DNA from: Octopus vulgaris
Lineage: Eukaryota
Direction: 5' to 3'
Length of the DNA: 64,000 bases
Assembly (NCBI GenBank): GCA_951406725.2
Contig: OX597820.1
Span: 105,524,001-105,588,000 of the forward strand
The position numbers were made by a program, and so were the translations under genes. Under the pieces are notes generated by a model that did no database searches, had not been told where the DNA came from, and worked only from the letters and a program-made list of their open reading frames with translations. This document shows positions 1 through 64,000 of the stretch, piece after piece (within the stretch, counting starts at the first letter, position 1; every line of letters begins with the position of its first letter).

Positions 1-1299
1 CCATGCTATTTGTTCTATTTTGGCATGGCTTCTCTGGCTGGATGCCCTTCCTAACACCAACCATTTTACATAGTGAACTGAGTGCATTTTAATGTGGCAC
101 CTACACAAAAGAGGTTGCCTTGTACCTTGCAAGACTAGAAAGTTTCTATACAGCAATGTATCTAAGAGGGTGGAGAGGAAGACACTGACAAACTGAACAA
201 GGAAGAGATGGTGAAAGAAGTAAGAGTATAACTGGAGAAATAGAGTCATTAAGAATAACAAGAAAGACAAGTAATGGAAGAGACAGAGCAGAGAAATATA
301 GTAATGATATAGGGTTATTAGAGAGAGGCAGTGATGCATAACTACATATTTAGTAGAAAGAAAGACAGAGAGCGAGAGAGCAAGTGATGTGATGGAAAGT
401 TACAGAGATAGATGATGGTAAGAGAGAGTGATATATATCAATTATGAATGATCTGGGAGAACAGGAGCGATGGCTAGCAATATGGAAAGGTGATGATGAA
501 GAAAGTGACGAATGTCAAACATGGATGAACTAAAGTTAGGGAGTGATGACTAGCAGTACTGAAAGGTGATGGAGAGATGTATCTTAAGGGAAGAGATCTG
601 AAAGAATCTTGTTTTACAGGCATCATGATGTAAGAGAGAGACATAGAGACAGAATGATAAAGATGGAAGGGAAGTAAATTTGAAGAGATCTGAAACTATT
701 CCGCATTATACTGATATGGAATGGTACAGAGAATTGATGGGGATGAATAACAGACAGATGAGAGAAAATCAAAATAGCTGGTAAGAGGAGTAAATACAGA
801 CTTAAAAATGGAACACAAGGAGACTATGTAGATATATTATGCATCCAAATATTTATTACGATAAACATACAAACACATATACACACACACATATAGTCTA
901 TATCCAAAAATCCATTCAATATGATGGCTCCCCAATAGAGATTATATTAGATTTTAAGCAGATACTATACTGTGACATTAGCCAGAAGGCCAAGGTGAAG
1001 ATTTAGGGGCTTGCTCTGCTTTTGCCCGAGGCTGGCCTAGTAATGCAATTTTTCAGGTTGCTTCATAACTAAGTAGTTTTGGATTTAGTCTTCCTCAGTA
1101 CAGCACATTAGGCAAGTGACAAGCAAAGCCTTGTGAGTAATTGAAAGAAGCCTGTAATATATGTAAGTATGCATAAATGTGTGTGTGTGTGCATCTATCT
1201 GTCCAAGTGGTGTCATTTACTTCCAATCTTCCATGAAGACATGTCTGACCATAGGGAAGTATTACTTTGCTTGTATATGTATGTCTATATATGTATGTC

Positions 1300-4200
1300 C
1301 GTCTTCGTCGTCGTCTATTAATGCCTGTTTTCCATGCTGGCATGGGTTGGATGATTTGACTGAGGTCTGGAGAGCCAGCAGCTACACCAGGCTGCCCTTC
1401 CTAACGCCAACCACTCCAAGAGTATAGTGGGTGCTTTTTACGTGCCACCAGTCAGGTGGACCTGGTATCGATCACGTTCAGATAGTGCTTTTTATGTGCC
1501 ACCGGTGCAGGGGCCAGTCAGTGGGTTCTGGCATCAGCCATGTTCGGTTGGTGCTTTTTACGTGCCACCAGCATAAGAGCCAATCAGATAGACTTGGCAT
1601 CGACCACATTCGGATGGCATGGAAGCCAGTCAGTAGGCACTGGCCACAGCTACTATATTGGTTTTACTTGACTCAACAGGTCATCTCAAGCATATCATAT
1701 CGCACGACGCATCAGGGGTACTCTTAACTGGGCCGGACATCTTGCACACCACAACTGATGCTTCTTAGGTCCAACTTTTCTCTCAAGGTACTTACACTCT
1801 GTCGGGTATGAACACTGACATTACACATCCATCGGAGCATACTGGCTTCATTTCTTGCGAGCTTACACATATTCTCAGCAGTCACGGCCCATGTTTCACT
1901 ACCATGTAGCATGGCTGTTCGTACACATGCATCATACAGTCTGCCTTTTACTCTGAGCAAGAGGCCTTTAGTCACCAGCAGAGGTAAGAGCTCTCTGAAC
2001 TTTGCCCAGGATATTCTTACTCTAGCAGTTACACTTTCAGCACCACTGCCCCCGCTACTGACTTGGTCACCTAGGTAATGGATGCTATCAGGAGGCGCAA
2101 TGGCCCAGTGGTTAGGGCAGCGGACTCGCGGTCGTAGGATCGCGGTTTCGATTCCCAGACCGGGCGTTGTGAGTGTTTATTGAGCGAAAACACCTAAAGC
2201 TCCACGAGGCTCCGGCAGGGATGGTGGTGATCCCTGCTGTACTCTTTCACCACAACTTTCTCTCACTCTTACTTCCTGTTTCTGTTGTACCTGTATTTCA
2301 AAGGGCCGGCCTTGTCACTCTCTGTGTCATGCTGAATATCCCCGAGAACTGCGTTAAGGGTACATGTGTCTGTGGAGTGCTCAGCCACTTACACGTTAAT
2401 TTCACGAGCAGGCTGTTCCGTTGATCGGATCAACCGGAACCCTTGTCGTCGTAACCGATGGAGTGTTTCCAGGAGGCTATCAACTATTTCTAGTTTTTCA
2501 CCCTGGAATGTGGCAGAAGATGGACTCTGCGCATTTTCAGTGTTTATTGCTCCTGAGCATCTGCCACATACAAAAACTATCTTCCTAGTTAGCCTTCCTT
2601 TGATATTGCTGCACCTCTTATGTGTCCATAGCTTACACTTGGTACATCTTATAAAGTTTCTACCTACGCCCTTTCTGCAGATCGAGCAGGGCCATCTACC
2701 TGAAGGCGTTTGTGATTTGTCTACCTTCCTACTTATTAGGACTTTGGTTTTAGCTAGATTGACTCTAAGGCCCTTCGATTCTAATCCTTGCTACACACCT
2801 GAAACTTCTCCTCCAGTTTTGATAGTGACTCAGCAATTAGAGCAAGGTCATCAACATAGAGGAGCTCCCAAGGGCATCCTGTCTTGAATTCCTCTGTTAT
2901 TGCCTGGAGGACTATGATAAATAGGAGGGGGCTGAGGACTGAACCTTGGTGGACCCCAACCTCTACCCGGAATTCTTCACTGTACTCGTAGCCAACTCTC
3001 ACAGCTCTCACTAACCATTCATCTATCCTTAGTTTCCTCATTGACCACCAGATAAGGGATTGGGGGACCCTGTCAAAGGCTTTCTCCATGTCAACGAAAG
3101 CTAGGTACAGAGGTTTATCTTTGGCTAGGTATTTCTCTTGCAGCTGTCTCACCAGAAATATGGCATCAGTGGTGCTTTTCCCTGGCACGAAACCAAACTG
3201 CATCTCGTCCAAGTTGACTCTCTCCCTAATCAGTTGGGCTATGACCCTCTCCGTAACCTTCATTACCTGATCCAACAGCTTGATACCTCTGTAATTATTT
3301 GTATCTAGGGCATCACCTTTACCTTTGTAGCAGTTGACTATTATGCTGCTACACCAGTTATTGGGTATGACTCCTTCGTGTATCACCTGGTTAACTATAC
3401 GTGTGACTAGGCTATAGCCAACACTGCCAGATATTTTGAGCATCTCTGCAGTAATTCCTGATGGGCCTGGGGCTTTCCCTGTTTTCATGCTTCTTATTGC
3501 CGTAACTACCAGAGAACTGTCAACTCGGATAGCTGGTCCCACTGTTGGGTCGACATTTGGCAGACTCTCTTTATCCCATTCATTTTCTTTATTTAGCAAC
3601 CTTTCATAGTGGCATCTCCAAACCTCTCTCTTTGCATCCTCATTTAGCGCAAGTGAGCCATCATCCATGCGAACACATTTTTCTCCTACCACATCACGAT
3701 TCTCTCTCACACACTGTCTTGCAGCACGAAAAACTTCAAGTCTTTGGTCCTCAGGGTGCAGAACATTGGCAAATTTTTTCTTATCTGCTTCCCCTCTGGC
3801 TAAATAAACCTGTCTCCTAGTTTCCCTTCTGGCAGTCTGATACAATTCCTTGCTACCTCCGTTTTTCCAGTCCCTCCAAGCCTGTTTCTTTTGTCTAATA
3901 GCCCTGTCAACCACATTGTTCCACCACCACATTACCATGGGTCGAGATGGGACTTTGCTCCATCCACAGATCTGGTCAGTGGCTCTCAGCAGATTGTCCA
4001 GTAGAAACCTCCGGCTGTATATATATAAGCTATATCCCCTTCTATTTCATCGAAGACTTCAAGTAGTACATCTCTAAATCTCTGTCCATTTGCAGGATCC
4101 TTAAGCTTTCAGACCCTTCTCCTCCGAGCTGGTCTTCTGGGCAACCATTTTGCCCTGATCCTGAAGTCGCTAACTACTAATCTATGTTGAGGGGTACATT

Positions 4201-4741
4201 CTTCGCCTGGGAAGGTTTTGGCATTTATAAGCAGCCTTCTTTCCCTCTTTCTGACCAGGATGTAGTCAATCTGGCTAGTGTGTCTGCCAGAACAGTAGGT
4301 GACTAGGTGAGAGGTGGGTTTCCTGAAGTTGGTATTGCAAACCATAAGGTCATTAGCATTGCAGAACTCCAGCAGCCTGGTTCCCTCCTCATTGCGAGAA
4401 CCAAAACCATAGCCTCCATGTATGCCATGGAAGCCCCTGACATGCCGTCCAACATGTCCATTGAAGTCACCTGCCACAAAGAGAAGGTCCCTGTCATTTG
4501 TCAATGAGGTAGTCTGCATTTTGTCACAGAATCGGTCTTTCTGTCCTTCAGGCAGCCCCAGTTGAGGGGCATATGCCGAGATAATGGTAGCTGACCTATG
4601 GTGAAGCACCTTAAGTATTCTGTCACATACTCTGACTACCTCGATTACCTTATCTACCCATTTCTCCACAAGAAATATACCCATGCCCCCAACCCCATCA
4701 GTGTTCCCTTCCCAGAAAAATCTTGTACCTGTGTTCTTTGC

Positions 4742-4743
<2 letters not shown>
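1300..4743 (-). mobile_element. RTE-clade LINE, 5'-truncated and degenerate (AP endonuclease + RT + repeat-containing 3' UTR)
   Basis: Minus ORFs 4109-4684 (SAYAPQ, GDFNGHVG, IDYIL, QHRLVV) and 2781-3938 (KAPGPSGI, YRGIKLL, QFGF, FVDMEKAFD, GVHQGSVLSP, LLYVDD). 3' end CCCATGCCAGCATGGAAAAC with (GAC/GAT)n tail near 1300. Confidence 0.93.
2091..2471 (+). mobile_element. tRNA(Arg)-derived SINE nested in the RTE
   Basis: A box TGGCCCAGTGG, TCG anticodon-like loop, B box GTTTCGATTCCC. 11-bp TSD ggatgctatca (2080-2090) / ggaggctatca (2472-2482). The 3' body recurs in reverse near 22150, 28270 and 37790. Confidence 0.85.
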
Positions 4744-4744
<1 letters not shown>

Positions 4745-4782
<38 letters not shown>

Positions 4783-4867
4783 GTTAATCCAAACAAGAAA
4801 ACAAAAAGACAACAACGCGAGGATGTGGAACAAATAAAGTATTATTGGGCGCTCAGGAAAAAAGGGA

Positions 4868-4937
<70 letters not shown>

Positions 4938-5001
4938 GCCTGTATGTGTGTATATATATATGTATTTGCATATATATAATTATGTGTATGCATGTATGTG
5001 C

Positions 5002-5041
<40 letters not shown>

Positions 5042-5228
5042 ATGTGTATGTATATATATGTATGTAAGTGTATATATATATATATATATATGAATGTGTA
5101 TATATATATATATGTGTGTATGTATGTGTATATATATGTATACATGTGTGTGTGTATATATATGTATGCATATATATTTATATGTATGTATGCATATATA
5201 TATATATGTATATATATATATATGTGTA

Positions 5229-5262
<34 letters not shown>

Positions 5263-5534
5263 TGTATATATATGTATGCATATATATTTATATGTATGTA
5301 TGCATGCATGTATATATATATATGCATGTATATATATATATATATGCATGTATATATATATATATATGCATGTATATATATATATATGCATGTATATATA
5401 TATATATGCATGTATATATATATATATGCATGTATATATATATATATGCATGTATATATATATATATATATATATATATGCATATATATATATATGCATG
5501 TATATATATATATATATATATACACATATGCATG

Positions 5535-5574
<40 letters not shown>

Positions 5575-5625
5575 CATGTATATATATATATATGCATGTA
5601 TATGTATGTATGTATTATGTATGTA
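4745..5625. repeat. Compound (TA)n/(TATG)n/TGCA microsatellite
   Basis: Direct reading. It generates the YIYI/CVYI ORFs. Confidence 0.95.
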
Positions 5626-5982
5626 GGCGTGGGCATGGCTGTGTGGTAAGAAGCTTGCCACCCAACCACATAGTTCCTGGTTCAGTCCCACTGCATAACA
5701 CCTTGGGCAAGTATCTTCTATTGTATCCTTGGGCCGACCAAAGCCTTTTGAGCGGATTTAGTAGGACGGAAACGGAATAAAGCCCGTCGTGTGTGTGTGT
5801 GTATACAAACGTGTGTGTATGTATTTGCGTATCTGTGTGCCCCCCCCCACCATTGCTTGACAACCGATATTAGTATGTTTATGTCCCCGTAACTTAGCGG
5901 TCCGGTAAAAGAGTTGGTTTGTTCGACTAAAGGCGGTGCTCCAGCATGGCCGCAGTCAACTGACAAACAAGTAAAGAAATAA
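5626..5982 (+). mobile_element. tRNA-derived SINE (family GGCTGTGTGGTAAG...GAAACAAGTAAAAG)
   Basis: A/B box head. Near-identical copies at 10034, 15789 (-) and 61490 (-). Confidence 0.85.
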
Positions 5983-8249
5983 GTACATACACACACACAC
6001 ACACACACACAAGGAGTTGCTGAAAAATACCTGGCTTTGGATGAAAGAAAATACAGGAGGATCAGTTAATTATGATTTTATTGAACATATTCCCCTATCA
6101 GATTCACACCCTTGTTGCAGTGGACCTTCGGTTTTTCTAAGCTCTGTAAAGGAAGGTTGGAACTCCAGCCTGGTCCTTCACGACACCCTTAAAGGCAGGA
6201 ACTTTTCGGCACACCCACGTAGCATAAGTTGAGACGACCAGAAACTTAATGGTCCTTCAGTCTTACATCAGAATATCCTTTTCCTATATCTCTGCTTCTC
6301 ACATGGAACACCACAAGGGGGATCTAGTTGCAGCGTGGAATGTTTAAATATATAATTTGAGGTTTTTGAAAATTCGGCCTAACGTTTGGAAATGTAATTC
6401 TTGAGGTGCACATCACCTGTTGTCACGATGAGCACACATCATCTAAAAGAAAGAGTTATTCTCCAATGACGAAAAATAACAATGACCAGATTTCACGTTC
6501 GAATCTCTCAGAACTTATTAACAGTGAATAGATAGGTTATTGCTTGGAAATGTATTAATTATAATTTTGTTATACCCAATTGTGAATAATAGGACATGCT
6601 TGTTATACATTTTCTAAATTTTAAACTTTAAAATAGTTTACTGGAAGGCCAGTAATTTTTTCATTTGTTCTCCAACACAGTACAATGTTAAAAATATTGA
6701 TAACCAGATTGTTTTGAGAACTAAGGCTCCATTACTTCTACCGTGTTTGCAGAAGAATCATTTGCCGTCTCGAATATTTCCGACTTCTAAACACTGTTGT
6801 TATATAGTCTTTGTCCTTATACTGGGTTTGTCCATCCTTTTGACAGGTGTTATAGTTTGTCCTGCTGCGTTTCCTTCGCACCTTTCGACATGGTTGAGAT
6901 ATGTAGGGCATACTCCCAACATCCCACTACATAACAGGTTGGACTGGAATACGTAACCAGCAGTCAGAGCGACCTGACATGTGAGTGTGTATAAATGTCA
7001 TAACCAGTAATATACAGCTTCCGCAGTTTCCACTCGCAAGCATTGGTCAAGCCAACGCTATAGCAGAAGACACTTCTATTCAAAGCACAGTGGAATCGAT
7101 CGAACCTGCAACCACATGGCTCCGAAGTTAACTTCATAACCACACAGCCACGTGCGAGTGTCTGGTTGCTGGCTGAGATGAGAAGCAGGAGCAAATATCC
7201 ATGACGTTTTGTAGGCCCTTCCATATTGGTGAAATCGATACCCACCCACCCTGAACATTTTAAAGACAAACAAGAACAAGAGAAATGGTGGTCTATCCCA
7301 AACCTTGCAACAAAGGCGAATCTGCCAAACAGACTCACAAACATACAGGCTGACATATGATCTACTCCAAGAAATGCCAACCAAATCTCCCTTAAATCAC
7401 CTTAGAAAGGACACGCCGAATAACGTAGGCTTAGATATTTCTAAAATTACGGAGAATTTCTACTGGAATATTTGGAAAGACTTCCTTTTGTAACCCCCAT
7501 CCCCCACTTTTTATGATCCTAGTTTCTCTCAACCAGAACTGATATGCCGTTGACATAATAAATATTTAGAGGTGTTTATGTGTCTGCCTGTGGGTGTAGT
7601 TTGCCTGATACGATGAATTAATCTATAGAGCTGACTAAGTGTGATATTTACTTCAGAAATGAATGAGATACACATTTAAAGGAAGATATAAAATAAGAAC
7701 CAAAATAAATTCATGATATTCAGACAAAAACCATGTATATACAAAATAATTAACAGAGATTCTAAGAGAAAGTAAAATAAAAAAAGAGTCGGACTTACAG
7801 TTTCGATACAATAACAGCCGCTGGATATTCAGGCAGTGGCTACTTTTGTTGGTCTTTAATTAATTAATTTTGATTAATAATAAATTTGGTGCCTGCCGAT
7901 TAACTTATTTTAAAGGTTTGTTTTCTTGTTGATGTGTGTTTCAGTCATCGACATGAGGATTCTTCTTCACTACACACATATATTATATATGTATATAATA
8001 TGTTTATATATTATCACGATTTCGCATTTCTACACTCACTGACTGCCTTTCTCTCTTAATAAATCATCTGTCTGCTTCCTTTCTTCTCTCATTCGCACTC
8101 TGTCATTGTTTCATTCTTCATCTTTTTTCTCTCTCTCTTTTCCCATCTAAATATTTTCTATACATCCTGTTTACGGCGATAGAAAATTGCTATTCCTCTT
8201 TCGCTCTTCTCTACTTGGTTACTTTTTTAATTGTTATCCTCCGTTCATC

Positions 8250-8620
8250 CTGCAGCCTCCCACACTTCTGCCTGTCGCTCTCTCTCCCCCTCCCACACTT
8301 CTGCCTGTCGCTCTCTCTCTCTCCCCTTTTCGTCTGTCGCTCTCTCCCCTTTTCGTCTGTCGCTCTCTCCCCCTCCCACACTTCTGCCTGTCGCTCTCTC
8401 TCTCTCCCCTTTTCGTCTGTCGCTCTCTCCCCCTCGAACACTTCTGCCTGTCGCTCTATCTCTCTCTCTCCTTTTCGTCTGTCGCTCTCTCTCTCTCTCT
8501 CCTTTTCGTCTGTCGTTTTCTCTCTCTCCCTTTCGTCTGTCGCTCTCTCCCCCTCCCATACTTCTGCCTGTCGCTCTCTCTCTCTCCTTTTCGTCTGTCG
8601 CTCTCTCTCCCCCTCCTCAC
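8250..8620. repeat. Pyrimidine-rich minisatellite (CTGTCGCTCTCTC core)
   Basis: More than 10 imperfect repeats of ctgtcgctctctc alternating with cttctgc/tttcgt. Confidence 0.9.
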
Positions 8621-8729
8621 TCTCATCTCTACATTCTCTTACCAGTTACTTCCTCACTTACCTCCCTTACTCTCTTTAAGCTCCTCTCTTTCTGTTTTTC
8701 TCAATCATGATCTCCTTCTCTTATGATTA

Positions 8730-10000
8730 TGAGCTGGCAAAGGGCAGCCAGCCAGCTAGCAGAATTGTTAGCATGCCGGGGAACGTGCTTAGGAGCATTT
8801 CGTCCGTCATTATTCCGTCGAAATCGACTTTGCCTTCCATCCTTTTCGGAGATGATAAATTAAGTACCAGTTGAACACTGGAGTCGACGTAACCGACTTA
8901 CCCATTCCCATGAAATTGCTGACTTTGTGCCAAAATTTGAAACCGTTTTTATGAGCTCGGAAAAGGCGGTGAGTGAGCAGAGTTGTTAGCACGCCAGGCA
9001 ATATGTTTAGCGGGTTTTCATCTGTCTCTATGTTCTGAATTCGAATTCCATCAAGGTCAGCTTCGCCTTTTATCATTTGGGGGTTCTATAAAATAAGTAC
9101 CAGTTGATTACTGGAGTCAATGTAATCAGCGCTGAATTTACCATGAAGCAAAATAAGAGGGAAGAAGGCACCACAGAAATGGGAAATGGTTTACGGCACA
9201 AAAGAAATCACTTTAAACTTGTTAAAATAATATTCGGGATGCCTTTATCTCTACTAAGTATAGATGCAGATGTGTTACCTAAGATTAATTTTGAGGATCT
9301 GATCAAAAACTTTGCAATTCAAAAAAGCAGAAGGAAACTTTTCAAATATAAATAAAGTGGAAGATACAAAAATAAACATTATTTTCCCTCTTACTGTTTT
9401 GTTTCGTTTTGAAAAATGAAAATTTATTTTATGGTTTATATTTTGAATTACATAATCTTTTATGGGGATACCAAAATCATTTAAGCGGTTAAGGCCTTGA
9501 TGGGTCTTAATCCGGCCCTGGATGTAATTGACTTACCTCTCCACCAAAATCGTTGACCTTGTGCCAGACTTTGAAACCATTATTATGACTAGCAAAAGGT
9601 TAAGAGCTGGTATGATCGTTAGCATGCCAGGTAATTGCTCACTGGCAATTTGTCTGTCTTTATATTTTGAGTTCAAATTCTACTGAGGTCAGCTTTGCTT
9701 TCATCTTTTTGGGAATCAATTAAATAAGTACCAGTCAAGTATTGAGGTAGATTACATCGAAATTGCTGGACTTCTGCCAAAATTTGAAACCATTATTATG
9801 TGCTAGCAGAATTGTTAGTGTGCCAAATAAAATGCCTAGAGACATTTTTTTCTAGTTGTTTGCATTCTGAGTTCAAATTACATTGAGATTAACTTTGCCT
9901 CAGGGTCAATACAACAAATCCCAGTCAAGCCCTGAGGTTGATGTAATCGACTTACCCTTCCCTTAACTTGCTGGCCTTGTACCAAAATTTGAAACAATAA
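8730..10000 (+). mobile_element. Tandem cluster of Nin/Deu-domain SINE copies
   Basis: Repeated GCCTTTCATCCTTT..GGGGTCGATAAATTAAGTACCAG core with tRNA-like heads (GAGCTGGCAGAAT..GTTCAAATTC), about 4 units. Confidence 0.75.
9127..9520 (+). mobile_element. Internally deleted hAT transposon nested in a SINE
   Basis: TIRs cagcgctgaattta / ttaatccggccctg and 8-bp TSD aatgtaat/gatgtaat. Internal hAT C-terminal dimerisation remnant LSLLSIDADVLPKINFEDLIKNFAIQKSRR. Confidence 0.8.
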
Positions 10001-10033
10001 CAGATCGGCAGAAAAAAAAAAAAAAAACAAGTA

Positions 10034-10431
10034 TGGAGTGGCTGTGTGGTAAGTAGCTTGCTAACCAACCACATGGTTCCGGGTTCAGTCCCACTGCGTG
10101 GCATCTTGGGTAAGTGTCTTCTGCTATAGCCTTGGGCCGACCAAAGCCTTGTGAGTGGATTTGGTAGACGGAAACTGAAAGAAGCCCGTCGTAATATGTA
10201 TATATATATATATGTGCGTGGGTATGTTTGTGTGTCTGTTTGTCCCCCTAGCATTGCTTGACAACCGATGCTGGTGTGTTCATGTCCCCGTTACTTAGCG
10301 GTTCGGCAAAAGAGACCGATAGAATAAGTACTGGGCTTACAAAAGAATAAGTCCCGGGGTCGATTTGCTCGATGAAAAGGTGGTGCTCCAGCATGGCCAC
10401 AGTCAAATGACTGAAACAAGTAAAAGAGAGA
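10034..10431 (+). mobile_element. tRNA-derived SINE, full length
   Basis: Same family as 5626-5982. Confidence 0.88.
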
Positions 10432-10578
10432 GTATGGGTTGGTAGAAGACAGCCAGCTGATAGAATCGTTAAAAAGTCAGAAAAACTGGCTTGTAGCATT
10501 TGTTCTCACTCTGTTATGTTCTGAATTCAAATCTTGTCTTTGTACCTAAATTAAAATTGCTATTTGGGGAATAGCAAA

Positions 10579-11070
10579 GATGGATTTCTGGTTTAAGCAT
10601 CCCATATAACTATATTTTCAAATTTTCAGGAAATTCTTGTGAAGTTGTATTCTACACATAGGAATTAGTTATGCAGAAAAAGAAAAAAAAAATTTGTGTG
10701 TGATTTAATGGTGATTTAGCTGGTGTTTTTAGCACATCCCACGACCACCTGATACCTTCCTCATTTCTTTGTCACTCTGACAAAATTTTTCTTCTGATAA
10801 AACGGAATGATAATGCACCCAAGGGTAATCCATTGCTGAGATTTAATCAAAAAAATTTAGACTGTATTTTCTTTTATTTGGAAAAAGAGTGGAAATTTTA
10901 GCATTTATTGGGTAGGGGGAATTTAAAAAAAAATTTTTTAAAGAAATTTTTTTCATAATCATATGAATTCTTGAGTGTAGAATGCAAATTCTTAAAAAAA
11001 TTTCTGAAAATTCCAAAAAAATAAAAAGGTTATTAGGGGTTATATGGTGTGCTTAAACAAGAATTCCCCC
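10579..11070. mobile_element. MITE with long imperfect TIRs and 8-bp TSD (Merlin/hAT type)
   Basis: TSD ATAGCAAA at 10571-10578 and 11071-11078. Arms tttaagcatcccatataac..attctacac / gtgtagaat..gttatatggtgtgcttaaa. Confidence 0.7.
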
Positions 11071-14000
11071 ATAGCAAAATGGTTAGAACAATGAAAAAAT
11101 ACCATATATTTGTTCCAACTCTTTTGCATTCTGAGTTCAAATATCACTGGTGATCAACTTTGTGTTTACTCCTTTCAGGGTTCAATAGAATGGAGACAAC
11201 CAGTCAAGTACTGGAGGTGATATCTAATGGCACTGTCTCCTCAAAACAACTAGCCTTATGCCTAAATTAGAAGCAATTATTGTGGATTAGTAAAATTTGT
11301 TAGAATATCAGACAAAAAAAAGGCCTGCAACATTTGCTCCATTGCTTTACATTGTGGGTTCAACTCCCACTGAATCCAACTTTGCCTTTTGTCCTTTTAG
11401 GATCAATAAAATAAAGTTCCAATTAGGTACTGGGGTTGATTTAATAGACTTCCTCTTACTCTCCAAATTGCTGATCTTGTGCCTAAATGAGAAACAATAT
11501 TATATTTCCTGATTTTCTCTTTCTCTCTCTCTTCTTCTCTTTCTCCCCATTTCTCTCTTTCCCTCGCCCTCTCTCCTTCATAACACCACATAACACTCAC
11601 CATTTCCCCTCCTGTTCTCACACCAACACCAATCTAATACTTGTGAAGTGGAAGTGTATGGTCTCAGTGGTTGGAGTGTTGGACTCTTGATCGTAAGATT
11701 GTAGTTTTCATTCCTGGATTGAATAATGCATTGTCTTCTTGAGTGAAACACTTCATTTCACATTGTTCCAGTCAATTCAGCTGGCAAAAAGTGTATATTC
11801 CTGTAATGGATGGGCATCCTATCCAGAGACGGGTGGGGTGCAGAATGTGCATGCCACAGAAACAGGGAAACTGGCCATATGAGTTTATATGACTCAGAAA
11901 GGAGCTAATGGAAGGAAATACATGGTGTAGAAAGTAATGCACAGTTTGTGGGTGGCAGTTGTACCCTACAAAAGTAAAGAGAGAAGGAATAAGAGTGAGT
12001 TAGGAGTGCCAGTGTGAAAGTTGCAGGAATCTAACCAGCTTTGGGGATCCGTGAAGATATTATAGTAGCAGTAGAAAAGGACAGAGAAAAGGACAAACAG
12101 GCTGCCTGGGAGCCAGGGGCTGGAGTGTGGCAGTGAGGATGACTTGTTTTCTCGATGCAGTTGAGGATGTCTATAAGTGCTACAGCAGTAACATCCCCGC
12201 CCTAAACTCCTTATTCTGTACCCCCTCCCACACACATATGTCTGTCTGTTCTGTTGCAATATCAGTAAGTTCAGGAACTCTGCATGCTTCAGTTTCATGA
12301 GCTGATAACATTGATACAATGGAGATAAAACAAATAATGATTTTTTTTTAACTAACGTTTCTTTAAAATATGTCAGTTTCCTTCAGGCCATAATGTTTTG
12401 GCAAATTACAGACCTCTCCTGCAATCTGTTTTGTAATGTATGGTCACTGAAATGATGTAGAGGCATTTTATTTTTCACCCATTTCCTACTTTCTTTAATT
12501 CATTTTGAGCTAAGTGGGGCAAGGGGGAGAAAATGTGTCTGTAAAACAAAACCTCTAAAAACTTTGAGAATGTGATAAGATAGCAAAAATGCTCAGTGAG
12601 TCACAGTGGGTTGTACATCATAATATATACATGGAAAGAAGCAATTTACGTCTTCATTTTTTTTTGGTTTCTTCTTATTATTATAGATCTTCAATTTTTG
12701 TCTAATTTTTCCTCTTCTTCTTGTTCTTCCTTTTCCTCAGATTGTTTTAATAATTTCTCTCTTCTTCTTTGTCATTTACTTTCAATTTTTTTTGCTATTA
12801 TTGTTGCTGCTGCTGCTACTGCTATTGTTATTTTAAGATACCTATTGCTGGTGACTTTCCTGAATATACAGTTATGTAAAAGAACTGTTTAGAGGCATCA
12901 TGAGACATCTGCCATGGATTTGACCCAGCAAACCATGAATATAATCATATCTATTGATTATTTTGCCTTTACTCAGTGATGGTGGTTGACAGCAGGAAGG
13001 CTATCCAACTTTAAATACCTTAAATAGGTAACACAGGCAGATTTAAACAGTGTCACCTGTAACTGAGTCAATAAGGAAGCATCTATATGGTCACTGATGT
13101 ACCAAAAATAGCAACCAACTCTTTCTCAAACCACACCTCTGTTAAATATTAAAAAAAGGACACATTTGCCAATAATAGCCCTAGATACCTCACCAAAAGA
13201 TGAGATGGTTGTTGCTGGAATGCCTTTGAACATAGCTCTGCTTGATCAAGGTTGACCTGGGGTAATACAACAATGACAACAGCAACGACAACAACAACTA
13301 CCACCACCACCATTTAGTATATGTCTGTTGTGTTATGTTGAGGGTTCCTTGAATATATTCAAGTGATTTCTTTCTCATTTTTTTCAGCAAGTTGTTTTCT
13401 AACTAAATAGTAATGGTTTATCATGTTTGTCATGCTTTAGCAAGAACAGCCCTGATTTAGAGCCTTATATAAATCACCTCCTCAAACTATAAATGTCATA
13501 CATTAGGGTAGGTGAGTCAAGGTTTCTTTTTAAATTATATTCAGCCTATATTCTCCCTTACCACTATTCTCTAGACTCATTTCTATGCAACCAAAATTCA
13601 AAACATTCTAGACAACCACAGCTAATTTTTTATTTAACAACAAGACTTAAATGAACAAATGAATGAACCTTAATGGTAGAAAACCCTAATGGTAGAAAAT
13701 TGATATACTTACATAAACTCCCTTATAAAAACAACGTTTAGATGTATCTGTATATATATAGAGTGAATTAAGAATTTATAGATATATTCTGCACTATAAT
13801 TTTCAAAAATGTGCAAGAGAATGAAAAAATGGTGAGAAAGGAATGGGTGGGATAGAGACTATAATGAAGTGTTGAGGGATAAGAGGGAAGGCCGAGTAAA
13901 AGGAAGAGTAGGTGACAACTGTAGGAATTTGGTAGGGTTGAGGGGTGATTAATGATATAAATTGGAATGAGGTAAGGGAGAAATAACTGACAGTGTAAAA

Positions 14001-15312
14001 AATAGGATGAAAAGTAGCAGAATAATAACATACGTATGTGTGCACACACATACATATACATGCACACATATGCATACATACATACATATACACACACATG
14101 CATATATATACAAACTCATATACATATACATACATATATATACATGCATGCTCATGGACATCCATATTTATATTTGTGTATGTATATGTATGTGGTCATA
14201 TGTATGTATAAATATATATACATATATATGTGTGTGTATGTATATGTACGTGCATATGTGTATACAAATATGAGAGAGTGTGTGTATATATGTAGACGTA
14301 TATACCTGTATGTGCACATGCGTGTGACTGTGTGTAAGCATGTTTGCACCTGTGCATATGTATGTGTGTATGCATATATTTGAATATGTATGCACATATA
14401 CATTCATGAATGCACATGAGTATGCATGTATATATATGTATGTGTATGTATATGCATATATATGTATGTGTGTATATGTGCACATGTATATGTACAAGTG
14501 TGCACGCATATGTATGTCATTACACCTTTCCTCCTCTCTGATTCCTACCAACCACTCTAACATATACAATTACATACATCTATTTATTGAAATTTGACAA
14601 CCTTGTATTCTTCAATCCACTTTAAAATTTACTACTGAAACTACTACACAATTTGGTATCACCCCGCCCATATCTTTTCTCTACCTATCCCTTAATGCAG
14701 CTCTATCATATCATCCCTACTCACATATCTCACACTTATTCATTCCTTACCTGCTCATCTCTTCCTACCCCTCCCTCACTCCTCTCCCATCTTCCCCTCA
14801 CATTATCTTGACCACCAACTAACACTCCTTTTCTCACTTCTTTTGCCCTTTCTTAACTGTTTTCACTCTTTTCATATTTTTCTCTTTTTTCTTTCATTTT
14901 TTCTTTTTCTCTTTCTTCTCATTTTCTCTTCCTGTCTTCATTTTGACCTATCTCCTCATTCTAATCATACACATCTCCCCCTACCATCTATCCACAAGTA
15001 CTACCAATACATTCTCAAATTTTAATAATTCACTCCACAAGACCCTTTCAAATGAGCAACACAGAATCCATGGCTTCATACTTTGAAATGACTAAATATG
15101 AACTTACATACCATGTACAGGAAACTTTTTTACCTCTTCTATACACCACTTTCCTCGAATAATGGAACTGCAACTATAATATCTTTATATATTTTATATT
15201 TTATTTCTAATTTCATTCTCTTATTTCCTTCTATATTCCCTATCTCCTCCTTTTCCATAATGATTCCTTATTTCAAACTCAAATATTTACCTCTATTTAT
15301 CCATCTCACATC

Positions 15313-15360
15313 GTCTCTGATGAAGGGATATCCATAATATCCCAGGAACAGCTGTAAAAC
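15313..15360 (+). ncRNA. Degenerate type I hammerhead ribozyme motif (Penelope-like element remnant)
   Basis: gtct-CTGATGA-a-gggatat/atatccc stem II, then ggaa-CAGCTG-TA. The GAAA box is mutated. Confidence 0.5.
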
Positions 15361-15704
15361 TATATCTATATCTTTTTCCTTATAAATGTCCTGAAAACTC
15401 CTCACAGCCTTGGACTCCTCACTCGTATCATTATCGAACCAAGAGTTTAACTATGGTCTGTCCATTGCACTTATTTAGCATTACCTATCACTCTTTGGGT
15501 TTTCTAGGTACCAACCTCTCATATATATATATATCGTTTGTAGAAATACATAAATCCAGAGGAGAAGCTCACTCTAAGATGTAGAGCAGTTAATATTATA
15601 ATGGGGAGGCCAGTTTATGGGGTTACCCTGGGTTTCTTGTTCATAAGGGGTTTAGGCTTACAGTGTACTTTCAGACCCCAATCACTGCTGGCCTAAGACC
15701 TCTT

Positions 15705-15759
<55 letters not shown>

Positions 15760-15788
15760 GAGGAGGTAGAGTGAATAAAAGAAATAAC

Positions 15789-16196
15789 TCTCTACTCTTT
15801 TACTTGTTTCAGTCATTTGACTGTGGCCATGCTGGAGCACTGCTTTTTAGTTGAGCAAATCGACTCCAGGACTTATTCTTTGTAAGCCTAGTACTTATTC
15901 TATCGGTCTCTTTTGCCAAACCGCTAAGTTACGGGAACATAATCACACCACCATCGGTTGTCAAGTGATGTTGGGGGGGGGACAAACACAAACACACAAA
16001 CATATACACACACACATACATATATATATATGTACATATATATGACAGGCTTCTTTCAGTTTCTGTCTACAAAATCCTCTCATAGGGCTTTGGTCGGCCC
16101 AAGGCTATAGTAGAAGACACTTGCCCAAGGTGCCACACAGTGGGACAGAACCCGGAACCATGTGGTTTGTAAGCAAGCTACTTACCACACAGCCAC
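15789..16196 (-). mobile_element. tRNA-derived SINE
   Basis: Reverse complement of the 10034 family. Confidence 0.85.
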
Positions 16197-16802
16197 AAAT
16201 TCAAAAAATTAAAAGGGGAGATGTTGTATAGTGAAACTGTACATCCCTCTCACTTAAAAGTGGTAGTAGCCAGCCATTATAAAGAGACAGGTAGCCAGTC
16301 GACAGAGAGAAGGTTGAAAAGATCAAGAGTATGTGTAGACTGTGTTGATAGTCATATCTGTGCTGATATAGTAATTATGCTGTGATTCTCAGTGGACATT
16401 ATAACGATTCAACCTTTTGGGGATAATAACACTACGACTGGGGATCGTAGAGTGCCAGATAGAACCATCTTATCGATGACTTCAGAATATAACAATCAAC
16501 CGTTGGCAAAAGACAGATACAAAAGTGGTAAAAGACTGCTAAACCAAAAACAACCAATGTTCTGAAACAGAGTGTCATTATTTGCATGGCACGATATTAC
16601 ACTGATGTTATGCAAAAAAGTAACTGATCCAATCACTGCACGATGTTATAACTGTATTGCAAATAATGATTTACATTTTGAACATTTGGTGTAACCTTTT
16701 GTAATAAAAATTTTTATTCCAATTATTTGTAACCTTTAACAATAATTAGGGTTCAGTTACTTCTGGGTCACTCTATATATATATGTATGCACACACACAC
16801 AT

Positions 16803-16853
<51 letters not shown>

Positions 16854-16859
16854 CACACA

Positions 16860-19288
16860 CATAAATGTGTAATGGTGTCTGTCTGTTAATGTATTTGGGG
16901 TTACACTAACTCCTCCCACACTGTCCAACTGATTTTAATGATTTTTGGCACATAGGTAGATCACATGCCCTGAAGTTCAAATAAGGCTAGAATTTTTCGA
17001 AAACTCAATTATGCTCAGTTGGCATCAATTTTTGTGATCTCAATCGGGTGTTTGAAAGGAAATTCCCATAATGATGTTATTTTTCCTGCAGCTTTTGTAT
17101 TTTTTGTCCGATTTTGATGAGTGAGCGAGGATCACAGCAGTGAGGTGATGTCAGTATATGGCGTTGACAAAAAATCGATTATTGCGCCTGAGCAGTGGTT
17201 TTATAAAATCTATGGGCTTTTTGCGTGCAAATACCCATAGGGATTTTATTTTTGGCCATAACTTTTATATTTTTTATCTGAGTTTAATGAAATTTGAGAT
17301 ATAGGTCAATTTTGTGGTGGGGGAGACAGTAAATGTGTTTATTTAATTCAAAAGGGCTTGAAAAGGGTCCTAATACAAATAAGCATTTCCTTAGAGACAT
17401 TGATTTTGTAGAAATTTTACACATGGTTACAGTTCATGTCCATTAGTTGATGCCAGCATGAAGAGTTGGCAAATGATCGATAATTGTGTGTAAACGGGGG
17501 ATTTAAAGAAATCAATAAGCTTTTTATGTTCAATTACCCATAGGGTTAATATTTTAAGCTGTAACTTTTACAGAATTCATCCGATTTTGATGAAATTTTA
17601 CATTTAGGTAAAGTTTATGGTTGGAGTTATGTAGTAGAATTAAAATTAAACCGGGGAAAGGCAGAAATCATCAAAATTCACTCACAATAAAATAATGAAC
17701 TGATTTTGAAGAACATTGACCCATGAGTAAAATTAAGCACTTCGACTTATGAAACATTGATTATTCATATAATATATTGGGATTTATAAGTCAGTGGGAT
17801 ATTTTCATGTAAATGGTCACATGGATTCTATTTTATGACATAACCTTAACACTTTTCTTTGGATTTTGCTGAGATTGGACACGCTGATCGAGTTTGTAGA
17901 GAGGGTGGCATTAAGGGGAGAGAAATAAACAATTGTCTCTCTTAACAGGTCGAGGTACACCCAAAAGTTTGACTGTGATTTGAGACGATCCAGTATGTAG
18001 GAGTATGTCAAAAGTGTCAACCGGGTAAAATCCCTGCCGAACCAGATATAACATTTTAATGGGTAATAGTTGGCACAGGGAACATAGAAGATTTCAATAC
18101 AAGGTCAGAGGTGGGCTTAGCTTCAACATGGAAAATATGAACAATGCCAGGTCCAACAGCTAGTCTATTTTTATAAAGTCCGTTCTGTCTGTGTGTGTGT
18201 CTTCTAGGATCTCGGGCATCCTCCATCCAATTGCGCTCAAATTTGATATGCAGATACCGACGGTATCAGGGCATGTATAAGTCTTGAAAAAATTACAAAA
18301 ATCGATTCCAGGTGAGAATGCGATCGATAAAGCCGTGGGAATGTGCATTTGTATGTGCAAGTACGTCATCTGTTGTGATCGATACTATGCGTACGTGAGA
18401 AAAATGCATGTGCAGTTTGCGCAAAAAAAGCTGGCTGGCTTGAAATAATGCCACAAAATGCAGTATTTTTAAGAGACCAAAAAAGTAAGATGCAAAAGAG
18501 ATATTTTCTTCAAACTTGGCATGAAGGAAGGAAAGACTATTTGGTTTCTCAAGAAGTATTTTTTTGGCCTTAACTTCGTTTAACAAAACCCCAAAATTTA
18601 TTGAAATAAAGGCATGCTTAATTATTTTTTAATGAAAAGAAAACACTGATCGCTTTTTATTCAACAGATATGACTCAGCACTGTTCATTGGATGGGGAGC
18701 GTTTTGCTCGTCTATTATATAAAATCTGTTCTGTGTGTGTGTGTGTGCGTGTGTGTGCCGTGTGTGTGCCTTCTAGGATCTCAGGCATCCCATCCGATTG
18801 TGCTCAAATTTTATATGTAGATACTGACCGTATCAGGGCGTGTATAAGTCTTGAAAAATTTACAAAAATCGATTCTAGGTGAGAATGCAATCGATAAAGC
18901 CGTTTTTGTCCTGCTTTTCTCCCGTCGACCTGTACATAACTGCACCTTCCATTTTTTGTTGTTTTTGTACTGCTTAAAGGCACGTTTCTTTCCTGCCAAG
19001 CTTACTGTTTAAACCATGTTTGTGTTCTCCCAGTCAACAGCCTTATCATTACTGGTACTTTAAACTCTTCGGTTGCATATTTGTGTGAATAAAATTGTTT
19101 TTCTTTGGAATAGAAAAAAAGTCTATGTTTATTTCTTCTTTTGCTGGTGTCTCAAATTTAGGTTAAATCAGTGTTTCTCAAAGAGGAGGCCTATGGGACG
19201 GTCAGACAAGTTGTTTTGAGAAAATTTGGTTTAAATGTTTGACAATTCTGCACCGTCCATTGGAGTGGGGGGGGGGGCGTTTTGCTCA
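16860..19288 (+). mobile_element. Head-to-tail non-autonomous Helitron-like units
   Basis: First unit ends ...acagCTAG at 18163. Units at 18164 and 18711 start TCTATT.TATAAA and share about 170 bp, and both end ggg.gcgttttgctc. Internal ccgattttgatgaaatttt repeats. Confidence 0.6.
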
Positions 19289-19542
19289 TATATATATATT
19301 GAGAAAAATGGTCCCTGAAATTTTGGAAAAAAAATTTTTATTCATTCATTATTATTAGAGCTTTCATTTGTTTCTTGAACTTGTCAAATAGAATTTTTTT
19401 AATGTATCAACTGCTTGTTCATTTATATAAAACAGGTGTTTTGTGGAGGGTGTTATTTAGAAAGGGGATCATTGTTTTTGTTTTTTAGGTGAGCTTCCAT
19501 GGGGATAGATAGATAGAAAGATAGGTGGTAGGTAGATAGGTT

Positions 19543-19608
<66 letters not shown>

Positions 19609-19921
19609 GAGAGAGAAGGGGAATCTCCCTTCCTATTCACCATTCATTTATTTATTTGGTCATTTACCATTGTGTTGGAATGGGTTTAAGTATGGTGACA
19701 TCTTCAAAAAGGTAAAAAAAAAAAAATTAAGGTGTAGTGTGATCATCACTGAAAGTCTTTTTGCTTTCTTTTTCTCTTTTCCCCCTTCCTCCCTTCTTTC
19801 TTTTTCCTTTTCTTCCTTATTTTTCTCTTTCCTTCTTTCCACCCCCCGCTTTCCACACACACACACACATATATGTATAATAATATAAATAAATAATATA
19901 TATATATGAGTGTATGTATAA

Positions 19922-19972
<51 letters not shown>

Positions 19973-20838
19973 GCATGAAATATGTGTATGTATATGTATG
20001 CATATATATATGTATGTATCTGTATTTGTATGTGTACGTATATATATGTATTTCTCCTTTTATGTGCCTTTTCAGTTCTAAAAAACTGTACCCCTCTCAA
20101 ACTCTATTATTTTCTTCAATTATACCATTATTTCTCTTTCTCTTTTTATGCATTCTCTAATAAGAATATTGTACTACACCTACTAATAACTAATTCTAAA
20201 TATGTACATGCATGTGTATATGTATATGTATGTATGTATGGGTGTGTATGTATAGATGTGAATGTATATATAAGTGTGTGTGTGTGTGTGTGTGTGTGTA
20301 TGACGTTAAACAATGATGATGATGATGATGATATATATTTACATATGCATAAATTATCCCTATGAACTTCTTGGACTATCTTATAAAACTCTCTGATGAA
20401 ACCTAGAGGCATACCCAAGTACCCTAATTTAATCTACAGATTACTACAGTACACTGAAAAGATGGCAATAACATGTGGGGTACTGTGACCTCTTGGCTGA
20501 AACAGCTGTAAGAAACTGCTCTTCTTTCTCTATTCTAGAAATTACTAGTACTTTACACATGTATTTATATATTACCTGAACTGTTTAAAATAAATAAATA
20601 GACATAATATAATGTCTAACAGCTGATGAATACTACCTCTGGATTCCCTCCATTTTCTTCCTGCCATATAAATTAAGGGTAAAAACCACTTATTACCCTC
20701 GCCTAATTATTATAATCAGTAGTGTAATTGCCATGCAATAACCAACACCTGTGTATTAATTGGGTATTCTAACAACAGTATATTGGATAGATACTATCCT
20801 TAGTTGATTGGATTCATAACCTCTAACTCTCTTTGAAT

Positions 20839-20869
<31 letters not shown>

Positions 20870-20870
<1 letters not shown>

Positions 20871-22143
20871 GTGGCAGATGCTCAGGAACAATAAACACTG
20901 AAAATGTGCAGAGACCAACTTCTACCACGTTCCAGGGAGAAAAACTAGAAGTAGTTGATAGCTTCCGCTACCTAGGTGACCAAGTCAGCAGCGGGGGCGG
21001 GTGTGCTGAAAGTGTAACTGCTAGAGTAAGAATAGCTTGGGCAAAGTTCAGAGAGCTCTTACCTCTGCTGGTGACAAAAGGCCTCTTGCTCAGAGTAAAA
21101 GGCAGACTGTATGACGCGTGTGTACGAACAGCCATGCTACATGGCAGTGAAACATGGGCTGTGACTGCTGAGGATATGCGTAAGCTCACAAGAAATGAAG
21201 CCAGTATGCTCCGATGAATGTGTAATGTCAGTGTTCATACTCGACAGAGTGTAAGTACCTTGAGAGAAAAGCTGGACCTAAGAAGCATCAGATGTGGTGT
21301 GCAAGAGAGACGTTTGCGCTGGTATGGGCATGTGGCAAGAATGGATGAAGATAGTTGTGTGAAAAAGTGCCACACCCTAGCGGTTGAGGGAACCTGTGGA
21401 AGAGGCTAACCCAGGAAAACCTGGGACGAGGTGGTGAAGCACAACCTTCGAACTTTAGGTCTCACTGAGGAAATGACTAGAGACCGAGACCTCTGGAAGT
21501 ATGCTGTGCGTGAGAAGACCCAGCAGGACAAGTGAGACCATAACCCGTGGCCTTCTACATGGGATGTAGCCAGCCCACTAATGCATACCTTCCCTTCTTG
21601 GGACACAAAACTCTACTTGTGAAGACCTGTTGAGGCAAGTGAGAATCAGAATCAGAATCGAAATCGATCAATAGAAATTGCAGCTGAGTTACCAGTGCCG
21701 GTGGCACGTAAGAGAACCATCCAAACGTGGCCATTGCCAGCGCTGCCCCAACTGGCCTCGTGCCGGTGGCATGTAAAAAGCACCATCCGTCCGTGGCCGT
21801 TGCCAGCGCCGCCCTAACTGGCCTCGTGCCGGTGGCACATAAAAAGCACCATCCGTTCGTGGCCGTTGCCAGCTCCGCCTGGCCCCTGTGCCGGTGGCAC
21901 GTAAAAAGCACCATCCATTCATGGCCGTTTGCCAGACTCGTCTGGCACCTGCGCCGGTGGCACGTAAAAAGCACCCACTACACTCATGGAGTAGTTGGCG
22001 TTAGGAAGGGCATCCAGCCGTAGAAACATTACCAGATCAAACTGGGCCTGGTGCAGCCTTCTGGCTTCCCAGACCCCAGTTGAACCGTCCAACCCATGCT
22101 AGCATGGAAAGCGGACGCTAAACGATGATGATGATGATGATGA
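20870..22143 (+). mobile_element. RTE LINE 3' fragment
   Basis: ORFs 20906-21409 (FRYLGD, RLRWYGHVARM) match the 1300-4743 copy. 3' UTR repeat array and (GAT)n tail. Confidence 0.92.
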
Positions 22144-23102
22144 TAAACTGGCATTCCATCCATTCCAACAATGAGGGTTCCAGTTGATCTGACCAATGTA
22201 ACAACCTGCTTGTGAAATGAAGTTGTAAGTCCCTGAGCACTCCACAAGCACACATACCCTTAATGTGGTACTCAGGGAGACTCAGCGTGACATACAATAA
22301 CAAACATTGCTATTTATAGGATAATCTTTAAATATATTTGTGGGATCAGGGGTCGATATGGTGGTGGTTAAACAACAACAACAAGAGTAACAACAATGAT
22401 CACCAAAACAGCAATAATTATAACAACAATATATATAAGCATACCAAATATGGGCTGATGTGGTGGTTAAACAGTAGCAACAACAGCTGATGTGGTGGAT
22501 AAACAGTAGCAACAACAGTAACCACAACAATGATAATAACAACAACAAAGACAACAACTACTTATTTATAAGGCTTTGCTAAGGATTTACTAAAAAACAA
22601 CATCAACAACTACAACAACACGGCAGCAACAACTATGTATATATATGTACATTTACTAAATAACAACAATATCAACAACAACTACATATTTTTAAGATGG
22701 TCTATATATAGGTTTTCTGGATAAGGGTGGATGTTGATAAACAACATCATTTATCAGGCTTTCATCAGGGTTTACTAGATTGAAACTGATGTGTTGGCAA
22801 AAGGACAACAACAACAAACAACAATAGCAGCAGCAATGACAACAGCATCGATGACAACAACATATTTTATCTTAAAGTCATTATATAGACCTACTCAATA
22901 AGTACTGACGTGCTGGGTGAAAAAACTACAACAAGCTCCTGTTGATATTTATATAAGAAATTTCAAATCAGGAAATTAATAAATAGCACAGACCGTTGAT
23001 TCTATGTTAACAAAATATATAAATAAAAAATTATATAAAATTAGCATACAAAATGACGGTATGTGACTAAATGTTGCTTTGTATGTGTGTGTTTGTGTGT
23101 GC

Positions 23103-23130
<28 letters not shown>

Positions 23131-23133
<3 letters not shown>

Positions 23134-23342
23134 ATCAAAATAAGCAACAAGGATATCCAAGGTAGGGTAGTACAATTGTTTCATGCTACTTCATTTTATT
23201 AAAACACTAAGTATTACATCAGTTTTAAAATGTCGAGCAATCTTCAGCCACATATAGAATTTTTCAATTAAATGGACAATGCACATTCTTATAGTTATTG
23301 TACTACTCTACCTTGGATATCCTTGTTGCTTATTTTGATTAT
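23131..23342. repeat. Fold-back repeat (about 45-bp arms) between (TA)n tracts
   Basis: ataatcaaaataagcaacaaggatatccaaggtagggtagtacaat ... attgtactactctaccttggatatccttgttgcttattttgattat. Confidence 0.8.
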
Positions 23343-23436
23343 AATAACCCCATTTGATTTATATGGATAATACCATACAAAATTCTGGTGCCTTTAACTT
23401 AAGCACCATATTCATCTGAATCTAAATTTTGCTGAA

Positions 23437-23470
<34 letters not shown>

Positions 23471-23658
23471 AGTATGTATATATGTATACATTAAGAAAAG
23501 AAGATTGTCATGATCTGGATAAAAGCTATTTAGTGATTTTGTCCCTTTTAGGATAAAAGCACTAAATAAATAGGGAGAAGGACATCAAAAGTGAAAGAAA
23601 GAAAGAAAAAAAGTGATGCTTTTCTGTCATGAATTTCAACCATCCAAGAAAAACACCC

Positions 23659-23705
<47 letters not shown>

Positions 23706-24039
23706 TCCTTCTTTCTTTTTTCTTTCCTTCCTTCCTTCCTTCCTCTCTTTTTCCTATCTTCTCTTTTTCTCCTCTTTTTCTTTTCTTTTCTCCAAAAATT
23801 CACTATACACACATGCTTACACACACACACATGCGCAAATTTAAAATAGCATTTTTTTCAACTAACTCACATGCATATATAAAATGTATGAATTTTCCAT
23901 AAAACAACATTCATGGTGACATCTTTAAAAGGGATGAAAATACTAAATAGATAGTTTTTATCCAAATCCTGACTACCTTTTTTTTCTTGATATATTTAAT
24001 TCAAGCACTAATTCAAGCAATCTCTCTCTCTCCCACCTT

Positions 24040-25992
24040 CTCTCTCTCTCTGAATTTTGGCTGTTGGAATGCGTGCACACTTCTAGATGGTAATTTCAAC
24101 AAGAGGCCAGAAAAGCATACTGCACTTACTGCATGTGAGCTTAAAAAATATTCCCTCAATATAGTTGCACTCTCTTGAAATATGGGGTCACTGTTGGAGA
24201 GCTGAGGAAGTGCCTCAAGACTGGATTGAGGCCATTTTAGTCTCCATGTATAAATCAAGGCCAAAGTATCTGTGTGGTAACTTTCATGGGATTTCGCTTT
24301 TGTCTGTAGTTGGAAACATACTTGCCCACGTTCTGTTAGAATGTTTAAGTACCTTTATAGTCCCAAATATAGTGTCTGAGTCTCAGTGTGGTTTTTGCTC
24401 CTCCAGAGGTACAGTTGATTGTATCTTTACTATCAGAGAATTTCAGGAAAGTGCATTGAACAGAATCTTGCCGTAGACCATTGCTTTGTTGATTTGAGCA
24501 AGGCATTTGGTACTCCTAATTGAAATGCTCTGAGGCTAATTCTAAGGATAAATGAACATTTGCTTTTGACTGACACTGAAAATAAGTTACCCAGAAAAAT
24601 TTGTAAACATGATCAGAGTTTTGCATCAAGATATGAAGGCTAGATTTAATTTTGGTGCTAGGCTCTCTGAATCTTTAGCTGTGGAAAATGGAATAAAGCA
24701 AGGAAAAGTTGATGCACCCACCTTCTTTGCAATATATTTTGCTGCTGTGCTGTCAAACTCTTTTCAAAATATTGAACAGCAGGAAATGTTTTTAATCTGA
24801 CCAGACTGAAATTCAAAACAAAGGTTTTTACTTTACTCATTAGGGAACTCTTATACGCTGACGATTGTGTTCTAGTTAATCACTCTGAAACGGGCTTGCA
24901 ATCTCTTGTATCTGCATTTGACACAGCTTGTGATGATTTTGGCTTGGCTAACAACTTGAAAAAAAACCAGTTGTAATGTATCAACCTGCATGTAGTGCTG
25001 TTTGCAACCCCACTAAAATTTTTGTTAAGGGTAAGTTACTTGAGGTTGTTGATTCTTTCATCTACCTAAATACAGAAATACATCTGTGAATTTAAAGGGC
25101 AGCACAAGCATTTGGTGATTTGGAGTCTCATGTTTGGCATCAACAATATATAAATGACAACACAAAATTGGTTCTTTACAAATGGTTCGTCTTACCATCC
25201 CTATTTTATTCTTCTGAAACATGGATGTTTTATCAAAGACATTTCAAATTGTTAGAACGATTCCACCAAAAAGTGCCTTCACCACATTTTAAACATTAAA
25301 TGGGGCTTTTTTAGTCCAGACACAGATGTCTTTGTGTCTGCAGGCATCACTTCAATTAAATCAATGATTCTGAAAAACCAAACGAGATGGTCTGGCCATA
25401 TTGTCTGAATGGTGAATGAACGCATGCCCAAACAGCTGTTTTATGGTAAGATTGCAGAGGGGAAAAGCAATCAGTGTAAACCTAAAAAGAGGTTTAAGGA
25501 CAGCATAAGGACTACTATGAAGTTACTTGGAATGGATCCAAAGGCCATAGAAACCCTTGCTCCAGACTGAGCTGGATGGTGAACAAAAGTGTGGAGTGGA
25601 GTGAAAGCATTTGAAGAGGCCAGGATAACACATGTAAGACTCAAGAGATTTAAAGAAGAATGTTGCGATCGAGAAGGTGAATTTCAGTGACTTTTTTGGG
25701 ATGCACAGTTTGTGACAGACCATGCCTTTCTTTTACTGGGTTCAAATCTCATTTATGGACCCATGAAAAATGAACCTCCACCAGCTATTCTACCTATATA
25801 ACTGTGCACACCTTTCAATGCTGTGTATGCCATAAGGTCTGCAAATCTAATGGAGGCCTTAAAAGGCATTTTAAGATCCACAAAGATTAGAACTCAACTG
25901 CAGCACTTGGTGGTCCAAATCGGATATGCAATCCGTGTGGGTGTCTTTTCAATATATTGTCTTGTTTAAAAAGCCACGTCAGATGTCATAAG
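24040..25992 (+). mobile_element. Degenerate BovB-like RTE LINE with C-terminal C2H2 fingers
   Basis: GCWNACTLLD..RPEKHTAL..EL...NIVALS (EN start), GISLLSVVG, ESQCGF, GIKQG, LLYADD, RWSGHIV. Many stops and frameshifts. Confidence 0.85.
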
Positions 25993-26479
25993 GTGTGTGT
26001 GCGTGTGTGTGTGTGTTTGTGTGTGTTTGTGTTTGTGTGTGTGTGTGTGTGTGTGTGCGTGTCTTCTAAGAATCCATAAGTCAGAAGAAATATGTACTAA
26101 TATATTTGTCAATAGAGTGGGTATATTAATCAATATACAGTATTATATTTTCATTACAGTTGATATTACTCATGGGTTTTGCACTAGGTATAAAACCAGA
26201 TGTTTGATAACAACATGGTTAAGTATTATCATGTGTTCGTCAGAGGTAGCAGGTTTAAAAAAAAATATATGGCGACTGCTCTCCATTATTGGGTACAAAA
26301 AAAAACATCCAGTTGGTGGGTGCTGTGGAAAAAGATGAAGTGACCTGAAGAAAGGTTACATCAAAAGTTATCTCCCTTTGTCCACTCTCCAAAAAAAAAA
26401 AACCTCTGAGATGTGAAGACTACTTAAATTTTCTGAAAATGTTTCGAATGGTTAGGAGTTGATATTTGTATAGACTGTA

Positions 26480-26703
26480 AAGGTGGCAGAATCGTTAGCA
26501 CGTCGGCTGAAATGCTTATCGGCTTTTCGTCTGCCGTTACATTCTGAGTTCAAATTCCGCCGAGGTCGACTTTGCCTTTCATCCTTTCGGGGTCGATGAA
26601 TTAAGTACCAGTTACGCACTGGGGTCGATATAATCGACTTAATCCCCTTGTCTGTCCTTGTTTGTCCCCTCTGCGTTTAGCCCCTTGTGGGTAGTAAAGA
26701 AAT
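26480..26703 (+). mobile_element. Nin/Deu-domain SINE
   Basis: Intact core GCCTTTCATCCTTTCGGGGTCGATGAATTAAGTACCAG. Confidence 0.8.
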
Positions 26704-29639
26704 ATATATGTATAGGGTATTCTGGGTGGAGACTGGAGTATGGGGATGTTGGGCAGGGGTCCAAACATTTAAGTCTATGTTAGGGTGTATACTTGTTTGT
26801 GTTTGTGTGTGTTTTGGTAAAAGCTTCTGTTGGGTTCTTGTTTATAATATGTTTTTCATATCTCATAACGGAGAGTAGTCGCCATATTTTTTTTTCCAGA
26901 CTTGCTAGCTCTGATGAACAGATGATGTTAGTTAACTATGCTGTTATCTAACTTCCAGTTTAATGCCCAGGGTGAAACTGATTGGTAAGATTGGCTATAT
27001 GGATAAATAATTCTGCACACTTTGATTAATATATAAATAAAGAGAGTGACTTGAGCAAAATAATAATAATAATATATATATATATATATAGTTTATGTTG
27101 TGTATACAGTTAAATGTACAGCTGCTGCTATTAAGTTTAGAGCCCTATGTGAATTATTGTCATTTAGTCTGCTTTCACTATGGTGCTTAAATTACTCAGC
27201 AGTAATACTTGTTATGAGACACAGAGCAAATGTGGGAGATATTATAATTAACATAAGTTCATATCATTTGTTCCTTCCATACTTTTCACTGGAAATTTGC
27301 ATTGGATGTTCCAAGTGCAATTGGATGCAGAATCACACCAGATCCTCAGAGGAACACTTTATAGCATTATATTACAGAGGTCAAATGTCTAGGTAAAAAG
27401 AAAAAGAAAAACACTCTCATAATATGAGTAAAATTTGAGGCAAAGAAAGAAAAGCAAAAAGATATCATATAGAATGAGGTAAGTGAAAGTGCAGGACTAA
27501 AAACGTGTAGAAATATATAGCAAAAAAACAAAAACCAAAAAAAATACAAACAACAAAGAAGTATACAATGAAGTTTGAAATGCTCAAAGAAAAAAAATGG
27601 GAGTGGATGTGACATTTCAGGTAATACTGTTTGTCATGGAGAAGAAAAATTCATGTTTTTATTTCTTCTTTCTCTTTGATAAATAAGTATTTTGAACCCA
27701 TTTCTCAAACTTCTCAAATGATAGCAGTTAGGATTTTGTTTTTTAGTGTAACCAGGAAAAGAAAGTAGAGTTTGATGTTGTGGTGAGTTGCTCAGAGACA
27801 AAATAAAATAATAGGGGTAAAACCTGAATTTATGATCGTGTTGTCAGTAGATCAACATCTTAACATCATAGCTGTTATGTGTGTGTGTGTTTGTGTGTGA
27901 GAGTGAGTGTGTGCATGTACATATGTATGTGTGTATACATATGCACACATATATAATATATAGTTACACAAACTCACACACACACACACTGCCTATCATC
28001 CAGCCATCAGTCCATCACTTCTCTTGAGCTTCCATCATCCTGTATCTCTGCATGATCCAAATGCTTATCTTGATCTTATTACATTCTTTGCACATCTCTC
28101 ATCTGCCTCATGTATTAATCTGTTCTACCACCAGTACATGTCTTTTTTTTTACCCTGCATTTCTTACCCACAGAACCTTAATTAAAGGAATTTAGCCTGA
28201 TGCCTCAGTGTGGGCACCAGAAATTTCAAGGAAAGGCCTTGAAAACACATTGGCATGCTGTTGGTTACAATGATGAGGGTTTGGCTGATACAACGAACAT
28301 AAGAGCCTGTTCATGAAATTAACATGCAAGTGGCTGAGCACTCCACAGACATGCATACCTTTAATGTAGTTCGCAGGGAGATTCCGCATGACATACTGAT
28401 TGTGACAAGGCTGAATTACTGGTACAACACATTTTCCCCAGCTGAGTGGATTGGAGCAACGTGAAATAAAGTGTCTTGCTCAAGCAATACTACACACTGC
28501 CAGGAATTGAACTCACAACCTTATGACAGTGAGCTGAATGCCATAACTACTATGTCATGCACCTTCAAGGAGAGATCTGGAGGTGCCCAATATGTGGCCC
28601 CATAAATTTCTTATAGGGGAGGAAGCCTTACCTCCTTTCTAGATGGAGCTTGAAAGCAATTTTGTTTCACCTTACTAGAATCTGTTCATATCAGTACAGT
28701 TGCCTCCCCTACTCTTTAACATCCTGCCATTCCCTCATCTCACTTGCACTCCAGCTTCCAGGAAAATGTATCTTCCGTATTGAATATATCATCATTCAGT
28801 TTACTTCTCTCGAAATTTGTTGGAAGTTTCACAATCAATGCCTGTGCCTCACTGCCATGCAACTCAATACTTCTCACATGTACAACACTTCCCTTAACTT
28901 CTTACAGGTTTCTCTTAATCTAGCTACTCTACATTTTCCCATATAATCACCTCTAATACTAATTAGGCCACCTTGGTTAGAGAAGTTATCTTTTACTCTG
29001 TGTGAGCAATCTGAGAAAGCTCATGGACTTCATTTCAGCTGTATTTTTTTTTCTCTAATTAATCTTTTAAGAAAGACTTCTCCCAAATTTGTTTATTTAT
29101 TTATTTTTTTTTTCCAAAAAACCCTGTTTTCAGATACAGCTGTTCCAGAAATTGCCAAAAATTGGCATTGTGAAATTTTACAAAAATTTTAGGAAATTTT
29201 TTCAGAATCATAATCTTTGTATTTTTTCAAATATTTTGAAAAAAAATTACTGAAAAAAGGTAAAAAATGAAGGAAATAGGAGTGAGGGGGTGGTAATTTC
29301 AAAATGATAATTTTTGCAAAAAAAAATTTTTAAGAAAAAGGGTTGTTTTTTTTTGGGGGGGGATGGGCAGAAGTCTTGCCATCTTTTACATTTGGTTCCT
29401 TATCTGTTTACTTGAAATTCCACAGTGATCTCGTGTTTACCAACCAGATGAATGTCTTCCATCAAGGCATTAAAACTTTCACATCTAGCAGCTGATTTGA
29501 TAGAAGCTTGTAGAAGCTTTGACCATCTTTTTGAATTCAATATTTCTACTATTCATAAGGTGGGAAACTGGCAGAATTATTACTGTGCTAGACAAAATGC
29601 TAGCAGTATTTCATCTAGGTGTCTTGGGGGAAAAAAAAA

Positions 29640-29815
29640 ATGGAGACCACCTCCCCCTGTGGGATGACGTTAAAATAATAGACAGAGAATACCACTGGAA
29701 AATACGAAAACTAAAAGAAGCAGCAACCTCCTAAGCAGACCAAGTGCAGATATGAACAGCATATGGGAACTGGTATTAAGGAAGGATAGGAAAAGATTAG
29801 ATTTATAAGCCCTAA
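29640..29815 (+). mobile_element. Penelope-like GIY-YIG C-terminal remnant
   Basis: WDDVKIIDREYHWKIRKLKEA motif. Confidence 0.55.
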
Positions 29816-29872
29816 ATTCACTCCTTAATTGTACATGGGCATATGACACAGTGGTTCAATTCCAGGCAGTGA

Positions 29873-29929
<57 letters not shown>

Positions 29930-29941
29930 TAATAATAATAA

Positions 29942-29976
<35 letters not shown>

Positions 29977-30836
29977 ATAGAAGAGGGCCATATCATGTGA
30001 AATTGGTTGAACGATATTTCGGCATCTAGCGTTGCCTTCCACAGGTTCAAATATTACATGTCAGTCTACTTTATTTTTTAAGACTATATAGGACCGAGGT
30101 AACACATCCAGAAGTTATACACAAATAAATAGAAGAGTGCCATATAATGTGAAATTTGTTGAACATCTAGTGTGCTTTCCACAGGTTCAAATATTACATG
30201 TCAGTCTACTTTATTTTTTTTAATAATAATAATAATAATAATAGTAATAATAATAGTAATAATAATAATAATAATAATAAATAATAACATATGTACATTG
30301 TTTTGTCTTGGTATAAAAGATGGGCTACAGCAAATATTCTGCTCAATACCACAGATTTGCTTGCCAGTTGTTTGACCTTAACCAGTTGAGCATGTCCCTT
30401 AGTGGCTGACGATATGTGCATCTCTGATAACAAGCAGAAGTAGTGGGGGAGCATCATAGCCATGTGTTGAGAGGGATTCTTTGGGGTTTGAATAATTCAC
30501 CTCTGGAAACATGGGTGGTTCTTTCAACATCCTTAAACAACCCTTATTCAGGGACCGTTTGAGCGGGATGGGCTACTCAACCTGAAGAAAATTCTAACTG
30601 GGCCCCACCTGCAAGGTCATGTGCTGTTTATCTTGATATGAGATCACCATGTCGCGCACATATGGTTGTGATGCATGTGCCTGGTGTACCTTTATCAGAC
30701 GGGTAGTCATGATGGGTATATTGGGCTTCGTATATTTTACCCCAGTGTCACTTTGATGGCATGAACTGCTCTCTCACTCAATAATAACATTAATAAATAC
30801 TTTAGGAATGAGAACCCAAGTTCAAAATTTCCCCAA

Positions 30837-30880
30837 GACACCTGATGAAGGCTGGAGGGTATCAGCTGAAACTTTGTGTT
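30837..30880 (+). ncRNA. Minimal hammerhead-like motif (PLE-associated)
   Basis: gacac-CTGATGA-a-ggctg..cagct-GAAA-c..gtgtt. Stem III is degenerate. Confidence 0.5.
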
Positions 30881-31729
30881 AACAAGATGGGGACAAATAG
30901 CCATCAAATATAAATAATGTAAATAATGTACATAATTCCTCATCTCTTAAATATAGAACTGTAGCATTTCATCTGTCTTTATTTCTGAATTCAAACACAT
31001 CTGGTGTTGACTCTGCCTTCATCCTTTTGGGGGTCGATAAAATAAGCACCAACTGAGCAGTGGGGTTGATGTAATTGACATCCTCCCTCCCACAAAATTG
31101 CTGAGTTTGTGCCAAAATGTCTACCACTCTACTCATGGAACACTTATAAAATTATTAAAAAAACACCTCAGCTTTGAGAAACACTTTTTCATACTCAGAG
31201 TTGTTAAAGCATGGAATAAATTATCTACATTAGTTATTAGTTGTCAAAACTCTGCCTCCTTCAAAAATTCCGTGCCCCCCCCATTTCACCAGAACTACTC
31301 CTGACATACTTTATACGCCCTTCCCCTCTTTATGGCTTTTTTACTGTTCACTTTTCTGTCACTTTTTCTGTTTTATTGTGTGTATTATGTATGTACTCCT
31401 GCCTATCATTGTTATCTTTCTTCACTTGACTCATTGCTGCTTTCTGTCCCCTCCTTTTCTCCCTTTTTCATATTGCACCTGAGCTTGTGTAGCTTTTGCT
31501 TGCCTTAATTGCACAGAATTAAGTCCCTACAAAAACTACTTCTAGATATTGTACAACAACCATATTTCAATAAGAAATAAAAGATATAGTATGATCAGTG
31601 CAAAAAGGGATCAAAATCTAAGCTCAATGAATTTGTGGGTCATTTTTTTTCTATTGCCCACTCCTTTTATTACATACAGGTCAGAATGACCAATGGGGCT
31701 GAACAAACCAGCAACCATATCATTGTCAT

Positions 31730-31910
31730 GGCTGTCACCGCCACCATCACCACTGCCACTACAGCCATCACCACCACCACCACCACTGCCGCAGCCACCA
31801 CCACCACCACCACCACCACTGCCACAGCCACCACCACCATCGCCACAGCTGCCACCACCGTTGCCACCACCGCCGCCACCACCACCACCACCACCACCAC
31901 CACCACCAAA
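31730..31910. repeat. (CCA)n-type microsatellite
   Basis: Direct reading. It produces the poly-P/G/T ORFs. Confidence 0.9.
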
Positions 31911-32734
31911 CAACAATGAATGTAGCAACTCTGTAGCTAAATCAAAGTGCTACTTTTTTTTGAGAACCTCCTCTCTGCATATCTAGATGACCTTTGACAT
32001 TACATATTCCAAAATATAATAATTTAATAAAAACTCAGCCTATGCATTATTATTTTTTACTTTTAGTAATGTTGTTTGCAAAATCTTGAAAGGAGAATAG
32101 CTTTATTTTATTTTTACTTATTTTTTTCTTTCCTGATAGCAACTTAATTATGTTAATTAATTCTTAAAACCTTCAGTTTTGCTTCATGACAAAAATAACA
32201 ACAACAGCAAAAAACAACTACATGTCACGTATATACCTGATTTGGTTATAGATTAATTTACATTATCTCCTTCTCAACAAATTGTTGACGCATCTATACA
32301 ACCTATTTCAATGAAATGATTGGGCTGATAATGTTACTTACCGGCGTCAAAGAAGAAAAAAAGAAAAACCACGAAAACAAAAAGATACAAAGAAAGACTT
32401 AATAATAATAATAACATACCCCTTAGTAATCTAATTACCTTAGAGTTTTGGGAGAAGTTTTTATGAAGGAGACAAGGAAGGGTAATGCTTGCATAAATTA
32501 ATCATTACTGGTTTGGTCTAGTTTAAATCAGTGATTTACTTCCATTGAAGCAACAAGTAGGAAATGTTGGCGACACACAATAGGACTGATGGCTGCAATC
32601 GAAACAGTAAGTATAAAAAAGCAATTATGCATCCTTTTCTGCATTTCACAAAACACTGCAATAATAATAATAATAATAATGATAATAATAATAATAATAA
32701 TAATAGTAATAATAATAATAATAATGATAATAAT

Positions 32735-33175
32735 AATCCTTTCTACTATAGGCAAAAGGCTCAAAATTCTGGGGGAGGAGACTAGTCGATTACATCGACC
32801 CCATTGTTTCACTGGTACTTAATTTATTGACACCTGAAAGGGATGAAAGGCAAAGTTGACCTTAATGGAATTTTGACCCAGAACAAGTAGACAGATGAAA
32901 TGCCGCTAAGCATTTTGTCCAGCATGCTAATAATTCAGCCACCTCACCACCTTAATAATAACAATAATCCTTTCTACTAAAGGCACAAGGCCAGAAATTT
33001 CGGTGGAGGGGACTAGTCAATTACATCGACCCCAGTATTCATCTGGTACTTAATTTATCAACCCCGAAAGGAGGAAAAGCAAAGTTGACTGCAATTTGAT
33101 CTCAGAACATAGTGATGGGTGAAATATTGCTAAGCATTTTGCCTGGTGTGCTAGCAATTCTGCCAGCTCACCACC

Positions 33176-33210
<35 letters not shown>

Positions 33211-34040
33211 CCTTTCTACTATAGGCACAAGGTCTGAAATTTTTGTGGAGGGGGCAAGTTGATTACATCAACTCCAGTGCTCAACTACTACATATTTTAT
33301 CAACCCCAAAAAGATGAAAGACAAAGTTGACCTTGGTGAAATATGAATTCAGAACATAAAGATAGATGAAATGCTGCTAAACATTTTGCCTGGCATGCCA
33401 ATGGTTCTGGTGGCTTGCTACCTTAAAAAAAAAAAAGAATAATGATTCTTTCTATTTTAGACACAATGCCTAAAAGCTTGAGTGGCGGGTCTATTTGATC
33501 ATATAAATCCCAGTACTTGACTTGTACTTAATGTATTGACCCTTAAAGGGCAAGAGGCAAAGTTGACCATAGCAGTATTTGAAATCAGAGCAAAAAGCTG
33601 GAAGAAATACTGCTGGCCAGTGTGCTAGTTTATTCTGCCAGCTCACTATTTTTCCCTTTCTGTTATAGGGCATGGGCCTGAAACTCTTTGGGAGCAGGAG
33701 AGTCAATTACATTAACTCCACCAACTGCTACTTATTTTATCAACACTGAAAGAGTGAAAGGAAAAGTCGACGATGGTAGTATTTGAACTCAGAATGTAAA
33801 GAGCTGGAAGAAATGTTATGCATTATGTGCTAATGATTCTGCTAGCTTGCCACCTTAATAATAATAATAATCCTTTCTGCTATAGGCACAAGGCCTGAAA
33901 TTTTTAGGGCGGGGGCTCGTCAATTATATCAACCTTAGTGCTCAACTGGTACTTATTTTATCAACCCTGAAAGGATGAAAGACAAAGCTGACTTGGGTGG
34001 AATTTGAACACAGAATGTACAGACAGATGAAATGCTGCTA
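32735..34040 (-). mobile_element. Tandem array of six Nin/Deu-domain SINE units, several separated by (AAT)n
   Basis: Unit boundary aatcctttctactataggcacaaggcc near 32735, 32966, 33208, 33445, 33655 and 33868. Confidence 0.8.
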
Positions 34041-34207
34041 AATAATATTTTGAGTGTGTAGGTAGGGAGGGGTTGTTTGTTCATATCACTGAAGCCCTCC
34101 TCCTGATCCCCCCAATATTTGATAGTTTATTTTGTTGATATAAAAAGGATGAAATGCAAAGCAGATTTGAATTCAGAATGCAAAGACCCCAGACAAATAC
34201 CTCAAGG

Positions 34208-35260
<1,053 letters not shown>

Positions 35261-35635
35261 ATAAATAGATGCATGCATGTATATATCCTTTAGCAGATGG
35301 ATTTTTGCTATGTAATAATGTAAGTACAGTATTTGAAATCCCAACTAATCCAATTTTCCCTGAATTCTGCTTTATTCTTTTGTTACAACAGATTAAATAG
35401 GAACAATAAAAGACCAAGAACTCATCTGCTTGGAAAAACATTATTAATGTATATTATGTTATTTAAAAAAAAACTAATTTAATTTCCATTTTTTTCTATC
35501 TCATTTCAAACAGAAATATCAGTATGTCATGGAGTTCTTAAATGAAGAAAACTTACAGAAAATCTTTCATACCAATTCTGATAGAAATCAACAGATATTT
35601 TGAATACGCCTGAATACATTTTCACTTTATCAAAA

Positions 35636-36637
35636 ATGCTACAGAATGATCTGAACATCACTGAAACTTTAGATGTTAATGCATTATGGGAAAGGCAAGA
35701 CACAATGGCTGTCTTTTCGGTTTTGATCATGGTTGTTATATTGTTTGGAAATGGAACTGTGGTAATATCTATTATAAGATACCAACACCTACGCACCCCT
35801 ACAAATCACTTTGTTTTAACATTGGCATTAACTGACATCATGCTGGCTTTATCTCTGCCTTACCACACAGTGTCCTATGTACATCCATTCTTAACAAAGC
35901 AAAAATATGCTTGCCTCTGGCGATATATCTCCTTCTTGCTTCCTTGTGGTACATCACAGACACATGTGTTGGCTATCACACTGGATCGATATTTATCTGT
36001 GGTTCATCCCCTCCATTACAGTTCACTAATGTCCACCAAAAAAGTTTTTATCATTTCTGGATTGCTTTGGCTTTACAGTTCTGTTCTTGGATTTGTACCA
36101 TTTTACTGGAATTACTGGGATGGTCACAGTGCCTGCAATCTTAACATTGTATTTCCTGTTGGTTATATGATTATTTTAGTAGTGCAGTTTTTTTTCATCA
36201 GCATCATTGTTATAATCCTTTATTTAAAAGTATTTGCAATTGCTAAGAGATTACAGAAAGGCATTCTGAAACCTAATAACGACATTACTCCTGGTCCAAC
36301 TAAGAAAAAATTCAAGAATTCAAGATCACTTCTTTTGTACGGAATAGTGGTTTGCTTTTTCTGCTTTTTATGGACACCATTTTTCACGGTTGTTTTAATA
36401 CAAATGTTGTGGTTTAACAATAATGCTCTCCTGATATTTGGCAGAGGATTCACATTATTAGGACTTACAACTTCTATAACTAACCCTGTAACTTATGTCT
36501 TTTTGAACAAAGGTTTTCATAAAGCATACCGAGACATGTTTCATCTGAAGAAAAAAAATATATTTGTTAAGAAGCAGCAAGGCTTACCTCATGCAGACTT
36601 CATAAAAATATCTTCATACAATGGAAATTTGCAGTAA
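35636..36637 (+). CDS. Rhodopsin-family (class A) GPCR, single coding exon, non-aminergic
   Basis: Seven hydrophobic segments with GN (TM1), LALTD (TM2), C3.25, DRY, W4.50, WTPF (TM6) and NPVTY (TM7). First in-frame ATG at 35636. Upstream splice acceptor ttcaaacag ends at 35513. Confidence 0.93.
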   Translation: MLQNDLNITETLDVNALWERQDTMAVFSVLIMVVILFGNGTVVISIIRYQHLRTPTNHFVLTLALTDIMLALSLPYHTVSYVHPFLTKQKYACLWRYISFLLPCGTSQTHVLAITLDRYLSVVHPLHYSSLMSTKKVFIISGLLWLYSSVLGFVPFYWNYWDGHSACNLNIVFPVGYMIILVVQFFFISIIVIILYLKVFAIAKRLQKGILKPNNDITPGPTKKKFKNSRSLLLYGIVVCFFCFLWTPFFTVVLIQMLWFNNNALLIFGRGFTLLGLTTSITNPVTYVFLNKGFHKAYRDMFHLKKKNIFVKKQQGLPHADFIKISSYNGNLQ

Positions 36638-36981
36638 CACATTATATATGTTTTGCTGATATAGAAAAAAACACGCCTCTGTTAATTATATTGTGTGCTT
36701 TTTTTCCGACTAATGAACAACTTATAATACACACACACCCAGACATTTATAGCTATCTATGACTTTGCCAGTACTGTGATAGAAATTGATGATAAAGATG
36801 TCATCAAATCCCAAGAACTCAAACAAATACTCACATTTTTCAAAAGAAACTCATTCAAAATCATCAAGACAACCAGCTCTCGACACACAACAGAAGAAAA
36901 CTGAAGAAGTCCTAGAAAAAGCAATGAAGTTCAGAAAATATTGGGTTTCACAAAAGAAATAATGCAGGAAATAAAAAAAAA

Positions 36982-37320
36982 ACACCATCCGTTCGTGGCC
37001 GTTTGCCAGACTCATCTGGCACCACCATCCGTTCGTGACCGTTGCCAGCACCGCCCCGACTGGCCTCGTGCCAGTGGCATGTAAAAAGCACCATCCGTCC
37101 ATGGCCGTTTGCCAGCTCTGTCTGGCTCCTGTGCGGGTGGCACGTAAAAAGCACCCACTACACTCATGGAGTGGTTGGCATTAGGAAGGGCATCCAGCTG
37201 TAGAAACACTGCCAGATCAGACTGGGCCTGATGCAGCCTTCTGGCCTCACAGACCCCAGTTGAACCGTCCAACCCATGCTAGCATGGAAAGCGGACGCTA
37301 AATGATGATGATGATGATGA
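36982..37320 (+). mobile_element. RTE 3' UTR fragment
   Basis: Matches 21780-22143. Confidence 0.85.
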
Positions 37321-38814
37321 TATATATATATAAAAGTTGTTGTATTGTGATTTTGAGAAACTTGCATAAAGAAAAATGAAAAAAAAAATTTATGATAGTG
37401 ATGAGGAAGATGATCAGAAAATCTGATGAGGAAAAAGAAATTTATATATTTATAAAATATAAAGATCTGAAAACATTTCTATTACATACATCCTTGTAAT
37501 TAAAATGCTCAGTTTGTATAAATTGTTCACCCTTTTGCTTGATACCAAACAGACTGGGGAATGTCCTCTAGTTTTTAAAATTTTTTCTTCTTCATTCCTT
37601 TACATTTCACCTCTCATATATATTTTCAATTCAACCATTAATTCATTAATTAATCCACATCCATTCATGTTGTTAATCCTATCTACTAAATGATGTACAA
37701 AAAAATAAAATGTAAATAAAATTAAAAAAAGAACGTCAGTGAATACTAACAAAGTTTCTGAGTGTATTTATTTAAAGTAGTACTCCGTTAGTATAACAAC
37801 GAGGGTTCCAGTTGATTCGATCAATGGAATAGCCTGCTTGTGAAATTAAAGAGCAAGTGGCTGAGCGCTCCAGACGCATACACCGTTAACATAGTTCTGA
37901 GGGAGATTCAGCGTGACAAGGCTAATTCTTTGAATTACAAGTACTACTCATTTTTACCAGCTGAGTGAACTGGAGCAATGTGAAATCAAGTATTTTACTC
38001 AAAGGACACAACATACCACTGGTTTTCTAACTCATGTCTTTATGATTGTGTCAAATATCCTAACCAATTAGCCATGTGCCTTCAAGTGTATTTATTATCT
38101 GGTAAATTAACCTCTTCGTAAGTGAATGATCTCTTGTATGGACTTTAATGTAGCAGGTAAATACATAGAGTAGATCATCATCAATATTAGTTTTGTCCAA
38201 TTATGTTCTCATTTCAGTTCAATACTGTCTATGTTTACTGACAAATGCCAAGATGATATTAATCCTTTCCACTACTTAGGCACAAGGCCTGAAGTTGTGG
38301 GGATTTTATCAACCTCTGTATTTATTCTGTCCATCCTGAAAGGATGAAATGCAGATGATCTTGATAGAATATGAATCCAAAATGTAAAGCCAGAAGAAGT
38401 GTTGCTAAGCATTTTGTCTGGTATGCTCAATTCTGTCAGCTCACAGCCCTAATATTCTACTATAATTATACACTCGTGTTTTACCCTGTCACATTGTCTA
38501 AATGAGAAAGGAAGGGGTGATGGCAAAATTGATAGTGGGATGATGGAAATTCTATGGTGAAAAAAAAACTCAAACAGCATTTCTACTCTGTGTGAGTATG
38601 TGTGTGTGTATATAAGGAAAGTATGTGAACGTTTATATGTGTGAATCAGTGTTCTTTCAGTAACAAATGATTGATGTCAAATCTCAAAATACAACCAGTA
38701 GATAACATTGAGAAGTGTATTAGTTTGAATTACCATCCATATTCTATCTTTTGTCCTTATTTATGTATAAAATACTACAATTAGCCATCATTGGTATGAG
38801 GCCAGCTACTAATA

Positions 38815-39190
38815 ATAATAATAAACCAGATATTCTTAAAAACAGTGCAGACCTAAAATGCAGATTTTGTAACAAATTTGATGAATCAATAGACCATTTT
38901 GTTTTGAGGTGTCCTGCACTGACACCAAAAGAATATAAAAATTGCCACAATAGGGTAGAACAATATTTGTATTGGAAAATACATAAGCAAGGAAATCTGA
39001 CAAGCTCATAAAATATAAGGACCTCAAATTTGAAATTCAAGATGTGGCATCTTAAAGTGAAAACTGTCCCTATTACTGTAGGATGTCAGAAACATCTAAA
39101 TAGCACCTTAATAAATGTGTCTCTCAAAGAAATCCAAAAGACTGTGCTGACAAATACTGCCCACATCCTTGGGAAAACCCTATCAAATTA
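38815..39190 (+). mobile_element. R4/NeSL-type (RLE) non-LTR retrotransposon 3' remnant
   Basis: CRFCNKFDESIDHFVLRCP CCHC knuckle followed by a (R)HNRV-like motif. Confidence 0.65.
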
Positions 39191-40049
39191 AATGTTATGT
39201 TGTATCATATGAATGTTTTCTGTACTGCCTCCCTCCACTTTCAATTATGTCTAAACATCTCTGAACCTTCTCATGTGCTGGGTCACTAGGTGTGACCCAG
39301 CAAGTGATTGTATCAAGCAGATAGATTAAATGCAAAATATTATCCTTATCATTTAACGTCCATGTTTCATACTGACATGGTTTGAAGTTTGACAGGATCC
39401 AATGGACCTAATGACAGCCACCATGCTCCACTGATTGCTTTTGTAAGGTTTCTATGGTTTGATGCCTGCCTAACACTAATCCCTTTACATAATGTACTGG
39501 GTGCTTTTTTTTTTGCATCACCAACACATTAACATATACTATGATACTTTTGTATTTCAGTAGTAATAACTAACAGATTATCAGAGACAAAGTTAATAGA
39601 TTTATGTCAAATAGCTTTGTTAGTATTGTTTGTAAAAAAAAGGAATAAAAACGTTTTAAAAGTAAATATAATTCAAACAAAATATAACAAGAAAGGGATC
39701 AATACCATGAGAATGTTAAATAGCCAAATCCCATCTAAGTATATCATCTTTCTGTGGATGTAAATTGATGATAATGATAAGCAATCATTTAAATTGAAAT
39801 ACATGGTCAGAAAATTTAATTATTTGATTAATGAATATGGAAGTTAGCTTTCAGTATTTAGTTATACCTAGATTTGAAGCAGTTCAATAACAACAACAAT
39901 CTATTTTAAATAACTTTATTAAAAACACTCTAAAAATGAAATAAAACAAAGAGCATAAAACAGTTTTTATATTTTATTTGTTTTCTAATACTTTTAAATT
40001 TGGTAAAATAGAAGAAGCCTAAGAATTACAGACATTTCCTGCAAAGTTT

Positions 40050-40162
40050 TCAGCGTAATCGTTTACCAGTGCCTTGTATTTCTTGTCTTCTTTCCCAGAT
40101 CATGCGATGTTTCTGTTTCATGTAGGCATCGACAGCATTAGCTGCAGCTCCAAGTTCACCAT
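40050..40162 (-). CDS. NDUFB10: NDUFB10 exon 4 (to TGA)
   Basis: Acceptor ccaacag. Encodes (Y)GELGAAANAVDAYMKQKHRMIWERRQEIQGTGKRLR*. AATAAA at 39978-39973. Confidence 0.9.
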
Positions 40163-43100
40163 CTGTTGGAGTACAACATATGTGAATTATTATATATTAA
40201 CTCAAAATTCAACAACAAATAATTTCAACCTTTTTAATACCAACTTGCTCAAAACCACTCTGGTTGTATGATGAAAAATTGCTGTTTTGAAGTGATCTAA
40301 ATTAAAACCTTTAACCAAAATTCCATGTTAATTTATGTTTCAAACACCAGTTTAATAATGACAAATTTATTTTACTAAATACTTCATTATTTTCAAAATT
40401 AACTGCAACAAAAGGGTTAAATTCATTCTGGTTAGGATCCTCATACATAATATGAATAGGGAAAAATAATATGTAATTAATTAACAATAATCATGCAATA
40501 AGAAGAAATCAATAGTTCAATGACTAAAATTGGATAAACTAATCTTGGTAACTATGGGCAACAACCCCAGGCATGTCTACATTTCATTAGACCTTCTCAA
40601 TATTTGCCAGACTATTGATCATAGATTCACTATATTTATTTGTTTTTATATCTGTTTTCTAGCAAATATATTATTGAGGTACTGTTTTATAACCTGGTAC
40701 CCTTCCTGTCACTAACCGCTACTGGTTTTTCCACATAAGGTATCTCATTCTACAAAAGTCTTCAAAGAAACTAAACCATTAAACAATTTCTTGATAGGGG
40801 AAATAATAATTATATTCACTGCTTGTAGCTCAGTGATATTCAAAGAAGCACAATTGTAAACACTTCCAGACACATGCAAATGTACTTGCACAAACACACA
40901 CAACAGGCTTCTTTCATTTTCCATCTAGCTAAATCCACTCGAAAGTAGTTGGCCTGGGGTTATAGTCAAAGTCACTGACCCAAGTGCCTCATAGAGGACT
41001 TGTAACCACATCGTTGCAAAGTGAAATTCTCAACCACACTACTATGTCAGTGTTACTTTCAACAAATAATTTTAACATTGATGTACAATAATGTAGAGAC
41101 GGTACCAAACCATTTCATGTAGCAACAACTTTGAGATTATAATTTTTATACAAGGCTGTTTTTTTCATGTCACCAGCATAAATGAGGTTGTCATACATAC
41201 AGCTTGCAAGATTAAGATCTCACTGACTGGGTGAGACTATAGTACAGAAGGAGGCAGTTTTATGCTATTGGGATGAGGAATTGAAGTCTAAGAGAAGGAG
41301 ATATAACAAAACAGGTTTCTTGCTGTAAAAGAGCTACTCACGTCATAGAAGAGAGGGTTTTGGTTAGGGTAGAGCAGGAAATAAAGCAATGTAGTAGTGA
41401 TGCGGTATATGAGAGAACCCTCAATATATAAAGTGGGTGGATAGAGGCGGCAAAAATGTACAAGAGAATGATAGATGGTTGGAGATGGAGAATTAGTTAG
41501 TGGGTGATGAGGGATGATAAGTAAAGAAGGTAGGAAAGAGTAGGTGACAACAGTAGAAATTGGGCAGAGTTGAGTAGGGTAACCAATGACACACACAATA
41601 CATTCAGTTCATTATCAATCACTACACATATCTATAAATGCTTCATATAATCTTTCTTTCAAACCAAAAAGAAATATTTTTGTGGCCACTATGTAAGCAG
41701 TCACTTGAAATATTTTCACTACCATTAAACATTAGAAATTATGCTAACACTATTTCAAGCTCTATATTATGGTGTAGGCATGGCTGTGGCACTAAGAAAT
41801 CACGTGGTTTTGGATTTGGTTCCACTGTATGGTATCTTGGCTCCTCATCAAGAAGTTTGATGAGAGGGAGGAGGAGCTACATACTTTGGACATAGAAGGT
41901 GACTGGAAATTCCAATGGGACAGCTTGCTGAGTGCCACAGACCAAATCTGTGGATGGTGCAAAGTCCCTTCCAGACCTAGAGTTATGTGGTGGTGGAATA
42001 GTACGGTATACAAAACCATCAGAGCAAAGAAACAGGCCTGGAATGTCTGGAAGGGTGGTGGTAGCAGGGAACTGTACCAGGTAGCCAAAAGGGAGTCTGG
42101 ATAGCAGGTAAACATAGCCAAGGATGAAGCAGAAAAAAAGAAGTTTGCCAATGTCCAGTGACGCGAGGACCAAAGAAATGAGGTATTTCGGATTGCAAGA
42201 CAGAGTGTGAGAGAAAATTGTGATGTCACAGGAGAGAAAGGTGTCCACATGGATGATGGTGCACTTGCTTTTAATGATTCTGAAAAGAAAGAGGCTTGGA
42301 GAAGCCATTATGAAAGACTGCTGAATGTAGAGAATGAATGGGAGGAGGCAAGCCTGCCAAATGTTGACCCAGTAGAGGGACCAGATATCCAAATAGACAG
42401 CTCCCTGGTAGATAAAGCAATTAAGGGTATGAAGCTAGGAAAAGCTCCCAGCCCATCAGGAATCACTGAAGAGATGTTTAAAATATCTGGTGGTGTGGGC
42501 TATGGCCTAGACACCTGCATTATAAACCAGGTAGTTCATGATGGAGTCATACCCAATGACTGGCATAGTAGCACCATAGTTGACTGCTACAAGGGTAAAG
42601 GTGATACTCTAGATAGAAATAACTACAGGGATATCAAATTACTGGACCAGGTGATGAAGGTCACGGAGAGGGTCATAGCCCATCTCATTAGGGAGAGAGT
42701 CTGCTTAGATGAGATGCAGTTTCGTTTTGTGCCGGGTAGAAGCACCACTGATGCAATATTCCTGGTTTGACAACTGCAGGAGAAATTCCTAGCTAAAGAT
42801 AAACCCCTATACTTAGCTTTTGTGGACTTGGAGAAAGCCTTTGACAGGGTCCCCCAACCCCTTATCTGGTGGGCGATGTGGAAACTGGAGATCAACGAAT
42901 GGTTAATAAGGGCTGTACAGGCCCAAAACAGAGAGGCCGTTCGTAAGGTTAGGATTGGCAATGAGTATAGTGAAGAATTCTGGGTAGAAGTAGGAGTCCA
43001 CCAAGATTCATCCCTCGGTCTGCTTTTAATCATCATAGTCTTCCAGGCAATAACAGAGGAATTCAAGACGGGTTGCCCCTGGGAGCTCCTCTATGCTGAT

Positions 43101-46100
43101 GACCTGGCTCTCATAGCAGAATCACTACTGGAACTAGAAAAGAAATTTTGGGTGTGGAAGCAAGGTTTAGAATCAAAAGGCCTTAGAGTCAATGTAGCAA
43201 AGACCAAAGTTCTAGTAAGTAGGAAAGTGAACTCATCACACACACCCTCAGGTAGGTGGCCCTGCTCGATCTGTCGAAAAGGTGTAGGTAGAAACTCCAT
43301 AAGATGTACCCAGTGTAAGCTATGGGCACATAAGAGGTGCAGCAACATTAAAAGAAGATTAACTGAGAAGATAGCTTGTGTGTGTGACAGATGCATAGGG
43401 GCAATAGATACCACAGATGCACAGAAAGCAGATTCCATCACACTCCAGGGGAAGAAACCAGAAGTAGTTGATAGCTTCCACTACCTGGGTGACTAAGTTA
43501 GTAGTGGGAGTGGATGCTCAGAGTGTTACCACTAGAATGAGAATAGCTTGGGCAAAGTTTAGAAAGCTTCTACCCCTACTGGTGACAAAGGGTTCCTCGC
43601 TCAGAGTGAAAGGTAGATTGTACGATGCATGTGTGCAAACTGCCATGCTTCACAGCAGTAAAACAGGGGCTGTGACTGCAGAGGACATGTGTAGGCTCAA
43701 AAGAAATGAAGCTAGCATGATCCACTGGATGTGTAATGTCAGTGTGCACACACAACAGAGTGTAAGTGCCCTGAGAGAAATGTTGGACATAAGAAGCATC
43801 AGATGTAGCGTGCAAGAGAGACGTTTGCGCTGGTATGATCATGTACTATGGATGGATGAGGAGAGTTGTGTCAAGAAGTGCCACTCCCAAACAGTTGAAG
43901 GAATCCGGGGTAGAGATAGACTCAGGAAGACATGGGATGTGGTGGTCAAGCATGACCTTCGAATGTTGGGCCTCACAGAGGCAATGACGAAAGACCGAGA
44001 CCTCTGAAGATAAGCTGTGTCTGTGAAGACCCGACAAATAAAGTGAGTCCATGGTGTATCCTACACCAGCTTCACATAACCAGCTCCAGCCCATTCAAAG
44101 TACCTTGGATCATAGGACGACCTGGTGTGCTTGAGGAGACCTATTGAGTCAAGTATATCAACATCAACATCAAAATAAAAATCAAATGGAAATTATGTGC
44201 TGGTGGCACGTAAAAAGCACCATCTGAACGTGGCCAATGCCAGCGCAGCCTAGACTGGCTTCTGTACCGGTGGCACGTAAAAAGCACAACTGATTGTGGC
44301 TGTTGCCAGCCTCCCCTGGCCCCTGTGCCGGTGACACGTAAAAAGCACTCACTACACTCACGGAGTGGTTGGCATTAGGAAGGGCATCCAGCTGTAGAAA
44401 CACTGCCAGATCAGACTGGAGCCTGGTGCAGCCTCCTGGCTTCCCAGACCCCGGTCGAACCGTCCAACCCATGCTATCATGGAAAACGGACATTAAACGA
44501 TAATGATGGTGATGATGAATAGCACAAGCCAACCAAAGTCATATGATTAAGTTTGGCAAAATGAAATTAAAAGATGCCCATCATGTGTGTGTGTATACAC
44601 ACACATATAGACACATCATATATGTATGTGTGTGGGCATATTTATACGAGTTATTTCTTAGTTCCTTGTGTCTACACCTCTTTAGCTCACTGGCTTATAA
44701 ATGACTAACAGTATCATTTGCTTGTACAAAAGCATGTCCAAGCTGTTTGCTGTTTGATTGACTGGAAGAATATTACGTCATTTGGAAAAGGTGTGGGTTG
44801 GTGACAGGGTTGGCATCTAGCCATAGAAAACTCTACCACAACATACTCTCATTTGACCCTTGCAAGTATGGAAAAGTAGATGTTAAAACAATTATGATGA
44901 TATATTATCTTTAAGTAGAACTTCTGCTACTAATAGTTAGCTAATTATTTTCAGCTCAAAAACAAACTAAAAAGCAATTTCTGTATCAATAAGTAAAATG
45001 AAATAAATACCTATTGGACAGAAATAATTTGGTACTAGAAATTTAAACTTACATTTTATGAAATAGTTAGTAGAAGCATTTTCATAATCTTCAGTAACCT
45101 TTTTGCATTTTTGTGGAGCATTAGCACCTTCATACATAATGCATTCCATCTTTCGTTTACGAAGAATCTTCAAAATATTTGAATCAACGCTCCTAAAAGT
45201 TAAAAAAAATTTTAAATACAAAAAAAAAAAATATATATATATACACAGTTGATCATCTTTAAATTTTCAAGAGTATTGAACCACATTCAATTGTCTCTGA
45301 AGATAAACATGTATAATTATATATAAGTTTTTAGAAAGGATTCTTGATATGGTCACAATATTTAAAGAAGGATTTTCTTAAAATATAAAATTATTAATTA
45401 TATTAAAAAATCTTAAAAAGAGAAAAGAATAACACAAATCTTTTAGAAAGATTTCATATTGTGAAAGCTTGTTGTAGCTTTTCAAACATGTATTATAGGA
45501 TAATCTGTATAGAGGAGGTTGTTTTTAGCAGCACTGTTTTATATTTCCAGTTTATTTTGAGATTTAGAATTCTTATAAAGTATATATTTGTTGTGCAAAT
45601 ATATACTTATAAAGTACTCTTCTTTCTTCTTTTGTAGTTGATCATTTTCTTCCTTTAAATGGTAAAAAGAGAAGATTTTGAATTTTCCATTTATAGAACA
45701 TTTCTTGGAGATGAATCTTATTTGTTGTTCATGTACCCTCATCCAGTGTACTAATTTTGTTCTCGTTTAACCAATATAATTCTCCCTACCTTGTAGGCAT
45801 GTATGCAGTAAATGATATTTTGGATCTTTTCCGTTTGAACGGCACATGTCAACACAATTTCTAGTTAACTAAACACTTTTAAACTTCGTATACTGGTAGA
45901 ATGTGTCAAAATAAAACATTTTTTTCTCTTGGCTTTCTTGAGAAAATTGTAATTTGTAAGTTTAACGTAGTTTAATTTTTCGAATTTTAACCAATCAATG
46001 ACCTCTTTTGAGCTAAAATCATTTGCTGCGTCTAAAACTGAGAAAACATCCTGTCACTAACCCAAACCCTAACTCTAACACTAACCCTAAATTTTAGCCT

Positions 46101-49100
46101 TTCATTTTTTTTTCTTAATTGTTAAATTAATTTAATTGTTACGCGTGTGTCTAAAATTATTCGTTTTGTTTTTGTTTTGAGTTTTTGTTTTGAGATACTC
46201 GTGTATTGTTTAAACTATTTTCCATTGCTTAAGAAAAAAAATGAAAGGCAAAAATGAAAGCAATGGAAAATAATTTAAACAATTAACAAACAAAATAATT
46301 CTATAATTTTATACACACGCTTTCCGTACGTAAACATAACAGAGACAGGATGTTGTCTCAGTTTTAGACGCAGCAAATGATTTTAGCTCAAAAGAGAGTA
46401 TTGGGTGTTTTATTTTGTGGCCCCAGCAATATTGAAGTTACCACGTAACTCACAAGATCCAGATTGATTGAGTAGGACTGTAGAAGAGAGGGAGGTGGTT
46501 TTATGCTAGGTGTTAAGTTTAGGAATAGGATTCTTGCTGTAGAGTAAATATACATACTTCAGAATCTCTATGTGTCTAAATGATCTGCTAAAAATAGCAG
46601 CCTATTTTTTCTTAAATTCAAACTCTACTGCCTTAAAAATGGTACATTGGATATTGTGATCTTAGATACACTGTGTCTGAAAAAATGCAGAAAAAAAAGA
46701 AAAAGAGAGACATGGAGTGGTCACAGCTAAAAGACAAAGCCTTTGATCATGGGTTTCCTGAATCAAGGCTTAACAAGGGCCTAAAAAACATTACACACAC
46801 ATACACACAATTTGTATTGATTATAAACACTCCAAATTCAAGCACTGTTAGAAGATATGTATATACATTGAAATCAGAGAAACTGAAATTGATTAAAAGA
46901 AAATATAACAAATGAAATGACATGTAAGGTAGGACAAAAGATGCTATCATTTTATCTCTACATAATTCAGAACCTTCTAAATAACCTATAAAACCCAGAC
47001 AGCTTTAAAAAATGTTAAGCAACAGAAAAAGAATTTTTAACCTACCAGTCTCGTTTGAACTGTTGGTTAGCTTCAAACACACATACTACGTCATTAAATT
47101 CACACTGGTCGACGGTTGGCACTCTTCTGAATCGACGGTGATAAAAATAGTGTTTATTCCTACTTTGAAGTGGCTCAACGATTTTTTCTAAATAAAAAAA
47201 AAAAAAATAAAGAAAAAGAAAATTCAAAGCATCAAATGATGAGTATGATAAAATCCATGTTGTTGTTCATGTTGCTTACTTGCAGGTCTGCTCTTGTCCA
47301 TCCATCTTCTCTGCCCATTATTTCTGAGAGGGTCATTGGGAGCAGAGTCCTCAGGCTGTCATTAGAATTTCAAGTGTGACCAACTAGGACTATAGATATC
47401 TTCCAACCATTTTGTTCTTGGTATACCCTTAGTTTTCCTGCCAGTTTGAAGAATCCCTCTCACTATTCTTTCCTGTGACATTCTAATCACATGCCCTCAT
47501 TGAATAAAAAGAGAATATTATCACAGATCTTCCACCTATGAACCATCCTGCTTTTATATCCACGTAAACTGTGTGTGTCATTTGTTTGTTTTAAAAATGT
47601 TAGAGTGGAATGTGAGGGAAAGTTTCTGTTTCAAGCAAGTCCAGTGACTGCATAAAAGTTCTCTCATAGTGGTGGCAAGAATGGTGATGGTATTAAGAAA
47701 GATACAGATGGAAATATGTTTAGCAAGGAGATATTGAGTACATTTATTGATGGTCAACAATTTTTAATTAATCCATTACTACTGTGTTCATTTAAGTAAT
47801 ACTGCAGCAGTGGATCATGGACTGGCAACTCATGTACCACTATGTATTTTGAGAGGAGAAACCCAGAGTCCACCTATTCCCCCCCACAACACTAATCTCA
47901 AAAAGTCTTCATGTGAACGTGACCTGGGTGTTATTGTCGACAGTGATTTGCATTGGACAAAACACATCGCTAAAATTGTCAAGAAGGCTGAGGGTGTTTT
48001 GGCATCACTCACAAAGTCCTTTGTGAGCCGCTCTCCGACTATCTATCTGCGGGGCTTTATATAGCTATGGTAAGACCTCACCTGGAATTTGCATCACCTG
48101 CCTGGAACCCCCATCTTGCTCAGGATATCAATCGTCTGGAAGCTGTTCAGCGACGTGCAAGCAAAAGAATACCCTCCATCAGGCATCTGCCATATTCTGA
48201 GCGCCTTACTTCCCTGGGCATGGACACATTGAAACTCTGATGTCTGGCAGCTGACTTGGTAGACACCCATAAAATTATCAACCATCTTACAAACAATAAC
48301 TCTGAGCACCTTTTCGAACTCCACCCGTCTAACACCCGTGGACATATTCACAAAGTCAGAAAACAGCACAGCTCCCATGACTTTAGGAAACATTTTTTCA
48401 CGCTGAGAGTTGCTGAAGCATGGAACAAACTGCCAGCATCAGTTGTTAATTGTCAGAGCACTGCATCCTTCAAAACTTCCATGCTTTCTGAGATTCGCCA
48501 ACACTACACCTGATTTTCTCCCCTCCATACACACACAAGCATGTATCTGACTCATACACTGTTCACTTTCCAGACATTTGTACATTACTGCATATACTTT
48601 ATACGCACTTTCTGACAAGTTGTGGTGCACCTGAGCACTGTATACAATAATTTCATTATTATTATTATAATATCATCATTATCCTTTTATGTCCATTTTC
48701 TATGCTGGCACAAGGTGGTTGGGTCATTGCAGTTTAGTTATTTCCCACTGGGAGTGACTGGCTTTGAAGCCAAGGTGTCTTGGTGTTCATACATGTCATG
48801 TGGCTTGGTATTTATGGCTAGTATGGTTAGATGCTTTTCCTAATGTCAACCACTTTACACAGTATACTGGGTGCATTTTCTTATGGCATCACCAATTGAG
48901 AGGCTGAACAGTCATCTGTGAGACAGGACTAGAGGGACCTCATAACCATACACTTTCTCTGCTGATTTAGCCAACCACCTTATAGTGTGAACAGTAAAGG
49001 GAAGAATGATGCCTGAAATGGATATTTGAAGAGGAGAGAAAACCATGACATCTGAGGGATGAGATATATTTAGGGGTATTGTTGGTAGGAAAGTAAGTGG

Positions 49101-51007
49101 TAATGGCTGAAGTGGTAAAGGTAAGGGTGAGTGGGTGAAAAGAGCAAGAGTATGATGGGGGAAAAAGAGGCTATTTGAGTGGAGTCAGGGAGAATGGAAT
49201 GATTGGTAACAGCAGAGTTGAATGATGAGATAACTGCAAGAGTAGGTGAAGGCTGGAAATAGAGGTCTTTCAGAAAAGAAAGTGTTGGATGGTGGCACAG
49301 AATGGTGAAGTTTGAGTATATTTAAAAGGGAGATGACTGGTCTAGTATGACTATCTCTCTATATATATAGGTGTGTGTGCGTGCTTTGTGATATCATGAT
49401 AAGGGTGGCTAAAGTTTGAAGAATTATAGATCTTTTTCTTCTACTGACCAAGAAGCAGTATGGTTTCAAGTTGATAAGCATCAATAACTTGCAACTGGTA
49501 CTAAAATATCTTCTTCCATCTTTTAATGCTTTATACAGAAGTTGAAATTTATTTCCCTGTGATCATAATGATTTCAGGTTCTCCCCATGAAGATACATTT
49601 GAGTCGCTTACTGTTGTCTATACAAGCATAATTAATAACATGAATGCAGCAAACAAAATACTTTAATTACATACTACACCTGCTTCTTACAGCACTGAGC
49701 TGCACAGAACTAGTAAGAGTTGGGCCACAGAACAGCACAACGCAGCAGGTGAATGGATACAAACTATGGCATCACAGTCAGGTTTACCACAAGCTAAACT
49801 GCTAATCACAGACAATGGAAACAACTTAAAAACCATACAATTTAACAATAATGTATTGTTGCAAAGAGAAAAATAATCATCACTCAGTTTCTGCTCCACA
49901 ACTAACACATTCTCAGAAACTAAAACTCAAGTAATAGTATAATTTTGGTCAACAAATTTTTAGGTCTTCAAGTAATATTTCAAAATGGTACATTGGAACA
50001 CGTCCCTGTTGCTTTCTTCTGCTAAGCAGATGCACTTACAACACTACACAAAAGAAATATGTATCCATTTCAGTTAGAAAAAAGATAAGAGTCTATATTT
50101 TGAAGAAGTTATCAGAGTACTTGATTTTCTGTTATAATTTCTTTTAAGATGAATGAAATAGGGGAACTGCAATCTTCAACCAGAGTACCATGGCAACAGA
50201 CTGATGCTGACTGACAGTAGTATCTAAAGATGTTGTCGGATTTTCAGTTTTAACCTGTAATTGACTTGAAATATTGTTAAATAAAAATAATCTTTTACGT
50301 TCTCCTCACCTTGGTTTGGAGGCTAAAACAGTGTTATCATTTGTCTAATAATAATAAAACCCATTGATTGAGGGTCATGTTATTCAATCAGGTTTACCAC
50401 AGAAACTAAAGGTGATATTGACAGATATATTCCAAGACTGCCAAAATTTGAATTATGAAGTTAATAGACCTCAACAGAAAATTAAATTGGAGTTGCCCTA
50501 CAAATTTAAGATAGGTCGTGCAGAGATGTAACCGAAACAGAAAAATACTGACTGTAAGACTAATTCAGACTGACCAAAATTACTAAGAAAATAAGTGGTT
50601 AATATATTAACCAAATAAGTTTGTCCTTATAATTTCACCGTTTACTTTATTATCTTTAACCTTAACATTAATGACATGCATTAAAAAAAAGCCTTGTTGG
50701 AAAATAGTATTGCAAAATGAAAATAGAATAAATGTCGTTATTTAATAATTGTTTTCTCATAACAAAATAAACCGAGTTTTAAAAACACGGATTAAAAAAA
50801 AAAAGAACTCTTTCAACTTCAAGGGCAAAATCAAAACAAAGGTATTTAAATAAAGTTAATGCTTGACAGTTAATATAAAAGAAATTTAGTTATAAAGTGA
50901 CGAAGTTTACCTCTAAAAGCAGTCACTGGTTTATCTATGATCTTAAAAATGCTGAAAACAAATTTATTATAAGGAAGATCGCGGTCAACGGTGTCGTCTG
51001 CCACCAT
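40050..51007 (-). CDS. NDUFB10: NADH:ubiquinone oxidoreductase subunit B10 (PDSW), 163 aa, 4 coding exons
   Basis: Exons 51007-50911, 47187-47046, 45192-45053 and 40162-40050, all GT-AG and phase-consistent (492 nt). Protein contains IDKPVTAFRE..YFYHRRFRRVPTVDQC..CVFEANQQFKRDWSVDSNILKILRKRKMEC..YGELG..AYMKQKHRMIWERR. Confidence 0.93.
40229..40416. mobile_element. Possible piggyBac-type MITE
   Basis: tcaa|cctttt ... aaaaggg|ttaa termini. Confidence 0.4.
41821..44518 (+). mobile_element. RTE LINE, 5'-truncated, in NDUFB10 intron 3 (antisense)
   Basis: ORFs 42207-44007 are homologous to the 2781-3938 copy (DLEKAFD, LLYADD, CSIC..CTQC PHD-like). Stops present. (GAT)n tail. Confidence 0.93.
45053..45192 (-). 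CDS. NDUFB10: NDUFB10 exon 3
   Basis: ttttag|G..T|gtaagt. Encodes SVDSNILKILRKRKMECIMYEGANAPQKCKKVTEDYENASTNYFIK. Confidence 0.9.
46003..46397. mobile_element. MITE-like fold-back with (CCCTAA)-like tract
   Basis: About 50-bp arms ctcttttgagctaaaatcatttgctgcgtctaaaactgag / ctcagttttagacgcagcaaatgattttagctcaaaagag. Confidence 0.7.
47046..47187 (-). CDS. NDUFB10: NDUFB10 exon 2
   Basis: tatttag|AA..TG|gtaggt. Encodes EKIVEPLQSRNKHYFYHRRFRRVPTVDQCEFNDVVCVFEANQQFKRD. Confidence 0.92.
47880..48668 (+). mobile_element. CR1-clade LINE 3' end in NDUFB10 intron 1
   Basis: ERDLGVIVD..VRPHLEFA..LEAVQRRA..FFTLRVAEAWNKLP and an (ATT)n tail. A small related piece lies near 31130-31300. Confidence 0.88.
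50911..51007 (-). CDS. NDUFB10: NDUFB10 exon 1 (coding part)
   Basis: caaaATGG start. Encodes MVADDTVDRDLPYNKFVFSIFKIIDKPVTAFR. Donor G|gtaaac. Confidence 0.88.
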
Positions 51008-51443
51008 TTTGCCAACCCAGAACGACAAGGTTGTGAAATAACAAAGCTAACAGTATCAAGATTTTGAGCATTTAGGTAATTTAAAACCAAGAAGCATTAT
51101 AATTTTACATGTTAATTTTTAGTTACATTTTCACTATATTTAACGAATTAATTAAAAATAAAACAAACTTATTTGATACGAAAAGTGTATTTCAATTTGA
51201 CTCTTAATTCTTGTTCACAAATAATCTTTATAGTTTAGAATCACATATTTTTTAGTTTTAACACATTCTTGAATAATTTTTATTATAACTACTTTAGTGT
51301 ACATTTTCAGTTAATAGAAATTATTAAAAATTTTAATCATAAATCAAACTCTCGTAGTGTTGTGAACTTCGCGCGCGCAACCTTCTACTATATAAATCAC
51401 CACCCAATCGTCCACATTCTTTCTTTGCAGTTCGCTTGCTGTG
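51008..51443. promoter_or_regulatory. Bidirectional promoter NDUFB10/RPL3 with TATA and TCT/5'TOP start
   Basis: TATATAAA at 51389-51396, about 30 nt before the pyrimidine tract CTTTCTTT (51419-51426). gcgcgcgc element at 51371. Confidence 0.75.
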
Positions 51444-54400
51444 ATGGTGAGTAGTCATCGTCTCTCGTTGCTCCACTACACAAATTATGTCGTCAAATTT
51501 ATTAATACTACTTAAAACCCGGCGAAGTTTCGCATGTCGTAGCGCAGATTTCCGTCGATTTCCGTAAAAAACTTTTATTTTTTTACATAAGTAATGAGAG
51601 CGAAAGATACTAAGAGGAAGCGATTTTATGACGAGAAGGTTTCACTTTGAAGTCGGCCTGTGTGTGTTTGATGGGGTGTGGGAGACAGACAGTATGTTGT
51701 GTAAGTGAAGTGCTTCTGTTAGTGTGTGTGAAGAGACAGAGAGAGTAATGTGTGAAAGAGAGAGATAACTGATTTTTTACTCGGTGTATGTGTATATGTA
51801 TGTCTGCATGTATGTGTGTGTGTGTGTATGTATCTATGTGTGTGTGTGTGTGTGTGTGTAAGTATGTGTGTGTGTGTATGTATGTATGTGTGTGTGTGTA
51901 TGTATCTATGTATGTGTGTGTATGTATGTATGTATGTACTCGGTGTATGTGTATATGTATGTCTGTCTCTTCGCACACACTAACAGAAGCACTTCACTTA
52001 CACAACATACTGTCTGTCTCCCACACCCCATCAAACACACACAGGCCGACTTCAAAGAGAAACCTTCTCGTCGTAAAATCGCTTCCTCTTAGTCTCTTTC
52101 GCTCTCATTACTTATGTAAAAAAATAAAAGTTTTTTACGGAAATCGACGGAAATCTGTGCTACTACAACCGAAACTATGCCTAAAACCCTTCAGTTTTTT
52201 ATGTATGTTGAGCCTATTCTTTTAATCATTTCAGTCTCATCGTAAATTTTCTGCCCCACGGCATGGCTCCAAGGGCTTTCTGCCCAAAAAGAGAAGTCAA
52301 CGTCATAAGGGCAAAATCAAGGCATTTCCAAAAGATGATCCCAAAAAGCCTGTTCATTTAACCGCTTTTATGGGTTATAAGGCTGGGATGACTCATATCG
52401 TCCGCGAAGTTGACAGACCTGGCTCAAGTAAGTTATATTTTGAGTAATTAGTCGCATTTTAATTAATGTTCTCCTGCTACGATGCTGTCGATGAAGATGG
52501 CCGACATTCCTCCGCCACGTGCATCCGATGGTTTTTACATTAAAAACTTCACTTTTTTTTATTTTAAGCCCATCATATGTTCATAATTTTCTTTTTAAAT
52601 TTCTCTCGCGCAGCATGTAAATTTTTTTTCTCTCTTTTGACAATTTTCAAAAATTTAGTTGAAAATATAAAACTTTCGTTAGAAATGAAATGGAGGCAAA
52701 AACTGATCGCTGCGGTTTCGCACCTCTCCTTGAAAAATGCAATTTTATTAAAAAGAACTGAAAAAAAAATCGGATCCCCACGTTTTAGATTACGAATATG
52801 AAAAAAAAAAAATTTTGAGTTTTATCGAAATTATTTTCCGTTTTAGATGACAGATTCCTAATATGCAAGAAACCCCATTTTCAAAGGCTAAAATCAACAG
52901 TACGGTCTTCTATAGGGCCACCAAATTTAGTTGACTAAGATTTTATGAGTAAACGGATAGCGATAAATAAATGGATGAAAAAGTTTAAAATTGGGGGAGA
53001 GGGTGAAATTATTAAACATTTTTTTTTGTTTCTCATGAAATGATGGGGGCTAATGCAAGTTCGCACCTGTCCTTGAAAAATGCATTTTTTGCTATGAAAC
53101 GTTAGGGTTCCAATATATAACACACAATGTCAGATTACGAATATGCAAAATAAAAAAAAATTCTAAATATCTCAGATATGTACGGTGGTGGAGCGATATA
53201 GTGGTTGTATACTGTCACGTTAAGTTGACAGTATACAACCAAAATAAAAAGTTTCTCATAAAATGGTGTATATTTAATTTAGATTAATTTCAATGTTTTT
53301 GTATTGCATATGTTCAATTCGCTACGATATCTTCAAAGTAAGCAAAATCATAATTCGGTACTACTTAAGAGTGGTCTTGGTGCGCGCATCCGCGCTAGCT
53401 AGTCGTGACCAGGCGATCCTACGACTACCTAGCAAAGTAAAATAACACAAAATAATTTTAAACAAAACCACAGGGATCGACTGGTCACGACTAGCTAGCG
53501 CGCAGCGGGACCACTCTTCTTAAGTAGTAGCTTATTCCGTTATGTCCGACATAAAAAGCGTAGCAATCCGATGCGAATCTGCATTAGCCCCAAAGTTGGA
53601 TTTGCAGTGTGGGGTTTGGTACTTTGGTCCCGGTGCGCGTTCTCGCGCATCCGCGCCAGCTAGTCGTGACTATGCGATCCTACAACGACTACGTAGCAAA
53701 GTATATAAAACACTAAAACAATTTTTTACAAAGTAAATAAAACTTAGTGAGGATCGCCTAATCACGACTAGCTAGCGCGCACGGGGACCTACCGGGGTTG
53801 GTATTTTAAGAAACTGAAATTTTAGTGTTTAAACCAGTTTTTGATAGATTTTAGTAATCGATACTAATTTGTTACTCACTGTCTAGTTTCGGTAATCAAT
53901 TAAAATGATTTGACATTTCAGAGGTGAATAAGAAAGAGGTATTGGAAGGTGTCACCATTATTGAATGTCCACCTGTTGTCTGTATTGGAGTCACTGGCTA
54001 CATCGATACTCCACGTGGTCCACGTGCTTTCAAGTCTATTTTTGCTGAACATCTTGGAGAAGAGTGCAGGCGTCGTTTCTATAAGAACTGGTAAGTAAAG
54101 TTAATTATATCTTAGGTAATCCTTCAGTGTTTTTAAAAAGTAAACGAAAATGGAATAAAAGTTGATTTTACTATTAAGCAACGTAGACACTGGGCAGGGT
54201 TTAAAGATCATGGACAACTCATTGGCTTCTGTCATTTGGCACGGAAATACCCGAAGTGAAATGGTTTAATTTTATCGAGTTATATCGAAAGAATGGCTTT
54301 TTTTAATGCAGGAACACTATATATCAAGGGCGGAGATTCCGCCCGAAACTGCATTTCAAAATTTGCCCCCCCCTCCCTCCAGTTTTTTTTATTTTCACTT

Positions 54401-57400
54401 TCCAAAAAAAAATTTTAGGCGAAATACGGAGAGAATAGGGAGATTATGATTCAGAAAAATTGTAAAATTTCAATTTTTCAAAAAACGACTCCCCTCCGGC
54501 CTGTGTTAAGAAGTGAAATTAGTGTTTTCTCTACTAAGTTTCACACGTCCATAGAATTATAAAATGGCAGGCGCAAAAGGTATCTAAACAGGAAACCTGA
54601 CACAACGTTTTCAAAATTCTAATACAAGTTAACAAACTAGCCCCAACCGGAAATCAGACAAGTCAAATCGAGGATCAACTTTCGAAATACGAATTACCAA
54701 AAAAAAAAGATCTTTTGTAACATTTTGTGTGTGCAAAAAAAACTAATTTTTTACATACGTCTTAATTCCAAAAGACCATCAATTACATGTTTGGCATGTA
54801 GAAAAAACACTTTAATTTCACTTGATAGGTTGGAGGGGGACAGGAGTGAGGTTTGATTTTTTTTTTTTTTTTTTTAATTGAAATATTACAGAATATATTT
54901 ATTTTTCAGAATCATAAATTCTGTATATTTCTATGGATTTCGCCAAAAAAGTTTTAAAATGAAAATTTAAGAAATTTAGGTAGGAGGGGATTTAAATCTT
55001 GAAATGCAGATTTGGAATCGCACCCTCGGTGTGCTGAGTTAAGGTTTCTCATAGCTTCATTTTCAGGTTTATATATTTGTTTTGCAAGATTCTTGGTGTG
55101 AAATCGTGTGTTGAAACAGATATTGCTGTATTTAGGAATGGTCATGTTGCCAGTTTAGCCAATAAAAATATATATTTGGTATTAATTTGCTTCAGCTTTG
55201 TGAACTCTAGCCAGGCTAGCAAGATGCTGAAGAACCCTATATTCAGTTGCCTACGGAAAAACCGTGACGACTCAACAGCTCCATTAAATAATGTCTCCTC
55301 CAAAATATGCATTAGCAGAGTCACATCAAGTGTAGAACGACTAGAACTCCCCAAAGGCCAAGCTGATGGTGAATATAAAGAACAAAATCTACAAAGAACT
55401 AAGTGAACAAGAAAAATGCAGGCGCATATTAAGAGGAATTAAAAGCATTGCCACGAACAGAGAGAATCACACTTGTGGATGTAATAACACATTATACGCC
55501 AGTGCAATAGACATTTTAAAGAAGAAATTCTCGTGGTTAAAACGTAACAATACAAACTTGCAAAAGAGAAAGAGGTGCCCAGGTATAATAACGGAATTGT
55601 TATGGCAGATGTCTCACTACCATTTGAATTCAGCAAGGACAATGACTCAGACTAAAAATTGATACTTCAACTACTATGCTGTATTTAATAAGGTGAATAC
55701 CATCCAATGCCTATCTGAGATTGATGGGTCACAAAAATATGTTGGAATTTATGTACGACAATAAGATCAACAAACACAACTCAACAATAATCGCAGCAGC
55801 AACAATAACAACGGCGAAAACGAACATAAGAACACAAGCAACAGATACAAATACAAAAGCAGAAAAATCGTATACAACAATAGGGGGAATGGACACACAC
55901 ACACAGATAACCATAGTCACAAGGACACAAATAAAAGTTGTCATGGTGGGATGGAGAATAAAGTTGAATACAACAATTCTTGGACAGGGAGTCAGTAGAC
56001 TTGAAACGGAAAACACTACTGGTAGGAACAAAAACAACCACAACAGAGGGACCAACAGGCAGACAAGAGAACCAACACAGAAGTGTGATGAAATAACTCT
56101 GGCCGAAATAAGATTAAGAAATAAAACTGAAGCAAATTAACACCAAATATATAGTGTGTGTGCTTTTATTGGCCAAACTGGCAACATGACCATTCCTAAA
56201 TACGATATTCATTTTCAAGGATATCTGAAATTCAAGAGCAAGCCTCATGAATTTTCTTACTTTTTAAAATTTTCCATACTGAAGGATTATTTTATCTCCG
56301 TTCATAACATGCATATCTTAAACTGTGCTGACTTTCTCTTGTAGGACTATACCACATAAATGCAGGGGAAGTCTGCAGATAAGCAATGGTATAGTTCCTC
56401 TCAAATGGTCTTCGAAGTCAATGCTAGTTACTTAAATGCTTGGCACACAGGTTGTGTAAACTATCTTGCATATTTAGTATTTACTTCGGTGGCTGGTTTG
56501 ACTGAGCTGAGTTGCTTGATGTAACGAGTCTCCGCTCACTGTTCTTACGTGATGAGACTTGCTACTTAATTACCCTCCTACTTTAAAGGTCCCGCTCTAA
56601 GAGGAAGGCATATACCAAATACGCCAAGAAGTACCAAGATGCAGCTGGCAAGAAGAGTATTGAAAAGGATTATCAAAAGTTGATCCGTTATTGCAACACC
56701 ATTAGGATTATTGTCCATACTCAGGTGAGTTCACACTATCAATTTTAACAAAGTTTGATAACTGAAGCTAATATGTACTTGAGTGGTCTAAACTAAAATC
56801 CTACATAAAAAAATTTCCTGTTGATTGTAAGACTTAGTTTAATTACGAAAGTGATTTTACATTGGAAAGTTATTTGAAATGAGTGCAGTGTATGTCAACT
56901 ATGGTTAAATGTTTAGAAGGATGTCACTTTCAAACTTACTTTGAACTGGAATTTTTCTACATTTTAGATTCGCCAGCTCAGGAAGCGCACCAAGAAGGCA
57001 CATATTTGTGAAATTCAGCTGAATGGTGGCACCACTGAAGATAAGGTGAAGTGGGCTAGAGCCAATTTGGAGAAGCCAATATCCATTGCTGATGTCTTCC
57101 AGCAAGATGAATTAATTGATGTAATTGGTGTGACCCGTGGCAAGGGTATGAAAGGTGAGTAGGTTTTACTGGAAAACTAGTATTATTTACGTTGTGCGGA
57201 GGGGGTGTTGCCACTTGTATCTGATGGCTTTCTTATGTAATTTCTAATATACTCAAGGAAAAATTTGGCACTGTCATGCCTTTAGTTGTCAGAAGTGAAA
57301 GTAGAAAAATCTGACGTCGGACGTCAATTGTGTATTTGCGTCAGGTTTATACCTTCGTTAATTTACGCCGTTTACGTACCACCACGCTAGGTTTATAAAA

Positions 57401-59879
57401 CAAGTTCAGTTTAAAGTTTATAAATAAATACATTTTATAAATAAATACAGCAGATAGCATTAATTGTCTTAGGAGACATGGACTTTTGAATACCCAGAAA
57501 ATATGTATATCGTGTGGAGGTAGCATGAGTGAAATAGCGAAAAAAAAATTTGTCGGATGAAGTAATATGGTCATGTGGAAGGCCTTGTAGAAAAACCGTT
57601 CCAATTAGAAAAGGAACATTTTTAGAAAATAGTAAATTGAAGTGTCAACAAATTATAGATATATTGTATTGGGCAAAAGAAGATTTAGCAAAGGGAATAG
57701 GACAGGAATGTCATATAGCAAATGTAGCTGTAACAGATTGGAGGAATTTTTGCCGTGATATATGTGCAGAAAATTATGTTGCACAAAACATTAAGCTCGG
57801 AGGGCTGGTAGAGATAGACGAAAGCGTGTTTGTTAGAAGAAAATATGTTGGCCATCGGGTTAAAACGCAGTGGGTATTTGGCGCTTTAGAAAGAGATACC
57901 AGATGTTTTTTAGTGGCATTGGAAGATCGGACAGCGGACACCCTTTTACAAATTATACAAGACCGTATATTGCCTGGTACAACCATAATTTCCGACCTTT
58001 CGCGTTCGTACAATACGCTCAATCAGCTAGGACACAGGCATTTGACCGTGAATCATTCAATAAATTTTGTTGATCCGGTAACATTTGCCACAACCAACCA
58101 TATAGAATGTTTATGGATGCATGTGAAGAATTGTAACTAAAGAGAAAATGGAACAGCTCGAAATTTACTTCAGACCCATCTCATCGAATTCATGTGGCGT
58201 TATGTTGATATATTTTGATATATTCGGAAAGTTATTGGAGTAAATTCGACAGCTATATCCATGTGTTTGAGACCTTAGAGAGTATAAGTATCTACAGAGC
58301 ATAAGTATCATATTTATTTTTAAACTTAACTTCAAGCTTCATTTGTTTTATATTTTGATAAATTCTCTGTTGAAAATAATATTTTTACATTCTAAATAAT
58401 TTGCGTTTATTAATTTGATATGTTTACACACGTTTTTGATAAATTTACATGCGTTTTGATAAATTCTACGGAAAGAAACGAAGGTGGATGTCACACTTTT
58501 TCTACTTTCCTCCTGACAACTAAAAGCATGACAGTGCCAAAAATTTAAATTTATCTTTTCAGGTGTTACTTCTCGTTGGCATACCAAAAAGCTGCCCAGG
58601 AAAACTCACAAAGGATTGCGAAAAGTTGCTTGTATTGGTGCTTGGCATCCTAGCAGAGTCCAGTATTCTGTAGCAAGAGCTGGTCAAAAAGGTTATCATC
58701 ATCGTACTGAGATCAACAAAAAAATCTATCGTGTTGGTCGTGGTATTCACACCCATGAAGGTAAAGTAGTTAAAAACAATGCTGCTACTGAATATGATCC
58801 AACTGACAAATCCATCACTCCTGTCGGTGGCTTCCCTCACTATGGTAAAGTGAATCAAGATTTCCTGATGTTAAAAGGCTGTGTTATGGGACCCAGAAAA
58901 AGGATTCTTACTATGCGTAAGGTAAATATCCTGAATTCCATTAAAATTAAATGTTCTACACAAAATGAGATCACACAGAAGCTTATAAAATATATGAAAT
59001 TTCCTAAGTATGATCAAACTTAGTAAGACATAAGCTCACTTATTTGCTTGTTTATGCACTAAATACCTGCCAAGGTATTTAGTGCATAAACAATAATTGT
59101 TTCAACGTCTCTTCCATGCTGGCATCGATTGGACGATCCAGCAAGAACATTGTGATCTTTGTGATCTTTACCAGTTTATACTGGAGGTTGTAGCTTAGTC
59201 TATATTTTGCTGGTATTTTTTCCTTCTTTTTGTATGCTTCTACCACATATAAATTGTACAGACGTGTCATACAGTTTGCATTTAAACCAAAAGACATGGT
59301 TTGTAACCAAGCTTCTAAACCAGGCAGCCATCAACATTTTGTAATTCGATTTTTTTTTTTCTTTTTCTTTTTAGTCTCTCCTGACTCACTTCAAGCGTAA
59401 GGCTCTGGAGAAGATAACATTGAAGTTTATTGATACTGCCAGTAAATTTGGAAATGGTCGCTTCCAAACATTGGCTGAAAAGAGAAACTTTATGGTAAGT
59501 GTTGTATTGTTCTTGTGATGAATTGAAATCTGGTTAAAGTTGATATGTCTGTATGTGAAGATGTTTGTGTAAAGTTCCTTATTTGAATTGTAATTTAAAT
59601 ATGCACTATCAAGTGTTGCAGTCTGATATTTTTTCCGAGCTCAAGAGTCACTGAGCTGTTTGTCGGTAATTTCTTGGTGCTGTGAGTCTCGAATATTAAA
59701 GCTCAGTCTAAATGCTTAGAGTGTGATATTTACCATTACTCTGACGCCAATGGCTGATACATGTTCATTTTACTGTTTATTATACAAAATGAACAGTATT
59801 TTACATTATATTTACAAAAATACATTTTCTTTTACAGGGTCCCCTCAAAAAGGATCGTCTTAAGGAGGAGGCTGCATAA
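51444..59879 (+). CDS. RPL3: 60S ribosomal protein L3 (uL3), 402 aa, 8 coding exons
   Basis: Exons 51444-51446, 52235-52427, 53922-54090, 56589-56724, 56968-57154, 58563-58921, 59375-59494 and 59838-59879 (1209 nt, all GT-AG). [64 protein letters not shown] at 59898-59903. Confidence 0.98.
51521..52181. mobile_element. Merlin-type MITE in RPL3 intron 1
   Basis: GGC...GCC termini, about 220-bp near-perfect arms (51521-51740 / 51962-52181), 8-bp TSD TAAAACCC (51513-51520, 52182-52189). Confidence 0.85.
52235..52427 (+). CDS. RPL3: RPL3 exon 2
   Basis: tttcag|[12 protein letters not shown]...VDRPGS|gtaagt. Confidence 0.97.
53359..53789. mobile_element. Two related short palindromic MITEs in RPL3 intron 2
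   Basis: 53359-53529 and 53626-53789 share ggtc..gcgc.agctagtcgtga / tcacgactagctagcgcgc..ggacc arms. Confidence 0.75.
53922..54090 (+). CDS. RPL3: RPL3 exon 3
   Basis: [17 protein letters not shown]...RRRFYKN, donor gtaagt. Confidence 0.97.
55128..56203. mobile_element. Unclassified element with about 75-bp terminal inverted repeats in RPL3 intron 3
   Basis: gtatttaggaatggtcatgttgccagtttagccaataaaa / ttttattggccaaactggcaacatgaccattcctaaatac. Confidence 0.7.
56589..56724 (+). CDS. RPL3: RPL3 exon 4
   Basis: [17 protein letters not shown]...IRIIVHTQ|gtgagt. Confidence 0.96.
56968..57154 (+). CDS. RPL3: RPL3 exon 5
   Basis: [13 protein letters not shown]...[13 protein letters not shown]|gtgagt. 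Confidence 0.97.
57267..58538 (+). mobile_element. Merlin (IS1595/ISXO2-like DDE) DNA transposon with decayed transposase, in RPL3 intron 5
   Basis: TIRs GGCACTGTCATGC..TAGTTGTCAG / CTGACAACTA..GCATGACAGTGCC and 8-bp TSD AAAAATTT. ORF 57550-58140 has [30 protein letters not shown] and TNHIE, then a premature TAA. Confidence 0.93.
58563..58921 (+). CDS. RPL3: RPL3 exon 6
   Basis: [32 protein letters not shown]...[11 protein letters not shown]|gtaaat. Confidence 0.98.
59375..59494 (+). CDS. RPL3: RPL3 exon 7
   Basis: [32 protein letters not shown]...FM|gtaagt. Confidence 0.97.
59636..59764 (+). ncRNA. Candidate intronic box H/ACA snoRNA
   Basis: Hairpin 59636-59691, H box ATATTA at 59693-59698, hairpin 59703-59757 with an internal pocket, ACA at 59759-59761 plus 3 nt. 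Folded by eye. Confidence 0.6.
59838..59879 (+). CDS. RPL3: RPL3 exon 8 (to TAA)
   Basis: ttacag|[13 protein letters not shown]. Confidence 0.96.
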   Translation, partial: GPLKKDRLKEEAA

Positions 59880-61179
59880 AGTGTTTGAAGAGTCTGTAAT
59901 AAAAAAAGTGACATTAGACATGTTTTTTCTTTTTCTTTTGATTGTGTTATGGAAATAGATAAACCGTTTCTATTTCTTATAGATCTTCATATCTGCAGAA
60001 GGGTTTGGCAGCCTTTTGCTTTGTGGATATTTGACGTAACATGATTTTGACCTGCATTGCCTTAATGTGTACTTAGTACATGCTTTCATGAGTTGGATGA
60101 GAATTGAGGCAGGTTTTCTGAGTGGATGTCTATCCTGTCATCATATTTTCAAGTAAATGCTATTTTTTCTCATTAGAGTGGGAACGTTGCTTATAGAACA
60201 GTGGTGCTCATTTACAACTACCTTGCAATTTTCAAGATGGAGTCATGCATGACATGAAACTTTTCAACTGGCCAAATTCACTTGCAAGGGTTGGGTTCAT
60301 GAAAGGAAGGTTCTATGCAGTGGGATTGAAGCTGAAGCTGTGTTTGGAAAGCAAGTGAAGGGACATGACTTACTGTTAAGGAGCAAAACTGGCGAAGAGG
60401 AGGAACCAACATTGCTGGTTGAGTGTCACCTAACTCATGGGAGAGGGGGGGGGATATAGCAAAAAGATGCAAGCAAATTTGAGACCGCTGAAATCAGATT
60501 GTCTTCCGTTCAGTGAGTGATTTAGACTTAATAAAAGGGGGGGGGGCAATTCTGTAACGAAAGCTTTTTCATTTTTTTTTCACCATTGTTTTCTTTGTAG
60601 CCATTTCAATGACAAATGTCAGGAAAGTGAATTAGAATTATTAGTGTTGGATCGAGTTTTTTCCGGTTCTTTATACACCAAGATCAACTTTGCATTTCAT
60701 CCCGTGGCATCGTTGGTTAAACTAGAGCGTTTGACCCAGTCATGAAAACAAGCAAAAAAATAGTGTAATAGGTGTAAAACATCTTGCTTTAAACGTATGA
60801 CATAAAAAAAATGTGCGCTCGCGAAGGCGGGTGGGGGAGAGGACATTCATATATTCAGTCCATGGCCTATAGTGTTTGACCCGGGCCGGAGAGAAATTAG
60901 AAAATAGTGTAATTAGTGTAAAACTACTTGTTCTAATCAATTATCAAGAACACACACACAAAGAGAAATGGTTGGTTCACTGCAACATTTAAATCTCATT
61001 TCAATGTTGATATTTTTGTCGCTTTGAAAGTGAGACATGTTCACTGACGAGATGCAGCACAAGTTTTTGTCAGGGGTTTGCCATGGTTTCAAAGACAGGA
61101 AATATTTAGACACAAACGCATGCTACCACACTGAATTACAGAGCAGGTTCATGAAAAAGGATCAAATTTTCGCACAGTA

Positions 61180-63155
61180 ACCAATGATATGCTGAACATT
61201 ATGGCTGTTAAAATTGTAGATTGTCTTCAAAACAAATATTTTAAAGCTTCGTCATAAAATGAAGGCATTTTTTTCAGGGAAAAGGGTGAAATAAGTTGCT
61301 GTGTTGAATTTTATTCGAAATGAAAAAGAGGCAATCAGGAAAATTGCTTTCTTGTAGAAAAGAAAAGAATTAAATTTTTGATGCTATTCCTTTTAAAACC
61401 ATAACTATCGTTTTAAGTCTGAAATAAGTGCATGGTATTACAACAAAGGGTTCGAATGACGGAAATGTGAACAGAGCCCTTCCCCGCTCTCTCTACTCTT
61501 TTACTTGTTTCAGTCATTTGACTGCGACCATGTTGGAGCACTGCCTTTAGTCGAGCAAAGGGACTTATTCTTTGTAAGCCCAGTACTTATTCTGTCAGTC
61601 TATTTTGCTGAACCGCTAAATGACTGGGACGTAAGCACACCATCGGTTGTCAAGCAATGCTAGGGGGACAAACATATACACACACACACACACACATATA
61701 CATATATATATATTATATATAAATACGACAGGCTTCTTTCAGTCTCCGTCTACCAAATCCACACAAAGCATTGGTCGGCCCGGGGCTATAGCAGAATACA
61801 CTTGCCCAAGATGCCACGCAGTGAGACTGAACCCGGAACCAAGTAGTTGATTAGCAAGCTACTTACCACACAGCCACTCCTGTGCCACGGAAAAATTTTG
61901 TTATAAAATCCCATGTTTTAGGCTGTGGAAATTCTGATTCTTAAACAAAATTTCAAAGAAACAACTGTTCTTAGACAAGACTGACCTTTCATTGGCCAGT
62001 GTTTACTCATCCCCTCTTCTGGTGTGGAGGATTTCCTGCTCCTTTTGACAAGCCTATGGACCTGGTACCAACATGTTCTATTCATTTCTTGGTCTTCAAC
62101 AACAGAATGGCACTTTGCAATTCATGTGAATTGACATTACAAGATGGAATTCGCCAATTTAATAATGACAGTGAGGCACTAGGTTTCTTTTGCAAACACA
62201 ATGTTCTTCCCTGTACTGTAGATTGCCTTACATGTCATTTAGCTTGTACATTCCGTGAAAACAAGCACCTTCCCATGTCGAATGACTTTGCTGTTGATGA
62301 CAAAGGCCCACTGATTGGATATTCTGTATCCCTGTGCTAGAGCACCTTTTTAGAGTGGAGCCAGGTACCACCATGTAAAGTTCTTTTGTTTGTGAACTAC
62401 TTTCTCACAGACTGTTGGTCATGGAGGATTTCATATCTGACCTCAGTTGATTGGCCATCCTTCTGTTACGAGGTTTGTCAGCATTGGGTAGAGAATCCCT
62501 AGGATTAAATCTGTGGACCAGGGGTCAAAGTGGAAATTGAGACGGTTATTGTAAGGAGAAAATATCATTGTAGAAGACTTATAAAAACTATCTGGCTTTT
62601 CAGTGGGATAGAACGAGATGAAAGGCAAGATGCTGCCACACTGATCCCTCTATATGCTAAGGGTCCATAGTATATAGCGATTCTTGGGCTGCATATAATT
62701 CTCTGGGAAATCTTGGGTATACCCACTTACAGGTCAACCACAGCGAAAATTTTGTAGATCCTACAAACACGGTGAACACTCAGATGATAGATTGTGAGGA
62801 TTGGTGGTTTGCCCAGGCATTCGTGCCAATTTTTTTAAAGCAATGCCTCTCTAGATTCCTATTTATGGAAAGCGTTAAACCTGCTGCCAGGAGAATACAC
62901 GTATTCTTATTGGCAGCAGCAAGTCTTTATCCTGGCCTGAGATAATTTTTTCCTCCAAACACAACCCATCTCATTTCTTTATCATCTCTGTCGATGGACC
63001 ACTCAAAGAGGTATACATTATCATTTTCATAACAATTTCTGTTGTATTTCAAAATTTTCTTTAAATGGTGTAATCTACGTTTGTGAAGCTTTAAAATATT
63101 TGTATTGAAGACAATCTACAATTTTAACAGCCATAATGTTCAGCACATCATTGGT
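61180..63155 (+). mobile_element. Older degenerate Merlin element with a nested SINE
   Basis: About 70-bp inverted arms (accaatgatatgctgaacattatggctgttaaaattgtag.. and its reverse at 63085-63155). Transposase relics VEI..RRKYH..WLF..IER (about 62530-62620) and GYTHLQVNHSENFVDP (about 62716-62763). Confidence 0.75.
61490..61886 (-). mobile_element. tRNA-derived SINE
   Basis: Reverse complement of the 10034 family. Confidence 0.85.
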
Positions 63156-64000
63156 AATTGAAGGATAATACCTGCTTAATGATTTGACTGTTCACTTTTT
63201 CTAATGTCATGGGCAGTCAAACCTTCCTTCAGTGACATATCAAGCTGGATAATTTTATTTTTGTTAATCCTTTTAACACTGGACAAATTCAGAAAATTTT
63301 ATGTTAATTCAGAAATTGGGTTTTACTCTACAATTTAGGAAAGGAAAAAAAACTATGCTGTCTGAGGTGGAGACCCATTCCCATCCACACTTCACAAAAG
63401 ACAATTTTTTCACATCAAGTAACAAGAATCAAATACTTATACTGGTGGGTAGGAAAACTACATATAGGAGATACTGAAAATGTATTGCAAAAGTGGAATT
63501 TTTTTTTCTTTTTGGTGAATAATTTATATTACAGGAATGACTTTAGAAAATTTTATTTGGCAGTAAAAAAGGTTAATGCATACAAGGGGTATTCATTAGC
63601 CCTTTTGTTGTATTTATTTTGAGATGCACTGTTTCTTTCAGTTCAAATATAACTCAAGTATTTGACCAGTACTTATTCCATCCCCTCCCCACCCAAGAAT
63701 GAAGGACAAAGCTGACCTCGGTAGAATTTGAACTGAGAACGTAAAGATGGGCGAAATATTACCAAACAGAGCTTGTCTGGTGTAGTAGGAAATTTACCAG
63801 CTTGCAGCCATCAGACCACTTTCTAATAACCCGACAATCCGAATATCTGCAACCGTATATTGCTGGCCAGGATCGCTTATGCCTGAAATGGAGGCTATAA
63901 TGCATTTCTGCCATATTTATCACTACACAAGAAAAATTGTATTTAAAAGATATTTCCGACACGAAGCACTATTAGATCTATTATTAATGCTTTGTGTCCA

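Follow-up and report, generated by a model that had tools for sequence, protein, structure and literature searches.

Unproductive splicing of RPL3 has been described before for human, worm and fly genes, which are compared here through selected passages of the cited reports. In human, a cryptic 3′ splice site in intron 3 of rpL3 is under feedback control, with hnRNP H1 acting on G-runs together with KHSRP and NPM (PMC3177206), a mechanism that has been described as incompletely explained (PMC4937301). In C. elegans, rpl-3 reacts when it is itself knocked down, and a comparison of the gene between worm, fly and human revealed no stretch kept in all three (PMC4937301). Drosophila RpL3 has an NMD isoform (PMC2689934), and its boxes I, II and III form competing stems that bias the choice between two acceptors joined to a common donor (PMC13092977; PMC2724269). 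Control of RpL3 acceptors by RNA structure has thus already been reported in Drosophila, and the idea alone is therefore not new (PMC13092977).

The octopus gene lies in a 64,000-nt stretch of Octopus vulgaris contig OX597820.1, referred to here as the window. It has eight exons, a 402-codon frame and GT-AG borders at every intron, and its exon 3 translation is identical at 54/55 residues to uL3 in PDB 9EHO (chain B), a structure of the octopus ribosome (PMC13321053). The parts relevant here, all based on junction and frame evidence, are listed below.

53922..54090, + strand: RPL3 exon 3, 169 nt, ending at the common donor TG/GTAAGT within the Trp122 codon
54091..56588, + strand: RPL3 intron 3, 2498 nt, the third intron
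56589..56724, + strand: RPL3 exon 4, 136 nt

Retention of intron 3 carries the frame into TGG TAA, an immediate stop. Human RPL3 intron 3 presumably occupies the identical coding position, following an exon 3 that we also take to be 169 nt. The locus shares with mammalian rpL3 the gene, the third intron, a cryptic upstream 3′ splice site and a stop-bearing isoform; it differs in that the human cis-elements are G-runs, that no C-loop appears in the passages compared and that feedback has been shown in human (PMC3177206). The intron 1 arrangement of C. elegans rpl-3 and the L10ARE is similar in placing a conserved element between two splice sites of a ribosomal-protein intron, but the L10ARE (rpl-1/RPL10A), 39 nt of sequence, has 5′ sites on both sides, whereas in octopus a structure motif lies between a pair of 3′ sites (PMC4937301). 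The common donor, two acceptors and competing stems of Drosophila RpL3 also have octopus counterparts; however, the fly stems are long-range duplexes with microRNAs as the proposed trigger, and neither C-loops nor autoregulation are mentioned in the passages compared (PMC13092977).

A sequence-only reading of this DNA had proposed a poison acceptor 244 nt upstream of the canonical one, and the two AGs are indeed found at 56343-56344 and 56587-56588 with this spacing.

56317..56344, + strand: alternative (upstream) acceptor, with candidate branch sites CTTAAA (56317-22) or CTGAC (56328-32), a pyrimidine tract and TAG
56345..56588, + strand: poison extension of exon 4, 244 nt, single copy in the genome
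56433..56435, + strand: premature stop TAA, from translation across 54090^56345
56566..56588, + strand: canonical acceptor, with candidate branch TTAAT (A at 56569) abutting the base of the distal hairpin, a pyrimidine tract and AAG

The TAA claimed to follow the alternative junction in frame is confirmed and closes a product of 151 aa. Between it and the exon 4/5 junction lie 289 nt, more than the 50 nt expected of an NMD target, and four junctions follow downstream. The ranking of the upstream acceptor as strong and the canonical one as weaker did not hold, given that pyrimidines fill 10/13 of positions -16 to -4 in the former and 11/13 in the latter, although the canonical site does end in AAG. 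The branch A of CTGAC, which that reading had proposed, sits only 13 nt from the alternative AG; CTTAAA is the other candidate. A repeat origin of the 244-nt segment is ruled out by its single copy.

Use of the acceptor was assessed by comparing four contig sets, from four studies, over 53800-57200 for splice joints. None of the listed sets is recorded as RNA; spliced joints occur in all four examined, which were therefore treated as RNA. The canonical junction 54090^56589 is present in every set, and the alternative junction 54090^56345, which joins GT to AG, in one of the four (X14). The latter is carried by a single 302-nt contig in which exon 3 is followed by the 244 nt and then by exon 4, at a depth of 11.1 against 96.6 for the canonical contig; its short side of 28 letters is below the 31-letter bridging rule, as is that of the canonical joint (25-28 letters in three of the four runs). 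Because contig sets lose rare joints, the lack of 54090^56345 in the other three runs is uninformative. Contigs unbroken across 56344 in X3, X5 and X10, which in X3 and X5 continue from the intron into exon 4, fit unspliced intron or DNA. In all four runs contig depth is greater over the 3′ part of intron 3 than over intron 4, a difference that is no evidence since contig depth is unable to rank gene parts. Listed variants number at least 1 in the 385 nt of 56204-56588 vs at least 31 in the 2113 nt upstream, a weak contrast (p 0.05) that is left out of the argument. At junction level, the premature-stop acceptor of octopus RPL3 is in use.

Between the two acceptors lie predicted hairpins with a recurrent internal loop, together with a competing stem.

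56343..56399, + strand: stem 1 (state A), a 12-bp helix containing a single bulge, predicted to pair the alternative AG; the competing arrangement was seen only in the window
56380..56518, + strand: proximal C-loop-type hairpin (state B), predicted, excluding stem 1
56521..56565, + strand: distal C-loop-type hairpin, predicted, the second stem of the sequence-only reading

The C-loop is an RNA 3D motif (Motif Atlas group IL_73276.5) known also from a regulated bacterial mRNA (PMC4551918; PMC2952876; PMC9516175), and it has been described as a protein-binding motif (PMC2952876; PMC9516175). Its consensus, closed by canonical pairs, sets N-C-N-C-U against A-(0-2 nt)-N (PMC4551918) and is matched in the 244-nt segment by two tandem internal loops of the form C[C(U/G)C]Y/R[1-2 nt]G. 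In the proximal hairpin, 56392-97 pairs with 56504-09, 56401-06 with 56496-501, and an outer helix joins 56380-87 to 56511-18; the loop sets CUC (56398-400) opposite CU (56502-03) and encloses 95 nt. The distal hairpin consists of CUC (56530-32), the loop CGC (56533-35), UCAC (56536-39) paired with GUGA (56549-52), U (56553) and GAG (56554-56). It ends at 56565 and TTAAT (56566-56570) follows directly, in agreement with the earlier claim of a stem next to the likely canonical branch point.

Both stems of the sequence-only reading are recovered by folding models at their proposed positions. Stem 1 (56343-56354/56387-56399, inner 56361-56365/56373-56377) has a z of -3.04, with 3/200 shuffles equally good, and the stem at 56521-56565 a z of -4.76, with 0/200. 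The local fold of the proximal hairpin reaches a z of -3.05 and a 301-nt region one of -3.37 (0/100 shuffles equally good). The 244-nt segment itself folds at a z of -2.86, and two of 20 other intron windows, both inverted-repeat-like hairpins by inspection, fold better. Stem 1 and the proximal C-loop stem are mutually exclusive because both need 56392-56397. Their energy gap is about 0-2 kcal/mol, and across 24 folding contexts of the window stem 1 leads in 22 and the proximal loop stem in 2, under energy models that leave out non-canonical pairs and ligands.

The position of the loops in the window was also examined with models built elsewhere. Model R1, made from five distal hairpins outside the window and outside the clitellates, has its top match on both strands of the 64 kb at 56522-56564 (28.0 bits, E 3e-4; next 14.9 bits); it matched none of the clitellate loops. 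Model R2, from four proximal hairpins, missed the proximal loop of the window, and a proximal pattern drawn from non-window loops gives two matches on its two strands, one of them at 56393. A scan of the 2.8-Gb genome with the distal pattern gives 78 matches (reversed control, 70), and the location of the pattern here is therefore not chance. A loose loop descriptor, which matches 16 positions on one strand of the window and 20 on the other and overlooks several clitellate loops, has no force by itself.

Conservation was assessed by a metagenome scan with exon 3, which returned 80 loci, 22 of them with an intron at the identical TG/GT position. Twelve of these introns are complete, one (L031) ends inside the intron past the distal hairpin, and nine stop short of the element or break off at its start. 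A quick protein tree, together with best hits, groups L028 with Mercenaria (support 95) as a bivalve, and L029, L030 and L032 with Bugula (100) as bryozoans. Eight loci group with Helobdella (91) as clitellate annelids, and L031 comes from an unplaced animal. Two tandem loops are present in all 12 complete introns (1 bivalve, 3 bryozoan and 8 clitellate) and in the window, within about 220 nt of the canonical acceptor, and the incomplete intron shows the distal loop. A search for genomic RPL3 introns of vertebrates, worm or fly yielded none (five loci in genome contigs, none used; 0 in viral contigs). The octopus-type element has so far been seen only in lophotrochozoans and the one unplaced animal.

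All 27 loop instances have a C-G closing pair and a C(U/G)C loop opposite 1-2 bases, and their flanking pairs swap between lineages (UA/CG and CG/AU). The C-loop shape, a 3-nt strand C-N-(C/A) opposite 0-2 extruded bases with canonical pairs around it, is found in 27/27, the instances having been chosen with this shape in mind. The partner of position 5 forms U-A in 24/27 and C-G in 3/27, and position 7 is G throughout (27/27). From these sequences, we infer crossing non-canonical pairs C2/A6 and C4/G7. Compared with known C-loops, the octopus copies are distinct in being tandem and within a spliceosomal intron.

The loop partners were located by patterns made after viewing folds, and the 135/135 paired cells obtained in this way are therefore no independent test. 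In unconstrained local folds of the other introns, the proximal closing pair forms in 12/12 (P 0.63-0.98) and the distal one in 10/12. The eight clitellate introns (1.1-1.7 kb) are alignable between distant pairs only in their last ~205-255 nt. Their consensus fold has 63 pairs, eight with two-sided changes, and an RNAalifold covariation term of only -0.31. Paired cells amount to 95.1% of the clitellate alignment vs 93.4 in shuffles (0/500), and cells with a two-sided change to 13 vs 5.0 (0/500), figures that may be inflated by the close kinship of the eight species. Further pair types are not above shuffles in this alignment (492/500).

In most species the conserved block begins right after AGs that are candidate alternative acceptors only, and the clitellate candidate AGs lie within a separate conserved hairpin. 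In the window and several other introns, candidate branch sites are placed at the foot of the distal hairpin or within it. As separate observations, this clitellate upstream hairpin with its candidate acceptor is tandemly duplicated in L011 (2871-2960, 45-nt unit), and the bivalve L028 has an additional, third hairpin at 2250-2281, after the candidate acceptor and before the proximal loop, whose 3x1 loop sets C[CUA]C against G[U]G.

The AG-masking stem 1 was not seen in other lineages among the 12 complete introns, where the proximal loop forms without competition of the stem 1 type. In the modelled folds it may be an octopus-specific 'off' state or a chance fold, and it is known from one species. 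Neither contrary outcome named beforehand, an unused acceptor or an unconserved segment, occurred. The proposal of a mollusc circuit with RNA structure as the switch is supported in part, by the used acceptor, the NMD-placed stop and the segment kept at the orthologous intron position in other animals, and is altered in its structure, the conserved one being a pair of C-loop-type hairpins in place of stem 1.

Other features of the RPL3 introns and loci were noted on the way. Intron 7 holds a likely H/ACA snoRNA at 59633-59763 (+), which has two hairpins and an ACA tail and is weakly matched by RF01607 ceN100 (E 0.0011; 35 bits against a gathering cutoff of 80), and at 59514-59626 (+) a box C-like TGATGA and a box D-like CTGA about 110 nt apart, without Rfam match. 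Weak C/D snoRNA matches, below gathering, also occur in other RPL3 introns of L028 (3489-3582, U83/U83B-like) and L030 (2269-2350, snoR77Y-like). Intron 3 contains inverted repeat arms at 55128-55199 and 56123-56203, separated by about 1 kb and multi-copy in the contig sets, which match over 40 nt at 98% and over 31 nt at 94%. They could pair into a 70-bp duplex whose end lies 140 nt ahead of the alternative acceptor. A second, decayed and MITE-like set lies at 54407-54502 and 54866-55004. A long-range complement of the canonical pyrimidine tract (54975-54995 to 56566-56586, 21 nt, 81%) falls in a repeat arm and is probably chance. In a bryozoan transcript contig (L027), RPL3 at 14-1216 is followed 200 nt later by a frame at 1417-3828 that we take, from its sequence type, to be IFT140-like, a possible dicistronic transcript or read-through; the same neighbour adjoins RPL3 in L030 (3268-4205).

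The ligand proposed for the loops is uL3 itself. In the ribosome, uL3 presumably contacts the C-loop helix that follows the sarcin-ricin loop. In octopus 28S rRNA, 14 nt separate the sarcin-ricin loop from a 3x1 loop, G[CAA]C/G[C]C, of the same shape and with different flanks. A known C-loop at the same offset appears in an archaeal 23S list (PMC2952876). In the literature searched, contact of uL3 is described with the neighbouring helix 94 (PMC2995063) and not with the C-loop helix itself. The 244 nt show no sequence mimicry of 28S rRNA, as 91/200 shuffles score equally.

The preferred reading, to which a probability of about 60% is given, is that the second acceptor adds a stop and that the two conserved, predicted C-loop hairpins bind excess uL3 and thereby turn splicing towards the poison form. 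Starting from the observed junction, stop and recurrence of both loops at the same intron position, we infer the ligand and the degradation steps as follows. The two hairpins are very probably the regulatory cis-element. Free uL3 would be the ligand, reading them in the manner of a 28S rRNA C-loop, an assignment that falls somewhat short of an even chance. A ligand on the distal hairpin would block the canonical branch point at its foot, so that the upstream acceptor is used or the intron kept. In octopus, binding to the proximal loop might also unzip stem 1 and free the upstream AG, a refinement that is rather less likely than not. The 244-nt isoform, or the retained intron with its immediate stop, would then be degraded, and NMD of the isoform is very probable.

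The same poison circuit and hairpins could instead serve another factor, be it an hnRNP, a different splicing protein or a small RNA, with uL3 acting indirectly through partners as in the human proposal. This is considered unlikely, even though human rpL3 requires hnRNP H1, KHSRP and NPM (PMC3177206), a response of the stems in fly RpL3 to microRNAs has been reported (PMC13092977), C-loops are also bound by other, unrelated proteins, VIRP1 among them (PMC9516175), and the segment lacks sequence likeness to 28S rRNA. An hnRNP would find only one of the 12 G-runs of intron 3 in the segment (GGGG at 56365); the loop bases are kept while their flanks swap, as is expected of a ligand that reads structure; and ribosomal proteins elsewhere bind their own introns directly (PMC4937301; PMC3315480).

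It is improbable that the hairpins are passive and merely slow or gate intron 3 splicing, with most unproductive transcripts arising by retention (TGG TAA), the acceptor before 56345 used through minor leakage and stem 1 formed by chance. The unbroken intron-exon 4 contigs of X3 and X5, the contig across 56344 in X10, a junction in one of four runs and a stem 1 competition confined to the window would suit such a view, but the three runs lacking the junction carry no information for the reason given above, candidate acceptors directly precede the conserved block in most species, and human and fly have documented alternative acceptors that are orthologous. Less probable still is an intron-encoded small RNA, such as an H/ACA-like snoRNA, with the junction as its by-product. 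Two hairpins within a ribosomal-protein intron, and the weak snoRNA matches in other introns here and in L028 and L030, invite this interpretation; however, 56345-56588 has no Rfam match at gathering or at E up to 5, and the elements of seven other loci have none at E up to 1. An identity as H/ACA snoRNA was rejected, since by inspection no H box, ACA tail or guide pockets were seen, the 3x1 loops being too small for such pockets and the hairpins lying against the branch point.

Binding of excess uL3 by the two hairpins remains the preferred reading, and a bolder version of it may be put forward tentatively, with the odds against it. The twin hairpins would be an ancient uL3 sensor in RPL3 intron 3, dating at least from the ancestor of molluscs, annelids and bryozoans and missed by sequence alignment; they would mimic the rRNA C-loop directly, and in octopus binding would flip a two-state fold and uncover the poison acceptor. 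The circuit is a known one, its ligand here is putative, and the cross-phylum structured element is apparently undescribed: searches of a literature that excludes subscription journals gave no paper on an RPL3 C-loop, on a conserved structure joined to an alternative 3′ site or on NMD of octopus ribosomal-protein transcripts. An intronic RNA motif common to three animal phyla is uncommon. With its two 3-nt loops, the element offers a small, mutable candidate for RPL3 feedback, and its structure pattern can be searched for in vertebrate, fly and worm introns.
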